33,753 nt of DNA from UHGV virus genome UHGV-0114643; one strand, written 5' to 3'. The notes beneath the pieces were generated by a model. That model did no database searches. It saw nothing but the letters and a program-made list of their open reading frames with translations, and had not been told where the DNA came from. Positions 1-33,753 of this stretch are shown piece after piece; within the stretch, counting starts at the first letter, position 1; each line of letters begins with the position of its first letter. Origin of the DNA: a virus. Both the position numbers and the translations under genes were made by a program.

Positions 1-43
1 ATGGGGTTTATAGTTAGATAAGATAAGCCCCAGATAAAGAGCT

Positions 44-75
44 TTACCAACAATCCTAAATTGGAGAATCTGAAA
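44..75 (+). promoter_or_regulatory. conserved early-gene leader element copy 1 (core TCCTAAATTGGAGAATC containing SD GGAGA)
   Basis: Same ~17-nt core recurs at 593-609, 801-817, 1390-1406 and 1719-1735, each ending 5-9 nt before an ATG. Confidence 0.55.
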
Positions 76-417
76 ATGGCCTATGTAACAATTATCACCG
101 ATAAAGAAAATTCGTCATGGTCTACCCAAGTTAACGACAAAATGACGCCTATGCAGTGTCTCAAGTACTTTGAGCAGTGGAACAGGGGAGAAGATGTAAG
201 CCCCTTTCAAGTGATGCAGATTGTACATGTTGACAATGAAGGGAATAAAACTACCCTTAACACTGAATACTATGCTACACGTTTCGAAACTCGCAAATCA
301 GCTATGCAGGAGTTAAGAGAAAAGGGATATAGTCACATTGCCGCGCTCATTTGGTCTGATTTGCTTAAAAAACAGTCATTAACCTATGTTAAACCAGAAA
401 AAATCTTTATAAGCTAA
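76..417 (+). CDS. hypothetical protein (113 aa); ATG at 76 preferred over the TTG at 61 used by the ORF track
   Basis: ORF in track; ATG placed 8 nt after GGAGA within the conserved leader. Confidence 0.5.
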   Translation: MAYVTIITDKENSSWSTQVNDKMTPMQCLKYFEQWNRGEDVSPFQVMQIVHVDNEGNKTTLNTEYYATRFETRKSAMQELREKGYSHIAALIWSDLLKKQSLTYVKPEKIFIS

Positions 418-589
418 TCAACAACTTATAAAAATCTTTTGAAAAACTATTGACAATGCCCCTTGACAAGTGTAACTTTGTTCGAGGGGGGTTTATCTAA
501 AAGGGATTAACTTAATAGATTCTTTATAGATAAGCGTAAAAAGTACTTGCAAAGGTCTAATCATATCTATATAGTATCTTCAAAAGGCA

Positions 590-614
590 ACTTCCTAAAC
601 TGGAGAATCACTAA
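590..614 (+). promoter_or_regulatory. conserved leader element copy 2 (TCCTAAACTGGAGAATC)
   Basis: Direct repeat of leader core, immediately upstream of ATG 615. Confidence 0.5.
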
Positions 615-755
615 ATGTTAGATATCATTAAAAACCCTATCCTTTGCGGTATGATTGTTTCTGTTGTGTTGCCATTAGCAATACTCATCATTGGTGAAAT
701 CTCAGATAAACTTTTTGATAAAAAACTACTTGCAATACAGAATCAAAACAAGTAA
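615..755 (+). CDS. small hydrophobic peptide, 46 aa (MLDIIKNPILCGMIVSVVLPLAILIIGEISDKLFDKKLLAIQNQNK), probable single-TM protein; absent from ORF track (too short)
   Basis: ATG preceded by the conserved leader/SD; uninterrupted frame to TAA at 753-755; hydrophobic core. Confidence 0.4.
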   Translation: MLDIIKNPILCGMIVSVVLPLAILIIGEISDKLFDKKLLAIQNQNK

Positions 756-768
756 AGTATTTATCAAC

Positions 769-820
769 GGGGAGGGAGACTTCCCCACTAAAACAAAATT
801 CCTAAACTGGAGAATCTAGA
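769..820 (+). promoter_or_regulatory. leader element copy 3: GC hairpin (GGGGA-N8-TCCCC, 769-786) plus TCCTAAACTGGAGAATC core
   Basis: Inverted repeat and repeated core read directly; precedes ATG 821. Confidence 0.55.
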
Positions 821-1348
821 ATGAATAAGTTCCAAGCAATTAATCATATCCGTTCCAATGCAGTAATGAGCAAGCCAGTAAAAGACACCTTCGAATTTCG
901 CTGTAATGACAAGTTGTTTGCAGTCATTACGAAAGGGGAAGATAAAAAGTATTATGTACATCGCCAAAACGTTAAGGCAGTAACAGCAGACAGCTTTATG
1001 GAAGCTGTTGCAACAATCCTACCGGATTTTATGGAACTGGTAGCCGAACTTTGTGAACACTGCATCAAGTCATCAAAGGCAGAATTAAACCGCTTTAAAA
1101 TGGCTTATGAGCGTTCTATCAAGTCTCATAACATGTATATCATGCCATTGGCTTTTGGTACTCAGGCAATGGGAACAGGTTGTCATCCTTGCCACCTTTA
1201 CGATGTAGAAAGCATTTACCTTAGTGAGACAAAAGATATTGATTTTAGTTTACAGTTGGGACAAGCATTAAACGATATGATTAAATTACACGAAAAATCC
1301 GTAAAAGATATGCAAAAAGAGCTTGACGAAATCATCGTAAATCTATAA
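821..1348 (+). CDS. hypothetical protein, 175 aa, Cys/His-rich (CEHC ... CHPCH), possible metal-binding
   Basis: ORF in track with leader/SD; Cys/His clusters read from translation. Confidence 0.55.
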   Translation: MNKFQAINHIRSNAVMSKPVKDTFEFRCNDKLFAVITKGEDKKYYVHRQNVKAVTADSFMEAVATILPDFMELVAELCEHCIKSSKAELNRFKMAYERSIKSHNMYIMPLAFGTQAMGTGCHPCHLYDVESIYLSETKDIDFSLQLGQALNDMIKLHEKSVKDMQKELDEIIVNL

Positions 1349-1361
1349 AGTACTTATCAAC

Positions 1362-1408
1362 GGGGAGGGAATGACCTTCCCCAACAATCCTAAACTGGAG
1401 ACTAGAAA
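1362..1408 (+). promoter_or_regulatory. leader element copy 4: hairpin (1362-1382) plus CCTAAACTGGAGACT core
   Basis: Repeat of hairpin and core upstream of ATG 1409. Confidence 0.55.
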
Positions 1409-1672
1409 ATGAATAATCAAGAAATCACTATCCTGTTACAAATTGGCACTGACAAAGAAGATATCCAACTTTGCAAACGTATTGAGAGTGATTGGTTCAA
1501 CGGTGAAATCATCGCAGAATCTTATGAAGTAGTTGGATTCATGAATGGTGAAGTTGTAAGCCATTTCGGTTTAACTAAATCTGAAGCCGTTGCAAAGTAT
1601 GACGTTTTATCTTGTGAGATTCTTACAAAATACAATGAAAAAAGACTTGCAACTTATGCAGCAATGAATTAA
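1409..1672 (+). CDS. hypothetical protein, 87 aa
   Basis: ORF in track preceded by leader/SD. Confidence 0.5.
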   Translation: MNNQEITILLQIGTDKEDIQLCKRIESDWFNGEIIAESYEVVGFMNGEVVSHFGLTKSEAVAKYDVLSCEILTKYNEKRLATYAAMN

Positions 1673-1685
1673 TATTACTTTCAAC

Positions 1686-1738
1686 GGGGAGGGAGACTTC
1701 CCCACTAACCTAAAATTCCTAAACTGGAGAATCTGAAA
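1686..1738 (+). promoter_or_regulatory. leader element copy 5: hairpin (1686-1703) plus TCCTAAACTGGAGAATC core
   Basis: Repeat of hairpin and core upstream of ATG 1739. Confidence 0.55.
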
Positions 1739-1990
1739 ATGGCTACTATCCACGCAACTGTTAACAATTTTGGCTTCCACGTATTAGATGTTAAATTCGA
1801 TATGGTTGGAACTGGTGATGTTTTTGATATGGTTGATATGTGTCTGAAAGCAACTATTCAGGATTATAATCAGTCTGAGTGGTTCTGGAAAGAAGTTAAA
1901 CAAGAAGTCTTAAAGGATGGCATATCCTCTTATTATTGGGGTGATTCTCTTATCACGCTTTACTATGAAGTTGATGGCTTCAATAACTAA
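1739..1990 (+). CDS. hypothetical protein, 83 aa
   Basis: ORF in track preceded by leader/SD. Confidence 0.5.
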   Translation: MATIHATVNNFGFHVLDVKFDMVGTGDVFDMVDMCLKATIQDYNQSEWFWKEVKQEVLKDGISSYYWGDSLITLYYEVDGFNN

Positions 1991-2030
1991 CAAGTCGCCG
2001 CAACGGGGCAAATAGCCCCAGACACCTTTA

Positions 2031-2055
2031 CAGCCCCTTAGATGGGGCTTTTTAC
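2031..2055 (+). terminator. rho-independent terminator (AGCCCC-TTAGAT-GGGGCT + TTTTT); a second GC hairpin lies at 2004-2018
   Basis: Inverted repeat followed by T-run, 40 nt after the stop of the last + strand small gene. Confidence 0.6.
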
Positions 2056-3560
2056 GTCTTCCTAGAATCTTACCAGACATTTAGAACAATAACTCTATAG
2101 CTTACTCTATATCCTCTTATCAAATCAACTTAAATATAAGCCCATAACCCGAAAGGGAAGGGCAATCCCTAAAACGCTCTATAACGCTCTATACGGGCTT
2201 ATCATCTCATCTTAAGCAATCATATTAACCACTTCTTAAAAGCCCTTTATAGAGCTTTCTAGAGCCTTAAAAGAATCTTATAAGGGTATAAGCTTTATTA
2301 TCTCGTTAGTATCTTGTGAATAGTTAAACAGGGGCTTGAAAGTTACTTAATAATGTGTTATGGAGACTAAAAAGAGCTTAAAAGTAACGTAAAAGTTAGC
2401 CCCCTTTACATTCTCTTAACAAAATCTTAACAAATGCAACATAGTTATGCTTATTAGAGACTTGTTAGCCCCTTGTTAAATCCTTGTTAGATGTATGTTA
2501 AAAGCTTGTTAGACACTTTGAAGTCCCTGTATAAGCCCCTAGAAAGCCCTATAAAGAGCTATACAGGTAGTTGGTGTGTAGTTACTAGGGAGAACCTTAG
2601 AAGAGGCTATACAGAGCTATATAGAGCTTTTAAGAGGGCTTTATAGAGAATCACTAAGAAGCATAGGGAACGATAAGAGAAGAGATAGTGACCATGTTAA
2701 TAGCTTGTTAAAAAGGTTAAACACTTGTTAGAGCCTTGTTAATTATCTTAACAAAATAACTCTTAAGATTTAACTATTTAGCAACTTATAAGCAACTTGT
2801 TAGATTCTTGTAAGTACTGTTAAACTCTTGTTACACCCTTGTTAGTTCTGTTAAGAAACTGTTAAGACCTTTGAAGAGATGTTAAGAGCTTGGGAGAGTT
2901 GTTAAGAGATTGTTAATGATATTTTAAGATTTTGCAAAGGGGATGTTACAGGGCTGTTAAGGGCTACCAAGCAGATATACACCCATGAGGTAGATTCTAC
3001 CGAATCCACTAGTAGATATTTTTCAGACTCTCCAAAGACCCTAAAAGTAACCTACCTAGTCTATTTTATAAAAATTTTATAGAACTGAATAACTATCTAT
3101 ACACTATCTTATATAAAACAGGAATTAACAGGCTTATAAGAGACCTTGTTAGTACCGTGTTAGACCTTGTAGGATAAGCCTTTACAGGGAATACCTGTTT
3201 AGTGTTATATAACAGTCTATATAGAGGCTTAGTAATACCTAGTGATTCTGCTATATAGGGTACTATCTTGGACATAGAGATTAAGATGGGTATAGGGGCT
3301 TCTAAGGGGCTAGAAAGAGGTTAGGAAGGTGATTGTATAGGGTTGATTAATGGTAGGCTTAGAAGGCTTTATAGAGGGCTATATAGAGAGCACTATTTAG
3401 AGACTAAGAGGCTATATAGATACTATATAATACTATATAGAGATGATGCTTAGAGAGGGTGTTTAGAAGGGTATAGATATTTTATCACATATCATGGTGA
3501 CCCAAGATGAACGGAGTGAATCCCAAATTTTATAAAAATATAAATTTCGTAAATTTTACT
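2056..3560. repeat. 1.5-kb non-coding repeat-dense region with two short-repeat families (TGTTAAG/CTTGTTAG and [G]CTATA[T/C]AGAG)
   Basis: No credible ORF on either strand; more than 20 copies of TGTTAA[G] in 2400-2960; TATAGAG-type copies in 2160-2660 and 3340-3460. Confidence 0.7.
2985..3008. repeat. 24-bp direct repeat copy 1 (ATGAGGTAGATTCTACCGAATCCA) containing the 13-bp palindrome GGTAGA-T-TCTACC
   Basis: Read directly; 22 of 24 identical to copy 2 at 3576-3599. Confidence 0.7.
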
Positions 3561-3611
3561 CAATAAAAAGCCCCTATGAGATAGATTCTATCGAATCCAT
3601 TTTAAGGGGCT
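3561..3611 (-). terminator. candidate intrinsic terminator for the - strand operon (AGCCCCT ... AGGGGCT stem, then T-run on the - strand)
   Basis: 7-bp inverted repeat around a 29-nt loop, followed on the - strand by TTTTTATT, 9 nt after the stop of the last - strand gene. Confidence 0.4.
3576..3599. repeat. 24-bp direct repeat copy 2 (ATGAGATAGATTCTATCGAATCCA) containing the palindrome GATAGA-T-TCTATC
   Basis: Read directly; its two differences from copy 1 are compensatory within the palindrome. Confidence 0.7.
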
Positions 3612-3619
3612 GTATAGTT

Positions 3620-4285
3620 TTACATCACTTCACTAAGCATAGTTTGCAATGAAGTTTTAGAAGTCTGGAAGAAGTGTGTGAACCCATTATGACGTTCTCT
3701 TACCTGAATCATTATCTGGTCACCCTTAATTGGGTGTGAACTAATATGGTATTCATTCATGTTCAGTACAGCACCCAAACCATCTATAATGTGTCTGAGT
3801 ATGTCATATTCAACAAATTCTTCTTTACCTGTGACCTTGATACAAACACCTTTGTTGGTTCTCTTAGGGTTTATATCTTCCATAACCAGCATTTGTTGTC
3901 CACCAAGAGAAATCATAGAGAACTCTTTACGGTTCTGCTGCTTAACATACATCTCAAGTTTCTTCAAAGTATCTTCATAGAACGGATAAGACTTCTTGAC
4001 AAAGACACCTTCAAGTGGCTCTTTACCTGAGTCTTCTCGTTCCATCTTAAGTCGATTAACAAGTAATTCTAAAGACCACTTCTCACTTTCATCAAGATAT
4101 GTATTGATATCATCTAGACTCAGTACCAGATACCTTCTTTCAAGTTCAAACTTTTTCATCTCTATCAAATCCTTAAAGCATTTCTTAGTAATTGCTTCCC
4201 ATTCTTCGGAGTTCTTTCTCTTCCTCTTCAGATGGGGAACCATATCTGTTAAGTTCTTCCAACTCTTCTTCAGTAGGTGTCCCAT
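3620..4285 (-). CDS. hypothetical protein (~221 aa); start uncertain (ATG 4285 or GTG 4291)
   Basis: ORF in track; position 4291 is GTG; ATGA-type overlap with upstream gene. Confidence 0.5.
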   Translation of the reverse strand: MGHLLKKSWKNLTDMVPHLKRKRKNSEEWEAITKKCFKDLIEMKKFELERRYLVLSLDDINTYLDESEKWSLELLVNRLKMEREDSGKEPLEGVFVKKSYPFYEDTLKKLEMYVKQQNRKEFSMISLGGQQMLVMEDINPKRTNKGVCIKVTGKEEFVEYDILRHIIDGLGAVLNMNEYHISSHPIKGDQIMIQVRERHNGFTHFFQTSKTSLQTMLSEVM

Positions 4286-4287
4286 AA

Positions 4288-4752
4288 TCACATTTCAAGT
4301 TTATAATCCATCGTTTTACCATAGCCCACAATGAAGCCTTCATACGTAATCAACCAATTACCTAGACATGAGAAGACAGAGTTCACTTCAGCTTCAACCA
4401 TAGCACCTTCAAACCCACAGTTTGGTACTTCCCTGTCTACCCTGATAGTTGCTACGACGAACCCCGTCTTAACATCTTTAACAAGGTACATTGTGTTTGT
4501 TTTAATGATGCTTTCGTGTTCTTGTTCACGTAAATCATGTGGTGCTAACAAGTCTTTATCGGCTTGTAAGTTGGACTCTGAAAAAGCTGCATGAACCATG
4601 TAAGCTTCTGAACACTCCCAGATAAAGCTATGTAGAAGAACCTTTGCAGCATGTCTTGAACAACCAAATTCTGCAACGATATCTTTGTACATATCATCTT
4701 TAGTTCCATTGTTAAGTAGAGCTTTACGTACTACCTCTTTAACACTCTTCAT
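4288..4752 (-). CDS. hypothetical protein (~154 aa); start moved to the ATG with an AGGA 8 nt upstream
   Basis: ORF in track; track start overlapped the upstream gene by 65 nt. Confidence 0.5.
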   Translation of the reverse strand: MKSVKEVVRKALLNNGTKDDMYKDIVAEFGCSRHAAKVLLHSFIWECSEAYMVHAAFSESNLQADKDLLAPHDLREQEHESIIKTNTMYLVKDVKTGFVVATIRVDREVPNCGFEGAMVEAEVNSVFSCLGNWLITYEGFIVGYGKTMDYKLEM

Positions 4753-5035
4753 CGTTCCAATCCTCATCTCTCTCAATTTGAAACTCTTCAGGTAACTCTG
4801 CAACTGCTTTCAAGTAATAAGCCTCTTGGATGCTGCAAAGGTCTTCATAACCACCATTCATAAGCCAGTTGTAACCAGCAGGTACACCATTATCATCGCA
4901 GAACCCTGTGTAGAACATCGCTTTATGAATCATGTTAAGTGGCTTGTAAGCAACTTCAACGATATAGAAAGTGTTATCTTTCCAGCCACCCTTTGGAGGA
5001 TGGATACCTTTAACGCCTCTGGATTGTGGAGTCAT
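4739..5035 (-). CDS. hypothetical protein, 98 aa
   Basis: ORF in track; ATG with AGAGGA 6 nt upstream. Confidence 0.55.
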   Translation of the reverse strand: MTPQSRGVKGIHPPKGGWKDNTFYIVEVAYKPLNMIHKAMFYTGFCDDNGVPAGYNWLMNGGYEDLCSIQEAYYLKAVAELPEEFQIERDEDWNDEEC

Positions 5036-5076
5036 AGCTTTTCCTCTAAACAGGGGCTTTTACACCCCTTGACAGA

Positions 5077-5286
5077 TTACTCTTCAGCAGATTCTTTATC
5101 TTTCTTTGAAGAAGTCTTTTTATCTTTCTTCTTAGTCTCAGTTGCTGCAATAGCAATGTCAACAAGCTGTGCTAAGTCAGATTTAATCACTGTTACTGGT
5201 TGTTCGTTGTAGAAACCTTTCTCAAGGTACTCTTTGAACTCTTCCAGAGTGTTAAAGCCAAAAGGATTGACAGGTGTTCTAATCAT
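5077..5286 (-). CDS. hypothetical protein, 69 aa, lysine-rich acidic C-terminus
   Basis: ORF in track; ATG with GGAGG upstream. Confidence 0.5.
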   Translation of the reverse strand: MIRTPVNPFGFNTLEEFKEYLEKGFYNEQPVTVIKSDLAQLVDIAIAATETKKKDKKTSSKKDKESAEE

Positions 5287-5356
5287 TTACCCTCCGAGAT
5301 ATCTTTTAAGATTTTCTGGTTAATCATTTCCGCAATAGCATAGCGGATACAAACTA

Positions 5357-5863
5357 CTAAAATTTTAGGTTGCATTCTTTACTTACCTCTTCAAACTTAC
5401 TCTCAAACTCTACAATCTTCTTCTTGTAAGTTGTCATTCTCAAACATGAGAGGATGATACCAACTATTGGAATCACATACAAGAACCAAATCTCAGAAAT
5501 TTTCTTCTCAGCTTGGTTAAACGTTAAATCCTGCATGTACATGCCACCGAAGGAGATTACACAAATCATAGCAAGGAATACAGATAACATGATTGCTATT
5601 CCTGCCCACCCTCTGGTATTATGTTCAGCATTTCTACGCTTATTTTCAAGATTGATAAGCTCGTTGTAGTCTGCTGAGAAGTCTCTGTAGAAAGCTTTCA
5701 AGTACTCTCTGCTGTAACCTTCAAAACATCCTGTACCAAACCAATTTTCACCTCCAAAGTGTGAAATAGTTCCTTCTTCACCGTTTGCTTTCACAATCTT
5801 GAAAGATACATGGTGTCTTGACTTCTCATAAGAAATCTGGTCTCTTGAATCTTCATAAATCAT
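5357..5863 (-). CDS. membrane protein, 168 aa: soluble N-terminal domain plus two predicted TM helices
   Basis: Hydrophobic stretches WAGIAIMLSVFLAMICVISFGG and IWFLYVIPIVGIILSCL in translation. Confidence 0.55.
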   Translation of the reverse strand: MIYEDSRDQISYEKSRHHVSFKIVKANGEEGTISHFGGENWFGTGCFEGYSREYLKAFYRDFSADYNELINLENKRRNAEHNTRGWAGIAIMLSVFLAMICVISFGGMYMQDLTFNQAEKKISEIWFLYVIPIVGIILSCLRMTTYKKKIVEFESKFEEVSKECNLKF

Positions 5864-6078
5864 TGTTCAATCCTCTTTAATCGTGCATTCCACTCTCTGT
5901 CAATCATTCTCTGGAATGTCTTACCTCTTGGAGTAACATTCTTAAGTGACTCTTCAGTACATACCAGAATATCACCTCTGGCAAACTTGCCATAGCACTG
6001 TTTAGTCTTCTTAGCTCGTCTGTACTGCTCAGAAACAGAGAGCTTCCAGTATTCACCTAGAGTTGTAAACTTTTTCAT
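5860..6078 (-). CDS. hypothetical protein, 72 aa
   Basis: ORF in track; ATGA overlaps with both neighbours. Confidence 0.5.
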   Translation of the reverse strand: MKKFTTLGEYWKLSVSEQYRRAKKTKQCYGKFARGDILVCTEESLKNVTPRGKTFQRMIDREWNARLKRIEQ

Positions 6079-6815
6079 TCTTTCACCATTGCATTGTAGA
6101 ATTGCCTTTGAATCTCTTCAGCAATCTGATAAGGTGTTAAACCAGCTTTTAACATCATCCTTACTGTGTACTCAATGTCATTCTTATTAACCACATGGTC
6201 TGTGACACTGATTGCTTCTTTTAACTCTTCAGCTTTCTTTTTAGCATCTTCACAAGCATTGGTCAACATGGAGTCAAATTTCTTTTGTGGTGTAGTCCAA
6301 GCATGGCTATGTGGATTCGCATCACAGAAATACTTGAAGTAATCTCTGACATTATCTACGACCAGAGTTTGATGACCGTTTTCTTTAGTTTGATATCTAG
6401 ACTCTTGCTCAGGTACATCTGTGAGTCTGTGTGTAGGAGCCTCAATAGTAACATCAATCGTTCTAACCTTTGGAGTTACCTCTTTCTTCAGAGTCGGAGT
6501 TGCCTCAAAAGTTGCCTTTTCAGACTCTTCATCTTTAATAATTCCAGTATCTGCCAAAGCAATACCAAGAAGGTCTTTAAAGCTTCCTGTGAATACCAGA
6601 TTTTCTATATCAGCAGTCGAATAAACCTTACCAGCCCACAAATGCCCTTCTGCAAGGTTTTGAGAATCTGGGTACAACTTGAAGTGTATATTTTTCAAAG
6701 GTCTGAAGTACACCACACCACTATCAGAGACATGTGTGACAGTAGCTGCAACTCTACGCAATGGGTTTTCCTTGACATATATAAAAATTGTATCTGATTC
6801 ATTAACTTTGTTCAT
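6075..6815 (-). CDS. hypothetical protein, 246 aa
   Basis: ORF in track; ATG with GGAGA 6 nt upstream. Confidence 0.55.
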   Translation of the reverse strand: MNKVNESDTIFIYVKENPLRRVAATVTHVSDSGVVYFRPLKNIHFKLYPDSQNLAEGHLWAGKVYSTADIENLVFTGSFKDLLGIALADTGIIKDEESEKATFEATPTLKKEVTPKVRTIDVTIEAPTHRLTDVPEQESRYQTKENGHQTLVVDNVRDYFKYFCDANPHSHAWTTPQKKFDSMLTNACEDAKKKAEELKEAISVTDHVVNKNDIEYTVRMMLKAGLTPYQIAEEIQRQFYNAMVKE

Positions 6816-6826
6816 TTTATCTCTCC

Positions 6827-6859
6827 AATAAAAAAGGGAACCACCTTTCGATAGCTCCC
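6827..6859 (-). terminator. intrinsic terminator on - strand (GGGAGC-N12-GUUCCC with G-U pair, then UUUUUUAUU)
   Basis: Inverted repeat 6836-6859 and A-run 6827-6835 on + strand, in the 70-nt gap between two - strand genes. Confidence 0.5.
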
Positions 6860-6885
6860 ATCATACAAAATTCTAGATATTACTG

Positions 6886-7479
6886 TCAAGTATATTTTCT
6901 AGGCAGTAACTTACTTTTTCTGCTTCGAACATCTTCAAGGATAGCTATGAAGTCATCAGAAGCACCCTTCCAAGGGCTGAAGTTTGGGATATGCTGACGA
7001 ATAGCTTCAATAATCGTCTTCATACCTGTGTTCTTCATCCACCAATCTGAGCTTGAAGCAGTCATAACAAAGAACTGCTCATCATCTGTTAAGATGACCT
7101 CTTTAGTGAATGGAGAAGTGTACGTAGTGATAATAGAACCACCATTCATATAATATGTACGCTTGTGAACTTTATCAAGCATATCATGCAGGTCACCAAA
7201 CAGTTTCACAACCTCTTGGTGGTTAATGTCTTTCTCAAGGTCTAAACGGTACTTCAGAAGTGCTTCATCAACTTCTTTAGATGAGAACTTAAAGTACTGC
7301 ACATCTTCAATGATACATGCAGAGATGTTGTTCACATCCATAGTCAATTTGACAACTTTTGCTGGTGAGTTAATGTTTGGCTGGAACGCAGCAAGCACAC
7401 CCTGAACATTACCGTAGTGTTGAACTAATGCAACTTGTGGAGAATCAACTCCACCATTTTCTTTAATGTTTACACTCAT
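6886..7479 (-). CDS. hypothetical protein, 197 aa
   Basis: ORF in track; ATG with GAGGAA upstream. Confidence 0.55.
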   Translation of the reverse strand: MSVNIKENGGVDSPQVALVQHYGNVQGVLAAFQPNINSPAKVVKLTMDVNNISACIIEDVQYFKFSSKEVDEALLKYRLDLEKDINHQEVVKLFGDLHDMLDKVHKRTYYMNGGSIITTYTSPFTKEVILTDDEQFFVMTASSSDWWMKNTGMKTIIEAIRQHIPNFSPWKGASDDFIAILEDVRSRKSKLLPRKYT

Positions 7480-7480
7480 A

Positions 7481-7825
7481 CTATAACTTCCTCACTAAAT
7501 ACTTTTTAAGTGGTGTCTTCGGTTTTTCAAAGACCTCAATAGAATCTATTTTAATACCCTCACCACGCATACCTGTGGATTGGTAGATGTAGAACTCAAG
7601 CATCCCTATATTTTTAGCTGGCATATCATGCTTAACAAAGATGGTCACTGAATCTTCACTTTTAAAGATTACTGTACCATCTTTATACACAAGCTTATCA
7701 GGTTGTTTATAGTCAAGCATATCAAACATCAGAAATAGTCTTTGCTGACATTTGTCCAGCCTTGATGACAGGGCTTCTTGTATATCTGCAAAATTCTTAT
7801 AAACAACGATGTGGAGCTTAAGCAT
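7481..7825 (-). CDS. hypothetical protein (~114 aa); start moved to internal ATG (MLKLH...)
   Basis: Track start overlapped the upstream gene by 100 nt; the internal ATG overlaps the upstream stop by 8 nt. Confidence 0.5.
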   Translation of the reverse strand: MLKLHIVVYKNFADIQEALSSRLDKCQQRLFLMFDMLDYKQPDKLVYKDGTVIFKSEDSVTIFVKHDMPAKNIGMLEFYIYQSTGMRGEGIKIDSIEVFEKPKTPLKKYLVRKL

Positions 7826-8111
7826 CTGTGTATTCTCTGACGAAGAAGTAGTTGATTTTGTTATCAGATACCATAAGGTCATAGCAAGTAATCTCGAACT
7901 TACTCTTTTCAGCATCATAGCTAGTGTATGGCTCAGAAACTTGCTTTGTTGACACTTTTGGGTTATTAGGGTTTAAAAGGCCACCATAAAGTTTCTTAAT
8001 GGCCTTTGTCACCACACTCCAGATAACATCATCAGTGAGTTCTTCGTACAGGTCAAACTCAGCTTCATAGCTGAAGTCATTAATTGGAAAGATAACCTGT
8101 ACTTTACTCAT
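7818..8111 (-). CDS. hypothetical protein, 97 aa
   Basis: ORF in track; start 1 nt after upstream stop. Confidence 0.5.
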   Translation of the reverse strand: MSKVQVIFPINDFSYEAEFDLYEELTDDVIWSVVTKAIKKLYGGLLNPNNPKVSTKQVSEPYTSYDAEKSKFEITCYDLMVSDNKINYFFVREYTDA

Positions 8112-8112
8112 A

Positions 8113-8496
8113 TCAAAGTACCTGTGTAACTTGCAACGCTTCTGTTACGGAGATATCACCTACTTTTTCTTCTTTGATGAAGGTGAAAGTTAGAAGAGTT
8201 GGTTCTGAAACCTCATCTTCCAGAGGTACACCATTCAGTTCATCAAAGATAGCCTGTGTAGTCCAATCTTCCTGACCATCTGGGTAGTGGTAAGCGTATA
8301 ACGGGAAATCAACACCATACCAACCGAAAACAGGACAGCCATCTTCATCATCACGAACACGGCGAAGCTCATTATCAGCCTTTGTAAAATGAAGGAAAAG
8401 CTCCCCATCACGTTCATAGATGGAAGCGTCAACTAATTCCAAATCTTGCACACCATGACGCGAAGTGTCAACTTTGACTTGAATCTCTTTATTCAT
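8113..8496 (-). CDS. hypothetical protein (~127 aa); start moved to ATG (MNKEIQ) with GAGAGAGG upstream
   Basis: ORF in track; RBS placement. Confidence 0.5.
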   Translation of the reverse strand: MNKEIQVKVDTSRHGVQDLELVDASIYERDGELFLHFTKADNELRRVRDDEDGCPVFGWYGVDFPLYAYHYPDGQEDWTTQAIFDELNGVPLEDEVSEPTLLTFTFIKEEKVGDISVTEALQVTQVL

Positions 8497-8887
8497 AATA
8501 ACCTCTCTCAGCTTTCTCAATTTTATTCAGAAGTTTGATACACTCATTGTTATGGTATGTAGCCTCACTCTGGTGTAACTTCTTCTTCTGCTCAAGTAGA
8601 AATTTATAGTAACCTGATAACTGCCCTCTTGTCAAGGGGTGCTCTGAAATAATATCAAGAGAACTTTCACCTAAAGGTGAGAACATACCATTGTCATCCA
8701 CGTTGTACAGTTCACCAGCAAAGAAACCTTTGTTAGCCATTGTGATAGGTGAACGTTCAATGACCTCAACAACAAACTTTGTGAACACCTTATCGCCCAT
8801 CGTAATCAACTTGGTTCCTGCAATACGAACCTTCATACCACTTCTTGTGTACTTGAAAGTACCATTATCATTTGCCCAAAGCTTCAT
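8489..8887 (-). CDS. hypothetical protein (~132 aa); start moved to ATG (MKLWAND) with GGAGA upstream
   Basis: Track start has no RBS and abuts the terminator T-run. Confidence 0.5.
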   Translation of the reverse strand: MKLWANDNGTFKYTRSGMKVRIAGTKLITMGDKVFTKFVVEVIERSPITMANKGFFAGELYNVDDNGMFSPLGESSLDIISEHPLTRGQLSGYYKFLLEQKKKLHQSEATYHNNECIKLLNKIEKAERGYYE

Positions 8888-8903
8888 AGTTTTCTCCATA
8901 GAA

Positions 8904-8929
8904 ATAAAAAAGGCTCCCGAAGGAGCCTC
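8904..8929 (-). terminator. intrinsic terminator on - strand (AGGCTCC-CGAA-GGAGCCT, then 7 U), downstream of the lysozyme gene
   Basis: Perfect 7-bp inverted repeat with 4-nt loop and A-run on + strand. Confidence 0.7.
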
Positions 8930-8937
8930 TTAATCTA

Positions 8938-9402
8938 CTATTTTGGATAAACAGCGTCAAGGTAAATCTTGGCTTCCAAACTACGTCTATTTTGTAGACC
9001 CTTGGAAGTTACTTTTTGACCATTCACTGTAATCTTGTTCCACCACTGCATAGCTTCTGCACAACCAGCTTTGTTACCAGCATTGTGACGCTTGATAAAA
9101 GTTGAATCCTGCATAGCACCGATACCAATGTTGTAAGTCTCTACAACAAGTGCGTCAAATTCGTTCTGCGTAGTCGGAACCTTAATTGCGCTGTTTACTG
9201 CACCTACATAACTTTCAACATCTGCAAGGAGATATTGAACAGCTTGTTCAGCAGTAATCTTCATCCCCATTGTTACAGGTCTTCCGTTGATACGGATTGT
9301 TCCATAACCAATTGTAGGGATTCCAGCAGAGTCTTTATAGGCTTCTAAGCGAAGCCCTTCAAAGAACTTAATGGCTTCTAAGCCTTTACTTGAGAGTTGC
9401 AT
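8938..9402 (-). CDS. GH24 (T4-type) lysozyme, ~154 aa; start moved from the track TTG (9408) to ATG 9402
   Basis: Translation contains FEGLRLEAYKDSAGIPTIGYG, matching the T4 lysozyme catalytic Glu/Asp/Thr region; AGGAGG 6 nt upstream of ATG. Confidence 0.8.
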   Translation of the reverse strand: MQLSSKGLEAIKFFEGLRLEAYKDSAGIPTIGYGTIRINGRPVTMGMKITAEQAVQYLLADVESYVGAVNSAIKVPTTQNEFDALVVETYNIGIGAMQDSTFIKRHNAGNKAGCAEAMQWWNKITVNGQKVTSKGLQNRRSLEAKIYLDAVYPK

Positions 9403-9404
9403 TA

Positions 9405-10289
9405 TCAACCTCCTACTGCGTTAATAACCACCTTGGCAGATTGGGATGTGATTGAGCCACCTACACCAGTTACAACACAAGAGTAAGTACCTTCATCATC
9501 AGCTTTAGAAGTCGGTGTCTTTTCATATGTTGCAGATGTTGCTGAAGGGATATCTACATCATCTTTCTTCCACTGATAACCAGTTGCACCAGTGGCTACG
9601 ATGCCAAGGGTGAGTGTATCTCCCTCTGTAATCTCTTGGTTAGTAGGTTGCTGTGTAATCACAGGCAGTGCATTCACAGTTACTGTGGCAGCGTTGGAAT
9701 TAACACTTGAGCCACCTTCACCAGAAACTACACAGGTGTATGCGCCAGCATCAGTAGGGACTACGCCATTCTTAGTATATGTTGCAGAGGTTGCTCCAGA
9801 GATGTTTGATGCACCTTTCTTCCACTGATAACCAGTTGCACCAGTAGCAACAACTGAAAGTGTAAGTGTTCCACCCTCGTTAACAGTTTGGTCAGTTGGC
9901 TGCTGTGTAATAACTGGAGGTGTGATTGCATCCTTCAACTTTGCATTAAGCATGGAGAAAGGTTTAACCCTTGCCAACCATTCACAATAAACTGTGTCAA
10001 CATCCTTCCCATTGATGATTGCATACTGCAAGTCCATGAAGAAGTCAGCAGTCCTCATCTGAGCACCAACTGAATATAAAAGTTCTTCACTAAATGGAAC
10101 TGTGTAGTCTGGTGTGTAATTGAAGTCAGTAACTTCTGGAATATCAGACTCAGGCCACGGTGAGCTATATGTCAGAGGCAGAACGGCCTCTTGATACTTT
10201 CTGAAGTCGTATCTTTTGCCAGCTTTAACATTCGCTACAAAGTCTTTAACGAACTCTTTAAAATCTGGATATGTCTTTGCTTTAATCAT
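9405..10289 (-). CDS. protein with N-terminal domain paralogous to the next gene plus two tandem Ig-like repeats (~85 aa each, TGATGYQWKK ... SATSATY ... CVV.G.GGS)
   Basis: Internal protein repeat and ~248-bp DNA direct repeat read from sequence; ATGA overlap with upstream gene. Confidence 0.6.
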   Translation of the reverse strand: MIKAKTYPDFKEFVKDFVANVKAGKRYDFRKYQEAVLPLTYSSPWPESDIPEVTDFNYTPDYTVPFSEELLYSVGAQMRTADFFMDLQYAIINGKDVDTVYCEWLARVKPFSMLNAKLKDAITPPVITQQPTDQTVNEGGTLTLSVVATGATGYQWKKGASNISGATSATYTKNGVVPTDAGAYTCVVSGEGGSSVNSNAATVTVNALPVITQQPTNQEITEGDTLTLGIVATGATGYQWKKDDVDIPSATSATYEKTPTSKADDEGTYSCVVTGVGGSITSQSAKVVINAVGG

Positions 10290-10654
10290 TTCTTAGCCTC
10301 TAATCTTGCATTTAGTCTAAAATAACCTTTGTGCTGCGGTGAAACATCACCTACAACAACTCCGTCAATCTTATAGCCTTTACCCATCACATATTGAATA
10401 TCCATCAAAAATGTACCAAGACCAACGATATGAAACATTGGGTAAAGAAGTTCTTCAGTATCTGGTAGAGGAATTTTAGGTGTGTATTCGGAATATGTTT
10501 CGGTAGGGTTGATATCCTTCTCAGGCCATTTGCTATCACGCCATGTTAAGGGTGTCGGAAGTACATCATCAAGATTATACCTGTCACCTTCTTGAACACT
10601 TTGGACATAAGATTGTAGGAAGCAATAAAAGTCTTTTCCACTCTTTGCCTTCAT
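10286..10654 (-). CDS. hypothetical protein, 122 aa, paralogue of the N-terminal domain of 9405..10289
   Basis: Shared motifs (MKAK, EELLY, MDIQY, LNA.L); ATG with AAGGA upstream. Confidence 0.55.
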   Translation of the reverse strand: MKAKSGKDFYCFLQSYVQSVQEGDRYNLDDVLPTPLTWRDSKWPEKDINPTETYSEYTPKIPLPDTEELLYPMFHIVGLGTFLMDIQYVMGKGYKIDGVVVGDVSPQHKGYFRLNARLEAKK

Positions 10655-10670
10655 TATCTATCCTTAACAA

Positions 10671-10690
10671 ATAAAAGGGGCTTTCGCCCC
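10671..10690 (-). terminator. intrinsic terminator on - strand (GGGGC-TTTC-GCCCC flanked by A-run on + strand)
   Basis: Perfect inverted repeat, U-run on - strand, between two - strand genes. Confidence 0.6.
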
Positions 10691-10697
10691 ATAAAAC

Positions 10698-11288
10698 TTA
10701 AGCCATAGTCTTAAGCATGTTTTTAAGTTTTTTGAGATTCATTGTCTCATCCAACTTAAATCCAAATCCATTGACGTACTCAATGAAATCAGATTTCTTA
10801 CTCAGAGATAACGCATAGTTCATGTCGAAGTCATTACTTGGAGTGGACTCTGGAGAGGTGTTCACATCGAAAGAAATCTCTGTGGAAGTCTCTTCAGACT
10901 CTCTGAGGTTATCAATCACAACACATGTGTAGTTTGCTGGAGAGAATGATGTTGAACCAGCTACATAACTGTATTTAGCGTTGTGGATAAGATTTGAGAA
11001 TACTTTGAAGAATGTTTCTGAATCATGACATACCAGTTTAAATTCACTATTAGCACCTAGAGCCATGAGTGAATATGGGCTTTCACCATTAATATTATAA
11101 TCTGGGTTCATTGCCTGAACAGTAACACGCATCAAGTTATTTGCAATTGTTTTCTGTTTAAATGAATCAGGCACGTAGTGCATACCTCTTTCACATTGAT
11201 TAACCAACTCTTTAAGAAGGTCATCAGAATATGGTGAAGTGATTGATACAGACCCGTCACCATTATAATTAAAACTCACGTTTAACAT
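10698..11288 (-). CDS. hypothetical protein, 196 aa
   Basis: ORF in track; ATG with AGGAGA 8 nt upstream. Confidence 0.55.
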   Translation of the reverse strand: MLNVSFNYNGDGSVSITSPYSDDLLKELVNQCERGMHYVPDSFKQKTIANNLMRVTVQAMNPDYNINGESPYSLMALGANSEFKLVCHDSETFFKVFSNLIHNAKYSYVAGSTSFSPANYTCVVIDNLRESEETSTEISFDVNTSPESTPSNDFDMNYALSLSKKSDFIEYVNGFGFKLDETMNLKKLKNMLKTMA

Positions 11289-11515
11289 TTATCAGTTCTC
11301 CTACGATTGATAATCTTGCTGCAATAGAGAAATGAAGCAAATTCACTGGAAGAAACCATTAGAATCTGTTCACTAGATTGAGCTATTGCTCTGAAATACA
11401 TACCAGTTAGTGCATCATAGTGCTTATTCTTTCCAATTGAAGTGATATACCCATGACTCTTTGCAGTTTGGTATAAATCAATAATATCTGTGATTTCTAG
11501 TTGGGAGCTACACAT
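11282..11515 (-). CDS. hypothetical protein, 77 aa; first gene of the - strand operon
   Basis: ORF in track; ATG with AGAGGA 8 nt upstream. Confidence 0.5.
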   Translation of the reverse strand: MCSSQLEITDIIDLYQTAKSHGYITSIGKNKHYDALTGMYFRAIAQSSEQILMVSSSEFASFLYCSKIINRRRTDKC

Positions 11516-11838
11516 AAATAATCCTCTTGTCGTCTATAATTTTGAAAGTATAGGTACAAACCAATTTCAGAGGATTTGTAATAGAGTAATTCTACCCGCT
11601 TTGATTCCTTACAGTGATTGGTATTATTACCTGTCTTCAATTTTGAATTGTTTCTCATTAAGTCTCCTTTGTAGATAAAGGCAGACCTACAGCTTTAGTA
11701 AGATGGTACAGTAATCCATACAACAAGTCAAGAAGTATTGCAACTAAAAAATTTACTTGACATTCCTCTTGACAACGTGTAGCCTAATAAATACTTAGAA
11801 GATTACTTAAAAGACTCTTCTAAAAAGGCTATTTAAAC

Positions 11839-11858
11839 AGATATCTTTCTGGATATCT
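11839..11858. promoter_or_regulatory. operator-like palindrome AGATATC-N6-GATATCT in the divergent control region
   Basis: Perfect 7-bp inverted repeat ~50 bp upstream of ATG 11906, within the 390-bp gap between divergent operons. Confidence 0.35.
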
Positions 11859-11905
11859 ATCTCTTATCTTAAAAGCCTTTTAAGAGGTCTTAAAAGAGGT
11901 GAAGA

Positions 11906-12277
11906 ATGACGAAACGAACAAACAAAGGCCAATTCAAGAAAGGTCAATCTGGTAACCCATCAGGTAGACCCAAAGGCTCACGTAACAAGAGTTCACTGGT
12001 CAAGGCACAGTTGACTATTGATAACTCAGCAGAGTATGCTGCAAAGCTGTTTGAGGCCATTGTCACACGTAATGCTGACAAGCTTGCAGAGTTCGGATTA
12101 AAGGCTGAAGATGTAAACTTAAAGTCCATGATGGAAGCTGGTAAAACCATCATGACTCACTCAGCAGGTGAGATGAAAGCAATTGCAGCAGATAGTAAGA
12201 AACCTTCTGAAAATGGAGGTCAGGGAGCACAGGAGAACAAACCAACGTTCTCTGCTGTAGCAACTCTGAAAAAATAA
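11906..12277 (+). CDS. hypothetical basic protein, 123 aa, with N-terminal KGQSGNPSGRPKGSRNK motif
   Basis: ORF in track; ATG with AGAGGTG upstream. Confidence 0.55.
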   Translation: MTKRTNKGQFKKGQSGNPSGRPKGSRNKSSLVKAQLTIDNSAEYAAKLFEAIVTRNADKLAEFGLKAEDVNLKSMMEAGKTIMTHSAGEMKAIAADSKKPSENGGQGAQENKPTFSAVATLKK

Positions 12278-12287
12278 TAAAAAGGTG

Positions 12288-12316
12288 TTGACAGGTTCTA
12301 AATCAAACGTTAGAGT
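12288..12316 (+). promoter_or_regulatory. sigma70-like promoter (TTGACA-N17-TAGAGT)
   Basis: Exact -35 hexamer, 17-nt spacer, 4/6 match at -10; 40 nt upstream of ATG 12356. Confidence 0.45.
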
Positions 12317-12355
12317 CTGTCTCACCAAAACATTCTAACGAGAGAGAGAATTAAT

Positions 12356-13771
12356 ATGAGCGAATTATTTAAACACTCGCATCTACATGCAGGTTTAACT
12401 GAAAACGGTGCTGTTAACCACACATCTTCAATGTCTGCACTGGTAGATTTCTACAAAGCTGCTGGTTCAAGCAGAACAAATGTAGAAGTTCTTCCAAACT
12501 TGTTTTACAAGGCAATGCGAGAAGATATTGATGTAGCAGTTCGAATCCTGTTACATATGCGAGATGCACGAGAAGGTATGGGTGAGCGTAAAGCGTTCCG
12601 TTATACTCTTACTAAAGCAATCTCTGACGGGATTCTTGATGAGTTTCAAGTATTACGTATCATGGACAAGATTTCTGATTTAGGTCGTTATGACGACTTT
12701 AAAATCTTTGTTGGTACACGTTACGAAACAGATGCTTTCAAGCATTTAGAATCGGCACTGTTAGACCCTGCAACATCGGCTCTGGCAGCAAAATGGTTAC
12801 CACGAGTAAAATCACGACACATGCGTTTTGTTCGTCGTTTCTGTAAGTTTGCAAATCTTTCAGAGAAGCAGTATCGAGTTCTTCTGTCAGCACTGTCTGA
12901 TACTGTTGAACAAAAGATTTCAGCAAACGAGTTTGGAGAGATTGATTACAGCAAGCTTCCTTCACTGGCTGCTGCACGTTATCAAAAACTCTTCAGTCGT
13001 AAAGATGGTGAGCGTTATGCAGCATACGTTACAGCACTGACTAAAGGTGAGACAAAGATTAATGCTGGTGCAGTCTACCCTTATGACATTACAAAGTCAG
13101 TCGGTTACGGTAATGCAACCGTTGCAAATGAGCAGTGGAAAGCTTTACCAAACTGGATGAAAGAGGGTGAAAACATTCTGTGCATGGCAGATGTATCTTC
13201 ATCTATGACTTGGGAGCGACATGGTTCTGTTACAGCGCTAGATATTGGTGTATCTTTAGCCCTGTACGTTTCAGAACGTAATACAGGTTGCTTTAAAGAT
13301 GAATTGATGGTTTACTCTAGCCGACCTCACTTCATCACATTGAGTGGTGATTTGCAGACTCGCTTACGACAAGTAAAGAGTCATGTAGAATATGGTTCAA
13401 CTGACCTACAAGCTGCTTTTGCAAGAATCCTTGAGATTGGTGTTAAAAACAACTTGACTCAGAAAGAGATGCCTAGTAAGCTTATCATCTTCTCTGATAT
13501 GCAGTTCAATCAGGTTGATGGAGCAGATGGTCGTACTAACTTTGAAGCAATTCAAGAAAAGTACAAGAAAGCTGGATATGAGATGCCACAACTGGTATTC
13601 TGGTACTTAGCAAACCGTAATGGTACTTGCGAAGTGTCTGTAAAGGATAACGGTGTAGCAATGGTATCTGGTTTCTCTCCAGCCACTTTAAAAGCTTTGC
13701 TTGGTGGTGAGAAGTTTGACCCTATCAGCGTAATGCTCAAAGCAGTAATGATTGAACGCTACGATTGGTAA
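12356..13771 (+). CDS. vWA-domain protein, 471 aa (helical N-terminal region + C-terminal von Willebrand A domain); possibly Ro60/TROVE-like or DUF2828-like
   Basis: MIDAS-like D-x-S-x-S in LCMADVSSSMTWE and beta-strand-like LIIFSDMQF seen in translation; fold family is inferred, not searched. Confidence 0.6.
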   Translation: MSELFKHSHLHAGLTENGAVNHTSSMSALVDFYKAAGSSRTNVEVLPNLFYKAMREDIDVAVRILLHMRDAREGMGERKAFRYTLTKAISDGILDEFQVLRIMDKISDLGRYDDFKIFVGTRYETDAFKHLESALLDPATSALAAKWLPRVKSRHMRFVRRFCKFANLSEKQYRVLLSALSDTVEQKISANEFGEIDYSKLPSLAAARYQKLFSRKDGERYAAYVTALTKGETKINAGAVYPYDITKSVGYGNATVANEQWKALPNWMKEGENILCMADVSSSMTWERHGSVTALDIGVSLALYVSERNTGCFKDELMVYSSRPHFITLSGDLQTRLRQVKSHVEYGSTDLQAAFARILEIGVKNNLTQKEMPSKLIIFSDMQFNQVDGADGRTNFEAIQEKYKKAGYEMPQLVFWYLANRNGTCEVSVKDNGVAMVSGFSPATLKALLGGEKFDPISVMLKAVMIERYDW

Positions 13772-13789
13772 AAAGTTTTAAAAAGGGTA

Positions 13790-13818
13790 TTGACAAAGTG
13801 TTTAATACCCTTTAATAT
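13790..13818 (+). promoter_or_regulatory. sigma70-like promoter (TTGACA-N17-TAATAT), overlapped by a 9-bp inverted repeat (AAGGGTATT / AATACCCTT)
   Basis: Consensus hexamers with canonical spacing, read directly. Confidence 0.5.
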
Positions 13819-13879
13819 GTTCTACATAGAAACGAAAAAGAAGTTTTCTGAAATAAATCAAATTATTTTAAAAAACCTC

Positions 13880-13909
13880 TTGACAGACACTAAAAAATAG
13901 TGTTATAGT
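13880..13909 (+). promoter_or_regulatory. sigma70-like promoter (TTGACA-N18-TATAGT) about 30 nt upstream of the first tRNA
   Basis: Consensus hexamers read directly. Confidence 0.5.
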
Positions 13910-13936
13910 TGTTACATAGGTTGTTAAAAAGATTAT

Positions 13937-14016
13937 CTCCGTTTAGCTCAGTTTGGTTTAGCAGCACTTGCTTTGGGAGCAAGGGGTCGAGGGTTCAAAT
14001 CCTTCAACGGAGACCA
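13937..14016 (+). tRNA. tRNA-Pro (anticodon TGG), CCA encoded
   Basis: 7-bp acceptor stem CTCCGTT/AACGGAG, T-arm GAGGG-TTCAAAT-CCTTC, anticodon loop TTTGGGA. Confidence 0.8.
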
Positions 14017-14022
14017 AATTAT

Positions 14023-14100
14023 ATTCCCGTAGACAAATTAGGTAAAGTCAACACCCTTTCAAGGTGTGGTTTGAGGGTTCAAGTCCCTTCGGGAATGCCA
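14023..14100 (+). tRNA. tRNA-Glu (anticodon TTC), CCA encoded
   Basis: Perfect acceptor stem ATTCCCG/CGGGAAT, T-arm, anticodon loop CTTTCAA. Confidence 0.85.
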
Positions 14101-14107
14101 GTTTTGA

Positions 14108-14177
14108 CAGAAGACCAATTACAGCAAACAAACTTTTCAATTTCGCGCATAGAAATCCAAAAAAGATTTGGTCTGGT
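14108..14177 (+). repeat. inter-tRNA element a (CAGAAGACC ... GGTCTGGT family); candidate small structured RNA
   Basis: Shares 5' (CAGAAGACC-N-ACAGCAA) and 3' (GGTCTGGT) ends with three other spacers; terminal 5-bp helix AGACC/GGTCT. Confidence 0.6.
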
Positions 14178-14187
14178 CATTAAGAAT

Positions 14188-14264
14188 TGCGGGTATAGAG
14201 AAAGGGTGTCTCACATGTCTCATTAGCATGTTATCGGTAGGTTCGACTCCTACACCCGCCTCCA
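14188..14264 (+). tRNA. tRNA with CAT anticodon (Met, fMet or Ile2), atypical (U1:C72 mismatch, U at position 37)
   Basis: Acceptor TGCGGGT/ACCCGCC, T-arm GTAGG-TTCGACT-CCTAC, anticodon arm CATGT-CTCATTA-GCATG, CCA encoded. Confidence 0.55.
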
Positions 14265-14270
14265 AATTTA

Positions 14271-14336
14271 CAGAAGACCGTTTACAGCAAACACTTAAAA
14301 TTTTTTATAGGAAAAAATGAAAAGATACGGTCTGGT
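14271..14336 (+). repeat. inter-tRNA element b (CAGAAGACC ... GGTCTGGT family)
   Basis: Direct repeat of the element termini. Confidence 0.6.
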
Positions 14337-14347
14337 AATACTAATAT

Positions 14348-14424
14348 GGTTAGGAAGCACATAAGGCATGTGCGGTCGGCTGTTAACCGAATGGTACAGG
14401 GTTCGAATCCCTGACTAACCGCCA
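14348..14424 (+). tRNA. tRNA-Asn (anticodon GTT)
   Basis: Acceptor GGTTAGG/ACTAACC, D-stem GCAC/GTGC, anticodon loop CTGTTAA, T-arm CAGGG-TTCGAAT-CCCTG, CCA encoded. Confidence 0.8.
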
Positions 14425-14493
14425 AGATTTGGGAGAGAAGTGATTGCTCACCGATTTGTAAGGTGCAAGTCCTTAGCCTGAATAGAATAAAAT

Positions 14494-14581
14494 GCGTCGT
14501 TATCCCGTAGATGGAAGCGGTGGTGACTGTAAATCACTTGTCATTATGACTCGGTAGGTTCGACTCCTTCACGGCGCACCA
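14494..14581 (+). tRNA. tRNA-Tyr (anticodon GTA), long variable arm
   Basis: Acceptor GCGTCGT/ACGGCGC, anticodon arm GGTGA-CTGTAAA-TCACT, variable-arm hairpin, T-arm, CCA encoded. Confidence 0.8.
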
Positions 14582-14587
14582 AATAAA

Positions 14588-14664
14588 GGTTATGTAGTTT
14601 AACTGGTCAAAATACCTCCCTGTCACGGAGGATGATGAGGGTTCGAATCCCTTCGTAACCGCCA
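14588..14664 (+). tRNA. tRNA-Asp (anticodon GTC)
   Basis: Acceptor GGTTATG/CGTAACC, D-stem GTTT/AAAT, anticodon arm CCTCC-CTGTCAC-GGAGG, T-arm GAGGG-TTCGAAT-CCCTT, CCA encoded. Confidence 0.85.
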
Positions 14665-14725
14665 AATTTGAGAGGGCTTGTTAGCCCCTCCCTTAAAGAG
14701 TTCTTACGAGTATTCTTTAAAGGAG

Positions 14726-14800
14726 CAGAAGACCAAATACAGCAAGCAATTTTAATATTTCAAGCCAATTTAATTTGAAAAATTTAAAACTTGGTCTGGT
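14726..14800 (+). repeat. inter-tRNA element c (CAGAAGACC ... GGTCTGGT family)
   Basis: Direct repeat of the element termini. Confidence 0.6.
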
Positions 14801-14813
14801 TCCAACAATTTTA

Positions 14814-14940
14814 CAGAAGACCGTTTACAGCAAACAATAAACAATCTATTTCTCTGGTAAAGAAAAGGCGAAGGTTCGATTCCTTCACACGTTACGGCGT
14901 GTTGGTGTAATGGAAGCACTTAAGATAAATACGGTCTGGT
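14814..14940 (+). repeat. inter-tRNA element d (127 nt) with internal T-arm mimic (GAAGG-TTCGATT-CCTTC) and D-arm-like hairpin; candidate Y-RNA-like ncRNA
   Basis: Same termini as a-c; tRNA-like motifs present but no acceptor stem pairing, so not a tRNA. Confidence 0.5.
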
Positions 14941-15089
14941 AATCCTCTTTGCAGTGACTTATGGAGCTAATATGTCGTCCCATGAGTGCCGATGAGTTTC
15001 TTGAGCATGATTCTAGATTAGCTTACTAAGAGACAACTCTACAAACCCTTTAGCAAGGTTTGCGTAGGTTACTGCAAAGATGATTTAAT

Positions 15090-15165
15090 GGAAGTGTAGC
15101 AGAATGGTGATGCGGCAGACTTTTAATCTGACAGGCGACGGGTTCGAATCCCTCCACTTCTACCA
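15090..15165 (+). tRNA. tRNA-Lys (anticodon TTT)
   Basis: Acceptor GGAAGTG/CACTTCT, anticodon loop CTTTTAA, T-loop GGGTTCGAATCCC, CCA encoded. Confidence 0.8.
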
Positions 15166-15246
15166 AATTCGCCCCTTAACTGAAGAACACATGCGCGGCT
15201 GGAAACACCCACTCAATCAGTTCTCTACAAAGGGGCAACTTATAAT

Positions 15247-15323
15247 GGTTCAGTCGCAGATAAGGTAATGCAAGGGTTTCATAAGCCCTATGAATGTGGG
15301 TTCGATTCCCACCTGAACCTCCA
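15247..15323 (+). tRNA. tRNA-Met (anticodon CAT; could be initiator or Ile2)
   Basis: Perfect acceptor GGTTCAG/CTGAACC, anticodon arm AGGGT-TTCATAA-GCCCT, T-arm GTGGG-TTCGATT-CCCAC, CCA encoded. Confidence 0.8.
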
Positions 15324-15325
15324 AT

Positions 15326-15400
15326 TGTGGGTTAGCATAAATGGTAATGCAAACGGCTGATAACCGTTAGAAGAGGGTTCGATACCCTCACCTACAACCA
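15326..15400 (+). tRNA. tRNA-Ile (anticodon GAT)
   Basis: Acceptor TGTGGGT/ACCTACA, D-stem GCAT/ATGC, anticodon arm AACGG-CTGATAA-CCGTT, T-arm GAGGG-TTCGATA-CCCTC, CCA encoded. Confidence 0.85.
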
Positions 15401-15414
15401 ATTTCATAAAGTTG

Positions 15415-15443
15415 TTGACATTCAGATGTGACCACTTTAAGAT
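15415..15443 (+). promoter_or_regulatory. internal promoter-like element (TTGACA-N17-TAAGAT) inside the tRNA array
   Basis: Exact -35, 17-nt spacer, 4/6 at -10. Confidence 0.35.
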
Positions 15444-15676
15444 AACCTTAGTTTTCGTTAGCGTAGCGTCTATTTTAAAAACTTAAAAATAAATGCAAAC
15501 GATAATGTTTTTCTGGCAGTAGCTTAATAGGCTAAACACCAGCAGGGTATTCCAACTCCCTGTTAAAGAATTTGGCGTACTAGCCCACGGTATGATTAAT
15601 AAAGTGGGCAATATTCTAAAGAGCATCCCTTAAGGGGCTTGGCTTAAATGCAATGAGTGCTCTTTAAAATATTAAT

Positions 15677-15752
15677 GCTCCGTTAGTCTAAAGGATAGGC
15701 AACTGTCTTCTAAACAGTTCATATATAGGTTCGAGTCCTATACGGAGTGCCA
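15677..15752 (+). tRNA. tRNA-Arg (anticodon TCT)
   Basis: Acceptor GCTCCGT/ACGGAGT, D-stem GTCT/AGGC, anticodon arm ACTGT-CTTCTAA-ACAGT, T-arm ATAGG-TTCGAGT-CCTAT, CCA encoded. Confidence 0.85.
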
Positions 15753-15813
15753 ATTCTAATGGTCAAGACAACACGAGTAAGTTATCTTAGATACGCGTTA
15801 AGAGATAAACGAA

Positions 15814-15881
15814 AGTCGGAAAGTTGCTGAAGGGTAGCTCCCTTCGATAGTAAGTAGGTTCGACTCCTACCTTGACTGCCA
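15814..15881 (+). tRNA. tRNA-like element, probably degenerate or interrupted (canonical T-arm and 3' end with CCA, but no D-arm; a perfect 5' acceptor partner GGTCAAG lies at 15761-15767)
   Basis: T-arm GTAGG-TTCGACT-CCTAC and 3' strand CTTGACT-G-CCA; only 65 nt from the nearest 5' partner, 118 nt from the perfect one. Confidence 0.3.
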
Positions 15882-16046
15882 AATAGTTAGCAGATTACTA
15901 CGACGACCTTTATGGGTCTCCGCATTGACTTGAAAGAGTCAATCTCATAAGGAGGTGGTCTGTATCTCATGTTTTCCAGAACATGTAAATAATCTGAGAA
16001 GAAGCTTGACAGTGTTGAGATAACAGGGTAAGCTTCGAAATATAGT

Positions 16047-16129
16047 ATGGGACGATGTTAAGACACTAAGGCATGTGCGTAAGCCTCCAAAACTTACTCA
16101 AAGGGGTTCGAATCCTCCGTCCCATGCCA
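16047..16129 (+). tRNA. atypical tRNA, candidate tRNA-Trp (CCA inside a 9-nt anticodon loop CCUCCAAAA; D region ~7 nt too long)
   Basis: Perfect acceptor ATGGGAC/GTCCCAT, T-loop GGGGTTCGAATCC, CCA encoded; Trp is the only amino acid otherwise missing from the array. Confidence 0.45.
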
Positions 16130-16142
16130 AAGTCTTATTAGG

Positions 16143-16230
16143 GGTAGGTAGCGGCTAATGGAAGCCAAACTGTCTTGAAAACAGTTGCCATTGTAGAGAT
16201 ACGGTGAGGGTTCGACTCCTTTATCTACCG
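16143..16230 (+). tRNA. tRNA-Ser (anticodon TGA), long variable arm; 3' CCA not encoded (CCT follows)
   Basis: Acceptor GGTAGGT/ATCTACC, anticodon arm ACTGT-CTTGAAA-ACAGT, 20-nt variable arm, T-arm GAGGG-TTCGACT-CCTTT. Confidence 0.75.
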
Positions 16231-16485
16231 CCTAATAAGATTTAAAGCTGAGACTCGCTGTTCGGGCAAGTGTTTCAGGTTTCCTCTTCGTGTATTGGCG
16301 TACACGGCACTGGTAAAACACCTAGTAGGTGTCACGGAGAAGAGATAGTATCAAGCTCTCCAAAGGTTCTAGTCACCGGATTAAACAAGACTATGCAAAG
16401 GCCAATAGGTCTTTTTAGAGAATTGTTAAGATGTTTAATACCATTGTTGCTTTGGTGTCTTAGCAGTTCTCTACAAAGATTTAAT

Positions 16486-16562
16486 GCACCTATAGCCCAA
16501 CTGGAAGAGGCAGCAGACTTAGAATCTGCTCAGTGTGAGTTCGAATCTCTCTAGGTGTACCA
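16486..16562 (+). tRNA. tRNA with Leu anticodon TAG, class-II-like D-arm but short variable loop
   Basis: Acceptor GCACCTA/TAGGTGT, anticodon arm GCAGA-CTTAGAA-TCTGC, discriminator A, CCA encoded. Confidence 0.7.
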
Positions 16563-16569
16563 AATTAAT

Positions 16570-16645
16570 GCAGGTGTAGCAAAATGGTTATGCGGCTGAC
16601 TCTTAATCAGTAAGACGATGGGTTCAATTCCCTCCACCTGTACCA
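16570..16645 (+). tRNA. tRNA-Lys (anticodon CTT)
   Basis: Acceptor GCAGGTG/CACCTGT, anticodon loop CTCTTAA, T-loop GGGTTCAATTCCC, CCA encoded. Confidence 0.8.
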
Positions 16646-16651
16646 AACAAT

Positions 16652-16727
16652 GGGGATGTAGTTTACATGGTTAAAACATAAGTTTTGCAAACTTAAGTAC
16701 AGGGTTCAATTCCCTGCTTCTCCACCA
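16652..16727 (+). tRNA. tRNA-Ala (anticodon TGC) with G3:U70 identity pair
   Basis: Acceptor GGGGATG/CTTCTCC, D-stem GTTT/AAAC, anticodon arm TAAGT-TTTGCAA-ACTTA, T-arm CAGGG-TTCAATT-CCCTG, CCA encoded. Confidence 0.85.
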
Positions 16728-16733
16728 ATTAGT

Positions 16734-16808
16734 GCATCCATAGTTTAAACGGGAAAATTACAGTCTTCCAAACTGAGGTTGAGGGTTCGATTCCCTCTGG
16801 ATGCTCCA
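16734..16808 (+). tRNA. tRNA-Gly (anticodon TCC)
   Basis: Perfect acceptor GCATCCA/TGGATGC, anticodon loop CTTCCAA, T-arm GAGGG-TTCGATT-CCCTC, CCA encoded. Confidence 0.85.
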
Positions 16809-16814
16809 AATAAT

Positions 16815-16890
16815 GCTCTTATCGTATAATTGGCTATTACGGTTGCCTTGTAAGCAACTTATCAGGGTTCGAATCCTTGTGGGAGCACCA
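16815..16890 (+). tRNA. tRNA-Thr (anticodon TGT)
   Basis: Acceptor GCTCTTA/TGGGAGC, anticodon arm GTTGC-CTTGTAA-GCAAC, T-arm CAGGG-TTCGAAT-CCTTG, CCA encoded. Confidence 0.85.
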
Positions 16891-16987
16891 ATTTTGAGGT
16901 CAAGTGAAAGACCGCTTGAGTCAACTGAAGACCGTAACAAATTCCACGGAGTTGAGTTAGCGGCACAGCTTCAGACCTCTTTTCAAA

Positions 16988-17062
16988 GCTCGCTTAGTTT
17001 ATATGGTAAAGCCCCATCCTTACAAGTTGGTGAAGAAGGTTCAAGTCCTTCAGCGAGTACCA
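16988..17062 (+). tRNA. tRNA-Val (anticodon TAC)
   Basis: Acceptor GCTCGCT/AGCGAGT, D-stem GTTT/AAGC, anticodon loop CTTACAA, T-arm GAAGG-TTCAAGT-CCTTC, CCA encoded. Confidence 0.75.
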
Positions 17063-17063
17063 A

Positions 17064-17141
17064 GTTCCAGTATCCCAATTGGCAGAGGATGCAAGCTCAA
17101 ACCTTGTATTAGTGACGGTTCGAATCCGTCTTGGAACACCA
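17064..17141 (+). tRNA. tRNA with Leu anticodon CAA, class-II-like D-arm (3-bp stem, CAATTGGCAGA loop) but short variable loop
   Basis: Acceptor GTTCCAG/TTGGAAC, anticodon arm GCAAG-CTCAAAC-CTTGT, T-arm GACGG-TTCGAAT-CCGTC, discriminator A, CCA encoded. Confidence 0.7.
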
Positions 17142-17156
17142 AATTAGGAGATTCCT

Positions 17157-17369
17157 ATGAAGCCTTATGGTAGACATGGTAAAGTTGAAATTGCAAGTTG
17201 TGGTTGCTGTGCTTCTCACGATGGTGAAGAAGATTACTACAAGTGGCGTACAGACCATCGTAAACGCTTTCTCAGAAGAGATAAGAAGAAAGCTAGACAG
17301 GAATCTCGAAAGAATATTGCAGAATTAGTTCAAATGGATAGAACAGCAATCTACGAAGTTGTTTGTTAG
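17157..17369 (+). CDS. small basic Cys-containing hypothetical protein, 70 aa; last ~17 codons overlap tRNA-Arg
   Basis: ATG with AGGAGA 7 nt upstream; ORF in track; overlap makes the true extent uncertain. Confidence 0.35.
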   Translation: MKPYGRHGKVEIASCGCCASHDGEEDYYKWRTDHRKRFLRRDKKKARQESRKNIAELVQMDRTAIYEVVC

Positions 17370-17395
17370 GGGTTCGAATCCCTTATTCTGCACCA
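17319..17395 (+). tRNA. tRNA-Arg (anticodon ACG)
   Basis: Perfect acceptor GCAGAAT/ATTCTGC, D-stem GTTC/GAAC, anticodon arm GCAAT-CTACGAA-GTTGT, T-arm AGGGG-TTCGAAT-CCCTT, CCA encoded. Confidence 0.8.
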
Positions 17396-17413
17396 ATTTT
17401 AGAAGGTAATTAT

Positions 17414-17641
17414 ATGCGTAAACTCATTATTGAAAGGCATAAAGATGCTGACAAGATTGAAACAACACAAGTTGGGGACACTGACTTCATTCTTGTAGGT
17501 TGGAAATGTGACCCAATAGCAGCTATGAAGGTTGTTCATGGTTTTGCAGGAATTGAATTTAATCAAATCATATTTGAAACGCTATTACCAGAAAATCAGG
17601 ATACGTGTAATAACGCATATGTCCTGACAAGAGTTCGTTAG
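17414..17641 (+). CDS. hypothetical protein, 75 aa (paralogue A: MRKLIIERH ... DTCNNAYVLTRVR); start moved to the ATG with a proper RBS
   Basis: About 60% identical to 17686..17913; AGAAGG upstream of ATG. Confidence 0.5.
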   Translation: MRKLIIERHKDADKIETTQVGDTDFILVGWKCDPIAAMKVVHGFAGIEFNQIIFETLLPENQDTCNNAYVLTRVR

Positions 17642-17667
17642 GGGTTCGAATCCCTTATTCTGCACCA
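17633..17667 (+). pseudogene. tRNA 3' fragment (T-arm + acceptor 3' strand + CCA), identical to the 3' end of tRNA-Arg(ACG); duplication scar
   Basis: 30 of 31 nt identical to 17365-17395; no complementary 5' acceptor strand or D-arm upstream. Confidence 0.55.
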
Positions 17668-17685
17668 AATTTAAAAGGGTAACTT

Positions 17686-17913
17686 ATGTTTAAACTCATA
17701 GTTGAAAAACACCCAGAAGATGACAAGCTTGAAACAGGGAGATTTGGAGATACTTTCTTTATCAGAGTTGGCTGGAAAGCTGACCCATTAGAAGTTAGAA
17801 AGATTGTCTACAACTTTGCTGGTTTGGAATTAAAGCAAGTCATCTTTGAAACAATGTTGCCAGAAAATAAAGATACATGCAATAACGCATATATTCTTAC
17901 AAGAGTTAGTTAG
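17686..17913 (+). CDS. hypothetical protein, 75 aa (paralogue B: MFKLIVEKH ... DTCNNAYILTRVS)
   Basis: ORF in track; AAGGG upstream; paralogous to 17414..17641. Confidence 0.5.
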   Translation: MFKLIVEKHPEDDKLETGRFGDTFFIRVGWKADPLEVRKIVYNFAGLELKQVIFETMLPENKDTCNNAYILTRVS

Positions 17914-17987
17914 GGGATTAGTTTACAAGGTTAAAACCTCGGTCTTTGAAATCGAAGAAGTTGGTTCAATTCCAACATCCCCCGCCA
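17912..17987 (+). tRNA. tRNA-Gln (anticodon TTG); starts inside the stop codon of the preceding ORF
   Basis: Acceptor AGGGGAT/ATCCCCC (A1:C72), D-stem GTTT/AAAC, anticodon arm TCGGT-CTTTGAA-ATCGA, T-arm GTTGG-TTCAATT-CCAAC, CCA encoded. Confidence 0.8.
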
Positions 17988-17989
17988 AT

Positions 17990-18068
17990 GCTCCATTACT
18001 CCAATTGGCAGAGAGGCCAGACTTAAAATCTGTGTTATGTATCGGTTCGAATCCGATATGGAGTACCA
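17990..18068 (+). tRNA. tRNA with Leu anticodon TAA, class-II-like D-arm but short variable loop
   Basis: Perfect acceptor GCTCCAT/ATGGAGT, D-arm CTC-CAATTGGCA-GAG, anticodon arm CCAGA-CTTAAAA-TCTGT, T-arm ATCGG-TTCGAAT-CCGAT, discriminator A, CCA encoded. Confidence 0.7.
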
Positions 18069-18074
18069 AATATT

Positions 18075-18150
18075 AGCAGTGTAGCATAACTGGCAATGCT
18101 CCAGCCTCTGAAGCTGAATGATTAAGGTTCAAATCCTTACGCTGCTGCCA
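18075..18150 (+). tRNA. tRNA-Gln (anticodon CTG)
   Basis: Acceptor AGCAGTG/CGCTGCT, D-stem GCAT/ATGC, anticodon loop CTCTGAA, T-arm TAAGG-TTCAAAT-CCTTA, CCA encoded. Confidence 0.8.
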
Positions 18151-18181
18151 CTTCTAAGGGTTCTTACGAGAGTCCTTAAAT

Positions 18182-18255
18182 GTGGCCTTATCATAAATGG
18201 ACAATGACCCATGCTGTGAACATGGTCTATACGGGTTCGATTCCCGTAGGTCACC
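18182..18255 (+). tRNA. tRNA-His (anticodon GTG); 3' tail reads C-CCCCA rather than N-CCA and no obvious G-1
   Basis: Acceptor GTGGCCT/AGGTCAC, perfect D-stem TCAT/ATGA, anticodon arm CCATG-CTGTGAA-CATGG, T-arm ACGGG-TTCGATT-CCCGT. Confidence 0.7.
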
Positions 18256-18267
18256 CCCCAATTCAAT

Positions 18268-18343
18268 AGCTCAATTAGCTTATATGGTTAAAGCGCGTGT
18301 CTGAAAAACATGAGAACAGGGTTCAAATCCCGATGGGCTACCA
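18268..18343 (+). tRNA. tRNA-Phe (anticodon GAA), acceptor/T-stem register ambiguous
   Basis: D-stem GCTT/AAGC, anticodon arm CGTGT-CTGAAAA-ACATG, T-loop GGGTTCAAATCCC, 3' ...ACCA. Confidence 0.6.
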
Positions 18344-18359
18344 ATTTTATAGGTGCATA

Positions 18360-19094
18360 ATGAAAGAGATGACAGAACAAGGTAAAGAGATTTTTGGTCT
18401 CCTTAAATCTGGTAACGGGTTCTCTAACCCTCTTATTACTGGTGCAGCAGTTCTTGGTGGTACTGTAGCTGCCTCTCAATCATTAGTTAACTCAATTAGT
18501 TCTGTAACAGACCCAGCTACACAACAGATTTTAGTTGCTGCTGGACTGACAACAGCCTTATTAGGAAGCTTCACAACAAGCCTTGGAAGGACAACTTCAA
18601 CGACAAGTACACTCACTGAGTATGGACAAAAGTCTGTAGATGAGTTTTCACAACGTATGCAAGTAGCTAAGGGTTACTCTAATGTTATGGGAGCAGCAGG
18701 TGAACAGGTTGGATGTACACCGTTTAGTGGTATCATGGGCGTAGCTACCGAGTACGGTAATAAAGCGATGGATTTGATTAATACCTCCATAGACGCTGTA
18801 AATAGCGTTCTAAGCGATTTGCAAGATGCAATCGACCAAGGACTAGATACAATCTCTGAACTCGCTACACAGGCCGTTACAGCGATTAATGAGGGTATTG
18901 CAAAGATTACTGCATATGCTAATGAAGTAACTCAGATGATTGCAGATGAAGCAGCACTGATTGCAGAATACCTGAAAACAAATATTAATGGTTTCCTTGC
19001 GAATGTTCTACCAAGCTGGTTTGATGATTCATGTAAAACTGGTGTGATTGACACTATCGCAACTCCAGAGATGAAAGAAGCTCTGAACAAATAA
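18360..19094 (+). CDS. hypothetical protein (~244 aa), Ala/Thr/Ser/Gly-rich with hydrophobic N-terminal segment; start moved downstream of the tRNA
   Basis: Track ORF began inside tRNA-Phe; ATG at 18360 has AGGTG upstream. Confidence 0.5.
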   Translation: MKEMTEQGKEIFGLLKSGNGFSNPLITGAAVLGGTVAASQSLVNSISSVTDPATQQILVAAGLTTALLGSFTTSLGRTTSTTSTLTEYGQKSVDEFSQRMQVAKGYSNVMGAAGEQVGCTPFSGIMGVATEYGNKAMDLINTSIDAVNSVLSDLQDAIDQGLDTISELATQAVTAINEGIAKITAYANEVTQMIADEAALIAEYLKTNINGFLANVLPSWFDDSCKTGVIDTIATPEMKEALNK

Positions 19095-19095
19095 C

Positions 19096-19188
19096 GGAAG
19101 ATTAACCCTAAAAGGTAAGGGAGCAGTTTGCTAAACTGCCAGTAACCGAGAAATCGGCGTACCAGTTCAAGTCTGGTATCTTCCTCCA
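19096..19188 (+). tRNA. tRNA-Ser (anticodon GCT), long variable arm
   Basis: Perfect acceptor GGAAGAT/ATCTTCC, 3-bp D-stem, anticodon arm GCAGT-TTGCTAA-ACTGC, T-arm ACCAG-TTCAAGT-CTGGT, CCA encoded. Confidence 0.8.
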
Positions 19189-19194
19189 AATTAT

Positions 19195-19270
19195 GTGTCG
19201 GTGTCAGAAATGGTTATGTCCCTGTCTGCAAAACAGGTTTATGAGGGTTCGAGTCCCTTCCGATACTCCA
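19195..19270 (+). tRNA. tRNA-Cys (anticodon GCA)
   Basis: Acceptor GTGTCGG/CCGATAC, anticodon arm CCTGT-CTGCAAA-ACAGG, T-arm GAGGG-TTCGAGT-CCCTT, CCA encoded. Confidence 0.8.
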
Positions 19271-19302
19271 ATTTATATTAATATCTCTCTCAAAGTTATT
19301 AT

Positions 19303-19362
19303 GCCCTGCTATGAGTATTCTCCCTTTCGCTACCGGAGAGTATTTTTAGACAGGGCTTTTTT
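19303..19362 (+). terminator. compound stem-loop plus T6 terminator at the end of the tRNA array
   Basis: GCCCTG ... CAGGGC outer stem with inner hairpin, followed by TTTTTT. Confidence 0.5.
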
Positions 19363-19427
19363 ATAGAGTTATACTTTATGGGAAGACCTATACAGTATGT
19401 CTCTGGCATACATTGTGGTTTCTCCTT

Positions 19428-19451
19428 GACGGTCTCTGCACCGTCTTTTTT
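19428..19451 (+). terminator. rho-independent terminator (GACGG-TCTCTGCA-CCGTC + TTTTTT)
   Basis: Perfect 5-bp GC-rich inverted repeat followed by T6, 40 nt before the next gene. Confidence 0.65.
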
Positions 19452-19489
19452 CAGGAGAATCACTATAACTTTAATTTTGGAGAAATACA

Positions 19490-19696
19490 ATGAACGAGAC
19501 TAATGTTTACAAAGAACTATATGAAACTCAGAAACAGGCTCAAATGCTTCAAGCAACTGTAATGGCTGTGGCTGAACGTTTAATTGTTGCAACTGGTATT
19601 AACCCACAGGAAGCAACGATGGATAAACTTCTTAATTTAGTAGATGAAAAGTTTGGTGTAGAACCTAAACAGGAATCTGAAGAAGTTTCTGAATAA
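19490..19696 (+). CDS. hypothetical protein, 68 aa, acidic C-terminus
   Basis: ORF in track; GGAGAAA upstream of ATG. Confidence 0.5.
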   Translation: MNETNVYKELYETQKQAQMLQATVMAVAERLIVATGINPQEATMDKLLNLVDEKFGVEPKQESEEVSE

Positions 19697-19717
19697 TTCT
19701 ATTTGCAGAGGTGCTTA

Positions 19718-21319
19718 ATGGACTTAAATGTTATTAAGCAGAAGCGAGTGGAAGATGTAAGGAAAGTCCTAGCAGGTGAGTTGGGGCTTTCTGAAGAAGT
19801 AAAAGATATTATCAAATCCTTTGGTAAAGACCCCTCTAAATTCCTTCCAACTCAAATTCTGACTTTATTAAGATATACCCCAGACCAAGTAAGACTCATC
19901 TTTAAATTGATGACTGACAAGAACTATGTAGCTCCACAGCCTGGCTCTCAAGAGGTATTCTTGAATACCAATGCTGACTTGGTACTATATGGTGGTGCTG
20001 CTGGTGCTGGTAAGACTGCTGCCCTTTTAATGGACTCTTTGAGATTCATTGATGACCCTAACTATAACGCTGTATATTTCCGTCGAAATACTACACAGTT
20101 ACAAGGTGGTTTATGGCCAGCAGCTAAAAAGCTATTTGGTAAGTTTGGTGGAATCCCACACGAACAGAAAATGACTATTACGTTCCCTTCAGGGGCGACT
20201 ATTAAGTTTACTTATTTGGAACTTGAAAAACACTCAGAAGGTCACCAAGGTATCGAATACTCAGCTATTTACTTCGACGAAGGTACACACTTCTCGGCTT
20301 CACAGATTTCATATCTTCAGACACGTTTACGTTCTGGTGCTGAAGGTGACTCATATATGAAAATCTCAATGAACCCAGATAGAGACCACTTTATTTATGA
20401 TTGGGTAGAACCTTTCCTAGATGATGCTGGATATCCAGACCCAGAGAAGTGCGGTAGGATTCGTTGGTATGTTATGAATGATGGTGTCATGGTTTCTGAT
20501 TGGGATAGAGATAAAATTCTTGAAATGTTCCCTCTTGAGATTCCTCAAACATATACCTTTATTTCTGGTACAATTGATGACAACCCTATTCTAGATTTCC
20601 TTGAACCTAAGTATCGTGGTAAATTAGAAAACAACACACCAGTTAACGTTGCACGTTTACGTTTTGGTAACTGGAAAGCTCGTGCTGAAGGTTCAAACTA
20701 CTGGCAAAGACAATGGTGTGAAATTGTTGATAGTGTTCCAGCAGATGTATTTGACGTAAGAGCATGGGACTTAGCAGCAACATTACCTTCTGAGGTTAAC
20801 CCTAACCCTGACTGGACAGCAGGTGTTAAAATGGGTAAATCTAAAAAAGATGGTTGCTATTATGTGATTAACGTAGTAAGATTTAGAGATAGACCTTCTG
20901 GAGTTGAAACACAAATTAACCAAACTGCTGAAGGTGATGGTAAGCGCACAGGTATTTTTATCCCTCAAGACCCCGGCGCTGCTGGTAAATCCTACGCAAC
21001 CTCCCTTATTAGAAAACTTGCTGAGAAAGGTTTCCGAGCAAGAGCTAAACCAACAAATAAAGATAAAGTCACCCGTTTTGCGGGTTTCTCTGCTGCTTCT
21101 GAGGCAGGACTTGTCAAAATTGTTAGAGGCTCTTGGAATGAAGCATATTTCCAAGAACTAGAAGGTTTTTGTGGCGATGGTCGTACTAAGGATGACCAAG
21201 TGGATGCTACCAGTGATGCTTTCAACAGTCTAAACGAAGTTAAACTATTCAAGCCACCTTCAATGGGTGCTCATACAGATATTATGAAGAGTAATCCATA
21301 TCAGGGGCTAAGACGCTAA
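19718..21319 (+). CDS. terminase large subunit (~533 aa); ATG 19718 preferred over the track TTG 19703
   Basis: Walker A P-loop in LVLYGGAAGAGKTAA; size and position directly upstream of portal. Confidence 0.8.
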   Translation: MDLNVIKQKRVEDVRKVLAGELGLSEEVKDIIKSFGKDPSKFLPTQILTLLRYTPDQVRLIFKLMTDKNYVAPQPGSQEVFLNTNADLVLYGGAAGAGKTAALLMDSLRFIDDPNYNAVYFRRNTTQLQGGLWPAAKKLFGKFGGIPHEQKMTITFPSGATIKFTYLELEKHSEGHQGIEYSAIYFDEGTHFSASQISYLQTRLRSGAEGDSYMKISMNPDRDHFIYDWVEPFLDDAGYPDPEKCGRIRWYVMNDGVMVSDWDRDKILEMFPLEIPQTYTFISGTIDDNPILDFLEPKYRGKLENNTPVNVARLRFGNWKARAEGSNYWQRQWCEIVDSVPADVFDVRAWDLAATLPSEVNPNPDWTAGVKMGKSKKDGCYYVINVVRFRDRPSGVETQINQTAEGDGKRTGIFIPQDPGAAGKSYATSLIRKLAEKGFRARAKPTNKDKVTRFAGFSAASEAGLVKIVRGSWNEAYFQELEGFCGDGRTKDDQVDATSDAFNSLNEVKLFKPPSMGAHTDIMKSNPYQGLRR

Positions 21320-21331
21320 TAGGTAGAAAGA

Positions 21332-22798
21332 ATGGCAGATATCACAGAAACACAAGAAAGCCTTCCTCCATTCAGAATGGGTGAGGTTGGGAGTCTTGGC
21401 CTTAAAGTTCGCTCAGGAAGAATCTATGAAGAACCTAGACAGGCTTTAAGATTCCCAGAAAGTATTAAGACTTTCCAACTTATGATGAGAGACCCTTCAG
21501 TAGCAGCCTCTGTAAATATTATTAAGATGTTTGTCAGAAAGGTTAACTGGAGATTCGTACCACCGAAGGGAAAAGAGAAAGATGCCAAGATGATTGAAAG
21601 GGCTAATTTCTTTAACTCACTAATGAATGACATGGAGCACGATTGGGCTGACTTTATTAACTCTGTAATGTCATTCTGTACTTACGGTTTCTGTGTAAAC
21701 GAGAAAGTTTATAAGAAACGTCAAGGCAAGAAAGGTAAGTACCCTTCAAAATATAATGATGGTTTAATTGGTTGGGCTAAATTACCAATCCGTAATCAGA
21801 CTACATTAGATAAATGGTACTTTGACTCTGACTATAGAAAAGTTATTGGTGTTAGACAGAACCTGCGTAATGTTTCCCATATTGCAGGAGCAATTAATCT
21901 TGGTGAACAACCATTGACAAGAAAGCTTCCTAGAAGTAAATTCTTATTGTTCAAGTATGACGATGAATACGGTAACCCAGAGGGACGTTCACCATTACTT
22001 AATGCTTATGTTCCTTGGAAATACAAAGTTCAAATTGAAGAGTTTGAAGCAGTTGGTGTTTCCAGAGACTTAGTAGGTATGCCAAAGATTGGTCTTCCAC
22101 CTGATTACTTAGGTGAAGATGCAGAGCCTGAAAAGAAAGCTTTTGTTAAATACTGCCAAGAAGTAGTAAATGATTTAATTGCTAATGACAGAGCAGGTTT
22201 AATTTGGCCTAGATTTATCGACCCAGAAACTAAAGAAGATATCTTTGAGTTCTCATTAGTTTCTCGACAGGGTGCTAAAGCTTATGATACAGGTTCTATC
22301 ATTGATAGATACTCTAAGCAAATTATGATGGCGTTTATGTCTGATGTTCTTGCTATGGGACAGTCAAAATATGGTTCATTCTCTCTGGCAGATTCTAAGA
22401 CAAGCTTACTGGCAATGTCAGTTGATATTCTTCTGAAGCAAGTGAAGAATGTAATTAACCGTGATTTGGTTGCTCAGACTTATGCACTAAATATGTGGGA
22501 TGATGAAGAACACGTAGAAATTGTGTATGATGATATTGAGACACCAGACCTTGAAGCTATTGCATCATTCATTCAGAAGACAGTTGCAGTTGGTGCTCTG
22601 GAAGTTGATAAGCCATTGTCTGACAAGCTTAGAGAATATCTTGACCTTGAACCTGCTGATGAGTCTAAACCAGTATCTGAGAAACTATCCCCAAACACTC
22701 AAAGTCGTTCTGGTGATGGTTATCAAACTGCTGGAGAAGGGACTGCTAAAACTCCTTCAGCTAAAGACCCAAGCACAGCTAATAAGGCAAACAAATAA
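21332..22798 (+). CDS. portal protein (488 aa)
   Basis: Size and position between terminase and prohead protease; not homology-searched. Confidence 0.65.
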   Translation: MADITETQESLPPFRMGEVGSLGLKVRSGRIYEEPRQALRFPESIKTFQLMMRDPSVAASVNIIKMFVRKVNWRFVPPKGKEKDAKMIERANFFNSLMNDMEHDWADFINSVMSFCTYGFCVNEKVYKKRQGKKGKYPSKYNDGLIGWAKLPIRNQTTLDKWYFDSDYRKVIGVRQNLRNVSHIAGAINLGEQPLTRKLPRSKFLLFKYDDEYGNPEGRSPLLNAYVPWKYKVQIEEFEAVGVSRDLVGMPKIGLPPDYLGEDAEPEKKAFVKYCQEVVNDLIANDRAGLIWPRFIDPETKEDIFEFSLVSRQGAKAYDTGSIIDRYSKQIMMAFMSDVLAMGQSKYGSFSLADSKTSLLAMSVDILLKQVKNVINRDLVAQTYALNMWDDEEHVEIVYDDIETPDLEAIASFIQKTVAVGALEVDKPLSDKLREYLDLEPADESKPVSEKLSPNTQSRSGDGYQTAGEGTAKTPSAKDPSTANKANK

Positions 22799-23298
22799 TG
22801 GCAGAAGTTATCTCTATTTCCAATGCTACGCGAGTGCATTCTTATAGAGGTGTCTTAATTATCACTGATGAATTAACTGTAGAGGCTGGCTCAAGGGTCA
22901 GCCTTTCAGGGTATGTTAGTGATGGTGGAACCTCTGACGTTTTCACTATTTGCAGGTTACTTGATGCTCCAATGAGCGGAAAACAGTTTATTTCAAACAA
23001 TTGTAACGAAATTGTTAAAATTCCATTTGACAGTTCATGCCTTTTGGGTGTAAAGTTATATAACTGTGAGAATAAACGTGTTAACGTTAATAGTGTTGAA
23101 GCTGCGTTTATTACCATTGATACAGCATTTCAATCTCCAATGACAGTAAATAAAGAGTCTAACAGACTTGAGTACATTTTTTCACAAAATGATTACAAAG
23201 TACTTGTCAAAGGTAAAGTTTATGATATGATTGTAAATGTGGTAGATGAATCTGGTAACCATTCAACAATCCTTAAACAAAAAGTAAGGTTTAATTAA
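22798..23298 (+). CDS. hypothetical protein, 166 aa
   Basis: ORF in track; ATG overlaps portal stop (TAATG). Confidence 0.5.
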   Translation: MAEVISISNATRVHSYRGVLIITDELTVEAGSRVSLSGYVSDGGTSDVFTICRLLDAPMSGKQFISNNCNEIVKIPFDSSCLLGVKLYNCENKRVNVNSVEAAFITIDTAFQSPMTVNKESNRLEYIFSQNDYKVLVKGKVYDMIVNVVDESGNHSTILKQKVRFN

Positions 23299-23630
23299 TG
23301 GGAACATTAACGATTGATGGTAAGAATAAAATCCTAGCCACACTAACCCCGACAACTATTGTATTACACAATGTAGACCCAACGGCAGACCCTACAGCAA
23401 ACAAGGTTACTCAGCCAGTGGCTATCTTCTTCTCAGAACCTAATAATGGATTAATTGCATCAGAAGACACAGTTAATATTACTGTTCCAGCTTCTGCTAC
23501 AGTTTCTCATTTTAGTTTATGGGATGACAACTCTAAGTGCGTGGCAACAGGTGCTCTAAGTAGCCCTCAGTTCTTTGCTGAAGAAGGAATTTATGTTATC
23601 TCTTCAGTATCCATTGACTTAAATAAATAG
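23298..23630 (+). CDS. hypothetical protein, 110 aa
   Basis: ORF in track; ATG overlaps upstream stop. Confidence 0.5.
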   Translation: MGTLTIDGKNKILATLTPTTIVLHNVDPTADPTANKVTQPVAIFFSEPNNGLIASEDTVNITVPASATVSHFSLWDDNSKCVATGALSSPQFFAEEGIYVISSVSIDLNK

Positions 23631-23641
23631 GGTGAGTAAAA

Positions 23642-24991
23642 ATGAGTTCGAATATCTTCAGACTTGCTGACAGATTATTCAACCAACCTTTACTAGCTAC
23701 AGAATCATTAGCCCACTCAGCAGCGACTTATGTTAATAACCGCTTGTTAGGTGAGGTACAAGCAGCAGTAAACTTTGATAAACCAAAAGGTGAGGCAAGA
23801 AGTCTTTTAAAAGTTAAAGATGATATTGCTATTATCCCTATTATGGGTGGCCTAACACATCGTATGACCTTCATGGATGCAATGTGTACTGGTGGACTAA
23901 GTTCTTATGAAGGTTTACGCAGAGGCTTTGACGAAGCCCTAGCAGATGAGTCTATTAAGACTATCGTGCTGCACGTTGATTCAGGTGGTGGTGAAGCGTC
24001 AGGTTGTTTTGAGTTGGCACGACACATCATGGCTTCAAGAGGCCAAAAGAAAATTATTGCTTATGTAGATGAGTTTGCTTGCTCTGCTGCATATGCTCTT
24101 GCATCTTCCGCTGAAGAAATTATTGCATCACCAGATGCAGATGTTGGTTCAATTGGTGTGATTATGGTTCACCAAGAATTAACTAAAGCATTTGAAAAGA
24201 ATGGCGTAACTATTAACGTTATTAAAGCTGGTGAATTTAAAGGTATGGGTTCCCCATTCCAAGCATTATCAGAAGAAAGCAAGAATAGACTTCAAAAGAG
24301 AATTGATGACACTTACAAGACTTTTACTAGTTTTGTTGCAGACTCACGTAATATCTCTGAAGAAGCTGTAAAGAATACTGAGGCGAATGTTTATTCTGCT
24401 CAGGAAGCTCTTGAACTTGGTTTAATTAACTCTATCATGTCTCAAGATGATTTCTTAAATTACTTACAAGGTTCTGAAGAAGCTCCTGTAAGTTTAAACA
24501 CAAACAATTCAGGTGAAGAAATGACTGAACAAGAAAAGCAAGAACTAGAAGCTCTGCGTCTTCAGGTTGCTCAAATGAAAGCTAAGGAACAGGAAACAGT
24601 TCTTACAGATTTAACTGGTAAGATTTCTGCATCTGCTGAAGCTTTTGGGTTTGATGCAAAAGAAGCTGCAACAGCTATTTTAGGTGCTGGTCTTGACAAC
24701 CCTCTGAGTGTTCTGTTTATGAATGCTATGGAAGGTGCTAACCAGAAACTTAATGAAACTATCGCGTCCCATGCTTCTGCCATGTCTGAGAAGGATTCTG
24801 AAATCACTAAGCTGAAAGAAGCTGCTGGTGCTGTTCTGGAACACTCAAACGCTATGGAAGAACTTGGCAATGACGGCGAAGCAGAAGTGGATGATGGTAA
24901 AGATACCACTCCAGAAGCAAATGTTAATGCTAACGCTGACCAACGCAAACTGGCTCTCCAGAATGCTTTGAATACTCTTATCAAGAAATAA
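23642..24991 (+). CDS. prohead protease (S49/ClpP-like) fused to a C-terminal scaffold-like coiled-coil region (449 aa)
   Basis: Gly-rich and serine-containing segments (VDSGGGEASG, EFACSAAYALASS) typical of S49 peptidases; charged helical C-terminus; position before decoration/capsid genes. Confidence 0.65.
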   Translation: MSSNIFRLADRLFNQPLLATESLAHSAATYVNNRLLGEVQAAVNFDKPKGEARSLLKVKDDIAIIPIMGGLTHRMTFMDAMCTGGLSSYEGLRRGFDEALADESIKTIVLHVDSGGGEASGCFELARHIMASRGQKKIIAYVDEFACSAAYALASSAEEIIASPDADVGSIGVIMVHQELTKAFEKNGVTINVIKAGEFKGMGSPFQALSEESKNRLQKRIDDTYKTFTSFVADSRNISEEAVKNTEANVYSAQEALELGLINSIMSQDDFLNYLQGSEEAPVSLNTNNSGEEMTEQEKQELEALRLQVAQMKAKEQETVLTDLTGKISASAEAFGFDAKEAATAILGAGLDNPLSVLFMNAMEGANQKLNETIASHASAMSEKDSEITKLKEAAGAVLEHSNAMEELGNDGEAEVDDGKDTTPEANVNANADQRKLALQNALNTLIKK

Positions 24992-25003
24992 GGAACACAA
25001 ATA

Positions 25004-25381
25004 ATGGCATATCAAGGTTTTACTAAATTAGGTGAAAGAGAACCTCTTAACGATATTATCCTTTGGGAAGAAATTACCCCAACTGGTCACTCTCGTAAAG
25101 AGTACGCTCCAGTAGCAAGCACAGAATACCGTGTTGGTGAAGTTCTGAAGGCTGACGGCTCTAAAGTAGCTGCTGGTCAAGAAGCTCAGGCAGATTCTGT
25201 ATGTATCGTTAACTTCTATGCAGACCTGCAACTGTCTTATCATGGTCAGTTAAAAGTCGTTGGTATCTACCGTGACGCTGAACTGAAAGACTTGCTGAAG
25301 CTAGAGAGTGGCGTTGATGCTGCTGCTGTCAAGTCTGCTCTTAAGGCGAAAGGTATTGATTTCGTCCCAACTGGCCTGTAA
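25004..25381 (+). CDS. head decoration-like protein (125 aa)
   Basis: Size and position between protease/scaffold and major capsid gene, as in lambda D. Confidence 0.45.
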   Translation: MAYQGFTKLGEREPLNDIILWEEITPTGHSRKEYAPVASTEYRVGEVLKADGSKVAAGQEAQADSVCIVNFYADLQLSYHGQLKVVGIYRDAELKDLLKLESGVDAAAVKSALKAKGIDFVPTGL

Positions 25382-25412
25382 TTAATAATAAGACATTCTG
25401 GAGAATTTTACA

Positions 25413-26516
25413 ATGTTGACTAATTCTGAAAAAAGCAGATTTTTCCTTGCTGACTTAACTGGTGAAGTCCAGTCTATTCCAAATACTTACGGATATATCT
25501 CTGGTCTGGGACTGTTCCGTTCTGCTCCACAAACACAGACTACTTTCCTGATGGACTTGACTGATTGGGATATCAGCTTACTGGATGCGGTAGACCGTAC
25601 CAGCCGTAAAGCTGAGACTAGCGCTCCTGAGCGTGTTCGTCAGATTAGCTTCCCGATGATGTACTTCAAGGAAGTTGAAAGCATCACTCCTGATGAGATT
25701 CAGGGTGTTCGTCAGCCAGGCACTGCAAATGAACTGACTACTGAAGCAGTTGTACGTGCTAAGAAGCTGATGAAGATTCGTACCAAGTTTGATATTACTC
25801 GTGAGTTCTTGTTTATGCAAGCTCTGAAGGGTAAAGTTATCGACGCTAACGGTGTTCTGTACGCAGACCTGTACAAGCAGTTCGATGTAACTAAGAAGAC
25901 TATCTACTTCGACTTGGACAACCCGAACTCTGATATCGATGCGCACATTGAAGACCTGCGTATGCACATGGAAGATGAAGCTAAGACAGGTACTGTAATC
26001 AACGGTGAAGAAATTCACATCGTTGTTGACAGAACTTTCTTCAGCAAGCTTATCAAGCATCCTAAGATTCGTGACGCATACCTTGCACAGCAGACTCCGC
26101 TGGCTTGGCAACAGATTACTGGTTCTCTGAGAACTGGTGGTACTGATGGTGTTCAGGCTCACATGAACCGCTTCTACTACGGTGGTGTTGTATTCGTACA
26201 GTACAACGGTAAGTTCAAAGATAAGCGTGGTAAGACTCATACTCTGGTTAGCATTGACGGTGTATCTGATACTAATGTTGGTGTAGGTCACGCATTCCCT
26301 AACGTAGCAATGTTGGGTGAAGCTAACAACATCTTCGAAGTTGCTTACGCTCCATGTCCTAAGATGGGTTATGCAAACACTCTGGGTCAGGAACTGTATG
26401 TGTTCGAATATGAGAAAGACCGTGACGAAGGTATTGACTTCGAAGCCCACTCTTACATGCTGCCATACTGCACACGTCCTCAACTGCTTGTTGACGTTCG
26501 TTCAGACGCTGAGTAA
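25413..26516 (+). CDS. major capsid protein (367 aa), lambda gpE-like by context
   Basis: Position after protease and decoration genes; size; strong codon bias shown by a long antisense ORF. Confidence 0.65.
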   Translation: MLTNSEKSRFFLADLTGEVQSIPNTYGYISGLGLFRSAPQTQTTFLMDLTDWDISLLDAVDRTSRKAETSAPERVRQISFPMMYFKEVESITPDEIQGVRQPGTANELTTEAVVRAKKLMKIRTKFDITREFLFMQALKGKVIDANGVLYADLYKQFDVTKKTIYFDLDNPNSDIDAHIEDLRMHMEDEAKTGTVINGEEIHIVVDRTFFSKLIKHPKIRDAYLAQQTPLAWQQITGSLRTGGTDGVQAHMNRFYYGGVVFVQYNGKFKDKRGKTHTLVSIDGVSDTNVGVGHAFPNVAMLGEANNIFEVAYAPCPKMGYANTLGQELYVFEYEKDRDEGIDFEAHSYMLPYCTRPQLLVDVRSDAE

Positions 26517-26538
26517 TAACTTGAAAGGAGGGTTATAA

Positions 26539-26988
26539 ATGTGTTATACAGGCGACCCCGCTAATAACCCTCTTGATAGAGTTCGAATCCTCTGCACCGA
26601 TACTGACAACAATGAAATCCTCATTGACCAGTCGGTGCTAGAGTGGTTCTACCAAGAATCTGGAAAGGATGAAAAGAAAGCAGCCATCAAAGCTCTTAAA
26701 TATTTACTCTTTCAAGTAGCCAAGATGGGAGATGAGAAAGTTGGTGGTGTTTATTTACGAAACTCTTCCAGATTCAAATCTCTGAAAGCTGTCTATGACG
26801 ACCTAGTCAAAAGCTCTGTTAGTGGCCTCCCTTATGCGGGTGGTATTAACCAGTGTGATATTGACATGCGTCGTCAAAATCCTTGCTCTGTCAAGAAATA
26901 TACTGAATATGGCGATGCTGTTAGATACTACGGTAGAGATTACTGTGAACGTGTCAATGGTGTATTTATTATCGAGCGAGATGAATAA
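26539..26988 (+). CDS. hypothetical head-tail connector / head completion protein (149 aa)
   Basis: ORF in track; AGGAGGG upstream; position after capsid gene. Confidence 0.4.
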   Translation: MCYTGDPANNPLDRVRILCTDTDNNEILIDQSVLEWFYQESGKDEKKAAIKALKYLLFQVAKMGDEKVGGVYLRNSSRFKSLKAVYDDLVKSSVSGLPYAGGINQCDIDMRRQNPCSVKKYTEYGDAVRYYGRDYCERVNGVFIIERDE

Positions 26989-27470
26989 TGGTTAAAAGGG
27001 TTATTCACCCCGCTAGAGCTAAATTAGTCGGGGCTATGAAGAACTTGCATACGGCTAATGCTCAAGTTGGGTATTTTCAGGAACAAGGTCAACATAGCTC
27101 TGGTTTTTCTTACTCTGCTTTAATGTACTTGCATGAAGTTATTGGTGTACCAGCAGCTTCAGGTAAAGTATATCGTAGGTTGTTTGAAATTACTATGATG
27201 TTACACAGACAGACCTTGTTAGAGCAGACTAAGAAGAATCTCTATAAGCAATTAAACAGTCTTAATACTGACCCCTCAGATACTTTAGAAGCATTTGCAA
27301 AGAGTGCTCAGAAAGCAATTAAAAGAGGTTTTGGTAATACGGCTATATTGCCTCCTAACGCTCCATCTACAGTTAAAAAGAAAGGCTTCAATGCCCCTCT
27401 TGTGGAAACTGGAGATTTACGAGATAACCTTGCTTATAAAATCTCTACTAAGAAAGGTATTAAAAAATGA
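26988..27470 (+). CDS. hypothetical head-tail joining protein (160 aa)
   Basis: ORF in track; overlapping start/stop. Confidence 0.4.
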   Translation: MVKRVIHPARAKLVGAMKNLHTANAQVGYFQEQGQHSSGFSYSALMYLHEVIGVPAASGKVYRRLFEITMMLHRQTLLEQTKKNLYKQLNSLNTDPSDTLEAFAKSAQKAIKRGFGNTAILPPNAPSTVKKKGFNAPLVETGDLRDNLAYKISTKKGIKK

Positions 27471-27868
27471 GACTCTTAAATAGACACAGCTTTGTAGTTA
27501 AAAGAAAGGTATCTGAAGATGGCCATTACAATGAAGATGGTGATTGGGTAGCTTCACAGGATGTTGTATCAATTAACTGCAAAGGTAATATTCAACCTTA
27601 TATTAAGGGTTCTGTAAAGAATGGTACACAGATTGTTTTACCTGAAGGTATCAGACTGACAGATACAAGAATCCTTTTCACTGTAGCTGAGTTAAGAACG
27701 TCTGATGATGTTGATTGGACTGAAGCTGATATTGTCATGATTAAGGGACACGAATACGAAGTCTTTATGACAATGGATTGGTCTGAACAATTAGCTCACA
27801 CATCCCATTATGAGTATATCATTATTAGAAGGGATAAGATGAATGCAGTTAGAAACAGCAGAACTTGA
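27467..27868 (+). CDS. hypothetical head-tail joining protein (133 aa)
   Basis: ORF in track; ATGA overlap. Confidence 0.4.
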   Translation: MRLLNRHSFVVKRKVSEDGHYNEDGDWVASQDVVSINCKGNIQPYIKGSVKNGTQIVLPEGIRLTDTRILFTVAELRTSDDVDWTEADIVMIKGHEYEVFMTMDWSEQLAHTSHYEYIIIRRDKMNAVRNSRT

Positions 27869-28442
27869 GAAAGGTATTGTCCGAGTTTTGGTTGATGTTA
27901 TTGGTCACCGTTTAGCGAGAGACAAGAATAACAGACCAAACGTTATTAGGGCTTACCCTTCAGATAATTCCAATGATAAAGGTCTGAAACCAGACCAACC
28001 TTTTATTACAGTATACTGTCAAGATGCTACCACACCTTATGGTTGGGTTCTTGATAAGTTCGTGGAAGATGATGTAGTTTGTTATAGAATTGCTTTTCAG
28101 ATTCCTGTACTGATTACTGTAAATGGTAAAGGTGCTCACAGTATTATGCTTGAGCTAAAACAAAGATTAGAGATGAGTACTACAAGAGATTATCTAGCTG
28201 ACATGACAGGTGCTTCAGTACTTGATACAGGGGCTATCCCAAATGATTATACTTATCTCAACACAGATTTTGAAAATTCTGCACCTCTTGTTGTAACCCT
28301 TGTAAAAAATTCAGTATTAAAAGATGAACGTGGAAGTATTATCGAACGTGTCATTGTGGATGGTGAATTGGTTTACGAGGAAGGACAGGAGCCACCAGAA
28401 TATACTATCCATCTAGATGTAGACTCCAAAGGGGTAAAATAA
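27843..28442 (+). CDS. hypothetical tail completion protein (199 aa)
   Basis: ORF in track; position before sheath gene. Confidence 0.4.
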   Translation: MQLETAELEKGIVRVLVDVIGHRLARDKNNRPNVIRAYPSDNSNDKGLKPDQPFITVYCQDATTPYGWVLDKFVEDDVVCYRIAFQIPVLITVNGKGAHSIMLELKQRLEMSTTRDYLADMTGASVLDTGAIPNDYTYLNTDFENSAPLVVTLVKNSVLKDERGSIIERVIVDGELVYEEGQEPPEYTIHLDVDSKGVK

Positions 28443-29795
28443 ATGTGGAATCCAATTGTTAATGTAGATATTACATTGAACACAGCAGGAACTACAAGAG
28501 AAGGTTTTGGTTTACCATTATTCCTTGCTTCAACAGATAACTTTGAAGAAAGAATCCGTGGTTATACTTCATTAACAGAAGTAGCTGAAGACTTTGATGA
28601 AAGTACTGCTGCGTATAAAGCTGCAAAACAGCTATGGAGCCAAACTCCAAAAGTAACTCAACTGTATATTGGTAGAAGAACTATGCAATATACTGTTTCT
28701 ATTCCTGACACAGTGGCTGAAGGAAGTGAATATTCATTGACAGTTGCTATCGGTGGTGGTGTTTCTCAGCCATTCCAGTACACTGCAAAAGAAGATGACA
28801 CAGCACTTATTGTCTTGAATGAGTTTAAATCACAGATTGAAGCAAGCCCAACAATTAAAGATGGTATCAATGTTAGTGTAACAGGTACTGGTGCTTCTGC
28901 GACGATGATTATTACTAAAGCTGGTGATAATGACTTCGTAAAAGTAACGTCTATTACACCTACAACATCTATTGCAGCAACAACTGCTGACACGGCTTCC
29001 GCTGCTCTGGCATCCATTGAAGCATATTCAACAGATTGGTACTTCATCTCAGCAGAAGACAGAACTCAACAGTTTGTCTTGGCAATGGCTTCAGAGATTC
29101 AGGCTCGTAAGAAGATTTTCTTCACAGCTAATGCTGACGTTAAGGCTCTGCAAGGCACTGATTTGACCTCTGCAACAGATGTTCCGGCACAGTTAGCTAA
29201 GAACAAGTACACTCGTACAGTTTGCTTGTGGCATCACACAGCCGAGTATGACTACCCAGAAATGGCTTACATCGCATATGGTGCTCCATATGATGCAGGT
29301 TCAATTGCTTGGGGTAACGCTCAATTAACTGGTGTTGCAGCATCTCTACAACCTGCTAATCAGAGACCACTGACAAGCATTCAGAAGTCAGCTTTAGACA
29401 CTCGTAGCTGTAACTTCATTGACCTCGATGGTGGGGTTCCTGTAGTGCGTAGAGGTATCACTTCTGGTGGTGAATGGATTGATATTGTACGTGGTGTTGA
29501 TTGGCTTGAATCTGATTTGAAAACATCTCTGAGAGACTTGCTAATTAATCAGAAGGGTGGTAAGATTACTTATGATGATACTGGTATTACCCGTATTCGT
29601 CAGGTCATTGAAACATCTCTTCAGCGAGCAGTTAACAGAAACTTTTTGTCAACTTACACCGTTACTGTTCCTAAAGCCTCACAAGTTGCATTGGCAGATA
29701 AGAAAGCACGTATCCTGAAAGACGTTACCTTCCACGGTATTCTTGCAGGGGCTATCTTGGATGTTGACTTGAAAGGCACAGTGGCTTACGAATAA
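28443..29795 (+). CDS. probable tail sheath protein (450 aa)
   Basis: Size and order (sheath, tube, terminator, frameshifted chaperone, tape measure) match P2/Mu-type contractile tail modules. Confidence 0.5.
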   Translation: MWNPIVNVDITLNTAGTTREGFGLPLFLASTDNFEERIRGYTSLTEVAEDFDESTAAYKAAKQLWSQTPKVTQLYIGRRTMQYTVSIPDTVAEGSEYSLTVAIGGGVSQPFQYTAKEDDTALIVLNEFKSQIEASPTIKDGINVSVTGTGASATMIITKAGDNDFVKVTSITPTTSIAATTADTASAALASIEAYSTDWYFISAEDRTQQFVLAMASEIQARKKIFFTANADVKALQGTDLTSATDVPAQLAKNKYTRTVCLWHHTAEYDYPEMAYIAYGAPYDAGSIAWGNAQLTGVAASLQPANQRPLTSIQKSALDTRSCNFIDLDGGVPVVRRGITSGGEWIDIVRGVDWLESDLKTSLRDLLINQKGGKITYDDTGITRIRQVIETSLQRAVNRNFLSTYTVTVPKASQVALADKKARILKDVTFHGILAGAILDVDLKGTVAYE

Positions 29796-29809
29796 AGGAG
29801 TAATTAGGA

Positions 29810-30256
29810 ATGGCTATGTATCAGCAATATTCCCCTAAAGATGTAGTTTGTAGCTGGAATGGCATTGCCATTGAAGGTTTTGCACCAGACTCATTCTTGC
29901 GTCTTCAGAGAACTTCTCCACTTGTTACGCCAGTTGTAGGTGCAGGTGGTCAAGTAGCTCTGACAAGAAATGCAGACAAGACAGGTACGATTGAGATTGA
30001 GCTAATGCAGACTTCTCTATCAAACCAGATGCTTTCTGCAATTCAAGCTAAACAAGATGACATGGAACTTGAAGAAGATATCTCATCTAACTTTGTAATT
30101 TACGACCCATCTGGTTCAGTTCTGGCAACAGGTATTAATGCTTGGCTGCAAGAGCTTCCACAGATTGAATTAGGTCGTGACCAGAACTCGAAAACTTGGA
30201 TTTTCGGTTGTGAGAAGTTAGACTACACTTCAACAATCCCTGCGTCAAGCGTTTAA
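29810..30256 (+). CDS. probable tail tube protein (148 aa)
   Basis: Size and position after sheath; AAGGAG upstream. Confidence 0.5.
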   Translation: MAMYQQYSPKDVVCSWNGIAIEGFAPDSFLRLQRTSPLVTPVVGAGGQVALTRNADKTGTIEIELMQTSLSNQMLSAIQAKQDDMELEEDISSNFVIYDPSGSVLATGINAWLQELPQIELGRDQNSKTWIFGCEKLDYTSTIPASSV

Positions 30257-30269
30257 CAAATCCTAATAA

Positions 30270-30307
30270 GGGGGAGACTGTAAAAGGTCTTCCCCTTTTG
30301 TGTTTTT
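30270..30307 (+). terminator. rho-independent terminator (GGGGAGAC-N8-GTCTTCCCC + TTTTGTGTTTTT)
   Basis: 9-bp GC-rich stem and T-rich tail directly after the tube gene. Confidence 0.65.
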
Positions 30308-30332
30308 ATAGCATAACTTTTAAGGAATCACA

Positions 30333-30734
30333 ATGAAGACTGAAACTAAAATGATTAATGGCAAGAAGGTAACTATTATTCTTCTTGGAGCAAGAGATGG
30401 TATCCGTATCTCTATGAAACTTGGTAAAGCAGTTGTACCAGCATTTGCACAGATGTTCTCTGGTTTAACCTCTAAAGATGGGGAAGCTAAAATCCCATTT
30501 AAAGAACTCGTTGAAGCTTGCTTTGAAAAGGTTGATGAACTAGATATTGATGCAATGGCAGAGACACTATTTCAGGGGGCAACAGTTAATGACTTCCCAC
30601 TGAAAATTGATAGTTACTTCCAAGCGAACTACGGTGAATTTATTGACTTCTTAGCTTTTGCTTTGGAGGCAAACTTCGGAAGTTTTTTCGAGGCAAGCAT
30701 TTTCAAAAGCCTAACTTCTCAGCAGGAAGCTTAA
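30333..30734 (+). CDS. tail assembly chaperone (133 aa; lambda G / P2 E analogue)
   Basis: Position immediately upstream of tape measure gene; slippery heptamer near its 3' end. Confidence 0.55.
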   Translation: MKTETKMINGKKVTIILLGARDGIRISMKLGKAVVPAFAQMFSGLTSKDGEAKIPFKELVEACFEKVDELDIDAMAETLFQGATVNDFPLKIDSYFQANYGEFIDFLAFALEANFGSFFEASIFKSLTSQQEA

Positions 30735-30742
30735 GTTATTCT

Positions 30743-30970
30743 ATGCAGACCCCGCTGACTGACGGGGCTGTAAAGGCAACTTATGATGAAGCAGATGAGA
30801 TGAAATTTGTGCTTGCTATTTATGGTATGGATGGGTGTAAAGAAACACTCAACCAACTTTTTGATATGACCTTCGTTGATTTATTATCTCTACGTCAATA
30901 TTTAGAAATCCAGAAGTCATATAAAGAAGAAATGGCTTACAACGAACTCAGAAAAGCAGGTAAAATTTAA
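30743..30970 (+). CDS. -1 frame extension ORF of the tail chaperone (GT / E' analogue); probably expressed by frameshift rather than from its own ATG
   Basis: -1 frame is open from 30647 to 30970 and overlaps the chaperone 3' end; slippery site TTTTTTC at 30683-30689. Confidence 0.5.
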   Translation: MQTPLTDGAVKATYDEADEMKFVLAIYGMDGCKETLNQLFDMTFVDLLSLRQYLEIQKSYKEEMAYNELRKAGKI

Positions 30971-33207
30971 TGGCACAATATACAGTTGATAGTTTTATTG
31001 TTGAACTCGGATTCAGTGAAAAGGTTATTAAGGGTTTGCAAAGAGTTGAGAAAATGGCTATGCAGTCTGCTCAACGTATTGAACGCAATATCAATAAAGC
31101 CTTTGATGTGAAGCCTAATAGAAGTTCACAAGACGCTCTAAACAGACTTGTAAAAAACGCTCAGACTGCTTCAGGCAGAATCAATAAATCCCTAAACAAT
31201 GCTATGAATTTAGATTCACAAGGTGTAAAATCACTTCGTAGATTAGAAACACAGGGTAAGAAAACAGCCAAAGAAATTAATAAGGCTCTAAGACAAGCTA
31301 TGAATGTTGAAGGTAAAGTCAATGTTCGTGGTGGAGTTGGTAGAGGCCGTGGTAATACTATCCCTCCGGTTGGAGGTGGTGGTTCACCTAGAGTTAGACC
31401 TGATATTGCTCAAAGACAAATGGAAAGAATGTTTAATAACAACTTCTATTCTGGTTTGACTCGTCGTCTTGAAACAATTGGTGGACAAGGTAACCAAATG
31501 GCTACTTCCTTCAGAGGAAGCTTACAAGGAATCTATAATAAGTACAAAGGTAGTGGTAAAGTTGGTGAGTATGAGATGGAAGTCAAGAAACTCATTGACA
31601 CTACCAAACGTTGGGTTATTGCAGAAAATGCTAGACTTAAGGCAGTCAGAGAGTCAGCTTGGTTACAAGACAGAGCAAACTCTTCACTAAGACAGCTTGT
31701 AGGTGGTTTTGTTTCAGCGTATGCTATGCTGGAATTAGCTCAGAAGACTATTGATGCAGGTGTAAAGAGACAGTCTGCACAGTTAGCCTCAACAGCTATC
31801 TTTGGAGGGGATACACAGCAAGCTAGAATGTTCGCTGCTACGTTCTCTCACCAGATTGGTCAGAACTACACAGACACTATGAAGCAGTACTCAAACTTCG
31901 CTGCTGGTGCTCAACCAGAGTTAGGTTTTAAAGGAACTCAAGAGTTCTATAAGAATGCTGCTATGTTCTCACGTATTCGTGGTGCTTCTGATGAAGACTT
32001 GAAAGGTATCATGGTTGCTTTCCAGCAAATGGCATCTAAAGGTAAGATTCAGGCTGAAGAACTTCGTGGACAGTTAGGTGACCGTTTGGCAGGCGCTGTT
32101 CAGTTATTTGCTGATGCTATTGGTAAAACTCCACAAGAACTTGACAAGATGATGAAAGATGGTCAGCTTCTTGCAAAAGACGTTCTACCAAAAGTCTCAG
32201 AAAAAATGAGAGAGCTTGTTGAAGCAGCAGGTGGTATGAATGCAGTTTCTAAGCAGACAGCTACCTCTATGGGTCAAGCAAAGGCAATGTGGGATAACAC
32301 CCTTGTAGCTTTGTTTAACAACTCTAGCGAAGGTATTTCACAACTCTCTAACTCAGTTGCAATGTTCTTGCAAGGTTCCCTTGGTACATCTGAAGCACTT
32401 GGTACAGGTATTGGTTACCTCTTAAAAGGTGCTAGTAACCTCCTAGATTTCGTGACAGATATCATGTACCGCATTTCTTCATTGTACTACACCTCAATGG
32501 GTTATTTCAAGGAATTAGATGCTAGTCAACAGAAACTAATCAAGGACTCTGCTGAGTTAGTTGCTACGTTCACCGCTATCGGTGTTTCAATTGCAGCTAT
32601 TACAAAAGTTGCTAAAATCTTTGGTGGTACTGTAGCATTTGTCAAGAGTATTTTTGAAGAAGGTATCTTAGCTAAGATTGCACAGAAGTTTGGGTTAACT
32701 ACAGCAGCAGAAACAGCAGCTACAACGGCTGGTGTATCAGCAACCAGAATGGCTCTTGGTGTAGGTGGTTCTGCATTAATGTTATCTGGTTCAGTTGACA
32801 AGAATGCTGGAAAGAGATTTAACGAGGTTAACACACCTAATCCTTTCAATGAAGCTATCTCAGGAATCACTAATCCAAAACGTCCAATGTTCTTTGACCA
32901 GAATGGACAACTTCAGTTTGCACAATATACCACAGACCCTTCTGGAAATATTCAGAGGGTTGATAATGGTTTGTCAAATTGGGATATTATCATGAACAAC
33001 CTGTCTGAGTCTCTAAATAACTTTGCAAACAAGTTTAACCAGACACCTATGATGATGACTCCCTCTGGACTACCATTGCAAACTAAGCAGACGCTTCACG
33101 TTTCCTTTAATCTGGATGGTAAGCAGATTGCTACTAAGATGGTGGATATCACTGATAAGAGTCAGGAAGATATTCTGTTAAACTCTAGCTACCCAGAGGA
33201 TGAATAA
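30970..33207 (+). CDS. tail tape measure protein (745 aa)
   Basis: Largest ORF, directly after chaperone pair; helical/Gly-rich and hydrophobic segments. Confidence 0.7.
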
Positions 33208-33753
33208 TGTTATGGGATAACAACATGCAAATCAAGTATTCTGGAAAGGATGGTATTTATTTCCATCTAAGGGATAATGTAGACGCTTTTCTTACATTAT
33301 CTGCAACAGAAAACATGGAGTATGACTCACCTATGTTGGTGACAACTCAATCGGTTCAAAGTGGTCAAACAGTCACAGATAACGTACAGCGTTCTCCAAA
33401 GACTATTTCCATTAGCGGTGTTGTTGTAGTGGGCTACGAAGGTAGCCTTCTATTAACTCGTCAAGGCCAACTTGTAGAGAACTTCATTAGCACAGTTGAA
33501 ACGTGGAGAGACCAGAAACAGATTATTTCAATTGTCTGTAAAGATGGTATCAAGATTGACGACTCTATTATTACACAGTTTAAAGCTTCTAAGGAACATA
33601 CAATTTCTAATGGTCTTCGTATTCAGATGACCTTTCAAGAAATTAACTTTAAAGCTGTAGTCGGGACAACTGATGTTTCTGCTGCAACTGGTAAAACAGC
33701 AACTACAAAAGATGACGGAGTTACTTCTAAGAAGAATACAGGTAACACCACAA
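33207..33753 (+). CDS. tail protein downstream of tape measure (partial, runs off the window end)
   Basis: ATG overlapping the tape measure stop (TAATG), GAGGA upstream, open frame to end of window. Confidence 0.45.

What the first reader, a model, noticed from the sequence alone, without database searches (positions are those of the whole stretch)
14108..14940. Four-member family of inter-tRNA elements (CAGAAGACC ... GGTCTGGT)
Spacers at 14108-14177, 14271-14336, 14726-14800 and 14814-14940 share a conserved 5' end (CAGAAGACC[A/G]NTT[A/T]ACAGCAA[A/G]CA) and 3' end ([A/T][T/C]GGTCTGGT). AGACC and GGTCT can pair to close each element. Interiors are AT-rich and variable, 66-127 nt. They are not tRNAs and have no ORFs. 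Conserved termini with variable interiors suggest processed small RNAs, processing signals, or miniature mobile insertions.
Basis: seen in the sequence. Interest (0 to 1): 0.7.

Follow-up and report, generated by a model that had tools for sequence, protein, structure and literature searches.

The report
Y-RNA-like partners of phage Ro60-like protein
The four repeated spacers in this phage's tRNA cluster are probably small non-coding RNAs that bind the ring-shaped Ro60-like protein encoded just upstream, and the same RNA-plus-protein pairing, so far undescribed, recurs in hundreds of phages and bacteria.

Summary
Four elements sit exactly at the stated coordinates (0 expected by chance).

Each has three shared parts:
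- a 7-bp closing helix that covaries: AGACCAA/TTGGTCT in el1 and el3, AGACCGT/ACGGTCT in el2 and el4;
- an unpaired box, (U)UACAGCAA, directly 3' of the helix's 5' strand;
- a G after the 3' strand.

The fourth element is not AT-rich filler. It holds a T arm, a closed acceptor-like hairpin and a D arm in that order. This is the tRNA-like module of bacterial YrlA Y RNAs.

The gene just upstream (12356-13771, Pfam DUF2828+DUF7788) gives a confident AlphaFold model. Its 11 best PDB matches are all Ro60/TROVE proteins.

A covariance model built only from unrelated phages finds the window's elements. In 1.4 Mb of DUF2828 loci from phages and bacteria, 130 of 132 hits lie on the gene's strand, mostly within a few hundred bases of the gene. 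Elements are also present in loci with no tRNA genes.

Best reading: these are Y-RNA analogues. One has a tRNA-like module (as in YrlA) and three are short (as in YrlB). They would form RNPs with the phage's Ro60-like protein. Binding and expression are inferred, not shown.

The shared stem-plus-box "handle" also matches the signature of Dictyostelium Class I RNAs, at sub-threshold Rfam scores.

The parts
12356..13771 (+). Gene for a 471-aa DUF2828+DUF7788 protein. It is predicted to be a Ro60-like ring (HEAT-repeat/TROVE-like domain plus a vWA domain with DVSSSM at the invariant D279/S281/S283 columns, read by me as a MIDAS motif) and is the proposed protein partner of the elements.
   Evidence: ORF. 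Pfam DUF7788 E 6e-44 and DUF2828 E 7.5e-27. PHROG 850 'RNA-binding protein' E 6e-178. AF2 model with pLDDT 89.7 and pTM 0.89. The Foldseek PDB top 11 hits are all Ro60/TROVE, E 1e-9 to 3e-6, aligned over about 490-550 columns. D279, S281 and S283 are invariant in 40 homologues.
13790..13909 (+). Two sigma-70-like promoters (13790-13818 and 13880-13909) at the head of the tRNA/element array. A hairpin lies at 13782-13813 just after the protein gene.
   Evidence: 10/12 and 11/12 matches to consensus. These are consensus matches only; transcription has not been shown.
14108..14177 (+). el1, a short element. Closing helix 14112-14118 / 14168-14174, box TACAGCAA 14120-14127, inner hairpin 14140-14156, G at 14175.
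   Evidence: Covariance model R1, built without any Felix-O1-like sequence: 23.8 bits, E 8.6e-4 in the window. Rfam Dicty_Class_I 21.3 bits.
14271..14336 (+). el2, a short element. Closing helix 14275-14281 / 14327-14333, box 14283-14290, inner U6/A6 hairpin.
   Evidence: R1 40.7 bits, E 4.6e-8, or E 1.2e-6 in the 848-kb search. Rfam Dicty_Class_I 25.7 bits.
14726..14800 (+). el3, a short element. Closing helix 14730-14736 / 14791-14797, box 14738-14745, inner hairpin UUUCAAG...UUUGAAA.
   Evidence: R1 23.3 bits, E 1.1e-3.
14814..14940 (+). el4, the long element. Closing helix 14818-14824 / 14931-14937, box 14826-14833, V hairpin 14845-14868, T arm 14870-14886 (GAAGG-UUCGAUU-CCUUC), closed acceptor-like hairpin (AS) 14887-14902, D arm 14904-14920 (loop AAUGGAA).
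   Evidence: The MFE fold gives exactly this architecture. RNAalifold on 13 long elements recovers the closing helix, T, AS and D, with 17 of 20 pairs showing compensatory change. The AS stem covaries: ACACG/CGTGT, ACTCG/CGAGT, ACCCTTC/GAAGGGT. Related long elements hit Rfam YrlA at 40.9 and 39.2 bits.

Best explanation
The four elements are genes for small non-coding RNAs that play the role of Y RNAs for the phage's own Ro60-like protein, the DUF2828/DUF7788 product of 12356-13771.

Each RNA carries a common 'handle': a 7-bp terminal helix (5'-AGR.../...YCU-3', followed by G) with the single-stranded box UACAGCAA abutting its 5' strand. I infer that this handle is the protein-binding site.

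The interior is a variable module. In el1-3 it is a small hairpin, as in the short YrlB-type Y RNAs. In el4 it is a tRNA-like T arm, closed acceptor hairpin and D arm, as in YrlA.

The RNAs are probably made as part of the tRNA-array transcript from the promoters at 13.8-13.9 kb and released by the nucleases that mature the flanking tRNAs.

By analogy with the Ro60-Y RNA-PNPase complexes of Deinococcus, Salmonella and Thermus phage phiLo, the variable module would tether the ring to a host or phage RNA-handling enzyme, or gate the ring. This would serve RNA surveillance or repair, or counter-defence, during infection.

Shown here: the anatomy, the covariation, the gene linkage and the protein's predicted fold. 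Inferred: expression, processing, binding and the downstream function.
For: 1. Protein. The AF2 model is confident (pLDDT 89.7). Its 11 best PDB matches are all Ro60/TROVE, including the Xenopus Ro-Y RNA complex, D. radiodurans Rsr and Thermus phage phiLo Ro60; the next matches are vWA domains.

2. Linkage. Model R1 was built from 27 elements of non-Felix phages only. It recovers el2, el1 and el3 in full and the 5' part of el4. 76 of 77 hits in 848 kb of viral DUF2828 loci plus this window, and 54 of 55 hits in 592 kb of bacterial or MAG DUF2828 loci, lie on the gene's strand. Most are within about 20-700 nt of the gene.

3. Strict architecture count. Viral loci: 45 on the gene strand, 0 on the opposite strand, 0.75 in resampled sequence. 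Genome loci: 60, 1 and 0.5.

4. Named phages. Elements were also found next to the gene in Listeria P100, Staphylococcus 6ec, Campylobacter F371 and Mycobacterium Faith1.

5. Independence from tRNAs. 21 of 34 tRNA-free loci have an element.

6. RNA-level selection. All 7 closing pairs show changes on both sides. For the long form, 17 of 20 pairs are compensatory.

7. Same design as the Y RNAs of Chen et al. 2014 (PMC4201824). These include stem - YUAY - V - T - AS - D - stem, several Y RNAs per locus, one of them tRNA-like, encoded within a few kb and on the strand of the Ro gene. The long relatives at L038:7707-7815 and L067:4877-4939 hit Rfam YrlA with E 8.7e-6 and 3.6e-5.

8. Context. In P100 the gene lies 1.3 kb from an annotated tRNA-splicing (RtcB-type) ligase and an HD phosphohydrolase, as in bacterial rsr-rtcB operons.

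Against: - There are no expression, end-mapping or binding data of any kind.
- The protein has no detectable sequence similarity to solved Ro60 proteins. The link rests on a predicted structure, with TM-scores of only 0.44-0.65.
- The known Ro/Rsr-binding motif GNCGAAN0-1G is absent.
- Rfam YrlA does not hit any window element at E <= 10. Relatives stay far below its 69-bit cut-off.
- YrlA-like scores can also arise at junctions of adjacent tRNAs, for example L063:6452-6514.
- Folding energies of the four elements are not exceptional (z = -0.4 to -1.9).
- About a third of DUF2828 loci showed no element with my model.
- In many bacterial loci the element lies 60-400 nt upstream of the start codon. 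That position would also fit a cis-acting leader.
Confidence: 0.75

Rival explanations
1. The elements are cis-acting binding sites for the same DUF2828 protein, or for another factor, within longer transcripts. They would serve autoregulation or transcript stabilisation and would not be free-standing small RNAs.
For: In bacterial and MAG loci the elements lie mostly 60-400 nt upstream of the DUF2828 start codon on the same strand. In many phages they lie directly after the stop codon. Both positions fit 5' or 3' UTR elements.
Against: In this window they lie 340-1170 nt beyond the gene, behind a hairpin and two strong promoter-like sites, and are interspersed with tRNAs. There are several tandem copies per locus with different cargo modules, including tRNA-like domains, as is typical of trans-acting Y RNAs. 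L095 and L118 have copies 2.5-4 kb from the gene.
Confidence: 0.1
2. They are small regulatory RNAs that act by base pairing through the exposed UACAGCAA box, against a host or phage RNA containing UUGCUGUA, without needing the DUF2828 protein.
For: The box is single-stranded in every predicted fold and invariant. The interiors are variable, as in seed-plus-scaffold sRNAs.
Against: An 8-nt seed kept across phages of Proteobacteria, Firmicutes, Actinobacteria and Campylobacter would need a universal target, and none was identified here. This model does not explain the tight linkage to one protein family in loci of very different gene content.
Confidence: 0.06
3. They are punctuation or processing signals of the tRNA array, for example nuclease entry sites that help release the neighbouring tRNAs.
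For: In this window all four lie between tRNA genes. Many DUF2828 loci adjoin tRNA arrays.
Against: 21 of 34 tRNA-free loci still have the element next to the DUF2828 gene. Most inter-tRNA spacers in this array lack the element. el3 and el4 are adjacent to each other rather than flanking a tRNA.
Confidence: 0.03
4. They are decayed tRNA genes or miniature mobile elements with inverted termini and have no function of their own.
For: 14820-14894 scores 28.8 bits against the tRNA model. The T-AS-D order is what a tandem tRNA duplication would leave behind. The termini are partly inverted repeats. One IMG/VR genome (L013) has el4 fused to the 3' end of the next tRNA through recombination in the T arms.
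Against: Compensatory changes maintain every helix. The acceptor pairing implied by the tRNA match is not conserved, whereas the AS hairpin is. The order of elements is syntenic across genera. The strand bias is 130 of 132. No target-site duplications were seen at the ends.
Confidence: 0.04

Closest known systems
Bacterial Y RNAs YrlA and YrlB (Rfam RF02553), bound by the Ro60 orthologue Rsr (Chen et al. 2014, PMC4201824)
   Same: They are encoded within a few kb of, and on the same strand as, a Ro60-fold protein gene. There are several RNAs per locus, and one of them has a tRNA-like module. The order is the same: terminal stem, YUAY, V hairpin, T arm, closed acceptor-like stem, D arm, terminal stem. 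Long relatives hit RF02553 with E about 1e-5.
   Different: The protein is DUF2828/DUF7788, not Pfam TROVE, and shows no sequence-level match to solved Ro60. The GNCGAAN0-1G Rsr motif is absent and is replaced by the box UACAGCAA next to a short 7-bp helix. Scores fall below the family cut-off, and the window elements give no hit at all.
Dictyostelium Class I RNAs (Rfam RF01414; Kjellin et al. 2021, PMC7919456)
   Same: Both have a 6-7 bp terminal stem with compensatory changes and a conserved G-C pair near the end. Both have the unpaired motif (CC)UUACAGCAA directly 3' of the 5' strand, a 3' ...CUG, a length of about 60 nt, 25-40% GC and a variable interior. Eight Rfam hits of 17.6-30.7 bits all fall exactly on elements, and none falls elsewhere in about 160 kb scanned.
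   Different: All scores are below the 41.5-bit cut-off. There is no DUSE promoter. The organisms are phages and bacteria rather than amoebae. The only protein shown to bind directly is an RRM protein, Rnp1A. Whether Dictyostelium has a DUF2828 protein could not be checked.
Thermus phage phiLo Ro60 with Yrl1/Yrl2 (PMC12135203), and metazoan Y RNAs
   Same: This is a phage-encoded Ro60-fold ring with two or more small RNAs encoded beside it. It was shown to assemble with host PNPase. phiLo Ro60 is the second-best structural match of the window protein.
   Different: phiLo Ro60 is a canonical TROVE protein. Its RNAs carry the CGAA motif in a long bulged stem. They have no UACAGCAA box and are not embedded in a tRNA array.

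Membership tests
YrlA / bacterial Y RNA (RF02553) | Encoded near, and on the same strand as, a Ro60 (Rsr) orthologue | tested here: met
   The elements lie 340-1170 nt downstream of a gene whose predicted fold matches Ro60. The same linkage is seen in 1.4 Mb of related loci. Caveat: the protein is Ro60-like by predicted structure only.
YrlA / bacterial Y RNA (RF02553) | tRNA-like module: T arm, closed acceptor-like stem, D arm, preceded by a V hairpin | tested here: met
   Met for el4 only. el1-3 lack the module and resemble the short second Y RNAs (YrlB type) instead.
YrlA / bacterial Y RNA (RF02553) | 5' motif GNCGAAN0-1G (putative Rsr-binding site) | tested here: not met
   The motif is absent from all four sequences. 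The conserved 5' feature is instead the helix plus UACAGCAA.
YrlA / bacterial Y RNA (RF02553) | Score at or above the Rfam gathering cut-off (69 bits) | tested here: not met
   No YrlA hit on any window element at E <= 10. Relatives score 40.9, 39.2 and 25.8 bits.
YrlA / bacterial Y RNA (RF02553) | Physical binding to the Ro60-type protein, and stabilisation by it | not testable with these tools
   This needs RIP/EMSA and a deletion of the gene.
Dictyostelium Class I RNA (RF01414) | Short terminal stem joining the 5' and 3' ends, with compensatory changes | tested here: met
   7-bp helix; all 7 pairs change on both sides across 27 sequences.
Dictyostelium Class I RNA (RF01414) | Conserved unpaired 11-nt motif CCUUACAGCAA next to the 5' strand of the stem (invariant U3, C6, C9, A10, A11) | tested here: met
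   UUACAGCAA is present in el1, el2 and el4, and AUACAGCAA in el3, which lacks U3. C6, C9, A10 and A11 are invariant in the phage family. The first two C's are not conserved.
Dictyostelium Class I RNA (RF01414) | Score at or above the Rfam gathering cut-off (41.5 bits) | tested here: not met
   Window elements score 25.7, 21.3 and 17.6 bits. Relatives score 26.3-30.7 bits.
Dictyostelium Class I RNA (RF01414) | DUSE promoter about 60 nt upstream; restricted to Dictyostelia | tested here: not met
   This is a bacteriophage context with sigma-70-like promoters. The family is described as unique to dictyostelids.
Ro60 / TROVE protein family (for the neighbouring gene) | HEAT-repeat ring plus C-terminal vWA domain with a MIDAS motif | tested here: met
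   The predicted model aligns over its full length with Ro60 structures. A DxSxS motif is invariant. This rests on a predicted, not a solved, structure.
Ro60 / TROVE protein family (for the neighbouring gene) | Match to Pfam TROVE or sequence similarity to known Ro60 | tested here: not met
   Pfam gives only DUF2828 and DUF7788. phmmer and a 40-sequence profile find no Ro60 chain in the PDB at E <= 10.

The most novel reading that the evidence does not exclude
The helix-plus-UACAGCAA handle is the recognition signature of DUF2828-type Ro-like rings in all domains where that protein occurs. If so, the Dictyostelium Class I RNAs are the eukaryotic members of this same RNA family and work as Y-like RNAs for a DUF2828 protein. 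Class I RNAs are abundant and developmentally regulated, their function has been unknown since 2004, and they are thought to be unique to dictyostelids. That would give the plant and amoebal DUF2828 proteins, and the Class I RNAs, a first testable function.
Probability: 0.3. Interest if true: 0.9.

Novelty: new variant of a known kind. Interest (0 to 1): 0.8.

Why it matters
DUF2828/DUF7788 proteins are found in at least 710 sequenced phage genomes, including Felix-O1-like, P100-like, Twort-like or 6ec-like, KVP40-like, Campylobacter and cluster L mycobacteriophages. They also occur in many gut Firmicutes and in plants. No function is established for them.

Pairing the protein with a defined, easily recognised RNA family turns a 'domain of unknown function' into a candidate Ro60-Y RNA-type ribonucleoprotein. 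It names the exact RNAs to test in the one reported phenotype, the counter-defence against Ppl in phage Bas63. It also explains part of the unannotated DNA inside phage tRNA arrays.

The work shows that the Y RNA design, a protein-binding handle plus an exchangeable module that can be a tRNA mimic, is used with a second and quite different handle.

If the match to Dictyostelium Class I RNAs reflects common ancestry or a common partner, it opens a long-standing question in amoebal RNA biology to direct experiment.

Tried and rejected
1. A circularly permuted, functional tRNA-Thr(GGU) in el4. This was my first reading. I rejected it because the 'anticodon' loop is not conserved (CUGGUAA, CCGGUAA, CGGUAA, CUAUGAA, AGGGUAU). 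Also, the acceptor is a closed hairpin with no encoded CCA.

2. A conventional degenerate tRNA at 14820-14894 (Rfam 28.8 bits). I rejected it because the implied acceptor pairing fails in homologues, while the AS hairpin covaries.

3. The opposite topology, in which GGTCTGGT...CAGAAGACC would bracket the tRNAs. I rejected it because the two covarying inner pairs match within elements, not across them.

4. Sequence-level links from the protein to solved structures gave nothing. Only the fold search was informative.

5. Thermodynamic stability gave no support.

6. Foldseek against AFDB, intended to find a Dictyostelium DUF2828 protein, was not available.

7. Avesson et al. 2011, which lists the proteins pulled down with Class I RNA DdR-21, and the 2020 Annual Review on bacterial Ro60 are not held. 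The Chen 2014 supplement with the phage list is not held either.

8. Gene neighbours of two bacterial DUF2828 loci were uninformative: PP2C, HNH, M24 peptidase.

9. A fifth covariance-model hit on the minus strand (7633-7687, 23.6 bits) lies inside a 145-aa ORF. Its box, UACAGUAA, is altered at an invariant position. I treat it as chance.
Full report
**What the window is.** The region is 99% identical to Citrobacter phage BSwM KMM2 and Shigella phage Sf17 (Ounavirinae, Mooglevirus, relatives of Felix O1). A tRNA array on the + strand runs from 13937 to 19270, with 25 genes called by ARAGORN. The finding lies in its first kilobase.

**The observation.**
CAGAAGACCNNNTACAGCAANCA occurs four times, with 0.00 expected.
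- Each element folds on its own into the same shape: a 7-bp closing helix, about 13-20 unpaired bases (about 13 in el1-el3, 20 in el4) that begin with (U)UACAGCAA, and one or more internal hairpins.
- The two innermost pairs of the closing helix differ between copies in a compensatory way. el1 and el3 have AGACCAA/TTGGTCT. el2 and el4 have AGACCGT/ACGGTCT.
- Folding energies are not unusual (z = -0.4 to -1.9). The case therefore rests on conservation and covariation, not on stability.

**el4 is different from the other three.** After a small hairpin with a 7-nt loop, its interior reads:
- GAAGG-UUCGAUU-CCUUC, a T arm;
- ACACGU-UACG-GCGUGU, a closed hairpin;
- UG, then GUGU-AAUGGAA-GCAC, a D arm.

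I first considered a circularly permuted tRNA-Thr. In homologues the 'anticodon' loop is not kept. The middle hairpin changes by compensatory substitutions: ACACG/CGTGT, ACTCG/CGAGT, ACCCTTC/GAAGGGT. RNAalifold on 13 long elements from six lineages recovers the closing helix, T arm, middle hairpin and D arm, with 17 of 20 pairs showing double-sided change.

This order (stem, YUAY, V hairpin, T arm, closed 'acceptor stem', D arm, stem) is the architecture described for the bacterial Y RNA YrlA (PMC4201824).

**The neighbouring gene.** The ORF 12356-13771 ends 340 nt before el1 and encodes a 471-aa protein.
- Pfam domains are DUF2828 and DUF7788. It belongs to PHROG 850, 'RNA-binding protein'.
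- It has no sequence match to any solved structure, either alone or as a 40-sequence profile.
- An AlphaFold model from that alignment is confident (pLDDT 89.7, pTM 0.89).
- Its 11 best Foldseek matches in the PDB are all Ro60/TROVE proteins aligned over their full length. They include Thermus phage phiLo Ro60, Xenopus Ro60 with Y RNA or misfolded RNA, human Ro60 complexes and D. radiodurans Rsr (E 1e-9 to 3e-6). Isolated vWA domains follow.
- A DxSxS (MIDAS) motif is invariant in the family.
- A preprint reached the same structural conclusion for gp130, the gene directly upstream of the tRNA genes in the Felix-O1-like phage Bas63. It found that gp130 counters the Ppl defence and guessed that 'some tRNA genes ... 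are possibly Y RNAs'. It did not identify any RNA.

**Is the RNA tied to the protein?**
- Felix-O1-like genomes. A scan of IMG/VR with the 5' pattern recovered the elements in about 30 Felix-O1-like genomes, in conserved order.
- A distant phage. In a 143-kb contig whose DUF2828 protein is only 49% identical, five analogous elements follow the gene directly. Their helices are different (AGAAGCU/AGCUUCU and others), but they have the same box and the same G after the helix. Three carry T-AS-D modules.
- Model R1. I fetched 75 further viral loci with 38-45% identical proteins. From 27 of their short elements, and with no Felix-O1-like sequence, I built covariance model R1. In that seed all 7 closing pairs change on both sides. 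The first pair alternates A-U and U-A, and the second is G-C in 26 of 27.
- R1 on this window. el2 scores 40.7 bits (E 4.6e-8), el1 23.8 bits, el3 23.3 bits and the 5' part of el4 18.7 bits.
- R1 on the viral loci plus this window (848 kb). 76 of 77 hits lie on the strand of the protein gene, nearly all within about 20-700 nt of it.
- R1 on 78 bacterial or MAG loci with 31-41% identical proteins. 54 of 55 hits are on the gene strand, mostly 60-400 nt upstream of the start.
- A strict pattern. I required ACAGCAA, an adjacent perfect Watson-Crick 7-bp partner within 150 nt, and then G. Viral loci gave 45 on the gene strand, 0 on the other strand and 0.75 in resampled sequence. Genome loci gave 60, 1 and 0.5.
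- Named phages of other families show the same pairing: Listeria P100, Staphylococcus 6ec, Campylobacter F371 and mycobacteriophage Faith1. Faith1 has a short, a long tRNA-like and a short element directly after its 'Ro-like RNA binding protein' gene.
- The link is to the protein gene, not to tRNAs. 21 of 34 loci with no tRNA gene in ±5 kb still have an element.

**Relation to known RNA families.**
- Rfam gives no hit at gathering thresholds other than tRNAs.
- Permissive scans give two recurrent sub-threshold families.
- Long relatives hit YrlA over the tRNA-like part: L038:7707-7815 at 40.9 bits (E 8.7e-6 in a 40-kb scan) and L067:4877-4939 at 39.2 bits. Window el4 does not hit YrlA. YrlA-like scores can also arise at junctions of adjacent tRNAs.
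- Short elements hit Dictyostelium Class I RNA: el2 25.7, el1 21.3 and el4 17.6 bits; L038 26.8 and 26.3; L094 30.7; L062 28.8; L095 27.5. The cut-off is 41.5 bits. All eight hits fall exactly on elements, and none falls elsewhere in about 160 kb scanned.
- The Rfam consensus for Class I is GaUcuC-CUUACAGCAA...GagAuC-UG. It has the same stem, the same box in the same place and the same 3' CUG as the phage handle.
- Class I RNAs are about 60 nt long with 32-41% GC. They have a covarying 6-bp stem, an invariant terminal G and an unpaired 11-nt motif. Their mechanism is unknown, and they were reported as unique to dictyostelids.
- DUF2828 proteins exist in plants. I could not check Dictyostelium.
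- The best E-values in unbiased scans are only about 0.07-0.09. I therefore treat this as a lead, not a finding.

**Mechanism proposed.**
- The handle (helix plus UACAGCAA plus G) is the protein-binding site. This is inferred from its invariance against a freely varying interior and from the gene linkage.
- The interior is an exchangeable module: small hairpins, tRNA mimics, or larger domains of 100-250 nt in other phages.
- In this phage the RNAs would be made from the array promoters and released with the tRNAs.
- By analogy with the Rsr-Y RNA-PNPase complexes and the phiLo Ro60-Yrl-PNPase complex, the RNP would direct an RNA-handling enzyme or gate the ring.
- An RtcB-type ligase gene close to the P100 homologue and the Ppl phenotype point to RNA repair or counter-defence. 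None of these functional steps was shown here.

**Rivals.**
- A cis-regulatory role for the same protein-RNA contact fits the upstream position in bacteria. It does not fit this window, where the elements belong to a separate tRNA operon, and it does not explain the multiple copies with tRNA-like cargo.
- A base-pairing sRNA would need a universal target.
- tRNA-processing signals are excluded as a general role by the tRNA-free loci.
- Mobile or decayed elements are excluded by synteny, strand bias and compensatory change. A tRNA-duplication origin for the el4 module remains plausible.

**Novelty.** Y RNAs beside canonical TROVE Ro60 genes are known in bacteria and some phages: mycobacteriophage ET08, CcrColossus, Bacillus phage G and phiLo. 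In the papers I could search, I found no description of RNAs partnered with DUF2828-type proteins, nor of the UACAGCAA handle outside Dictyostelium. I rate this a new variant of a known kind.

Noticed in passing
window 14941-15089 (+): The 149-nt spacer directly after el4 folds into a very stable structure: a long closing helix with a three-way junction, -48.6 kcal/mol, z = -5.1, 0 of 200 shuffles as stable. It has no Rfam match. It is conserved at 92-98% identity, but only in Mooglevirus-like genomes, so covariation could not be tested. It may be another structured RNA of the array, perhaps a long-hairpin Y-type RNA.
   Followed up: partly
window about 14496-14582 (+): A tRNA-Tyr(GTA) with a long variable arm is missed by ARAGORN and scores only 22.8 bits on Rfam tRNA. 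The equivalent position in Sf17 is annotated as tRNA-Tyr.
   Followed up: partly
window 15761-15880 and 16047-16130 (+): Two tRNA-like sequences have a 7-bp acceptor stem, a good T arm and an encoded CCA, but aberrant or greatly expanded D and anticodon regions. Neither ARAGORN nor Rfam calls them. They could be unusual tRNAs with insertions, or tRNA mimics.
   Followed up: partly
window 15340-15527 (+): There is a sub-threshold match to Rfam tmRNA_permuted (34.7 bits against a cut-off of 47, E 9.4e-5). It overlaps tRNA-Ile and the following 276-nt non-tRNA spacer. Other DUF2828 loci carry bona fide tmRNA genes: L077 has a permuted tmRNA at 71.7 bits and L114 a tmRNA at 85.5 bits.
   Followed up: no
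window 11906-12277 (+): A small basic DUF5681 protein is encoded just upstream of the DUF2828 gene. The same neighbour is found in Yersinia phage vB_YenM_P778 at L041:5558-5917. It could be a conserved third partner.
   Followed up: no
window 7633-7687 (-): The covariance model R1 gives a hit here (23.6 bits) with a 7-bp helix and the box UACAGUAA. It lies inside a 145-aa ORF on that strand and is probably chance.
   Followed up: partly
L013:5544 onward (IMGVR_UViG_2706796742_000001): In this natural variant the 5' half of the el4-type element is joined, within the T arm, to the 3' end of the next tRNA (...GAAGGTTCGATTCC|CTCCACTTCTACCA). This removes the rest of the element. It shows recombination between T arms inside the array.
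   Followed up: no
L040:360-573 and 2602-2848; L062:4793-5032; L072:6471-6721; L094:6754-6936; L051:628-833; L073:4409-4659: In other phages the same handle encloses large structured cargos of 180-250 nt that are not tRNA-like. Several form recurring classes, for example ...GAACCUUUCUGGAGGGGAAAG... in L050, L051 and L052. Their nature is unknown.
   Followed up: no
L201:4572-6455 (Listeria phage P100): The DUF2828 gene lies 0.6-1.3 kb upstream of genes annotated as a metal-dependent phosphohydrolase and a tRNA-splicing ligase. This echoes the bacterial rsr-rtcB RNA-repair operons.
   Followed up: no

What the first reader, a model, noticed from the sequence alone, without database searches (positions are those of the whole stretch)
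14693..14720. Conserved hairpin with 14-nt loop GTTCTTACGAG.. recurring after tRNAs
TTAAAGA-GTTCTTACGAGTAT-TCTTTAA at 14693-14720 and TAAGG-GTTCTTACGAGAGT-CCTTA at 18155-18178 have different stems but the same loop (GTTCTTACGAG). Stem covariation with a fixed loop argues for a functional RNA hairpin, such as a nuclease processing site or protein-binding site. The first copy is preceded by a further GC hairpin (14670-14692).
Basis: seen in the sequence. Interest (0 to 1): 0.45.

Follow-up and report, generated by a model that had tools for sequence, protein, structure and literature searches.

The report
Conserved tetraloop RNA hairpin beside phage tRNAs
The two sites are real copies of a small, conserved RNA hairpin (a 10-12 bp stem capped by a UACG tetraloop, not a 14-nt loop) that is shared by several unrelated groups of virulent enterobacterial phages, usually just upstream of a tRNA, and that most likely marks or protects RNA ends in tRNA-region transcripts, although its function has never been tested.

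Summary
Both copies fold into a continuous stem (copy 2 has 10 bp; copy 1 has 11 bp plus one U.U) capped by a UACG tetraloop. The "fixed loop" is the upper stem plus that tetraloop.

The window is a Felix O1-like (Mooglevirus-type) phage. About 245 relatives keep both copies, and every substitution seen preserves pairing (A-U/G.U/G-C; UACG to UGCG).

The same roughly 30-nt hairpin occurs on the transcribed strand in unrelated phages: T5-like Demerecviridae (hundreds of records, 17-19 bp), phiEco32-like Kuravirus (1-3 copies), a Grimontviridae phage and Erwinia Kolesnikvirus. The lower stems covary. It is absent from 5,426 E. coli genomes and from Rfam.

In T5 it is the 3'-terminal stem-loop of the annotated "RNAX, stable RNA with unknown functions", a few nt before tRNA-Arg. 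In the window, copy 2 ends 3 nt before tRNA-His.

Best reading (inferred, not shown): an RNA punctuation and 3'-end-protecting hairpin next to RNase P sites. Rivals are an RNase III site, a sequence-specific protein site, or a DNA-level recombination module. It is a new member of a known kind, of moderate interest.

The parts
14693..14720 (+). Hairpin copy 1: UUAAAGAGU(U)CU-[UACG]-AG(U)AUUCUUUAA, 11 bp plus one U.U mismatch; tetraloop at 14705-14708; can extend to 14690-14723
   Evidence: Sequence; RNAfold; hairpin scan; covariance model R1 46.7 bits (it was in the training set); orthologues show A-U / G.U / G-C at the 14699:14714 pair and UACG to UGCG
18155..18178 (+). Hairpin copy 2: UAAGGGUUCU-[UACG]-AGAGUCCUUA, 10 contiguous bp including G.U and U.G; tetraloop at 18165-18168; one further pair U18153-A18180 beyond a C.A mismatch
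   Evidence: Sequence; RNAfold -13 kcal/mol with flanks, z = -3.0; R1 48.3 bits; orthologues G.U to A-U and U.G to U-A
14670..14690 (+). GC-rich hairpin GAG(A)GGGCU-UGUU-AGCCCCUC directly 5' of copy 1. It travels with copy 1 in all Felix-like relatives whatever lies upstream. A similar GC hairpin precedes copies in a Kuravirus-like contig, and the flank resembles the T5-like one.
   Evidence: RNAfold; relatives; L190 copies 2 and 3; flank similarity AAUUUGAGAGGG vs AAUCUGAGGGGG
18075..18150 (+). tRNA-Gln(CUG). Its 3' CCA ends 4 nt before copy 2. Its T-stem UAAGG/CCUUA has the same sequence as the lower stem of copy 2.
   Evidence: ARAGORN; Rfam 60 bits; sequence
18182..18257 (+). tRNA-His. Its 5' end, the expected RNase P site, lies 3 nt after the last contiguous pair of copy 2.
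   Evidence: ARAGORN; Rfam 49.1 bits
14588..14664 (+). tRNA-Asp, upstream neighbour of the GC hairpin + copy 1 module in this phage. In some relatives an ORF or another tRNA lies there instead.
   Evidence: ARAGORN; varying upstream contexts
14722..14800 (+). Context only: the spacer element CAGAAGACCAAAUACAGCAAGC...UUGGUCUGG (terminal 7-bp stem AGACCAA/UUGGUCU) that starts 1-2 nt after copy 1; one of four copies in the cluster
   Evidence: the repeat finder families D7, D11, D12; RNAfold

Best explanation
Both sites are copies of a conserved, self-contained RNA hairpin of about 30 nt, transcribed as part of the polycistronic tRNA-cluster RNA. It has an A/U-rich lower stem that is free to covary, a conserved upper stem RUUCU/AGAGY, and a UACG (UNCG-type) tetraloop. 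The same module occurs in several unrelated groups of virulent Enterobacterales phages.

Proposed mechanism (inferred, not shown): it is a punctuation and end-protection element.
1. It sits a few nucleotides 5' of a tRNA, so RNase P cleavage at that tRNA leaves the upstream RNA ending in a stable stem-loop with only a 1-10 nt tail.
2. That shields the upstream RNA from 3'-to-5' exonucleases.
3. It also keeps the tRNA 5' leader from pairing with neighbouring sequence.

In T5-type phages this would make it the 3'-terminal stem-loop of the annotated stable RNA 'RNAX'. In the window, copy 2 is the whole spacer between tRNA-Gln and tRNA-His. Copy 1, with its GC hairpin, closes the tRNA-Asp block.
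For: Structure
- RNAfold gives extended stems with 4-nt loops.
- On 15 distinct members the 12-pair helix is 92.2% paired, against 35-61% for slid controls. Five pairs change on both sides, and 0 of 500 shuffles reach the covariation score.
- Orthologue changes are all pair-preserving.
- Upper-stem compensatory changes occur in an untrained Kuravirus-like copy, GUCUU-UGCG-AGGAU, at 31.9 bits.

RNA level
- It is co-oriented with genes in all six lineages.
- The covariance model scores 40-48 bits on the sense strand and 12-14 on the antisense strand.
- The sense strand folds better in 11 of 13 members.

Distribution
- About 245 Felix-like records carry each copy.
- T5-like phages: 436-494 records match the block.
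- Also Kuravirus, a Grimontviridae phage and Erwinia Kolesnikvirus.

Position
- 3 nt before tRNA-His in the window.
- 5-6 nt before tRNA-Arg in T5-likes.
- About 9 nt before tRNA-Leu in the Erwinia phage.

Link to a stable RNA
- GenBank AJ604531 and RefSeq NC_005859 annotate the RNA that ends at tRNA-Arg as 'RNAX, stable RNA with unknown functions'.
- The model hits its last 40 nt at 40 bits.

That hairpins with short 3' tails block RNase II and PNPase, and that RNase P defines the 3' end of the upstream fragment, is established E. coli RNA biology (my knowledge, not tested here).
Against: - No RNA ends were mapped. The 'RNAX' limits in GenBank may themselves be inferred from promoter and tRNA positions.
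- A protective hairpin 4 nt after the CCA of tRNA-Gln would hinder rather than help 3' maturation of that tRNA.
- A purely structural role does not explain why the upper stem and the 3' arm (AGAGUUCUUAAA) stay nearly invariant across unrelated phage families.
- In the Grimontviridae phage and some T5-likes the hairpin precedes an ORF by about 25 nt, not a tRNA.
- The closing pair of the tetraloop is U-A, not the C-G of the extra-stable cUNCGg class.
- The computed stabilities of the window copies are modest, about -8 kcal/mol.
Confidence: 0.42

Rival explanations
1. RNase III processing site. The hairpin is cut by host RNase III to separate transcript segments, as in T7 early mRNAs and in phage T4 tRNA maturation.
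For: T5-type versions are near-perfect 17-19 bp duplexes. Copy 2 with its flanks folds as a 10-bp upper stem, a 3x3 internal loop and a 4-bp lower stem, reminiscent of T7 sites. It is intercistronic, about 25 nt before start codons in two lineages. E. coli RNase III takes part in T4 tRNA maturation (PMC4810235).
Against: The RNase III valley takes about 22 bp (PMC6212723), and the window copies are only 10-12 bp. The 4-bp 'lower stem' of copy 2 uses bases that belong to the acceptor ends of two tRNAs. RNase III has weak sequence specificity, so it does not explain the invariant core. If the stem were cut, T5 RNAX would not end at the tRNA as annotated.
Confidence: 0.15
2. Sequence-specific binding site for a host or phage factor: an RNA-binding protein, a modification enzyme such as TadA (which needs UACG in a loop), or a defence or toxin nuclease for which it acts as a decoy.
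For: The core RUUCU-UACG-AGAGY and the 3' arm are nearly invariant across four or more unrelated phage families, while the lower stem drifts. The Grimontviridae phage and the window share 27 of 28 nt, including unpaired flanking bases. The element is confined to phages of Enterobacterales. UUACGAG matches 6 of 7 positions of the TadA motif YUACGAA (PMC12255301).
Against: The loop varies within the family (UGCG, UCCG, CACG, UAUA) and the upper stem can covary, which argues against strict sequence read-out and against TadA. Single changes in the 7-base TadA motif nearly abolish editing. Covariation supports a 4-nt loop, not a 7-nt one. No candidate protein was identified. The downstream genes in two lineages are unrelated.
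Confidence: 0.15
3. DNA-level module: a short recombination or junction sequence, comparable to T4 promoter-early stem-loops, or the footprint of a mobile element, spread by exchange between co-infecting phages and without an RNA function of its own.
For: The hairpin is an island of conservation with unrelated flanks in different lineages. It sits where content varies: upstream of copy 1 in Felix-likes and upstream in Kuravirus, and downstream in T5-likes, where ORFs are inserted between the hairpin and tRNA-Arg. Only the hairpin of the 785-nt RNAX is shared with the other phages.
Against: The changes are the RNA-type ones (G.U intermediates). The orientation always matches transcription. There are only 1-3 copies per genome. 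No promoter adjoins it. It is absent from 5,426 E. coli genomes, and in the scan of species-representative bacterial genomes it appeared only in a mis-binned phage contig and one terminator-like chance hit.
Confidence: 0.1
4. Relic of the 3' end of a small mobile ORF. In frame the core reads VLTRV, like the C-termini ..YILTRVS* and ..YVLTRVR* of the paralogous ORFs 17686-17913 and 17415-17641.
For: ATTCTTACAAGAGT at 17893 matches the copy 2 core at 12 of 14 positions.
Against: By my estimate, about 0.02-0.2 such matches are expected by chance. A stop codon lies directly upstream in frame at copy 1. The hairpin is conserved with compensatory changes in lineages that lack these ORFs.
Confidence: 0.03

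Closest known systems
3'-terminal stem-loop of phage T5 / BF23 / phage 5 'RNAX' (rnaX, annotated 'stable RNA with unknown functions', NC_005859 40848-41566; AJ604531 12898-13682)
   Same: Homologous hairpin: the covariance model built without T5 sequences scores 40 bits at the last 40 nt of RNAX. It has the same core (GUUUU-UACG-AGAGU), the same A/U-rich lower stem, the same orientation, and lies a few nt 5' of a tRNA.
   Different: The T5 stem is 17-19 bp; the window copies are 10-12 bp. The other roughly 750 nt of RNAX have no counterpart in the window. The downstream tRNA is Arg(UCU), not His. RNAX itself has no known function.
Extra-stable UNCG tetraloop hairpins of phage intercistronic regions (T4 C(UUCG)G hairpins, Tuerk et al. 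1988; from my own knowledge)
   Same: Short intercistronic RNA hairpins in virulent coliphage transcripts, capped by a UNCG-type tetraloop (UACG, with natural variants UGCG and UCCG).
   Different: The closing pair is U-A, not C-G. The stem is A/U-rich. The family shares a specific stem sequence across phage families. Some T5-like members have CACG or UAUA loops.
RNase III processing hairpins of T7 early mRNA and of T4 tRNA precursors
   Same: Intercistronic position, upstream of RBSs or tRNAs. The long duplex in T5-type members and the internal-loop fold of copy 2 with its flanks.
   Different: The window stems are about half the length RNase III normally needs. No cleavage data exist.
Rho-independent terminators
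   Same: Stem-loop with A-rich 5' and U-rich 3' flanks. One chance look-alike in a marine MAG (AGGGUUCU-UACG-AGAGCCCU + UUUUUUG) looks like a genuine terminator.
   Different: Only 2-3 U follow the stem and the stem is G+C-poor. It is not picked up by the terminator scan. It lies between tRNAs that must be co-transcribed.

Membership tests
T5-type RNAX 3' hairpin module | Hairpin homologous in sequence and structure to the stem-loop at the 3' end of annotated rnaX | tested here: met
   R1 (trained on Felix, Kuravirus, Grimontviridae, Erwinia and one Epseptimavirus copy) hits T5 and phage 5 RNAX 3' ends at 40 bits, E about 1e-9. Blastn of RNAX nt 746-776 against window 18152-18180 and 14693-14721.
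T5-type RNAX 3' hairpin module | Rest of the RNAX gene (promoter P16-17, about 750 nt body with pseudo-tRNA) present upstream | tested here: not met
   Only the hairpin is shared, so the window holds the module, not an rnaX gene.
T5-type RNAX 3' hairpin module | The RNA accumulates as a stable species ending after the hairpin | not testable with these tools
   Needs Northern blotting or end mapping. The GenBank note is the only evidence, and only for T5-type phages.
cUNCGg extra-stable tetraloop hairpin | Loop sequence UNCG | tested here: met
   UACG in both window copies. Variants UGCG (L047) and UCCG/UGCG (L190). However, CACG and UAUA occur in some T5-likes.
cUNCGg extra-stable tetraloop hairpin | C-G closing base pair | tested here: not met
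   The closing pair is U-A in all members.
Intrinsic (Rho-independent) terminator | G+C-rich stem followed by a U-tract (at least 5 U in 8) | tested here: not met
   Neither copy is reported by the terminator scan. The tails are UUUAAAGG and UUAAAUGU.
E. coli RNase III substrate | About 20-22 bp of (quasi-)continuous dsRNA | tested here: not met
   10 and 11(+1) bp in the window. T5-type members reach 17-19 bp. The requirement is from PMC6212723.
E. coli RNase III substrate | Staggered cleavage in the stem, lost in rnc mutants | not testable with these tools
   Experimental.
TadA (tRNA-Arg A34 deaminase) RNA substrate | YUACGAA motif presented in a 7-nt anticodon-like loop | tested here: not met
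   UUACGAG matches 6 of 7 positions. Covariation supports a 4-nt loop. Family members have UCCG, UGCG, CACG and UAUA loops. The motif is from PMC12255301.
Any Rfam family | Score at or near a family's gathering threshold | tested here: not met
   Only tRNA matches reach any family's gathering score; targeted E-value scans of both hairpins give nothing at E up to 10, and the cluster-wide scan at E up to 0.5 gives only tRNAs and weak sub-threshold hits elsewhere.
T4-type promoter-early stem-loop (PeSL) cassette | Stem-loop coupled to an adjacent sigma-70 early promoter, with many copies per genome | tested here: not met
   No promoter-like site at or next to either copy. Only two copies in the window, the next best R1 hit being 15 bits.

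The most novel reading that the evidence does not exclude
The hairpin is a portable RNA signal of about 30 nt. It has been exchanged horizontally among at least four unrelated families of virulent Enterobacterales phages (Ounavirinae, Demerecviridae, Gordonclarkvirinae, Grimontviridae). It is read sequence-specifically by one shared factor, either a host RNase or RNA-binding protein or a host defence nuclease for which it is a decoy, and so controls the fate of tRNA-region and early transcripts. The invariant RUUCU-UACG-AGAGY core would be the recognition element.
Probability: 0.2. Interest if true: 0.65.

Novelty: new member of a known kind. Interest (0 to 1): 0.4.

Why it matters
Phage tRNA clusters are currently studied mainly for their tRNAs, for example for evasion of tRNA-targeting defences. 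The non-tRNA RNAs and spacers in them, such as the T5 'stable RNAs with unknown functions', have been left unexplained for decades.

This work gives three things:
- A small, clearly defined and easily mutated motif that links the Felix O1-type, T5-type, phiEco32-type and other phages.
- A handle on how the 3' end of T5 RNAX is made.
- A concrete, testable case of either RNA-end protection next to RNase P sites or recognition by a shared factor.

It also adds a candidate RNA family that is not in Rfam. If it proves to be only a structural spacer, the finding is ordinary.

Tried and rejected
1. Large-loop model. Rejected by folding and by pair-preserving variation in the supposed loop.
2. Relic of the C-terminus of the small ORFs at 17415-17913 (VLTRV). 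Considered because of a 12/14 match at 17893. Rejected because of covariation in lineages that lack these ORFs.
3. Operator of a shared downstream gene. The genes after the Grimontviridae-phage and bobsandoy copies are unrelated.
4. Copy of a host element, or prophage-borne.
   - No match in 5,426 E. coli genomes.
   - Only two matches in the scan of one representative genome per species (185,579 species, 596 billion bases). One is a mis-binned Kuravirus contig and the other a terminator-like chance hit.
5. Intrinsic terminator, or a promoter-linked cassette. Not supported.
6. Rfam families. None match.
7. TadA substrate, or mimic of the tRNA-Arg(ACG) anticodon loop. Attractive because of UACG and the natural UGCG variant. 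Disfavoured by loop variants and loop size.
8. Resemblances recalled from memory and not pursued: the 8-mer UACGAGAG shared with the 23S sarcin-ricin loop (an 8-mer match to rRNA is expected by chance), lambda nutR boxA (GCUCUUAC vs GUUCUUAC, but sequestered in the stem), and the Kid/PemK site UUACU.
9. Full-text search for the core sequence found nothing relevant. Searches on phiEco32/SU10, Felixounavirus and T5 transcript mapping gave no data on this element.
10. An IMG/VR family 'AUGUAUA-GUUCUUACGAGAGU-UAUAAG' lies antisense to coding sequence and was not counted. Weak R1 hits in L053/L065 look like coding sequence.

Full report
**What the window is.** The window carries a 5.4-kb cluster of 25 tRNA genes on the + strand, at 13937-19270 (Rfam agrees). 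Megablast puts it among Felix O1-like phages of the Moogle/Shigella Sf13-19 type: 96% identity to Citrobacter phage BSwM KMM2, and 357 matching phage records.

**Checking the observation.** The 11-mer GTTCTTACGAG occurs only there.
- A repeated 11-mer is not unusual in itself. The window has 744 repeated 11-mer pairs, and shuffles give 224 +/- 16. But this is the only pair whose two copies are both flanked, in the same register, by at least 5 Watson-Crick pairs.
- The GC hairpin before copy 1 is real, at 14670-14690.
- Copy 1 begins 29 nt after tRNA-Asp.
- Copy 2 occupies the 31-nt spacer between tRNA-Gln(CUG) and tRNA-His. This spacer stands out because neighbouring tRNAs in the tightly packed blocks are mostly 1-10 nt apart.

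**The architecture is different from what was described.** RNAfold pairs most of the supposed 14-nt loop.
- Copy 2 is UAAGGGUUCU-[UACG]-AGAGUCCUUA, ten contiguous pairs including G.U and U.G.
- Copy 1 is UUAAAGAGU(U)CU-[UACG]-AG(U)AUUCUUUAA, eleven pairs and one U.U mismatch.
- So the 'fixed loop' is an upper stem plus a UACG tetraloop.

Relatives support this. In 30 Felix-like IMG/VR loci, the pair at the top of the lower stem of copy 1 is A-U, G.U or G-C. In copy 2, G.U becomes A-U and U.G becomes U-A. The only loop change is UACG to UGCG. About 245 GenBank Felixounavirus/Mooglevirus records carry each copy.

**The hairpin is not confined to this phage group.** A 32-nt query found it in several other groups, always in unannotated, apparently intergenic sequence and on the same strand as the flanking genes.
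- A Grimontviridae phage, PKM.Lu.22.1: CUAAGGGUUCUUACGAGAGCCCUUAAAU, 27 of 28 nt identical to copy 2.
- phiEco32-like Kuravirus: AAGGAUUCUUACGAGAGUCCUU.
- T5-like Epseptimavirus: UAAGAGUUCUUACGAGAGUUCUUAAA.
- Erwinia Kolesnikvirus: AAAGGUUCUUACGAGAGUCUUU.

The lower stem covaries (AAGG/CCUU, AAGA/UCUU, AAAG/CUUU, AAAGA/UCUUU), while RUUCU-UACG-AGAGY stays fixed.

On an alignment of 15 distinct members, the 12-pair helix is 92.2% paired, against 35-61% for slid controls. Five pairs change on both sides, and none of 500 shuffles reaches the covariation score.

A covariance model built from them found further copies that were not in the training set:
- Two more in a Kuravirus-like contig. One has a UCCG loop. 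The other has compensatory changes in the upper stem itself (GUCUU-UGCG-AGGAU, 31.9 bits).
- A shorter one in the Grimontviridae phage (AAGGGUUC-UACG-GAGCCCUU).

In the window there are only the two copies; the next best hit is 15 bits.

**Where it is absent.**
- Not in 5,426 E. coli genomes.
- In the scan of one representative genome per bacterial and archaeal species (185,579 species, 596 billion bases), the pattern occurs twice. One hit is a Kuravirus contig binned into a MAG. The other is a terminator-like hairpin in a marine MAG, within chance expectation.
- No Rfam family matches.
- A full-text search for the core sequence found nothing relevant.

**The T5 connection.**
- Blasting the Epseptimavirus region showed that several hundred T5-like phages carry a longer version of 17-19 bp. 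They include Tequintavirus, Epseptimavirus, Klebsiella Sugarlandvirus and Yersinia phiR2-01.
- An example is GUAUUUUUAAGAGUUUU-UACG-AGAGUUCUUAAAAAUAC.
- Changes among them preserve pairing. Their loops are UACG, CACG or UAUA. RNAalifold returns the 18-bp helix.
- In most T5-likes the hairpin ends 5-6 nt before tRNA-Arg(UCU). In some, an ORF has been inserted between the hairpin and the tRNA.
- GenBank AJ604531 (phage 5 tRNA gene region) and the T5 RefSeq NC_005859 annotate the RNA running from promoter P16-17 to the 5' end of that tRNA as 'rnaX, RNAX, stable RNA with unknown functions'. The model hits the last 40 nt of RNAX at 40 bits.
- Only this hairpin, and no other part of the 785-nt RNAX, is shared with the window, Kuravirus or the Grimontviridae phage.
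- The same records annotate several other stable and tRNA-like RNAs of unknown function in the T5 tRNA region. Non-tRNA RNAs in phage tRNA clusters are therefore a known but unexplained class.

**RNA or DNA level.**
- The element is co-oriented with transcription in all six lineages.
- It uses G.U pairs, and evolves through G.U intermediates.
- The covariance model scores 40-48 bits on the sense strand and 12-14 bits on the antisense strand.
- The sense strand is computed to be the more stable in 11 of 13 members. Copy 1 and the Erwinia copy are the exceptions.

**Mechanism.** What is shown: this is a selected RNA hairpin, in tRNA-region or early transcripts, usually 3-10 nt 5' of a tRNA (window copy 2, T5-likes, Erwinia) or about 25 nt 5' of a start codon (the Grimontviridae phage, and T5-likes with inserted ORFs).

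What is inferred: RNase P cleavage at the downstream tRNA would leave the upstream RNA ending in this stem-loop with a very short tail. In E. coli such a structure resists RNase II and PNPase (established knowledge, not tested here). That would explain why T5 RNAX is 'stable'. The hairpin would also insulate the tRNA leader. I give this about 0.4.

Weak points of this reading:
- It does not explain the near-invariance of the core across families.
- A protective hairpin directly after the CCA of tRNA-Gln seems counter-productive.

Rivals:
- RNase III site. Plausible for 17-19 bp T5-type stems, and RNase III has a T4 tRNA precedent (PMC4810235). But 10-12 bp is far below the roughly 22 bp the enzyme spans (PMC6212723).
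- Sequence-specific protein site. The TadA idea (YUACGAA in a stem-loop; PMC12255301) is disfavoured by the loop variants.
- DNA-level junction module. The hairpin lies at borders between conserved and variable sequence, but the RNA-type substitutions and the fixed orientation argue against it.
- It is not terminator-like, and it has no adjacent promoter.

**Comparison with what is known, and novelty.** The closest known object is the 3' stem-loop of T5 RNAX, which is homologous as a module, although the window has no rnaX gene. By kind it belongs with the stable UNCG-capped intercistronic hairpins of virulent coliphages and with processing hairpins. It differs in three ways: a U-A closing pair, an A/U-rich stem, and a core sequence shared across unrelated phage families. 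I found no description of this motif. I rate it a new member of a known kind and of moderate interest. It would be more interesting if the conserved core proves to be read by a specific factor.

Noticed in passing
window 14100-14177, 14263-14336, 14718-14800, 14806-14946: Four copies of a spacer element with a conserved 5' end ACAGAAGACC(N3)TACAGCAAACA, an A/T-rich middle and a conserved 3' end (A/T)(C/T)GGTCTGGT. The ends form a 7-bp stem (AGACCNN/NNGGTCT), like an acceptor stem. Each lies between tRNAs or after hairpin copy 1 (families D7, D11, D12; folds). The fourth contains a T-arm and scores 28.8 bits as tRNA, against a gathering score of 29.
   Followed up: partly
window 17319-17913: tRNA-Arg(ACG) is followed by two paralogous small ORFs: 17415-17641 (..NAYVLTRVR*) and 17686-17913 (..NAYILTRVS*). 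The first ends inside a duplicated 3' half of tRNA-Arg (17630-17668, similar to 17360-17395). This looks like insertion of a mobile ORF with duplication of its target.
   Followed up: partly
window 14496-14582: A probable tRNA-Tyr (anticodon GTA, long variable arm, 7-bp acceptor stem) is missed by ARAGORN and scores only 22.8 bits in Rfam. Relatives have an annotated tRNA-Tyr here.
   Followed up: partly
window 15760-15876 and 16046-16133: Two tRNA-like stretches were not called as tRNAs. Each has a T-arm and an acceptor 3' end with CCA (..GTAGGTTCGACTCCTACCTTGACTGCCA and ..GGGGTTCGAATCCTCCGTCCCATGCCA) plus a matching 5' strand. The first is about 115 nt, as if it carried an insertion. They recall the 'tRNA-like RNAs with unknown functions' annotated in the T5 tRNA region.
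   Followed up: no
window 15218-15232 and 16464-16478: The exact 15-mer CAGTTCTCTACAAAG occurs twice, 7-14 nt upstream of a tRNA in each case (tRNA-Met 15247, tRNA-Leu 16486) (family D14).
   Followed up: no
window 15340-15581: Weak sub-threshold Rfam matches to permuted tmRNA (34.7 bits against a gathering score of 47, E = 2e-4) and alpha-tmRNA (20.3 bits). They overlap tRNA-Ile and the non-coding stretch after it. Probably driven by the tRNA-like part.
   Followed up: no
window 18181-18260: As read from the sequence, tRNA-His has U rather than G at position -1. Its 3' end reads ..GGTCAC-CCCCC-AA, so neither G-1 nor an in-register CCA appears to be encoded. Some relatives annotate this gene as tRNA-OTHER or pseudo.
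   Followed up: no
window 18128-18144 vs 18155-18178: The T-arm stem of tRNA-Gln(CUG), TAAGG/CCTTA, has the same sequence as the lower stem of hairpin copy 2 just downstream. Alternative pairing between the two is possible. There is no variation among relatives with which to test it.
   Followed up: partly
window 13782-13818 and 13880-13909: Two strong sigma-70-like promoters lie ahead of the tRNA cluster (10/12 and 11/12 matches). The first lies largely within a 12-bp hairpin, AAAGGGTATTGACAAAGTGTTTAATACCCTTT.
   Followed up: no
L199 (AJ604531) and L200 (NC_005859): The T5-type tRNA regions are annotated with at least five 'stable RNAs with unknown functions' (RNA I, III, IV, 2H, X) and three 'tRNA-like RNAs'. 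RNAIII abuts the 5' end of tRNA-His. RNAX contains a pseudo-tRNA.
   Followed up: partly
L190 (Kuravirus-like contig) 10124-10200, minus strand: In one copy the 5' arm of the hairpin (UUUUUUAAGAG) is also the U-tract of a GC-rich, terminator-like hairpin directly upstream (GGGCC..GGCCGC-UUUUUU).
   Followed up: no
L194 (Klebsiella phage vB_Kpn_AM_K4, PP355766, 288,685 bp, filed under Straboviridae): This record carries a T5/Sugarlandvirus-type RNAX-end hairpin and tRNA-Arg block. The record length is close to that of a T4-like genome plus a T5-like genome, so the record may be a chimeric assembly.
   Followed up: no

What the first reader, a model, noticed from the sequence alone, without database searches (positions are those of the whole stretch)
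14946..15080. Structured non-coding spacers closed by long-range stems inside the tRNA array
Spacer 14946-15080 is closed by a 9-bp helix (CTTTGCAGT / ACTGCAAAG) around ~115 nt. Spacer 15171-15238 is closed by GCCCCTT / AAGGGGC around ~52 nt. Spacer 16893-16978 is closed by GAGGTC / GACCTC with a nested CTGAAG / CTTCAG helix and a T-run. None contains an ORF or tRNA, so they are candidate small RNAs co-transcribed with the tRNAs.
Basis: seen in the sequence. Interest (0 to 1): 0.45.

Follow-up and report, generated by a model that had tools for sequence, protein, structure and literature searches.

The report
Conserved structured RNAs in phage tRNA array
The three flagged gaps between tRNA genes of this Felix O1-like phage hold real, conserved folded RNAs. 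They sit in a locus that also encodes a Ro60-like RNA-binding protein and four unannotated Y-RNA-like partners, so the RNA partners of a known anti-defence protein can now be tested directly.

Summary
The window comes from a Mooglevirus (a Felix O1-like myovirus). All three closing helices are at the stated coordinates.

- **S1 (14946-15080)** is a genuine structured RNA. It folds with z = -5.2. Across 20 distinct orthologues, 97.8% of pair cells are kept and 30 of 39 pairs change on both sides.
- **S2 (15171-15236)** is a tRNA-sized hairpin with an invariant 19-nt core and compensatory stem changes. It also occurs in tRNA arrays of unrelated ~148-kb phages.
- **S3 (16896-16979)** is about 94% conserved and has one compensatory change in a 121-kb phage contig.

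None of the three matches an Rfam family, a tRNA or a terminator.

The ORF just upstream (12356-13771) is a Ro60/TROVE structural homologue. The array also holds four Y-RNA-like elements (E1-E4: a 7-bp terminal stem followed by NN-ACAGCAA). E4 carries a permuted tRNA-like module like that of YrlA. The same elements flank Ro-like genes in phages of Listeria, Staphylococcus, Campylobacter, Mycobacterium and Bacillus. A relative with no Ro-like gene lacks E, S1 and S3.

S1-S3 are not members of that family. Expression and function are untested.

The parts
14946..15080 (+). S1, a ~135-nt structured RNA. P1 is an 18-bp terminal helix (14946-14963 with 15063-15080). P3 pairs 14996-15002 with 15028-15034 and encloses hairpin 15004-15023, whose loop region carries the UCUAGA palindrome. 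The terminal hairpin pairs 15042-15047 with 15057-15062 and has the conserved 9-nt loop CUUUAGCAA (15048-15056).
   Evidence: Fold z = -5.2. Orthologues fold with z = -5.1, -4.3 and -5.4. Within the closest type, 100% of cells are paired and 4 pairs change on both sides. Across 20 distinct sequences, 97.8% are paired and 30 of 39 pairs change on both sides, against 29-46% paired for slid controls. Covariance model R1 finds it only in Ounavirinae-like loci, always just 5' of tRNA-Lys(UUU).
15171..15236 (+). S2, a 66-nt hairpin. P1 pairs 15171-15177 with 15230-15236. P2 pairs 15182-15188 with 15220-15225 and has one bulged A. The invariant apical core CGCGGCUGGAAACACCCAC lies at 15194-15212.
   Evidence: z = -3.7. 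Orthologues fold with z = -4.2 and -4.2 and the same architecture. P1 changes from GCCCCUU/AAGGGGC to ACCCUU/AAGGGU. P2 variants GAAGAAU/AUUCUUC, GAGAAAC/GUUUCUC and AAGAAC/GUUCUU all stay paired. It is present or absent among close relatives, and it occurs between other tRNAs in ~148-kb phage contigs L048 and L050.
16896..16979 (+). S3, an 84-nt long irregular hairpin. The outer helix pairs 16896-16901 with 16974-16979. The minimum-energy fold predicts inner helices CCGCU/AGCGG, UCAACU/AGUUGA and CCGU/ACGG. A run of 2-4 U follows.
   Evidence: z = -2.6. It is 94% identical to the Felix type, as conserved as the tRNAs. Variation falls in the internal loop or is G-U compatible. The homologue in 121-kb phage contig L079 has a compensatory outer helix AGAUGUC/GACAUCU. 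The terminator scan does not call it.
12356..13771 (+). Context: Ro60/TROVE-like RNA-binding protein (471 aa; DUF2828 + DUF7788/vWA), immediately upstream of the array.
   Evidence: Pfam. PHROG 850 'RNA-binding protein'. AlphaFold model with pLDDT 89.9. The top 12 Foldseek PDB hits are all Ro60/TROVE, E = 1e-8 to 2e-6, the best being Thermus phage phiLo Ro60. The Bas63 orthologue gp130 is described as Ro60-like and as a counter to the Ppl defence system (PMC11482910).
14112..14174 (+). E1, a Y-RNA-like element of the short (YrlB-like) type: stem AGACCAA/UUGGUCU, then UU-ACAGCAA, then an AU-rich variable region.
   Evidence: R2 scores 46.6 bits, but E1 was in the training set.
14275..14333 (+). 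E2, a Y-RNA-like element of the short type: stem AGACCGU/ACGGUCU, then UU-ACAGCAA.
   Evidence: Sub-threshold Rfam hit to RF01414 Dicty_Class_I_RNA, 25.7 bits.
14730..14797 (+). E3, a Y-RNA-like element of the short type: stem AGACCAA/UUGGUCU, then AU-ACAGCAA.
14818..14937 (+). E4, a YrlA-like Y RNA. It has the same stem and UU-ACAGCAA frame, enclosing a permuted tRNA-like module: a V-like hairpin, T-arm GAAGG-UUCGAUU-CCUUC, closed 'acceptor' hairpin ACACG/CGUGU and D-arm GGUGUAAUGGAAGCAC. It abuts S1.
   Evidence: The fold shows the four hairpins. The Rfam tRNA model scores 28.8 bits, just under its threshold of 29. The same arrangement occurs in Felix (with compensatory ACUCG/CGAGU), L041, L043, L048, a mycobacteriophage and a Bacillus phage.
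15090..15165 (+). tRNA-Lys(UUU). S1 always lies directly 5' of it. RNase P cleavage here would set the 3' end of S1 (inferred).
13880..13909 (+). Promoter-like site for the array: TTGACA, 18-nt spacer, TG-n-TATAGT; 11 of 12 hexamer positions match.
   Evidence: This is a consensus match only.
19428..19445 (+). Terminator-like hairpin with a T-run, after the last tRNA.
   Evidence: This is a consensus match only.

Best explanation
**Proposed mechanism**
S1, S2 and S3 are independently folding RNA modules within the tRNA operon transcript of an Ounavirinae phage. The transcript probably runs from the promoter near 13880 to the terminator near 19430.

The tRNA-processing enzymes that release the neighbouring tRNAs would free these modules. 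RNase P would act at the 5' end of the downstream tRNA, and RNase E, Z or exonucleases at the 3' end of the upstream element. Each terminal helix joins the 5' and 3' ends, which would protect the fragment from exonucleases, so each should accumulate as a small stable RNA. The precedent is the two stable RNAs of the T4 tRNA cluster.

**Context**
The three modules belong to a larger non-coding set built around a phage Ro60 homologue (12356-13771) and its four Y-RNA-like partners (E1-E4).

**What each module looks like**
- S1 is the clearest case. It has an 18-bp terminal helix and a multi-branch core, and it presents a conserved 9-nt loop, CUU(A/U)AGCAA. This loop resembles the single-stranded (U)UACAGCAA motif of the E elements. 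I infer that S1 works in trans as a protein-bound RNA, with the Ro-like protein the most likely partner.
- S2 is a portable, tRNA-sized minihelix with an invariant loop. It moves between phage tRNA arrays.
- S3 is a long, nearly invariant hairpin.

**Shown versus inferred**
- Shown: the structures, their conservation and covariation, the strand, the genomic association, and the Ro60 fold of the neighbouring protein.
- Inferred: excision, stability, protein binding and function.
For: **Structure and stability**
- The three helices are more stable than shuffled controls in the window.
- The S1 and S2 orthologues are more stable than shuffled controls too.

**Covariation**
- S1.
- S2: compensatory changes in P1 and P2 and an invariant core across four phage groups.
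- S3: 94% conserved, with a compensatory outer helix in L079.

**Pattern of divergence**
S1 is only 55% identical between the window and the Felix type, while its neighbours are 87% and 99% identical. Its length and fold are nonetheless kept.

**Strand**
S1 and S3 are tied to the + strand by G-U pairs that would become A-C mismatches on the other strand. Model R1 scores 167 bits on + and 21 bits on -.

**Ro60 context**
- Fold match to Ro60.
- 35 of 65 plus-strand ACAGCAA sites carry a 7-bp stem at the exact offset. None of 10 minus-strand sites does, and shuffles predict 2.9.
- Such elements were found in 15 of the 16 representative loci scanned. They lie next to the Ro-like gene or in the adjoining tRNA array in phages of Listeria, Staphylococcus, Enterococcus, Campylobacter, Mycobacterium and Bacillus.

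**Co-absence**
Erwinia phage phiEa21-4, from the same subfamily, has no Ro-like gene, no E elements, no S1 and no S3.
Against: - No transcript, end-mapping or binding data exist for this phage group.
- S1-S3 lack the ACAGCAA-next-to-stem signature and the tRNA-like module. The E-family model does not hit them.
- S3 also occurs in a 121-kb phage contig whose 5.8-kb fetched locus has no Ro-like gene. S2 occurs in L050 with no Ro-like gene in the fetched 14 kb. Any link to Ro is therefore not obligatory, as far as the fetched DNA shows.
- S3 has almost no informative variation, and its homologue in that 121-kb contig is not more stable than shuffles (z = -1.3).
- The S1 count uses an alignment fitted to the model, which leans towards the structure.
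- The co-absence test rests on a single lineage.
Confidence: 0.6

Rival explanations
1. The spacers are processing or folding signals that act in cis. The long helices would be RNase III or RNase E entry sites, or insulators that keep neighbouring tRNAs and Y-like RNAs from misfolding. The excised pieces would have no function of their own.
For: All three sit exactly between processed RNAs. The S1 helix of 18-20 bp and the ~30-bp irregular duplex of S3 are of the length RNase III uses (my own knowledge of rRNA and T7 processing sites). S2 and S3 occur between different tRNA pairs in other phages, as portable spacers would.
Against: A cleavage site needs only a duplex. S1 also keeps an internal helix (P3) by covariation and a conserved 9-nt loop across very divergent relatives. 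S2 keeps a 19-nt invariant apical core while its stems vary. Most tRNA junctions in the same array are only 1-7 nt, so no spacer structure is needed for processing.
Confidence: 0.25
2. The spacers are decayed tRNA genes, or scars left by mobile elements such as homing-endonuclease or intron insertions, which are common in this array. They would be drifting without function.
For: The array does contain tRNA-like relics and HNH-endonuclease insertions in relatives. S2 is tRNA-sized with a 7-bp GC-rich closing helix. S2 is present or absent among close relatives.
Against: There is no T-loop, D-loop or anticodon arm, and neither ARAGORN nor Rfam calls a tRNA. Neutral relics would not show compensatory changes, a 19-nt invariant core shared by unrelated phages, or 94% identity for S3.
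Confidence: 0.06
3. The elements act at the DNA level, for example as protein-binding palindromes, recombination hot-spots for shuffling array modules, or transcription terminators or attenuators.
For: S1 contains the palindrome TCTAGA (ACTAGT in L040). S1 types and S2 do not follow phage phylogeny, which implies module exchange. S3 is followed by a short T-run.
Against: Pairing relies on G-U pairs that exist on one strand only. The terminator scan does not call S3, and its T-run shrinks to 2 nt in Sf17. Long-range helices spanning 50-115 nt are not DNA-protein sites.
Confidence: 0.04

Closest known systems
Bacterial and phage Y RNAs (YrlA, YrlB, Yrn1; phiLo Yrl1 and Yrl2), the partners of Ro60/Rsr
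   Same: S1-S3 are encoded within 1.2-3.2 kb of a Ro60 homologue on the same strand. Each is closed by a helix that joins its 5' and 3' ends, as in Y RNAs (PMC4201824; PMC12135203). The neighbouring E1-E4 fit the family closely: a terminal stem, a conserved single-stranded motif next to the 5' strand, and in E4 the V-T-AS-D permuted tRNA-like module that defines YrlA.
   Different: S1-S3 have neither the motif next to the stem nor a tRNA-like module. The phage E motif is NN-ACAGCAA rather than the bacterial GNCGAA(N)G. The Rfam YrlA model does not reach its threshold anywhere in the window. Binding to the Ro-like protein is untested.
Stable RNAs 'species 1' and 'species 2' (rnaC, rnaD) of the phage T4 tRNA cluster (my own knowledge; not examined here)
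   Same: They are non-tRNA small RNAs encoded among phage tRNA genes, co-transcribed with them and released by the tRNA-processing machinery. Their function is still unknown.
   Different: I did not compare sequences or structures. T4 has no Ro60 homologue that I know of.
Large ornate phage-associated RNAs next to tRNA clusters (ROOL, GOLLD)
   Same: They are structured non-coding RNAs that lodge in or beside phage tRNA arrays. A ROOL-like RNA lies 1 kb upstream of the Ro-like gene of Listeria phage P100 (86 bits against a threshold of 99).
   Different: They are 500-800 nt long. S1-S3 are 66-135 nt and do not match those models.
Dictyostelid Class I RNAs (Rfam RF01414). This applies to E1-E4, not to S1-S3.
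   Same: Both have a short stem joining the ends that begins with G, a conserved motif (CC)UUACAGCAA directly after the 5' strand, a variable AU-rich remainder, a length of about 60 nt, and a 3' C followed by UG(U) (PMC7919456).
   Different: Scores are below threshold: 25.7 and 17.6 bits against 41.5. Elements from other phages do not hit the model at E <= 5. The host kingdom, the promoter and the known binding protein (the RRM protein CIBP) all differ. The resemblance may be chance or convergence.

Membership tests
Y RNA (YrlA/YrlB type), tested on S1, S2 and S3 | A terminal helix formed by the 5' and 3' ends of the RNA | tested here: met
Y RNA (YrlA/YrlB type), tested on S1, S2 and S3 | A conserved Ro-binding motif beside the 5' strand of the stem: GNCGAA(N)G in bacteria, NN-ACAGCAA in this phage clade | tested here: not met
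   E-family model R2 gives no hit in 14946-15080, 15171-15238 or 16893-16978. GCCGAAG occurs in the S1 of Sf17 only and is not conserved. The S1 loop CUU(A/U)AGCAA only resembles the motif.
Y RNA (YrlA/YrlB type), tested on S1, S2 and S3 | A tRNA-like T / closed-acceptor / D module (YrlA only) | tested here: not met
   No T-loop sequence lies inside S1-S3, and there is no tRNA or YrlA hit.
Y RNA (YrlA/YrlB type), tested on S1, S2 and S3 | Encoded near a Ro60 orthologue | tested here: met
   The Ro60-fold protein lies at 12356-13771. Chen et al. used a 4-kb criterion (PMC4201824).
Y RNA (YrlA/YrlB type), tested on S1, S2 and S3 | Physical binding to Ro60 | not testable with these tools
   This needs RIP, CLIP or EMSA.
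Y RNA, tested on E1-E4 (neighbouring elements, not part of the finding) | Terminal stem, adjacent conserved motif, proximity to a Ro60 gene and, for E4, a permuted tRNA-like module | tested here: met
   The same frame surrounds the tRNA-like (YrlA-like) element of a mycobacteriophage.
tRNA or pseudo-tRNA | A cloverleaf with T-loop and D-loop that ARAGORN or Rfam RF00005 can detect | tested here: not met
Intrinsic terminator (S3) | A compact GC-rich hairpin with a 3-8-nt loop, followed by at least 5 T in 8 nt | tested here: not met
   The scan does not call it. The T-run is 2-4 nt and varies between relatives.
Any Rfam 15 family | A score at or above the family's gathering threshold | tested here: not met
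   Only chance-level hits fall in S1-S3.
T4 tRNA-cluster stable RNAs (species 1 and 2) | Similarity of sequence or structure to rnaC or rnaD | not tested
   I did not fetch the T4 region. The analogy rests on my own knowledge.

The most novel reading that the evidence does not exclude
The phage tRNA array would be a cassette of RNA ligands for the Ro60-like anti-defence protein. E1-E4, and S1 with its look-alike loop CUU(A/U)AGCAA, would all bind it. The 'stem + ACAGCAA' family found next to DUF2828-type Ro proteins in phages of Proteobacteria, Firmicutes, Actinobacteria and Campylobacter would be evolutionarily or mechanistically the same thing as the Dictyostelium Class I RNAs. Those RNAs are currently thought to be unique to social amoebae. 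On this reading they would be Y-RNA-like partners of a TROVE/DUF2828-type protein. One Class I pull-down protein, DDB_G0281243, is of unknown function.
Probability: 0.1. Interest if true: 0.85.

Novelty: new member of a known kind. Interest (0 to 1): 0.6.

Why it matters
**For Felix O1-like phages**
These phages are used for typing and therapy, yet about a third of their 5.5-kb tRNA region is unannotated spacer.

- At least three spacers are conserved structured RNAs, and four more are Y-RNA-like.
- This gives concrete candidates for the RNA partners of the Ro60-like protein.
- That protein was reported in Bas63 to counter the Ppl defence system. The authors could only guess that "some tRNA genes are possibly Y RNAs" (PMC11482910).
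- The partners can now be tested with Northern blots, RIP-seq and defined deletions.

**For phage Ro proteins generally**
The 'stem + ACAGCAA' signature is a simple search key for Y-like RNAs of the DUF2828 branch of Ro proteins. That branch gave tblastn matches in 705 phage records.

**For the biology of tRNA arrays**
S2 and S3 show that small RNA modules, not only tRNAs, are exchanged between the tRNA arrays of unrelated phages.

Tried and rejected
**Database searches that found nothing relevant**
- Rfam in E-value mode over 13500-19500 and over 14790-15090 gave nothing credible for S1-S3. The TtnuCD25, queA and Plastid hits are chance or tRNA mimicry.
- The YrlA model's only hit spans the tandem His-Phe tRNAs. 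This is the false-positive type that Chen et al. describe.
- PDB sequence searches with the Ro-like protein were not significant (E about 1). The fold search was needed.
- The S2 core 18-mer in 596 Gb of bacterial genomes gave 24 scattered hits, which is about the chance expectation. S2 is therefore not a mimic of a conserved bacterial RNA.
- S1 hairpin-loop look-alikes were not found in other Ro-bearing phage lineages.
- The AlphaFold-database fold search, meant to ask whether Dictyostelium has a DUF2828/Ro-like protein, was unavailable. A paper search for DDB_G0281243 gave nothing further.

**Readings considered and dropped**
- Small-protein reading: the 22-codon frame in S1 is not conserved in the Felix type.
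- S3 as a terminator.

**Methods that needed a workaround**
- MAFFT misplaced gaps in the S1 loop, the S2 3' strand and the 5' end of S3 from L079. I used a model-guided alignment for S1 and hand or RNAfold comparison for S2 and S3.
- My first loose E-element scan (6-bp stem, any offset) gave chance hits inside genes. I replaced it with a strict scan that has controls.

**A link I could not make**
I could not equate the three highly transcribed regions of Listeria phage CKA15 with E elements. One of them may be the ROOL-like RNA.

Full report
**Source of the window**

The region 13800-17200 is 98% identical to Citrobacter phage BSwM KMM2 and 93-96% identical to Shigella phages Sf13-Sf19 and Citrobacter phages Moogle and Mordin. 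All of these belong to Mooglevirus, subfamily Ounavirinae, the Felix O1-like myoviruses. ARAGORN finds 25 tRNA genes on the + strand between 13937 and 19270. In the annotated relatives nothing but tRNAs and a few small ORFs is marked in this region, and the three flagged spacers are blank. A strong promoter-like site lies just upstream of the first tRNA (13880-13909, 11 of 12 hexamer matches plus an extended -10). A terminator-like hairpin follows the last tRNA (19428-19445).

**Checking the observation**

- All three closing helices are at the stated positions.
- S1 (14946-15080) folds to -45.3 kcal/mol, against -29.2 +/- 3.1 for shuffles (z = -5.2).
- S2 (15171-15238) has z = -3.7, and S3 (16893-16978) has z = -2.6.
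- The S1 helix is really 18 bp long.
- None of the three is a tRNA or matches an Rfam family.

**S1 is a real structured RNA**

The spacer between tRNA-Asp and tRNA-Lys(UUU) keeps its length (422-459 nt) across Mooglevirus and Felixounavirus. The last ~135 nt exist in at least three sequence types:
- the window (M) type, also found in Suspvirus and in two phages classified as Felixounavirus;
- the Felix (F) type;
- the type in a metagenomic relative, L040, whose Ro-like protein is 63% identical.

Identity between the window and Felix is only 55% in S1, while the elements on either side are 87% and 99% identical. All types nevertheless fold into the same frame, with z = -5.1, -4.3 and -5.4. That frame is a long terminal helix, a central multi-branch region, and a final hairpin whose 9-nt loop reads C(C)UU(A/U)AGCAA.

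The stem of that final hairpin differs in every lineage and always pairs:

| Lineage | Stem |
|---|---|
| window | CAAACC/GGUUUG |
| Felix | CAGAC/GUCUG |
| L040 | CAGUC/GACUG |
| L041 | CUGUUC/GAACGG |
| L042 | AAGUC/GACUU |
| L043 | AGAGAC/GUCUCU |

Covariation counts:
- Among the nine closely related M-type sequences, nearly all variable positions fall in helices. All 351 pair cells stay paired, and four pairs change on both sides. Three of those are in an internal helix, 14996-15002 with 15028-15034, that the minimum-energy fold of the window sequence alone misses.
- A covariance model built from those nine sequences finds the F type (39-43 bits), L042 (35), L040 (30) and L041 (26), and nothing else.
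- On the resulting alignment of 20 distinct sequences, 97.8% of cells are paired, against 80.7% for shuffled partners and 29-46% for slid partners. Thirty of 39 pairs change on both sides.
- That alignment is fitted to the model, so the numbers lean towards the structure. The hand-read compensatory changes and the unfitted M-type alignment point the same way.

Two further points. G-U pairs, and the 167-bit against 21-bit difference between strands, place the RNA on the tRNA sense strand. S1 is always directly 5' of tRNA-Lys(UUU), even where the gene order differs.

**S2 is a portable, tRNA-sized hairpin**

- Its 19-nt apical core, CGCGGCUGGAAACACCCAC, is invariant in every copy.
- The closing helix changes from GCCCCUU/AAGGGGC to GCCCUU/AAGGGC and ACCCUU/AAGGGU.
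- The second helix changes among GA(A)GAAC/GUUCUC, GAAGAAU/AUUCUUC, GAGAAAC/GUUUCUC and AAGAAC/GUUCUU.
- Orthologues fold with the same architecture, z = -4.2.
- Close relatives lack it: Moogle itself, SUSP2 and most Felixounaviruses. One Felixounavirus carries the L040 version.
- It also sits between other tRNAs, in the tRNA sense, in two unrelated phage contigs of about 148 kb. One of these, L048, also has a Ro-like gene (46% identical) followed by E-type elements.
- The core is not a conserved bacterial sequence.

The evidence is real but rests on four or five independent versions.

**S3 is conserved but poorly informative**

- It is 94% identical between the window and Felix, as conserved as the tRNAs.
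- Changes fall in an internal loop or give G-U pairs. Three single changes break a pair.
- A homologue in a 121-kb phage contig (L079) has the outer helix AGAUGUC/GACAUCU in place of GAGGUC/GACCUC, plus two G-U-compatible changes. Its overall fold is not more stable than shuffles (z = -1.3).
It costs 4-11 kcal/mol and is broken in L079.
- S3 is not called as a terminator, and its T-run varies from 2 to 4 nt.

The 471-aa ORF immediately upstream of the array (12356-13771) carries DUF2828 and DUF7788. A confident AlphaFold model (pLDDT 89.9) matches only Ro60/TROVE proteins at the top of a PDB fold search. These include Thermus phage phiLo Ro60, Xenopus and human Ro60, and Deinococcus Rsr, with E = 1e-8 to 2e-6.

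Ro60 proteins bind Y RNAs. Those RNAs have a stem formed by their two ends and, in bacteria, a permuted tRNA-like domain (PMC4201824; PMC12135203). A 2024 preprint reports that the Bas63 orthologue (gp130) is Ro60-like and counters the Ppl defence system. It guesses that some of the downstream 'tRNAs' are Y RNAs, without identifying any (PMC11482910).

The array contains four copies of a repeat (14112-14174, 14275-14333, 14730-14797, 14818-14937). Each consists of:
- a 7-bp stem (AGACCAA/UUGGUCU or AGACCGU/ACGGUCU);
- then two nucleotides and ACAGCAA;
- then a variable AU-rich stretch;
- then the 3' strand of the stem, followed by GGU.

The fourth copy, which abuts S1, encloses a V-like hairpin, a T-arm (GAAGG-UUCGAUU-CCUUC), a closed 'acceptor' hairpin and a D-arm, in that order. 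This is the arrangement that defines YrlA.

The same frame (7-bp stem, NN, ACAGCAA) occurs on the coding strand of the Ro-like gene, within the 10-15-kb loci fetched around it. It lies beside the gene or in the adjoining tRNA array in phages of Listeria, Enterococcus, Staphylococcus, Campylobacter, Mycobacterium and Bacillus, and in several metagenomic contigs. A different stem sequence is used each time.

Controls:
- In a strict scan of 16 representative loci, 35 of 65 plus-strand ACAGCAA sites have the stem at the exact offset. None of 10 minus-strand sites does, and shuffled downstream sequence predicts 2.9 (maximum 7).
- A covariance model of the short form finds untrained copies in SUSP2, JLBYU32 and L048, and none in a phage without the gene.
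- The long, tRNA-like form recurs in Felix (with a compensatory change in the acceptor hairpin), L041, L043, L048, a mycobacteriophage and a Bacillus phage.

I therefore regard E1-E4 as the Y RNAs of this phage. No Rfam family reached its gathering score on these elements, and I found no paper that reports them.

**How S1-S3 relate to the Y-like elements**

They are not members of that family. The E model does not hit them. They have no tRNA-like module and no ACAGCAA next to the stem.

There are three points of contact:
- They share the general design of a helix that joins the ends.
- The S1 loop CUU(A/U)AGCAA, placed directly after the 5' strand of a helix, resembles the E motif (U)UACAGCAA.
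- Erwinia phage phiEa21-4, an Ounavirinae member whose whole genome has no Ro-like gene, has a compact tRNA array without E elements, without S1 and without S3.

That co-absence is one lineage only. Against an obligatory link, S2 and S3 also occur in phage contigs where the fetched DNA shows no Ro-like gene.

**Most likely mechanism**

S1-S3 are cut out of the tRNA operon transcript by the enzymes that mature the flanking tRNAs. Their terminal helices protect them from exonucleases, as with the two stable RNAs of the T4 tRNA cluster (my own knowledge). S1, and perhaps the other two, then act in trans as protein-bound RNAs, with the Ro-like protein the leading candidate partner.

My estimates that each is a functional RNA element are about 0.9 for S1, 0.75 for S2 and 0.65 for S3. 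I put discrete stable RNAs, rather than purely cis-acting signals, at about 0.5-0.6.

The main rival is a role in processing or insulation only (0.25). It is weakened by the conserved loops and internal helices, and by the fact that most junctions in the array need only 1-7 nt. Decayed tRNAs or mobile-element scars (0.06) and DNA-level elements (0.04) fit the covariation and strand asymmetry poorly.

**Novelty and verdict**

Structured small RNAs inside phage tRNA clusters, and Y RNAs next to phage Ro genes, are known kinds. S1, S2 and S3 matched no Rfam family, are unannotated in the related records I examined, and are not mentioned in the Felix O1 genome paper. So they are new members of a known kind.

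The more striking by-product is the 'stem + ACAGCAA' Y-like family and its resemblance to the Dictyostelium Class I RNAs. These share the same architecture and the (CC)UUACAGCAA motif. The Rfam hits are sub-threshold at 25.7 and 17.6 bits, and the dictyostelid family is described as unique to that group (PMC7919456). Elements from other phages do not hit the Rfam model. I therefore treat this as a low-probability lead, not a finding.

Noticed in passing
window 14112-14174, 14275-14333, 14730-14797, 14818-14937; also L028 6676-6894, L033 3614-3878, L035 5496-5703, L036 3823-3973, L038 5448-5704, L039 2206-3483, L048 6780-7058(-): A widespread, apparently undescribed family of Y-RNA-like elements: a 7-bp terminal stem, then NN-ACAGCAA, then a variable region. 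They lie next to DUF2828-type Ro60-like genes in phages of at least four bacterial phyla. Long versions enclose a permuted tRNA-like module (YrlA-like).
   Followed up: yes
window 14276-14334 and 14819-14938: Sub-threshold Rfam hits to Dictyostelium Class I RNA (RF01414; 25.7 and 17.6 bits against a threshold of 41.5). The architecture and the motif UUACAGCAA beside the 5' stem strand are shared. Class I RNAs are reported as unique to dictyostelids. One of their pull-down proteins (DDB_G0281243) has no known function.
   Followed up: partly
window 12356-13771: The ORF annotated as hypothetical in the two related records examined is a Ro60/TROVE + vWA structural homologue. tblastn finds homologues in 705 phage records. 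In Listeria phage CKA15 the homologue was detected in virions (PMC12282133).
   Followed up: yes
window 16049-16133: An uncalled tRNA-like element with a 7-bp acceptor stem (UGGGACG/CGUCCCA), a T-arm with UUCGAAU and a 3' CCA, but an anticodon-like arm with a 9-nt loop (GUAAG-CCUCCAAAA-CUUAC). It is 85-100% conserved in 22 related loci. ARAGORN and the Rfam tRNA model both miss it.
   Followed up: partly
window 15762-15884: A 123-nt tRNA-like element with acceptor stem GGUCAAG/CUUGACU, T-arm GUAGG-UUCGACU-CCUAC and a 3' CCA, plus about 50 nt of extra hairpins where the D-arm should be. It was found only in Mooglevirus loci.
   Followed up: no
window 14494-14581: A tRNA-Tyr(GUA) that tRNAscan-SE annotates in Sf17 and that is called a pseudo-tRNA in Felix O1. 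ARAGORN does not call it here, and Rfam scores it at 22.8 bits.
   Followed up: no
window 17361-17632 and 17633-17904 (with 17319-17395): A 272-nt tandem duplication (74% identity). Each copy starts with a tRNA-Arg 3'-half-like sequence (GGGGTTCGAATCCCTTATTCTGCACCA) followed by a paralogous 75-aa ORF. The full tRNA-Arg(ACG) at 17319-17395 overlaps the end of a 70-aa ORF. It looks like small ORFs inserted repeatedly into, or duplicated together with, a tRNA 3' half.
   Followed up: no
window 14425-14493, 14665-14726, 15401-15676, 16233-16485: The other spacers of the array are also 76-95% identical to Felix O1-type phages. That is too conserved for junk. 15415-15443 carries a second promoter-like site. 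14668-14726 holds two small hairpins. None was analysed for structure.
   Followed up: no
window 15010-15019 (S1); L040 about 9345-9354: The centre of S1 carries a palindrome containing CTAG: ATTCTAGATT in the window and Felix types, ATACTAGTAT in L040. If exposed in a loop it could mediate RNA dimerisation. This was not tested.
   Followed up: no
L033 2420-2971 (Listeria phage P100): A ROOL-like large RNA (86 bits, E = 6e-16, just under the gathering score of 99) lies between tRNA genes about 1 kb upstream of the Ro-like gene. It may be one of the 'highly transcribed non-coding regions' reported for the related phage CKA15.
   Followed up: no
L026 9116-9241: One E-type element encloses a tRNA-like insert in the normal (D, anticodon-like, T) order rather than the permuted order.
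   Followed up: no

What the first reader, a model, noticed from the sequence alone, without database searches (positions are those of the whole stretch)
15761..15881. Interrupted or degenerate tRNA: perfect acceptor partner 118 nt from the 3' end
The 3' end at 15854-15881 has a canonical T-arm and CTTGACT-G-CCA. The only fully complementary 5' acceptor strand (GGTCAAG, 15761-15767) lies 118 nt upstream, immediately after tRNA-Arg(TCT). A closer partial partner (AGTCGGA, 15814) would give a 65-nt molecule without a D-arm. Options are an inserted ~45-nt element, a structurally minimal tRNA-like RNA, or a pseudogene.
Basis: seen in the sequence. Interest (0 to 1): 0.45.

Follow-up and report, generated by a model that had tools for sequence, protein, structure and literature searches.

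The report
Oversized tRNA-like gene in phage
A phage tRNA operon holds a conserved, unannotated 121-base RNA gene with the two ends of a tRNA but an oversized middle; it probably does not decode, and it lies 2 kb from a Ro60-like RNA-binding protein gene.

Summary
Window 15761-15881 is a discrete 121-nt unit in the tRNA operon of a Felix O1-like (Mooglevirus) phage. It starts 8 nt after tRNA-Arg(TCT). It has a 7-bp acceptor stem (six Watson-Crick pairs plus G1.U72), a canonical T arm, discriminator G and an encoded CCA.

The unit occurs in 25 phage records (Mooglevirus, Suspvirus). It is cleanly absent from other Ounavirinae, and an HNH endonuclease gene fills the same junction in Sf16.

Two hairpins show compensatory changes and no pair is broken, which argues against a decaying pseudogene. 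One of those changes closes the 'anticodon' loop to 5 nt. Position 37 is U and the would-be anticodon is AGC, so decoding is unlikely.

About 61 nt sit where a roughly 19-nt D arm belongs. Deleting 42 nt makes ARAGORN call a tRNA, but shuffled controls do the same in 27-66% of trials. An 'insertion' is therefore not demonstrated.

No Rfam family matches, no record annotates it as an RNA gene, and I found no paper describing it.

The ORF 2 kb upstream folds like Ro60. My best reading is a tRNA-derived, non-decoding mimic RNA. A Y-RNA-like partnership with that protein is possible but unproven.

The parts
15753..15760 (+). 8-nt spacer (ATTCTAAT) between the CCA of tRNA-Arg(TCT) and the element. 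It belongs to the presence/absence cassette.
   Evidence: Junction comparison. Spacers of 2-8 nt are usual between tandem tRNAs of this operon.
15761..15767 (+). Acceptor-stem 5' strand, GGTCAAG.
   Evidence: Pairs with 15871-15877 in all 11 sequences (7/7, G1.U72). The strand is invariant. Pair 3:70 is U-A in 9 sequences and U.G in 2.
15768..15781 (+). Conserved, probably single-stranded linker ACAACAC(G/T)AGTAAG.
   Evidence: 13 of 14 positions are invariant. It has several competing pairing partners, for example CAAC with GTTG at element positions 63-66, and these are not resolved.
15782..15808 (+). Extra hairpin with no counterpart in a tRNA (element positions 22-48).
   Evidence: Pair 23:47 is U-A in 5 sequences and C-G in 6. 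Pair 25:45 is U-A or U.G. All cells pair. This is the most variable part of the element, 69-86% identical between genera.
15809..15823 (+). Invariant purine-rich block ACGAAAGTCGGAAAG (element positions 49-63). It holds a GG that could act as a D-loop G18-G19, and a CGAA motif.
   Evidence: Invariant in all 11 sequences. ARAGORN places a D arm at 15811-15827, but that assignment is not statistically supported.
15829..15845 (+). Anticodon-arm-like hairpin: 6-bp stem GAAGGG/CCCTTC with an invariant 5-nt loop TAGCT.
   Evidence: Pair 74:80 is G-C in 4 sequences and U-A in 6. KPS64 has lost one A-U pair on both strands. Pair 69:85 is G-C or G.U.
15846..15853 (+). 8-nt variable-loop equivalent, GATAGTAA.
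   Evidence: The first three positions vary freely and AGTAA is invariant.
15854..15870 (+). T arm GTAGG-TTCGACT-CCTAC, with the canonical T-loop letters U54 U55 C56 R57 A58.
   Evidence: Invariant except G57 to A in Moogle, which is the usual purine variation. GTAGGTTCGACTCCTAC is also the T arm of tRNA-Met 14188-14264.
15871..15881 (+). Acceptor 3' strand CTTGACT, discriminator G and encoded CCA.
   Evidence: All canonical tRNAs of the operon also encode CCA.
15677..15752 (+). Context: tRNA-Arg(TCT). The element is probably co-transcribed with it.
   Evidence: ARAGORN and Rfam.
15415..15443 (+). Context: nearest upstream sigma-70-like promoter match, TTGACA-17-TAAGAT.
   Evidence: This is a consensus match only.
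12356..13771 (+). Context: Ro60/TROVE-like protein gene (DUF2828 + DUF7788) on the same strand, ending 1,990 nt upstream of the element.
   Evidence: Pfam. AlphaFold model with pLDDT 89.9. The top 12 PDB matches are all Ro60/TROVE.

Best explanation
This is a genuine, selectively maintained gene for a 121-nt tRNA-derived small RNA inside the phage tRNA operon.

**What the RNA keeps.** It has the half of a tRNA that processing and binding enzymes read: a 7-bp acceptor stem, a T arm with a canonical T loop, a discriminator base and an encoded CCA. It also has a hairpin where the anticodon arm belongs.

**What differs from a tRNA.**
- About 61 nt sit where the roughly 19-nt D arm would be. They comprise a conserved linker, an extra hairpin and an invariant purine-rich block.
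- The 'anticodon' loop is closed to 5 nt by a covarying pair.

**Inferred mechanism.**
- The RNA is transcribed with tRNA-Arg(TCT).
- RNase P cuts it at G15761, and it is stabilised like a tRNA.
- It does not decode. It acts as a tRNA mimic that binds a tRNA-recognising factor.
- The most specific candidate factor is the phage's own Ro60-like protein, encoded 2 kb upstream on the same strand. That would make the RNA a Y-RNA-like partner. I put this sub-claim at about 0.2.

**Shown versus inferred.** The unit, its boundaries, its conservation and the base-pair-preserving substitutions are shown. Transcription, processing, non-decoding and any partner are inferred.
For: **A discrete unit**
- The cassette 15753-15881 is present in the window, Sf17, Moogle, Michonne, KPS64, Sf19 and SUSP1-type phages. 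It is absent, with clean junctions, in Sf15, VpaE1 and Henu11. An HNH gene replaces it in Sf16.

**Structure is conserved** (11 distinct sequences)
- 95.9% of cells pair, against 37-50% when the partners are slid.
- Compensatory changes occur at 23:47 and 74:80. KPS64 has lost one base pair on both strands.
- Simulated random substitutions give at least 2 compensatory pairs and none broken with P of about 2-4e-4.

**Conservation between genera**
- Element positions 51-121 are 92-99% identical between genera. The flanking spacers are 75-99% identical, and the adjacent tRNA-Arg is only about 70% identical in phages that carry its other allele.

**tRNA ancestry**
- The T arm is identical to that of tRNA-Met 14188-14264.
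- A covariance model of the element scores genuine tRNAs, up to 27 bits.
- The spacer length and the encoded CCA match the rest of the operon.

**Signs that it does not decode**
- Pair 32:38 is Watson-Crick and covaries.
- Position 37 is U, and the would-be anticodon AGC has A34.
- Pair 3:70 is U-A, so it lacks the alanine identity pair.
- ARAGORN at default settings and Rfam tRNA (12.3 bits against a threshold of 29) both reject it.

**Ro60 context**
- The upstream ORF matches Ro60 structures, including a phage Ro60.
- The Felixounavirus Bas63 homologue gp130 counters the Ppl defence. Its authors suggest that some of the adjacent 'tRNA genes' are Y RNAs (PMC11482910).
- Y RNAs are 80-130 nt and lie within 4 kb of Ro60 on the same strand. 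They have a terminal stem, tRNA-like arms and a CGAA-type motif (PMC4201824; PMC12135203).
Against: - There is no expression, processing or binding data.
- The comparative set is shallow: 11 sequences in about three lineages, so only about three independent compensatory events.
- Acceptor, T-arm and candidate D-loop positions never vary, so they are untested by covariation.
- The D-region fold is unresolved. Four models lie between -23 and -30 kcal/mol.
- The D arm that ARAGORN finds is no better than in shuffled controls.
- About 90% of Ounavirinae carry the Ro60-like gene but lack this element. It cannot therefore be that protein's obligatory partner.
- Rfam Y_RNA and YrlA models do not match.
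- The motif match (AACGAAAG at element positions 48-55) lacks the first G and is not near the 5' end.
- GUC at acceptor positions 2-4 (NGUC at the 5' end) occurs in 15 of 309 ordinary phage tRNAs. The likeness of the acceptor helix to the Ro-binding helix may therefore be chance.
Confidence: 0.55

Rival explanations
1. It is a tRNA pseudogene. A duplicated tRNA gene acquired extra sequence in its D region and is drifting. It persists only because it is young and hitch-hikes within the operon.
For: - tRNA finders reject it.
- It has non-canonical A8, G14, U37 and an A.G mismatch in the putative D stem.
- It is dispensable, since about 90% of related phages lack it.
- The same operon holds other tRNA debris, such as the duplicated tRNA-Arg(ACG) 3' end at 17596-17667.
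Against: - Two compensatory double substitutions and a two-strand loss of one base pair have occurred, with no broken pair in 27 pairs across 11 sequences.
- Element positions 51-121 are better conserved between genera than the flanking spacers.
- Long single-stranded blocks are invariant.
Confidence: 0.15
2. It is a working decoding tRNA with an enlarged D region. It is charged by some synthetase and reads GCU-type codons through anticodon AGC in a 7-nt loop G/U-UAGCU-C/A.
For: - ARAGORN at a relaxed threshold, or after deletion, draws a cloverleaf with a 5-bp anticodon stem, a 7-nt loop and U33.
- The acceptor stem, T arm and CCA are intact.
- The loop UAGCU is invariant.
Against: - Pair 32:38 is Watson-Crick and covaries from G-C to U-A, which closes the loop.
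- Position 37 is a pyrimidine.
- By general knowledge, A34 in bacteria is confined to tRNA-Arg(ACG).
- Pair 3:70 is U-A or U.G rather than the alanine determinant G3.U70.
- The operon already has tRNA-Ala(TGC) at 16652-16727.
- The D-arm assignment is not significant.
Confidence: 0.1
3. It is an interrupted tRNA gene. About 42 nt are removed after transcription to yield a tRNA of about 79 nt.
For: Deleting 15769-15810 yields a cloverleaf that ARAGORN accepts at default settings.
Against: - The same procedure succeeds in 27% of interior shuffles, and in 66% when the 69-85 hairpin is kept.
- By general knowledge, bacterial and phage tRNA introns are group I introns of 200 nt or more in the anticodon loop. 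This segment lies in the D region and matches no Rfam intron or ribozyme.
- Bacteria have no known splicing route for this position.
- The product would still have the abnormal anticodon loop.
- No intron-less allele exists in any collection searched.
Confidence: 0.05
4. It is not an RNA gene. The block is a recombination scar or filler at a homing-endonuclease insertion hotspot, and its value, if any, lies at the DNA level.
For: - The junction after tRNA-Arg is polymorphic. It is empty in some phages, holds this block in others, and holds an HNH gene in Sf16. Felix O1 has an HNH gene just upstream of the conserved downstream region.
- The element and tRNA-Arg share T-arm and TGCCAA sequence, which could mediate unequal recombination.
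Against: - The compensatory changes make sense only for a folded RNA.
- The block is on the operon strand, has tRNA-like unit boundaries and encodes CCA.
- No ORF of 30 codons or more lies on the + strand across it.
Confidence: 0.05

Closest known systems
Bacterial and phage Y RNAs (YrlA, Deinococcus Yrn1, Thermus phage phiLo Yrl1/2), the partners of Ro60
   Same: - About 80-130 nt long.
- Encoded within 4 kb of a Ro60-type gene and on the same strand.
- A stem formed by the 5' and 3' ends.
- A tRNA-like T arm.
- A CGAA-containing conserved block.
- M. smegmatis YrlA is cut by RNase P and receives CCA (PMC4201824; PMC12135203).
- From my own recollection of human Y RNA sequences, not checked here: the terminal helix GGUC.../...UUGACU resembles the Ro-binding helix GGUCCGA/UUGACU.
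   Different: - Rfam YrlA and Y_RNA models do not match.
- Its order of parts is that of a tRNA, with the ends in the acceptor stem. YrlA has a permuted order.
- The GNCGAAN0-1G motif is imperfect and not near the 5' end.
- No bulged C in the terminal helix.
- The adjacent protein belongs to the DUF2828 family and resembles Ro60 only in fold, with 11-17% identity.
- Most phages with that protein lack this RNA.
Phage T4 stable RNAs rnaD (species 2, 119 nt) and rnaC (species 1, 139 nt)
   Same: - Unexplained stable RNAs of 119-139 nt, encoded directly after tRNA-Arg in a phage tRNA operon.
- rnaC ends in a T arm plus an acceptor-like stem.
   Different: - No sequence or model similarity. rnaC scores 14 bits with the element's model, from its T arm only, and rnaD scores nothing.
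- The annotated rnaC and rnaD ends carry no full encoded CCA.
- No single deletion turns rnaC or rnaD into a tRNA for ARAGORN.
Canonical elongator tRNA (Rfam RF00005)
   Same: - Acceptor stem, T arm, discriminator and CCA.
- A hairpin at the anticodon-arm position.
- Membership of the tRNA operon.
- A T arm identical to that of a neighbouring tRNA.
   Different: - 121 nt long.
- A D region about 42 nt too long.
- A closed 5-nt loop with U37.
- Scores below all tRNA detection thresholds.
tmRNA
   Same: An acceptor/T-arm module with extra sequence between the two acceptor strands.
   Different: - Pair 3:70 is U-A, not G.U.
- No tag reading frame and no pseudoknots.
- Far too short.
- ARAGORN's tmRNA search is negative.

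Membership tests
Canonical tRNA | 7-bp acceptor stem with a discriminator base and 3' CCA | tested here: met
   1-7 pairs with 111-117 in all 11 sequences, followed by G and then CCA.
Canonical tRNA | T arm with a 5-bp stem and a 7-nt loop reading U54 U55 C56 R57 A58 | tested here: met
   GTAGG-TTCGACT-CCTAC. The only variation is G57 to A.
Canonical tRNA | D arm (3-4 bp stem, 7-11 nt loop) two nucleotides after the acceptor stem | tested here: not met
   61 nt separate the acceptor strand from the anticodon-like arm. The candidate D arm at 51-67 lies 43 nt from the acceptor strand and is no better than shuffled controls.
Canonical tRNA | 7-nt anticodon loop with U33 and a purine at 37 | tested here: not met
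   Pair 32:38 is Watson-Crick and covaries, and position 37 is U.
Canonical tRNA | Detected by tRNA models at their thresholds | tested here: not met
   ARAGORN at default settings finds nothing, with or without introns. Rfam tRNA gives 12.3 bits against a threshold of 29, covering only part of the model.
Y RNA / YrlA-like Ro60 partner | Encoded within about 4 kb of a Ro60 orthologue and on the same strand | tested here: met
   The Ro60-fold ORF 12356-13771 ends 1,990 nt upstream on the + strand. The criterion is from PMC4201824.
Y RNA / YrlA-like Ro60 partner | 80-130 nt long, with a stem formed by the 5' and 3' ends | tested here: met
   121 nt, with a terminal 7-bp stem.
Y RNA / YrlA-like Ro60 partner | GNCGAAN0-1G (GGUCCGA-like) motif near the 5' end | tested here: inconclusive
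   AACGAAAG at element positions 48-55 is invariant, but it lacks the first G and sits mid-molecule. The 5' end reads GGUCAAG.
Y RNA / YrlA-like Ro60 partner | Match to the Rfam YrlA or Y_RNA covariance models | tested here: not met
   No hit at E up to 10, in either a 6.3-kb or a 151-nt search.
Y RNA / YrlA-like Ro60 partner | Physical binding to the Ro60 protein | not testable with these tools
   Needs a pull-down or gel-shift experiment.
tmRNA | G3.U70 alanine identity pair, a tag reading frame and pseudoknots | tested here: not met
   Pair 3:70 is U-A or U.G. ARAGORN's tmRNA mode is negative.
T4 rnaC / rnaD | Sequence or structure homology to T4 species 1 or 2 RNA | tested here: not met
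   With model R1, rnaC scores 14.2 bits (E 0.15) and rnaD is not hit.
Intron-containing bacterial or phage tRNA | Group I intron core (200 nt or more) in the anticodon loop | tested here: not met
   The extra sequence is about 42 nt and lies in the D region. No Rfam intron matches.

The most novel reading that the evidence does not exclude
The element is a phage Y RNA of a new shape. It is a tRNA-ordered mimic whose acceptor helix and conserved CGAA/GG block dock onto the Ro60-like protein encoded 2 kb upstream. That protein is the homologue of Bas63 gp130, which counters the Ppl defence. The RNA would tune or redirect the protein, for example by gating its RNA-binding ring or by tethering a host exonuclease such as PNPase.

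It would be one of several such RNAs hidden in Ounavirinae tRNA arrays, alongside the more widely conserved 82-nt tRNA-like RNA at 16049-16130. It would also belong with a broader, unrecognised habit of DUF2828-encoding phages of carrying oversized tRNA-like genes in their tRNA arrays.
Probability: 0.18. Interest if true: 0.75.

Novelty: new variant of a known kind. Interest (0 to 1): 0.5.

Why it matters
- **tRNA counts.** Phage tRNA arrays are annotated almost wholly by tRNA finders, so tRNA-shaped RNAs that are not tRNAs go unseen. This one is missed as an RNA gene in all 25 genome records that carry it.
- **A testable candidate.** The Ro60-like protein of a related phage has been reported to defeat a bacterial defence system, and its RNA partner is unknown. 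A conserved, non-decoding tRNA mimic beside the homologous gene here is a concrete candidate to test.
- **A natural experiment.** Sister phages with the cassette, without it, or with an HNH gene in its place allow a direct comparison.
- **If it has no partner.** The element would still document how tRNA genes are remodelled into new small RNAs inside phage operons.

Tried and rejected
1. **Interrupted tRNA.** ARAGORN with introns allowed finds nothing. The deletion scan gives a tRNA, but shuffled controls succeed in 27-66% of trials, so I dropped this as evidence.
2. **Decayed copy of the adjacent tRNA-Arg.** The acceptor strands differ, and only the T arm is alike.
3. **Mobile or repeated insert.** The 30-nt and 50-nt insert sequences are unique in the window and in 50,697 phage records.
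4. **More distant homologues.** Three pattern scans of IMG/VR and two of metagenome contigs returned only the known isolates or chance hits. Model R1 confirmed the non-homology. The 14-mer scan was too unspecific and wasted a scan.
5. **Host mimicry.** No similarity in 5,426 E. coli genomes.
6. **Homology to T4 rnaC/rnaD.** None beyond the T arm.
7. **Known RNA families, ribozymes, tmRNA.** None.
8. **Resolving the D-region fold.** Constrained folding did not settle it. RNAalifold proposes pairing AGUCGGA with the T loop. That helix never covaries, and the Moogle G57A change breaks it.
9. **The palindromic ACGCGT/ACATGT in the insert loop.** The simplest explanation is free variation in a tetraloop.
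10. **GGUC/GACU as a Ro-binding signature.** Weakened by its 5% frequency in ordinary phage tRNAs.
11. **Literature.** No searched paper describes this element.

Full report
**Setting.** The window comes from a Felix O1-like myovirus (Ounavirinae). The closest records are Mooglevirus phages of Citrobacter and Shigella, at 95-96% identity over the tRNA region. ARAGORN finds 25 tRNA genes on the + strand between 13937 and 19270. The finding lies in the 390-nt gap between tRNA-Arg(TCT) (15677-15752) and tRNA-Ser(TGA) (16143-16232). That gap is unannotated in the relatives examined.

**The observation.**
- T arm GTAGG-TTCGACT-CCTAC at 15854-15870.
- CTTGACT at 15871-15877, then G, then CCA ending at 15881.
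- GGTCAAG at 15761-15767, 8 nt after the CCA of tRNA-Arg.
- AGTCGGA at 15814.

The stem is six Watson-Crick pairs plus G1.U72, not fully complementary, and the unit is 121 nt. GGTCAAG is the only 7/7 partner within 260 nt upstream. Complementarity alone is only marginal evidence, because 6% of shuffles of the 133 nt upstream give an equally good partner.

**A discrete, portable unit.** Comparing junctions in related phages gives three states.
- In Sf15, VpaE1 and Henu11, the CCA of tRNA-Arg is followed directly by (A/G)(A/T)TAGTTAGCAG, the sequence at window 15882 onward.
- In the window, Sf17, Moogle and others, the 129-nt block 15753-15881 (8-nt spacer plus 121-nt element) sits exactly between these two points.
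- In Sf16, an HNH homing-endonuclease gene occupies the same junction.

The block starts right after one CCA and ends with its own CCA, so it has the boundaries of a tRNA gene unit. Both alleles of the upstream tRNA-Arg occur with and without it, which indicates recombination. BLAST finds the block in 25 of about 259 Ounavirinae records that match the region, all Mooglevirus or Suspvirus, at 87-99% identity. None annotates it as an RNA gene. Pattern scans of IMG/VR and of metagenome contigs found no further relatives. E. coli genomes hold nothing similar.

**Structure and selection.** Eleven distinct sequences were aligned.
- *Invariant parts:* positions 1-14, the block 49-60 and positions 89-101, and all but a few positions (61, 102, 115) in the rest of 49-63 and 89-114.
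- *Hairpin 23-27/43-47:* pair 23:47 switches between U-A and C-G.
- *Hairpin 69-74/80-85:* pair 74:80 switches between G-C and U-A, KPS64 has lost one A-U pair from both strands, and 69:85 is G-C or G.U.
- *Acceptor stem:* pair 3:70 is U-A or U.G.

For the structure I specified, 95.9% of cells pair, against 37-50% when partners are slid. No pair is broken apart from a constant A.G mismatch in the putative D stem. Placing the observed number of substitutions at random gives at least two compensatory pairs and none broken with P of about 2-4e-4.

Element positions 51-121 are 92-99% identical between genera. The extra hairpin region is 69-86% identical and the flanking spacers are 75-99% identical.

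This pattern is that of a folded RNA under selection, not a decaying pseudogene. The caveat is depth. The sequences fall into about three lineages, so there are only about three independent compensatory events. The acceptor stem, T arm and candidate D loop never vary, so covariation does not test them.

**Is it an interrupted tRNA?** ARAGORN finds nothing at default settings, with or without introns. After deleting element positions 9-50 (window 15769-15810) it calls a 79-nt cloverleaf, 'tRNA-Ala(AGC)'. That cloverleaf has a D arm at 51-67 whose loop GUCGGAAAG contains GG.

I tested how much this means. With the acceptor and T arm fixed and the interior shuffled, some deletion gives an ARAGORN tRNA in 27% of 1000 shuffles. 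The figure is 66% when the 69-85 hairpin is also kept. The '42-nt insertion' and the D-arm assignment are therefore not supported statistically.

Constrained folding leaves four D-region models within about 7 kcal/mol of each other:
- the ARAGORN D arm;
- CAAC(9-12) paired with GUUG(63-66), which would make a giant D loop;
- AGUAA(16-20) paired with UUGCU(64-68);
- AGUCGGA paired with the T loop.

What can be said is that about 61 nt lie where a tRNA has about 19. They contain a real extra hairpin and an invariant purine-rich block. The sequence of that region is unique, and no uninterrupted relative exists.

**tRNA ancestry, but probably no decoding.** The T arm is identical to that of tRNA-Met 14188-14264. 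A covariance model of the element scores genuine tRNAs, up to 27 bits. The spacer length and encoded CCA match the operon.

Several features argue against decoding.
- The 'anticodon' loop is closed by a covarying Watson-Crick 32:38 pair.
- Position 37 is U.
- The would-be anticodon AGC has A34, which in bacteria is otherwise confined to tRNA-Arg(ACG) (general knowledge).
- Pair 3:70 is U-A rather than the alanine determinant G.U.
- The operon already has tRNA-Ala(TGC).
- Rfam gives the tRNA model 12.3 bits against a threshold of 29, and no other family matches.

**Context.** The ORF 12356-13771 is on the same strand and ends 1,990 nt upstream. It carries DUF2828 and DUF7788. Its AlphaFold model (pLDDT 89.9) has Ro60/TROVE structures as its top 12 PDB matches, including the Ro60 of Thermus phage phiLo (E 7e-9 to 1e-6).

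- A preprint on the Felixounavirus Bas63 reports that the homologous gp130 resembles Ro60, sits directly upstream of the tRNA genes and counters the Ppl defence. Its authors suggest that some of the 'tRNA genes' may be Y RNAs, without naming any (PMC11482910).
- Bacterial and phage Y RNAs are 80-130 nt and are encoded within 4 kb of Ro60 on the same strand. They have a terminal stem, tRNA-like arms and a GNCGAA-type motif (PMC4201824; PMC12135203).

The element meets the location, size and terminal-stem criteria and has a T arm. It carries an invariant AACGAAAG. Its terminal helix GGUC.../...UUGACU recalls the Ro-binding helix GGUCCGA/UUGACU. The 3' strand of that comparison rests on my own memory of human Y RNAs.

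Several points count against this reading.
- Rfam's Y RNA models do not match.
- The motif is imperfect and misplaced.
- GUC at acceptor positions 2-4 occurs in 15 of 309 ordinary phage tRNAs.
- Most phages with the protein lack the element.

I therefore treat 'Y-RNA-like partner' as the most interesting surviving reading, at a probability of about 0.2, and not as the conclusion.

**Comparison with T4.** T4 places two unexplained stable RNAs, rnaD (119 nt) and rnaC (139 nt), directly after its tRNA-Arg. rnaC ends in a T arm and an acceptor-like stem. The placement and size are strikingly parallel. There is no homology, though: rnaC scores 14 bits with the element's model, and neither T4 RNA reduces to a tRNA by a single deletion.

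**Verdict.** This is a real, conserved, unannotated gene for a tRNA-derived small RNA with an oversized D region and a non-decoding 'anticodon' arm. It is a new variant of the tRNA-mimic kind. Its function is unknown. The best-supported mechanism is maturation like a tRNA followed by action as a mimic or decoy. The adjacent Ro60-like protein is the most specific candidate partner. Interest is moderate (0.5). The family is narrow and there is no functional evidence, but the element is directly testable and sits beside a reported anti-defence gene whose RNA partner is unknown.

Noticed in passing
window 16049-16130 (+): A second unannotated tRNA-like RNA of 82 nt: ATGGGAC...GTCCCAT-G-CCA with T arm GGGG-TTCGAAT-CCTC.
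- Neither ARAGORN nor Rfam calls it.
- It is much more widely conserved than the focal element, reaching Felix O1 and Pectobacterium phage Arno162.
- Its two internal hairpins and its acceptor stem show compensatory changes: CAC/GTG versus CTC/GAG, GTAAG/CTTAC versus GACGG/CCGTT, and AT..AT versus GC..GC.
- One hairpin has an invariant 9-nt loop CCTCCAAAA, which resembles the anti-Shine-Dalgarno sequence.
- A TTGACA-17-TAAGCT promoter-like site lies just upstream, at 16008-16036.
- It is a better candidate than the focal element for a universal partner of the Ro60-like protein.
   Followed up: partly
window 12356-13771 (+): The DUF2828 + DUF7788 protein, annotated 'RNA-binding protein' in RefSeq, is predicted with high confidence to have the Ro60/TROVE ring plus vWA fold. 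It is the homologue of Bas63 gp130, reported to counter the Ppl defence (PMC11482910).
   Followed up: yes
loci L147-L226 (80 IMG/VR contigs encoding DUF2828 homologues): About 35 of the 80 contigs have a tRNA array within 8 kb of the Ro60-like gene. In many the array lies downstream on the same strand, with the first tRNA 18-900 nt after the gene in most of those. The link between this protein family and tRNA arrays therefore recurs in distant phages whose proteins are about 40% identical to the one here.
   Followed up: partly
L183 11327-11452, 11768-11918, 12129-12261; L191 12830-12962; L195 11229-11376; L202 10985-11117, 11718-11841, 12135-12349: A family of oversized (about 120-215 nt) tRNA-like genes that ARAGORN misses.
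- All share a tRNA-Leu-like frame: AGTCCTG-TGGCGGAATTGGTAGACGC ... ACAGGTTCGAATCCTGT-CAGGACT-A.
- Each carries a different insert of about 50-140 nt in the anticodon/variable region.
- Several copies occur per phage, downstream of the DUF2828 gene.
   Followed up: no
L174 9895-10018; L168 7597-7714; L182 4278-4393: tRNA genes with a perfectly canonical acceptor stem, D arm and T arm, but about 45-55 extra nt in the anticodon-loop region. That is far too short for a group I intron. They are either mini-introns or non-decoding tRNA mimics.
   Followed up: no
window 17319-17913 (+): A tandem duplication.
- The 3' part of tRNA-Arg(ACG) (17319-17395) is repeated at about 17630-17667.
- ORFs 17363-17641 and 17686-17913 are paralogues, both phrog_14202.
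- Sf17 has a single copy.
   Followed up: partly
window 15882-16000 (+): The spacer after the element is conserved across Ounavirinae and folds into a long stem (CAGATTA...TAATCTG) that encloses hairpins. The hairpin GCATTGACTTGAAAGAGTCAATC is present in Mooglevirus but absent in VpaE1 and Henu11. It may be another structured RNA.
   Followed up: no
window 15401-15676 (+): A 276-nt gap between tRNA-Ile and tRNA-Arg. It holds the best internal promoter match (15415-15443) and sub-threshold Rfam hits to permuted and alpha tmRNA models (34.7 and 20.3 bits). The hits are probably driven by the tRNA-Ile T arm. The gap is conserved at 78-99%.
   Followed up: no
window 14188-14264, 14494-14581 and 14820-14894 (+): Other atypical tRNA-like members of the operon.
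- tRNA-Met(CAT) at 14188-14264 also has U37 and scores low in Rfam (31.7 bits).
- The tRNA-Tyr(GTA)-like gene at 14494-14581 scores 22.8 bits. Relatives annotate it as tRNA-Tyr or as a pseudo-tRNA.
- A hit of 28.8 bits at 14820-14894 has a good T arm but no acceptor partner.
   Followed up: no
junction after tRNA-Arg(TCT): L005 1156-1503 (Sf16); L234 70-462 (Felix O1): HNH homing-endonuclease genes occupy the same intergenic site that the element occupies in the window. Other endonuclease genes replace or flank tRNA-Ser in Sf19, SUSP1 and CHB7. The site is a hotspot for mobile genes.
   Followed up: partly

What the first reader, a model, noticed from the sequence alone, without database searches (positions are those of the whole stretch)
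16047..16129. Aberrant tRNA with expanded anticodon loop, candidate Trp or frameshift-prone decoder
Acceptor stem (ATGGGAC/GTCCCAT), T-arm and CCA are canonical, but the element is 80 nt without a long variable arm. The best anticodon helix (GTAAG/CTTAC) encloses a 9-nt loop CCUCCAAAA with U-CCA-A at its centre, and the D region is ~7 nt too long. Trp(CCA) is the only isotype otherwise missing. Expanded anticodon loops are a known cause of +1 frameshift suppression.
Basis: partly seen in the sequence, partly recalled or inferred. Interest (0 to 1): 0.5.

Follow-up and report, generated by a model that had tools for sequence, protein, structure and literature searches.

The report
Unannotated misshapen phage tryptophan tRNA
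Felix-O1-like phages carry a conserved but oddly shaped gene that is most likely their missing tryptophan tRNA; standard tRNA finders overlook it, and nothing indicates that it causes frameshifting.

Summary
The 83-nt element at 16047-16129 (+) is real. It sits in the tRNA array of a Mooglevirus-type phage. It occurs in about 235 Ounavirinae genomes and is not annotated as a tRNA in any record whose annotation was shown. Twenty distinct variants keep four helices: 98.9% of cells are paired and 9 of 19 pairs show compensatory double changes. U-CCA-A, G73, the T-loop, the D-loop GG and the encoded CCA end are invariant.

It is more conserved than most true tRNAs in the same array. It is present in the five genomes checked that lack a canonical tRNA-Trp (four clades). 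It is absent from Erwinia phage Ea21-4, which has a canonical one with the same 15-nt anticodon-arm core.

I read it as a derived tRNA-Trp(CCA). Its "9-nt loop" is the E. coli tRNA-Trp loop CUCCAAA flanked by an unpaired C·A (C·C in one clade). This is a "bottom-unpinned" anticodon stem, already recorded in 267 bacterial tRNA-Trp genes. It is not a frameshift-type insertion.

The larger anomaly is an invariant 10-nt linker (GAUGUUAAGA) between the acceptor stem and a 3-bp D hairpin. That linker is why ARAGORN and Rfam miss it. Frameshift decoding is unsupported. Hirsh-like UGA reading remains open. No expression or charging data exist.

The parts
16047..16129 (+). The whole 83-nt tRNA-Trp(CCA)-like gene, including the encoded 3' GCCA.
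   Evidence: Sequence. ARAGORN -mt calls Trp(cca) at exactly these coordinates. Covariance model R1 scores it 110.9 bits. Conservation falls off at both ends.
16047..16053 (+). Acceptor stem 5' strand, AUGGGAC. It pairs with 16119-16125.
   Evidence: 7 pairs. Pair 1-72 is AU:12, GU:5, GC:3. Pair 2-71 is UA:17, CG:2.
16054..16063 (+). 10-nt linker GAUGUUAAGA, where a tRNA normally has 2 nt (positions 8-9). G16054 may pair with C16118, giving an 8/4 acceptor/T arrangement.
   Evidence: Invariant in 19 of 20 variants (one has U10C) while the neighbouring stems covary. RNAalifold adds the G8-C pair. No complementary partner was found in the window.
16064..16077 (+). D-like hairpin: stem CAC/GUG (16064-16066 with 16075-16077) and 8-nt loop UAAGGCAU carrying the invariant GG.
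   Evidence: Middle pair AU:7, UA:12, GC:1. Inner pair CG:19, UA:1. Outer pair CG:19, UG:1. Model A is -18.5 kcal/mol against -13.5 for a canonical-register D stem.
16079..16097 (+). Anticodon arm: 5-bp stem GUAAG/CUUAC (16079-16083 with 16093-16097) and 9-nt loop CCUCCAAAA (16084-16092).
   Evidence: 4 of 5 pairs show compensatory changes. The loop is C-[Y U C C A A M]-M in all variants.
16087..16089 (+). Anticodon CCA (Trp, codon UGG), preceded by U and followed by A.
   Evidence: UCCAA is invariant. ARAGORN -mt places the anticodon at nt 41.
16098..16102 (+). Short variable region UCAAA (class I tRNA, no long arm).
   Evidence: Invariant.
16103..16118 (+). T-arm: stem GGGG/CCUC, canonical 7-nt loop UUCGAAU, and C16118 (mismatched with A16102, or paired with G16054).
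   Evidence: Pair 50-64 is GC:17, UA:2. UUC and A58 are invariant.
16119..16129 (+). Acceptor 3' strand GUCCCAU, discriminator G73 (16126) and the encoded CCA (16127-16129).
   Evidence: GCCA is invariant.
16006..16034 (+). Promoter-like TTGACA-17 nt-TAAGCT ending 12 nt before the gene. Association is inferred only.
   Evidence: Read from the sequence. Conserved as TTGACA or TTTACA in Mooglevirus, Felixounavirus and Suspvirus, absent in Arno18/P778. It falls below the consensus scan's threshold.

Best explanation
The element is a functional but structurally derived tRNA-Trp(CCA). It is transcribed with the phage tRNA array. The intact acceptor/T minihelix and encoded CCA end let RNase P and the 3' trimming enzymes process it. 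Host TrpRS charges it through the CCA anticodon, G73 and the A1-U72/G5-C68 acceptor. It then reads UGG, which gives these phages tRNAs for all 20 amino acids.

Its '9-nt loop' is a normal 7-nt tRNA-Trp loop (Y32 U33 C C A A37 M38) plus an unpaired C·A or C·C layer at the 31·39 position. This feature is shared with the canonical tRNA-Trp of a related phage.

The real departure from the cloverleaf is an invariant 10-nt linker between the acceptor stem and a shortened 3-bp D hairpin. That linker is why tRNA finders miss it.

Shown: conservation, helices, invariant identity positions, and complementary distribution with canonical tRNA-Trp. Inferred: transcription, processing, charging with Trp, and use on the ribosome.
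For: 1. Structure under selection. Four helices, 98.9% paired, 9 of 19 pairs with double changes, 0 of 500 shuffles reach the score. RNAalifold predicts the same fold independently.

2. tRNA-specific invariants: U33-CCA-A37, the UUC..A T-loop, the D-loop GG, G73 and the encoded CCA.

3. Trp identity. CCA, G73, G5-C68 and A1-U72 (G·U or G-C in some variants) match the E. coli TrpRS identity set (my own knowledge). The inner loop CUCCAAA is identical to that of E. coli tRNA-Trp, whose sequence I verified at 100% identity in 5394 genomes.

4. Complementary distribution.
- The window, Sf17/KMM2, FO1a, Arno18 and P778 each have 19 isotypes, lack canonical Trp and have the element.
- The Sf14 paper also counts 26 tRNAs for 19 amino acids (PMC12482277).
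- Ea21-4 has a canonical tRNA-Trp and no element.

5. Homology. Ea21-4 tRNA-Trp shares the 15-mer CGGCCUCCAAAACCG, including the C31·A39 mismatch, with the Felix/Susp/Moogle variants.

6. Constraint at least as strong as on true tRNAs. Window versus Arno18 identity is 82.6%, against a median of 72.4% for 25 same-anticodon tRNAs. The flanks are 50-64% identical.

7. Synteny. It lies between tRNA-Arg(TCT) and tRNA-Ser(TGA) in Mooglevirus, Arno18, P778 and the metagenome clade L199. The spacing to tRNA-Ser is 13 nt, typical for tRNAs.

8. Precedent. Bottom-unpinned tRNA-Trp(CCA) genes exist in bacteria, and 4-bp-stem tRNA-Trp genes are sufficient for UGG decoding (PMC13092985).
Against: - It fails the Rfam tRNA model completely and fails default and relaxed ARAGORN.
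- I know of no functional bacterial tRNA with a 10-nt acceptor-to-D linker.
- The only similar cases found are irregular 8/4 allo-tRNA-like RNAs with an extra loop at this site. E. coli synthetases could not aminoacylate those in vitro (PMC7609411).
- Position 8 is G rather than U, and 49·65 is A·C.
- Single-sequence stability is ordinary.
- I found no expression, processing or charging data.
- One metagenome variant (L199) has two acceptor mismatches.
- Model R1 does not single out Trp: an Arg(ACG) tRNA scores 41 bits against 39 for Ea21-4 Trp.
- The host already supplies tRNA-Trp. TGG makes up only 1.0% of codons in the window.
Confidence: 0.6

Rival explanations
1. It is a charged tRNA-Trp whose remodelled D domain and unpinned anticodon stem relax wobble discrimination. 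It would then also read UGA as Trp, acting as a natural Hirsh-type or short-stem suppressor, and cause stop-codon readthrough during infection.
For: - D-arm changes (G24A, A9C) and a shortened anticodon stem in tRNA-Trp(CCA) raise UGA readthrough, including in E. coli (PMC13092985).
- The element combines an abnormal D region with a non-Watson-Crick 31·39 layer.
- Ea21-4's tRNA-Trp is unpaired at both the top (U27·C43) and the bottom of its anticodon stem.
Against: - In the element the top pair (27-43) is intact. The published effect concerns top-unpinned stems, and the bottom-unpinned class was explicitly not studied.
- TGA is not avoided. It ends 9 of 41 ORFs called in the window (22%), mostly at ATGA gene overlaps, and no long conserved extension was evident.
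Confidence: 0.1
2. It is a tRNA-like RNA that is not used for decoding. It could be a ligand of the phage Ro60-like protein (a Y-RNA analogue), or a decoy or sponge for a host tRNA-targeting nuclease or tRNA-binding factor. The invariant linker GAUGUUAAGA would be the binding site.
For: - A Ro60-like (DUF2828) gene lies at 12356-13771, directly upstream of the array.
- The Bas63 study speculated that some 'tRNAs' next to this gene are Y RNAs (PMC11482910).
- Bacterial and phage Y RNAs mimic tRNA (PMC4201824).
- A 10-nt single-stranded segment that stays invariant while the stems covary suggests sequence-specific recognition.
- Similar extra-loop tRNA-like RNAs were not chargeable.
Against: - Y RNAs of the YrlA type have their ends in a Ro-binding stem and a permuted T-arm, hairpin, D-arm order. 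This element has a normal acceptor stem ending in GCCA and a full anticodon arm.
- The GNCGAAN0-1G motif is absent from it, and there is no Rfam YrlA hit.
- Arno18 keeps the element but has no Ro-like homologue in 90,000 of its 91,660 bp.
- A decoy role would not explain the strict conservation of CCA, G73 and the acceptor identity pairs, or the exact complementarity with canonical tRNA-Trp.
Confidence: 0.2
3. It is a frameshift-prone or quadruplet/quintuplet decoder. The 9-nt loop would present UCCA, CCAA or UCCAA to read UGGA, UUGG or UUGGA.
For: The loop is 9 nt by secondary structure in every variant, and C·C in the Arno18 clade cannot pair. From my own knowledge, engineered 8-10-nt loops can read 4-5-base codons.
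Against: - The expansion is symmetric and lies outside a conserved canonical 7-nt loop whose 32·38 combinations (C·A, U·A, U·C) are ordinary.
- The same feature occurs in a standard-length tRNA-Trp and in 267 bacterial tRNA-Trp genes.
- The only recoding site seen in the window is a -1 T_TTT_TTC slippery site without a Trp codon.
- Efficient frameshifting at all 86 TGG codons would be harmful.
Confidence: 0.03
4. It is a decaying tRNA pseudogene with no function.
For: It fails the tRNA models. It has A49·C65, G8 and an insertion in the D region. The array holds other sub-threshold tRNA-like remnants.
Against: Compensatory changes occur in all four helices across at least five clades. It is conserved above the median of true tRNAs. 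It is present in about 235 genomes.
Confidence: 0.03

Closest known systems
Canonical bacterial or phage tRNA-Trp(CCA): E. coli trpT, and gt19 of Erwinia phage phiEa21-4 (L157:24578-24653).
   Same: - Anticodon CCA in the loop CUCCAAA.
- G73, A1-U72 and G5-C68.
- Class I short variable region, canonical T-loop, and GG in the D-loop.
- Ea21-4 shares the 15-mer CGGCCUCCAAAACCG and the C31·A39 mismatch.
   Different: - 83 nt instead of 76.
- A 10-nt linker instead of 2 nt between the acceptor and D stems.
- A 3-bp D stem in a different register from the ancestral GUUN/NNRC stem.
- G8 rather than U8, and A49·C65.
- Five Watson-Crick pairs above the C·A layer.
- Not detected by Rfam RF00005 or by ARAGORN.
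'Bottom-unpinned' 4-bp-anticodon-stem tRNA-Trp(CCA) of bacteria (Fakih et al. 2026, PMC13092985).
   Same: The terminal stem layer next to the loop is unpaired, so the loop counts 9 nt while the anticodon stays CCA. 267 such genes are recorded.
   Different: Those genes are otherwise canonical cloverleaves found by tRNAscan-SE. Their function was not studied. The element also has a remodelled D region.
Irregular 8/4 allo-tRNA-like RNAs with an extra loop between the acceptor stem and the D stem (Mukai et al. 2017, as reviewed in PMC7609411).
   Same: A possible 8-bp acceptor and 4-bp T stem (G8-C65), plus an extra unpaired segment at exactly this junction.
   Different: Allo-tRNAs are tRNA-Sec-like, with long variable arms, long anticodon stems and Ser identity. 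They come from soil bacteria. The irregular ones were not chargeable by E. coli enzymes. The element has a short variable region and Trp identity marks.
+1 frameshift-suppressor tRNAs (sufD, SufB2, SufJ).
   Same: An anticodon loop larger than 7 nt.
   Different: Those have a single extra base next to the anticodon (8-nt loop), which creates a four-base anticodon or shifts position 37. Here the extra bases are one on each side, at the stem end, and the inner loop is wild-type tRNA-Trp.
YrlA-type Y RNAs bound by bacterial or phage Ro60 (Chen et al. 2014, PMC4201824).
   Same: tRNA-like T and D features, and a location near a Ro60-like gene.
   Different: No Ro-binding stem or motif, no permuted arm order, a full anticodon arm, and an acceptor end with GCCA. 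The element persists in a phage without the Ro-like gene.

Membership tests
tRNA (elongator, class I; Rfam RF00005) | 7-bp acceptor stem followed by a discriminator base and a CCA end. | tested here: met
   7 pairs, 98.6% paired, 2 pairs with compensatory changes. GCCA is invariant and encoded.
tRNA (elongator, class I; Rfam RF00005) | T-arm: 5-bp stem and a 7-nt loop with U54 U55 C56 and A58. | tested here: met
   The loop UUCRAHY is canonical and UUC and A58 are invariant. The stem has 4 standard pairs plus A49·C65, and one pair covaries GC to UA.
tRNA (elongator, class I; Rfam RF00005) | Anticodon arm: 5-bp stem and a 7-nt loop with U33 and a purine at 37. | tested here: inconclusive
   The 5-bp stem has 4 covarying pairs, and U precedes and A follows CCA. 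However, 9 nt are unpaired. It can be read as a 7-nt loop plus an unpaired 31·39 layer.
tRNA (elongator, class I; Rfam RF00005) | 2-nt connector (U8, N9), then a 3-4-bp D stem with G18 G19 in the loop. | tested here: not met
   The connector is 10 nt and starts with G. The D hairpin of 3 bp with an invariant GG is present and covaries.
tRNA (elongator, class I; Rfam RF00005) | Scores at or above the family's gathering threshold (29 bits). | tested here: not met
   No RF00005 hit at the locus, even at E<=10.
tRNA (elongator, class I; Rfam RF00005) | Aminoacylated and used by the ribosome. | not testable with these tools
   No expression or charging data were found in the searchable literature.
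tRNA-Trp (E. coli-type TrpRS identity set; own knowledge, Himeno et al. 1991) | Anticodon C34 C35 A36. | tested here: met
   Invariant in 20 of 20 variants.
tRNA-Trp (E. coli-type TrpRS identity set; own knowledge, Himeno et al. 1991) | Discriminator G73, with A1-U72 and G5-C68. | tested here: met
   G73 and G5-C68 are invariant. Pair 1-72 is AU:12, GU:5, GC:3. The E. coli reference sequence was verified.
tRNA-Trp (E. coli-type TrpRS identity set; own knowledge, Himeno et al. 1991) | It is the only Trp-anticodon gene in its genome, and is replaced by a canonical gene in relatives. | tested here: met
   Five element-bearing genomes lack a canonical Trp. Ea21-4 has a canonical Trp and no element.
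+1 frameshift-suppressor tRNA | An extra nucleotide within or adjacent to the anticodon (8-nt loop). | tested here: not met
   The inner 7 nt equal the wild-type tRNA-Trp loop. The extra nucleotides are the outermost ones on both sides.
+1 frameshift-suppressor tRNA | Genes that need +1 or quadruplet decoding. | tested here: inconclusive
   Only 33.7 kb of the genome was examined. The one recoding site seen is a -1 T_TTT_TTC at 30683-30689.
Short-anticodon-stem or Hirsh-type UGA-reading tRNA-Trp(CCA) | An unpaired 27·43 at the top of the stem with a 7-nt loop, or G24A/A9C in an otherwise canonical D arm. | tested here: not met
   The top pair is Watson-Crick and covaries. The D arm cannot be aligned to positions 9 and 24.
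Short-anticodon-stem or Hirsh-type UGA-reading tRNA-Trp(CCA) | Reduced use of UGA as a stop codon, or in-frame UGA codons. | tested here: not met
   TGA ends 9 of 41 window ORFs.
YrlA / Y RNA | A Ro-binding helix formed by the 5' and 3' ends, with GNCGAAN0-1G, and a permuted tRNA-like domain. | tested here: not met
   The motif is absent from the element. There is no RF02553 hit. The arm order is that of a normal tRNA.
YrlA / Y RNA | Co-occurrence with a Ro60 orthologue. | tested here: not met
   It lies 2.3 kb from a Ro-like gene in the window. Arno18 has the element and no Ro-like homologue.

The most novel reading that the evidence does not exclude
The remodelled D domain (10-nt invariant linker, 3-bp D stem, possible 8/4 stacking) and the unpaired 31·39 layer may be adaptive rather than tolerated defects. 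Together they could make a phage tRNA-Trp(CCA) that does one of two things. It could read UGA as well as UGG, as a natural Hirsh-like suppressor that extends some phage or host proteins. Or it could stay functional when a host tRNA-targeting defence disables the canonical tRNA-Trp, with the linker serving as a recognition or evasion element.
Probability: 0.12. Interest if true: 0.8.

Novelty: new variant of a known kind. Interest (0 to 1): 0.55.

Why it matters
Felix O1-like phages are model and therapeutic phages, and their tRNA sets have been analysed repeatedly. One dedicated study counts tRNAs for 19 amino acids (PMC12482277). If this RNA is a working tRNA-Trp, these phages carry a full 20-amino-acid set. 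Codon-usage and defence-evasion analyses would then need revising. Standard tRNA finders would be shown to miss a conserved class of phage tRNA.

A recent paper states that all known bacterial tRNAs are canonical cloverleaves (PMC11551756 abstract). A natural tRNA used in E. coli, Salmonella and Citrobacter cells with a 10-nt acceptor-to-D linker would be a ready-made test of how much D-domain distortion TrpRS, EF-Tu and the ribosome tolerate. It would also be a natural entry point to the unstudied 'bottom-unpinned' tRNA-Trp class and its possible link to UGA reading.

Tried and rejected
1. Alternative cloverleaf. Relaxed ARAGORN (-ps80 and lower) gives an 88-nt fold that uses the D hairpin as an 8-nt 'aagg' anticodon loop and the CCA arm as a long variable arm. 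I rejected it because its acceptor stem is mismatched and shifted, contrary to the 1-72 and 2-71 covariation.

2. Canonical-register D stem (GUUA with GAGC or GUGC, as in E. coli and Ea21-4). This is attractive on grounds of homology. It is 4-5 kcal/mol worse, and the U·U, U·C and A·A or A·G pairs in the Moogle, Arno and L199 variants contradict it. The CAC/GUG hairpin covaries through AU, UA, GC and CG, UA.

3. Pseudoknot UGUU/GGCA. It is kept only through wobble pairs and is broken in one variant. Not adopted.

4. Pairing of the linker with the 3' trailer (UAAGAC/GUCUUA). It is not conserved in SUSP2 or Arno18. No other complement was found in the window, and the 10-mer is not enriched.

5. 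Host origin. No blastn match in 5,426 E. coli genomes at E<=10.

6. More distant homologues. Two IMG/VR pattern scans and one metagenome scan returned only Ounavirinae-type contigs, plus one new clade, L199.

7. Covariance model R1 as a Trp-specific detector. Ea21-4 Trp was the best non-self hit in one search at 39.4 bits. An Arg(ACG) tRNA reached 41.2 bits in another. I therefore do not use the model score as evidence of Trp homology.

8. Y-RNA reading. Rejected on topology, on the missing motif, and on Arno18 lacking the Ro-like gene.

9. Literature searches for Felixounavirus tRNA-Trp or for expression data found nothing.

Full report
**Context.** The window belongs to an Ounavirinae myovirus of the Mooglevirus type. 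It is 99.6% identical over the local 737 bp to Citrobacter phage BSwM KMM2 and 97-98% identical to Shigella phage Sf17. A tRNA array runs from about 13.9 to 19.3 kb on the + strand. It lies between a Ro60-like/DUF2828 gene (12356-13771) and the large terminase. ARAGORN finds 25 tRNAs there. Rfam finds 23 at gathering threshold.

**The observation.**
- A 7-bp acceptor helix, G73 and an encoded CCA.
- A canonical T-loop.
- A GUAAG/CUUAC helix around the 9-nt loop CCUCCAAAA.
- About 25 nt between the acceptor and anticodon stems.

Default ARAGORN and the Rfam tRNA model miss it, the latter even at E<=10. ARAGORN in metazoan-mitochondrial mode calls exactly these coordinates as Trp(cca), with the anticodon at nt 41. 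In the other tRNAs the anticodon starts at nt 33-38. Relaxed standard ARAGORN offers only a shifted 88-nt fold with a mismatched acceptor stem. The single-sequence folding energy is not unusual (z = -1.0). The sequence alone would therefore not prove anything.

Trp is indeed the only missing isotype. tRNA-Tyr(GTA) at 14494-14581 is recovered at a slightly relaxed threshold and is annotated in Sf17.

**Comparative evidence.**
- blastn finds the element in 237 phage records (Felixounavirus, Mooglevirus, Suspvirus, and the Pectobacterium Arno18/Wc4 and Yersinia P778 group). In the rows listed, the annotation under the match is 'none' or 'hypothetical protein', never a tRNA.
- I collected 20 distinct variants from phage records, IMG/VR and metagenomes.
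- 98.9% of cells in the 19 proposed pairs are standard pairs, and 9 pairs show changes on both sides.
- The covariation score is 0.373, against 0.146 for column shuffles (0 of 500 reach it) and at most 0.065 for slid registers.
- RNAalifold predicts the same four helices on its own, plus a G8-C65 pair.
- The anticodon stem runs through GUAAG/CUUAC, GUAGG/CCUAC, AACGG/CCGUU, GACGG/CCGUU, GUAAG/CUUGC and ACUUG/CAAGU.
- The small D hairpin runs through CAC/GUG, CUC/GAG, UAC/GUG and CGU/ACG.
- UCCAA, G73, GCCA, the T-loop UUC..A and the D-loop GG never change.
- No ORF of 60 aa or more overlaps the element.
- Between the window and Arno18 the element is 82.6% identical. The 25 same-anticodon tRNAs have a median of 72.4%, and the 50-nt flanks are 50-64% identical.

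This is a structured RNA gene under purifying selection. Its boundaries coincide with a tRNA's 5' end and CCA end.

**Which tRNA.** Every lineage that has the element lacks a detectable tRNA-Trp and has the other 19 isotypes. This holds for the window, Sf17 and KMM2, FO1a and P778 and Arno18. A dedicated study of the close relative Sf14 likewise counts 26 tRNAs for 19 amino acids (PMC12482277).

Erwinia phage phiEa21-4 (Kolesnikvirus, same subfamily) has an ordinary 76-nt tRNA-Trp(CCA) between tRNA-Gly and tRNA-Thr. It has no copy of the element. In the window, Gly and Thr are adjacent.

The Ea21-4 tRNA-Trp shares the 15-mer CGGCCUCCAAAACCG with the Felix, Susp and Moogle variants. ARAGORN draws it with a C31·A39 mismatch under the loop CUCCAAA. 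The inner seven loop bases of the window element are identical to the E. coli tRNA-Trp loop, whose sequence I checked against 5,426 genomes. G73, G5-C68 and mostly A1-U72 match what I recall as the E. coli TrpRS identity set (Himeno et al. 1991; my own knowledge, not tested here).

**The loop.** By base-pair count the loop has 9 nt in all variants. The extra bases are the outermost ones: C on the 5' side, and A (or C in the Arno18 clade) on the 3' side. The inner 32·38 combinations (C·A, U·A, U·C) are ordinary. The same unpaired 31·39 layer occurs in the otherwise standard Ea21-4 tRNA-Trp. It also occurs in 267 bacterial tRNA-Trp(CCA) genes, which Fakih et al. 2026 set aside as 'unpinned at the very bottom, lengthening the loop by 2 nt' (PMC13092985).

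This is a different thing from the anticodon-adjacent single-base insertions of classical +1 suppressors. I found no sign of frameshift-dependent genes. The one recoding site in the window's late genes is a textbook -1 T_TTT_TTC (30683-30689), between the two tail-chaperone ORFs upstream of the tape-measure gene.

**The real anomaly.** Between the acceptor stem and the D hairpin lie 10 nt, GAUGUUAAGA, where tRNAs have two. This stretch is invariant in 19 of 20 variants while the stems around it covary.

By homology with Ea21-4 and E. coli, GUUA looks like the old 5' strand of the D stem (GUUU/GUUC), and GGCA looks like G18 G19 N20 A21. The old register pairs poorly, however. It gives U·U in the Moogle and Arno types and U·C in L199, and it costs 4-5 kcal/mol relative to the new CAC/GUG hairpin. 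The new hairpin is the one that covaries.

I therefore favour the following layout:
- acceptor stem of 7 bp (possibly 8, with G8-C65);
- a 9-10-nt linker;
- a 3-bp D hairpin with an 8-nt loop;
- one nucleotide;
- a 5-bp anticodon stem;
- a 5-nt variable region;
- a 4-bp T stem.

The only published parallel I found for a loop at this junction is a set of irregular 8/4 allo-tRNA-like RNAs from soil. E. coli synthetases could not charge those (PMC7609411). That is a caution against assuming function.

**Rivals.**
- *Y-RNA-like partner for the neighbouring Ro60-like protein.* This idea has been floated for Bas63 (PMC11482910). The element has the wrong topology and lacks the Ro-binding motif. Arno18 keeps the element without any Ro-like homologue in 90,000 of its 91,660 bp.
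- *Pseudogene.* Excluded by the covariation.
- *UGA-reading variant.* This is the most interesting open possibility. D-arm mutations and shortened anticodon stems make tRNA-Trp(CCA) read UGA, including in E. coli. Against it, the element's top stem pair is intact, the bottom-unpinned class is untested, and TGA ends 22% of window ORFs.

**Verdict.** The Trp assignment is well supported by comparative evidence. The frameshift idea is not supported.

The element is best described as a previously unannotated, structurally non-canonical variant of tRNA-Trp, specific to most Ounavirinae. I put 0.6 on its being charged and used for UGG, because no expression, processing or aminoacylation data exist and the D-domain architecture has no proven functional precedent in bacteria.

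Noticed in passing
window 12356-13771 (+): A 471-aa Ro60-like/DUF2828 'RNA-binding protein' gene lies directly upstream of the tRNA array. Homologues occur in mycobacteriophages and in Listeria, Staphylococcus, Enterococcus, Campylobacter and Vibrio phages. In Bas63 the homologue gp130 was reported to counter the ppl defence (PMC11482910). No homologue was found in Arno18 (90,000 of 91,660 bp searched) or in the first 50 kb of Ea21-4.
   Followed up: partly
window 15949-15984 (+); also L157:24411-24442 and L199:1246-1276: A conserved 20-mer, AAGGAGGTGGTCTGTATCTC, is followed by a short hairpin that varies in sequence. It starts with a near-perfect complement of the 16S rRNA 3' end (UAAGGAGGUGAUC; my own knowledge). 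In the window it precedes a 7-codon mini-ORF (ATG at 15969). In Ea21-4 and L199 no ATG follows. In all three it lies 80-150 nt upstream of the Trp gene or the Gly-Trp pair. Its function is unknown.
   Followed up: partly
window 14820-14894 (+), extending to about 14925: A tRNA-like element just under the Rfam threshold (28.8 against 29 bits), with a poor acceptor stem and the loop CUGGUAA. It contains GGCGAAGG, the only match in the array to the bacterial Ro-binding motif GNCGAAN0-1G. After it come a T-arm, then a hairpin (ACACG...CGUGU), then a D-arm-like GUGU-AAUGGAAG-CAC. That order recalls YrlA Y RNAs, so it may be the Ro-like protein's partner. The Rfam YrlA model does not hit it.
   Followed up: partly
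window 14494-14581 (+): tRNA-Tyr(GTA) with a long variable arm. Default ARAGORN misses it and it is below the Rfam threshold (22.8 bits). It is found at -ps90 and is annotated in Sf17.
   Followed up: yes
window 15803-15881 (+) and 17596-17664 (+): Two further weak tRNA-like remnants in gaps of the array. The first is called 'tRNA-Ala(agc)' by ARAGORN at -ps90. The second scores 19.6 bits in Rfam and is called Val(gac) by ARAGORN -mt.
   Followed up: no
window 15340-15581 (+): Sub-threshold Rfam hits to permuted tmRNA (34.7 against 47 bits) and to alpha-tmRNA. They overlap tRNA-Ile and the following spacer. They probably reflect tRNA-likeness.
   Followed up: no
window 30683-30689 (+): A classical -1 slippery heptamer, T_TTT_TTC, near the end of ORF 30333-30734. 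ORF 30743-30970 lies in the -1 frame, just before the tape-measure gene (30970-33207). This is the expected tail-assembly-chaperone frameshift.
   Followed up: partly
L157:24578-24653 (Erwinia phage phiEa21-4 tRNA-Trp): This annotated canonical tRNA-Trp has only three Watson-Crick pairs in its anticodon stem. It has U27·C43 at the top and C31·A39 at the bottom. It therefore combines the 'Blastocrithidia-like' top unpinning linked to UGA reading with the bottom unpinning.
   Followed up: partly
L199:1339-1422 (metagenome contig JACCDR010813160.1): A divergent clade of the element. It has fully compensated D and anticodon stems but two mismatches (U2·U71, C3·U70) in the acceptor stem. This is either sequencing error in a short contig or a decaying copy.
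   Followed up: no

What the first reader, a model, noticed from the sequence alone, without database searches (positions are those of the whole stretch)
16486..18068. Three Leu-anticodon tRNAs with class-II D-arms but short variable loops
The tRNAs at 16486-16562 (TAG), 17064-17141 (CAA) and 17990-18068 (TAA) have Leu-like features: discriminator A73, a 3-bp D-stem and an 11-nt D-loop of the CAATTGGCAGA type. All three have only 4-6 nt between the anticodon and T stems, not the 13-15-nt arm of bacterial tRNA-Leu. Either they are unusual class-I Leu tRNAs, or their identity differs from what the anticodon implies.
Basis: seen in the sequence. Interest (0 to 1): 0.55.

Follow-up and report, generated by a model that had tools for sequence, protein, structure and literature searches.

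The report
Phage leucine tRNAs without long arm
Three leucine tRNA genes of this Felix-O1-like coliphage really do lack the long extra arm that reviews say bacterial leucine tRNAs always carry; they keep every other leucine recognition feature and belong to a large, little-noticed family found in roughly a third of phage leucine tRNA genes sampled.

Summary
ARAGORN and Rfam's tRNA model both fold 16486-16562 (UAG), 17064-17141 (CAA) and 17990-18068 (UAA) as full cloverleaves. Each has A73, encoded CCA, a 3-bp D stem, an 11-nt D loop in the same register as all five E. coli tRNA-Leu, and U48. Their variable loops are 5, 6 and 7 nt, against 13-15 nt in the host.

The window is a Mooglevirus-like Ounavirinae phage. 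Its tRNA-Ser (90 and 93 nt) and tRNA-Tyr (88 nt) keep long arms.

Published tRNAscan-SE isotype scores for Shigella phage Sf14 put the Leu model first for all three. Two of those Sf14 tRNAs are identical to the window's and one differs by 1 nt.

These are type I tRNA-Leu. That kind was previously described for animal mitochondria and one Streptomyces coelicolor gene. Pattern scans show it is common: about 31% of Leu tRNAs in a scan-order sample of viral contigs, isolated phages of hosts from five bacterial phyla, and solitary chromosomal genes in Actinomycetota. Covariation supports all 20 cloverleaf pairs.

The most likely mechanism is leucylation by host LeuRS, which does not need the arm. 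This is inferred, not shown. E. coli LeuRS failed to charge the Streptomyces type I tRNA, so a direct charging test is worthwhile.

The parts
16486..16562 (+). Type I tRNA-Leu(UAG), 77 nt. Anticodon at 16520-16522. 17-nt D arm at 16495-16511. 5-nt variable loop TCAGT at 16530-16534. A73 at 16559. CCA at 16560-16562. G1.U72; one U.U mismatch in the T stem; anticodon loop CUUAGAA (A37).
   Evidence: ARAGORN; Rfam RF00005 54.5 bits with alignment; segmentation; identical to Sf14 tRNA-Leu-TAG, whose top tRNAscan-SE isotype is Leu at 67.4.
17064..17141 (+). Type I tRNA-Leu(CAA), 78 nt. Anticodon at 17098-17100. D arm at 17073-17089. 6-nt variable loop ATTAGT at 17108-17113. A73 at 17138. CCA at 17139-17141. 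Anticodon loop CUCAAAC (C38).
   Evidence: ARAGORN; Rfam 44.0 bits; segmentation; at least 99% identical in 160 phage records; identical to Sf14, where the Leu isotype scores 49.1 and the next best 36.1.
17990..18068 (+). Type I tRNA-Leu(UAA), 79 nt. Anticodon at 18024-18026. D arm at 17999-18015. 7-nt variable loop GTTATGT at 18034-18040. A73 at 18065. CCA at 18066-18068. G1.U72; C27.U43 mismatch.
   Evidence: ARAGORN; Rfam 47.5 bits; segmentation; 1 nt different from Sf14 (C32 vs U32), where the Leu isotype scores 60.2 and the next best 54.2.
16143..16232 (+). Context: tRNA-Ser(UGA), 90 nt, long variable arm retained.
19096..19188 (+). Context: tRNA-Ser(GCU), 93 nt, long variable arm retained.
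14494..14581 (+). Context: tRNA-Tyr(GUA), 88 nt, long variable arm retained. ARAGORN missed it because of one T-stem mismatch (T at 14555).
   Evidence: Alignment to the annotated tRNA-Tyr of phage 3HA14, 1 difference; weak Rfam hit at 14496-14576.

Best explanation
The three genes are functional type I (short-variable-loop) leucine tRNAs. They are made from the phage's 26-gene tRNA cluster with an encoded CCA end.

Most likely the host leucyl-tRNA synthetase charges them with leucine. That enzyme reads the discriminator A73 and the shape of the D-loop/T-loop elbow: A14, the A15-U48 pair, G18G19 in the Leu-specific register, and A20a. It does not read the anticodon or the long arm.

The anticodons UAA, CAA and UAG cover UUA, UUG, CUA and CUG, and probably CUU. 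The phage uses UUA, CUU and CUA far more than E. coli does.

The arm could be lost only in the leucine tRNAs, because serine identity rests mainly on that arm (review; the corresponding point for bacterial tyrosine tRNA is from my own knowledge). This fits the phage keeping long arms on tRNA-Ser and tRNA-Tyr.

Shown here: the genes, the fold, the conserved identity elements, membership of a large covarying family, and the Leu isotype score. Inferred: charging by enterobacterial LeuRS and use in translation.
For: 1. Structure.

2. Identity elements: all those that the review gives for E. coli tRNA-Leu are present, and the review states that the long arm and anticodon are not needed and that arm-less variants stay active. 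U48 was not imposed by my search pattern, yet it is T in 230 of 230 unique 77-nt family members.

3. D arm specificity: the 17-nt D arm (3 bp plus NAAYYGGNAGA) occurs in 353 of 520 Leu-anticodon tRNAs but only 4 of about 1,880 others in the fetched loci.

4. Published tRNAscan-SE isotype models rank Leu first for identical or near-identical sequences.

5. Family membership: an HMM built only from type I Leu tRNAs less than 85% identical to the window's scores 54.3, 42.3 and 44.3 bits. The best other isotype scores 39.5, 19.4 and 31.5. No other window tRNA prefers this model.

6. Covariation: in 96 family members less than 80% identical to each other, 98.1% of cells pair against 58% in shuffles and at most 46% when partners are slid. 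All 20 pairs show double changes.

7. Conservation: Erwinia phage Hena2 (Kolesnikvirus) also has three type I Leu tRNAs (CAA, AAG, UAA), with quite different stems but the same architecture.

8. Within contigs only Leu loses the arm. In 120 viral stretches carrying short Leu tRNAs, tRNA-Ser is 84-96 nt (one exception in 86) and tRNA-Tyr is 80-94 nt.

9. Precedent: the S. coelicolor type I tRNA-Leu(CAA), with the 5-nt loop ACAGC, is leucylated by its own LeuRS and by human mitochondrial LeuRS (PMC6614811).

10. Codon demand: in the window's ORFs, Leu codons are UUA 24%, UUG 15%, CUU 28%, CUC 5%, CUA 10% and CUG 17%. Sf14 uses UUA and CUA significantly more than its host.
Against: There is no direct charging or expression data for these tRNAs.

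Fan et al. 2019 report that E. coli LeuRS did not charge the S. coelicolor type I tRNA-Leu(CAA), and they describe EcLeuRS as charging only type II. [quoted passage not shown] That Streptomyces tRNA has C48, not the U48 that E. coli LeuRS identity requires. This may explain the failure, but that is my inference.

The core of the phage tRNAs differs from host tRNA-Leu: A9 and C13 instead of G9 and R13.

For Leu-UAG the tRNAscan-SE margin is thin: Leu 67.4, Ile2 65.7, Lys 63.4. In my own surrogate models without the type I profile, Arg scored best for it. RefSeq labels the tRNA at the corresponding position of the cluster in phage Si3 (just before Lys-Ala-Gly-Thr) as 'tRNA-OTHER', pseudo.
Confidence: 0.8

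Rival explanations
1. The identity differs from the anticodon. Another synthetase charges the tRNAs, or none does, so that UUR/CUN codons are misread or the tRNAs are translationally inert.
For: Without the long arm they resemble class I tRNAs. For Leu-UAG the Ile2 (65.7) and Lys (63.4) isotype models score almost as high as Leu (67.4). E. coli LeuRS failed on a Streptomyces type I tRNA-Leu. 14 of the 26 Sf14 tRNAs are 'inconsistent' with their isotype model, so phage tRNAs in general fit bacterial models poorly.
Against: Synthetases other than LeuRS, SerRS and AlaRS rely largely on anticodon bases, which here are Leu anticodons (my own knowledge; the review excerpts I read, show this only for some systems, such as Tyr U35 and Arg C35). 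G3:U70 (Ala) is absent, as are the long arm and G73 (Ser). Leu is the top isotype for all three. The Leu-specific 17-nt D arm, A73 and A15-U48 are conserved across hundreds of diverged homologues that all carry Leu anticodons.
Confidence: 0.06
2. The tRNAs act mainly outside decoding. For example, they could be decoys or sponges for host tRNA-targeting defence nucleases or for LeuRS, and loss of the arm reflects relaxed translational constraint.
For: Phage tRNAs and tRNA arrays have been proposed as anti-defence elements (abstract of PMC12803027). A tRNase that cleaves tRNA-Leu in the anticodon region exists in Salmonella, the Gifsy-1 terminase. The anticodon loops differ from the host's at positions 32, 37 and 38.
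Against: All four helices covary, and the elbow, A73, CCA and 7-nt anticodon loops with U33 are strictly kept. This is what decoding demands, and more than a decoy would need. The anticodon set matches the phage's shifted Leu codon usage. The same type I form is the solitary tRNA-Leu(UAA) or (CAA) gene in the fetched chromosomal stretches of Mycobacterium, Rhodococcus, Corynebacterium and Micromonospora, where it presumably has to decode, although I did not survey the rest of those genomes.
Confidence: 0.07
3. They do decode leucine, but the arm was lost for an adaptive reason: to tell phage tRNA-Leu apart from host tRNA-Leu. That would let them escape a host or phage-encoded nuclease, or a modification dependence, that recognises class II tRNA-Leu. 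This rival concerns the cause of arm loss and is compatible with the best explanation.
For: Arm loss is nearly all-or-none within a contig: 104 viral loci have only short Leu tRNAs and 15 have both kinds. It comes with a shift from G37 to A37 in NAG-anticodon tRNAs: 46 of 74 have A37 in type I, against 17 of 68 in type II. It recurs in phages of hosts from five phyla. No E. coli genome holds a similar gene.
Against: No nuclease is known that reads the Leu variable arm; the Gifsy-1 enzyme cuts in the anticodon region. Actinobacterial chromosomes carry the same form with no phage context. Neutral loss allowed by an arm-blind synthetase, followed by spread through phage gene exchange, explains the data equally well.
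Confidence: 0.12
4. It is an annotation or folding artefact: a different fold or different gene boundaries would restore a long variable arm.
For: None found.
Against: The genes are 77-79 nt including CCA, with 7/7 acceptor pairs and, for two of the three, another tRNA starting 7 nt after the CCA. Two independent programs agree. Variable-loop lengths in the arm-agnostic scan fall into two groups, 3-9 and 11-21 nt.
Confidence: 0.01

Closest known systems
Type I tRNA-Leu(CAA) of Streptomyces coelicolor (Fan et al. 2019, NAR; PMC6614811)
   Same: It has a Leu anticodon, a 5-nt variable loop (ACAGC, against TCAGT in the window's Leu-UAG) and an ACCA 3' end. A14-U8 matters for its charging. It shares one cytoplasm with type II tRNAs and a single bacterial-type LeuRS, and it has been shown to be leucylated.
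   Different: It is chromosomal and a single isoacceptor. It has C48 rather than U48. Its synthetase does not use A73. E. coli LeuRS did not charge it. The window has three isoacceptors on a virulent enterobacterial phage whose host has only type II tRNA-Leu.
E. coli K-12 type II tRNA-Leu (leuW UAG, leuX CAA, leuZ UAA, leuQPV CAG, leuU GAG)
   Same: The anticodons match (UAG, CAA, UAA). They share A73, encoded CCA, a 3-bp D stem with an 11-nt loop and identical G18G19 register, A14, A15, A20a and U48.
   Different: The host tRNAs have a 13-15-nt variable stem-loop, G9 and R13 (the phage has A9 and C13), and G37 in the CUN reader (the phage has A37). Identity outside the arm and anticodon is only 41-62%.
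Animal mitochondrial tRNA-Leu(UUR)
   Same: It is a short-variable-loop Leu tRNA whose identity rests on A73 and A14.
   Different: It has a fragile, partly unfolded structure and is read by a dedicated mitochondrial LeuRS that also contacts the anticodon stem. The phage tRNAs have a canonical, well-paired cloverleaf.
Engineered arm-less E. coli tRNA-Leu variants (Asahara 1998, Larkin 2002, Tocchini-Valentini 2000, as summarised in PMC9976931)
   Same: They show that E. coli LeuRS can charge tRNA-Leu bodies without the long arm, provided A73 and the D/T elbow are intact. The phage tRNAs meet exactly those conditions.
   Different: They are laboratory constructs on the host tRNA body. The phage tRNAs are natural, have diverged, and have a remodelled core (A9, C13).
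Phage T5 tRNA-Leu(UAG)
   Same: It is a phage-borne tRNA-Leu within a large tRNA cluster of a virulent coliphage.
   Different: T5's is 85 nt, so it keeps the long arm.

Membership tests
tRNA (Rfam RF00005) | Full cloverleaf scoring above the gathering threshold | tested here: met
   54.5, 44.0 and 47.5 bits against 29; model positions 1-71 all matched.
Canonical bacterial (type II) tRNA-Leu | Leu anticodon (NAG or YAA) | tested here: met
   UAG, CAA, UAA.
Canonical bacterial (type II) tRNA-Leu | Discriminator A73 | tested here: met
   A73 in all three.
Canonical bacterial (type II) tRNA-Leu | Leu-type D arm: 3-bp stem, 11-nt loop, A14, A15, G18G19 register, A20a | tested here: met
   Same register as the five E. 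coli tRNA-Leu. In the fetched loci this arm occurs in 353 of 520 Leu tRNAs and 4 of about 1,880 non-Leu tRNAs.
Canonical bacterial (type II) tRNA-Leu | A15-U48 Levitt pair | tested here: met
   All three variable loops end in T. U48 is present in 230 of 230 family members and was not imposed by the search pattern.
Canonical bacterial (type II) tRNA-Leu | Long variable arm (more than 10 nt, stem-loop) | tested here: not met
   5, 6 and 7 nt, against 13-15 nt in E. coli.
Canonical bacterial (type II) tRNA-Leu | Bacterial Leu isotype covariance model is the best-scoring isotype (tRNAscan-SE 2.0) | not testable with these tools
   I could not run it here. It is published for Sf14 (two tRNAs identical, one 1 nt different): Leu is top at 67.4, 49.1 and 60.2. 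My HMM surrogate was right for only 13 of 22 control tRNAs. Without the type I profile it put Leu_II first for CAA and UAA but Arg first for UAG.
Type I (short-loop) tRNA-Leu, as in S. coelicolor tRNA-Leu(CAA) | Leu anticodon combined with a short variable loop (5 nt typical, 10 or fewer) | tested here: met
Type I (short-loop) tRNA-Leu, as in S. coelicolor tRNA-Leu(CAA) | Family signature found here: U8-A9, C12-G23, C13, 17-nt D arm, loop ending GU or UU, A73 | tested here: met
   All three window tRNAs have TA, a D stem ending in C12-G23, and C13. The profile built from remote members scores 54.3, 42.3 and 44.3 bits, the best of all isotype profiles.
Type I (short-loop) tRNA-Leu, as in S. coelicolor tRNA-Leu(CAA) | Leucylation by the resident LeuRS | not testable with these tools
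   Shown for S. coelicolor only. E. coli LeuRS was negative on that substrate.
tRNA-Ser identity (considered) | Long variable arm and G73 | tested here: not met
   Short loop and A73; rule from the review.
tRNA-Ala identity (considered) | G3:U70 wobble pair | tested here: not met
   The 3-70 pair is A-U, U-A and U-A; rule from the review.

The most novel reading that the evidence does not exclude
Loss of the long arm is an adaptive way of telling phage tRNA-Leu from host tRNA-Leu, not a neutral loss. Type I tRNA-Leu would still be charged by an arm-blind LeuRS, but would be invisible to a host defence nuclease, a phage-encoded host-shutoff tRNase, or a modification requirement such as m1G37 that acts on class II tRNA-Leu. 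This would explain why the form has spread through phage tRNA clusters and mobile tRNA arrays across bacterial phyla.
Probability: 0.1. Interest if true: 0.75.

Novelty: new member of a known kind. Interest (0 to 1): 0.5.

Why it matters
[quoted passage not shown] The one bacterial exception studied was presented as rare, and E. coli LeuRS was described as charging only type II tRNA-Leu.

This window, and the surveys it led to, show a different picture:
- Arm-less tRNA-Leu make up a large share of phage tRNA-Leu genes.
- They occur in phages of Enterobacteria whose hosts have only type II tRNA-Leu.
- They are native chromosomal genes in many Actinomycetota.

This gives a natural system for three questions: what the Leu arm is for, whether enterobacterial LeuRS really discriminates against type I substrates, and why annotation pipelines sometimes label such genes 'tRNA-OTHER' or pseudogenes.

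There is also a practical use. Compact natural LeuRS substrates with Leu identity are relevant to suppressor-tRNA and genetic-code engineering based on the EcLeuRS pair.

Tried and rejected
1. A nearest-neighbour isotype classifier on overall identity was uninformative, because stem sequences dominate. About half of the control tRNAs were misassigned.

2. Per-isotype HMMs, with the variable region and anticodon removed and close relatives excluded, were right for only 13 of 22 controls. I use them only to show membership of the type I Leu profile, not as an isotype verdict.

3. A first D-loop motif count was misleading. The ordinary class I D arm GCUC-AAUUGGUA-GAGC also matches NAAYYGGNAGA. 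The count became Leu-specific only after requiring the 17-nt arm with a 3-bp stem.

4. I looked for an alternative long-arm fold and rejected it on length and boundaries.

5. Larkin et al. 2002 could not be read, so I rely on the review's summary.

6. Seven literature searches for any description of short-arm tRNA-Leu in phages found none. The Sf14 tRNA paper never uses the word 'variable'.

7. The Gifsy-1 tRNase lead cuts in the anticodon region, not the arm.

8. BLAST of Leu-UAG against 5,426 complete E. coli genomes found nothing. Against plasmids it found only Calothrix, Tsukamurella and Nocardia records.

9. A PDB sequence search with the adjacent DUF2828 protein found nothing.

10. The prevalence figures depend on a pattern that requires encoded ACCA and the AAYYGGNAGA loop. 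They are rough estimates.
Full report
**What the window is.** The tRNA region (13900-19300) is 96% identical to Citrobacter phage BSwM KMM2. It is 93-97% identical to the Moogle-like phages of Shigella, E. coli and Citrobacter (Ounavirinae, Mooglevirus). 357 phage records match it. ARAGORN finds 25 tRNAs between 13937 and 19270. A 26th, tRNA-Tyr at 14494-14581, was missed because of one T-stem mismatch.

**Checking the observation.** Segmentation gives a 7-bp acceptor stem, U8-A9, a 3-bp D stem and an 11-nt D loop. The loop is CAACUGGAAGA in Leu-UAG and CAAUUGGCAGA in the other two. After that come 5-bp anticodon and T stems, A73 and an encoded CCA. The variable regions are UCAGU (5 nt), AUUAGU (6 nt) and GUUAUGU (7 nt).

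I fetched the five E. coli K-12 tRNA-Leu species. They have the same 3-bp stem and 11-nt loop (RAAYYGGUAGA), A73 and a variable region that ends in U, but that region is 13-15 nt long. With a total length of 77-79 nt, perfect acceptor pairing and closely packed neighbouring genes, no fold with a long arm is possible. The observation therefore stands. The only corrections are that the loops are 5-7 nt rather than 4-6, and that the D loop of Leu-UAG differs slightly from the quoted type.

**Only leucine lost the arm.** The window's tRNA-Ser are 90 and 93 nt and fold with a long arm. tRNA-Tyr is 88 nt. The same holds in Erwinia phage Hena2, a different genus of the subfamily. It has three Leu tRNAs of 77-78 nt (anticodons CAA, AAG, UAA) with very different stem sequences but the same architecture, while its Tyr is 83 nt and its Ser are 91 and 93 nt.

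**Identity.** The 2023 identity review lists, for E. coli tRNA-Leu, A73, the A15-U48 pair, G18G19, A20a and the D/T-loop tertiary pairs. A14 comes from the E. coli identity set in Fan et al. 2019's introduction and from the review's passage on mitochondrial tRNA-Leu. The review states that neither the anticodon nor the long arm is crucial, and that variants lacking the arm remain active. All of these elements are present in the three tRNAs.

The determinants of the other anticodon-independent synthetases are absent. There is no G3:U70, no long arm and no G73.

I could not run it, but it has been published for Shigella phage Sf14 (PMC12482277). Sf14's Leu-UAG and Leu-CAA are identical to the window's, and its Leu-UAA differs at one base. 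The Leu model is the top isotype for all three:

| tRNA | Leu score | Next best |
|---|---|---|
| Leu-UAG | 67.4 | Ile2 65.7, Lys 63.4 |
| Leu-CAA | 49.1 | 36.1 |
| Leu-UAA | 60.2 | 54.2 |

The authors class all three as 'consistent'. That paper does not mention the variable region at all.

**They belong to a large family.** I wrote a pattern requiring ACCA, a T loop, a Leu anticodon loop, the AAYYGGNAGA D loop and a variable region of 3-9 nt. It hits the window three times and shuffled sequence never.

ARAGORN on those stretches finds 175 Leu tRNAs of 74-80 nt. In the same stretches tRNA-Ser is 84-96 nt (one exception in 86) and tRNA-Tyr is 80-94 nt. 85 of the 120 stretches are tRNA clusters with at least 5 tRNAs.

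An arm-agnostic version of the pattern, taken in scan order, returned 31 short-arm and 89 long-arm stretches. Variable lengths fell into two groups, 3-9 and 11-21 nt. Counting all ARAGORN Leu tRNAs in that sample, about 31% are type I, and 38% within clusters. Contigs are mostly all-short or all-long. These fractions depend on the pattern and are rough.

BLAST of Leu-UAG against isolated phages finds homologues, mostly ungapped, aligned across the variable region. All are annotated tRNA-Leu. They occur in these phages:
- Mycobacterium (Bxz1-like)
- Streptomyces, Gordonia and Rhodococcus
- Klebsiella, Cronobacter and Enterobacter
- Bacillus, Enterococcus and Lactobacillus
- Pseudomonas and Synechococcus
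- crAss-like phages

Four were checked in their records:

| Phage | Leu tRNAs | Other class II tRNAs |
|---|---|---|
| Klebsiella FBKp34 | Leu-UAG 78 nt, Leu-UAA 92 nt | Ser 86 nt |
| Mycobacterium ET08 | three Leu of 74-76 nt | pseudo-tRNA-Ser 85 nt |
| Enterococcus EFDG1 | Leu-UAG 74 nt, Leu-UAA 84 nt | Ser 87 nt |
| crAss-like cr111_1 | Leu 75 and 78 nt | Tyr 86 nt, Ser 87 nt |

T5, in contrast, keeps a type II tRNA-Leu of 85 nt.

**Cellular genomes.** Most hits are in Actinomycetota, Cyanobacteria, Acidobacteriota and Planctomycetota. 69 of the 120 stretches hold a solitary tRNA and 35 are arrays. The solitary genes are tRNA-Leu(UAA) or (CAA), in Mycobacterium, Rhodococcus, Corynebacterium, Salinispora and Micromonospora among others. 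No complete E. coli genome contains anything similar to the phage Leu-UAG.

**Family anatomy.** Type I members share U8-A9, C13 (CAAYYGGNAGA) and a 5-nt loop ending GU or UU. Type II members have G9 and R13. A9 goes with C12-G23 (174 sequences) and G9 with G12-C23 (37 sequences). This suggests a base-triple constraint and at least two structural subtypes. U48 was not imposed by the pattern and is invariant in 230 of 230.

C13 could pair with the G that I number 21, leaving a bulged A. The D arm then looks like an ordinary class I arm plus one extra nucleotide. That is why a loose motif also matched class I tRNAs. The full 17-nt arm is Leu-specific: 353 of 520 Leu tRNAs against 4 of about 1,880 others.

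On 96 members less than 80% identical to each other, the cloverleaf with a 3-bp D stem and 5-nt variable loop is strongly supported. 98.1% of cells pair, against 58% in shuffles and 38-46% when partners are slid. All 20 pairs have changes on both sides.

A profile built from type I members less than 85% identical to the window's tRNAs scores them 54.3, 42.3 and 44.3 bits. That is above every other isotype profile, and no other window tRNA prefers it.

**Mechanism.** The best-supported reading is that these are working leucine tRNAs charged by the host LeuRS through arm-independent recognition. They supply the decoders for UUA, UUG, CUA, CUG and probably CUU. The window's ORFs use UUA 24%, CUU 28%, CUA 10% and CUG only 17%. 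From general knowledge, CUG makes up about half of E. coli Leu codons. Sf14 uses UUA and CUA significantly more than its host.

Serine identity rests primarily on the variable arm. Leucine is therefore the class II tRNA that can most readily lose the arm without losing its identity.

The steps 'transcribed, processed, charged with Leu, used on the ribosome' are inferred.

The main counter-evidence is Fan et al. 2019. E. coli LeuRS did not charge the S. coelicolor type I tRNA-Leu(CAA), and the authors regard EcLeuRS as type II-only. That tRNA has C48, so it lacks the U48 of the A15-U48 element. The phage tRNAs keep U48. Whether this explains the difference is my inference and is directly testable.

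**Novelty.** The genes are annotated as tRNA-Leu in hundreds of GenBank records. The kind, type I tRNA-Leu, is known from mitochondria and S. coelicolor. I found no paper in the held library that notes it in phages. A current review states that tRNA-Leu has a long arm everywhere except animal mitochondria.

I therefore file this as a new member of a known kind. The wider point is that the kind is much more common than the literature suggests. Interest is moderate: the mechanism is probably ordinary, but it contradicts a textbook generalisation and sets up a clean biochemical test.

Noticed in passing
window 14494-14581 (+): tRNA-Tyr(GUA), 88 nt, with its long arm. ARAGORN did not call it. It differs from the annotated tRNA-Tyr of phage 3HA14 by one base (T at 14555 instead of G), which creates a T-stem mismatch.
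   Followed up: partly
window 17361-17916 (+): A tandem duplication with period 272 nt, 2 copies, 75% identical. The unit holds the last ~36 nt of tRNA-Arg(ACG) (second copy at about 17633-17668), a spacer and a 75-aa ORF (paralogues at 17414-17641 and 17686-17913, no Pfam match). Sf14 has no copy between tRNA-Arg and tRNA-Gln, and 3HA14 has room for one.
   Followed up: partly
window 17157-17369 (+): A 70-aa Cys- and Lys/Arg-rich ORF that starts 16 nt after tRNA-Leu(CAA) and runs into the 5' half of tRNA-Arg(ACG) (17319-17395). No Pfam match.
   Followed up: no
window 12356-13771 (+); also L340 3789-5228: A 471-aa protein with DUF2828 and DUF7788 domains lies directly upstream of the tRNA cluster. 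A DUF2828 protein sits in the same position before the tRNA cluster of the unrelated Klebsiella phage FBKp34. The Si3 record calls the homologue 'RNA-binding protein'. No PDB sequence match.
   Followed up: partly
L075:8320, L082:3543, L110:4547, L211:2442: Four viral tRNAs with a Glu anticodon (UUC) carry the otherwise Leu-specific 17-nt D arm and A73. Three of them have an intermediate-length variable region (80 nt in total). They may be Leu-derived bodies with a changed anticodon.
   Followed up: no
window 14820-14894 (+): A tRNA-like match just below Rfam's threshold (28.8 against 29 bits), in the gap between tRNA-Asp and tRNA-Lys. It may be a decayed tRNA.
   Followed up: no
window 16518-16524, 17096-17102, 18022-18028 (anticodon loops): The anticodon loops differ from the host isoacceptors. 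There is C32 in all three, A37 and A38 instead of G37 and U38 in Leu-UAG, and C38 in Leu-CAA, which breaks the A36-A37-A38 motif. Across the family, NAG-anticodon type I tRNAs mostly have A37 and type II mostly G37.
   Followed up: partly
L338 3423-3497 (Salmonella phage Si3, RefSeq): RefSeq annotates the tRNA at the Leu-UAG position of the cluster (just before Lys-Ala-Gly-Thr) as 'tRNA-OTHER' and marks it as a pseudogene. ARAGORN finds a 78-nt tRNA-Leu just before tRNA-Lys in the same locus. Automated pipelines can therefore mislabel type I tRNA-Leu.
   Followed up: partly
L218, L220, L235, L239, L292 (cellular genomes): Solitary chromosomal type I tRNA-Leu(UAA) in Mycobacterium, Rhodococcus and Corynebacterium, and type I tRNA-Leu(CAA) in Salinispora and Micromonospora. 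The form looks native to many Actinomycetota, not only S. coelicolor.
   Followed up: partly
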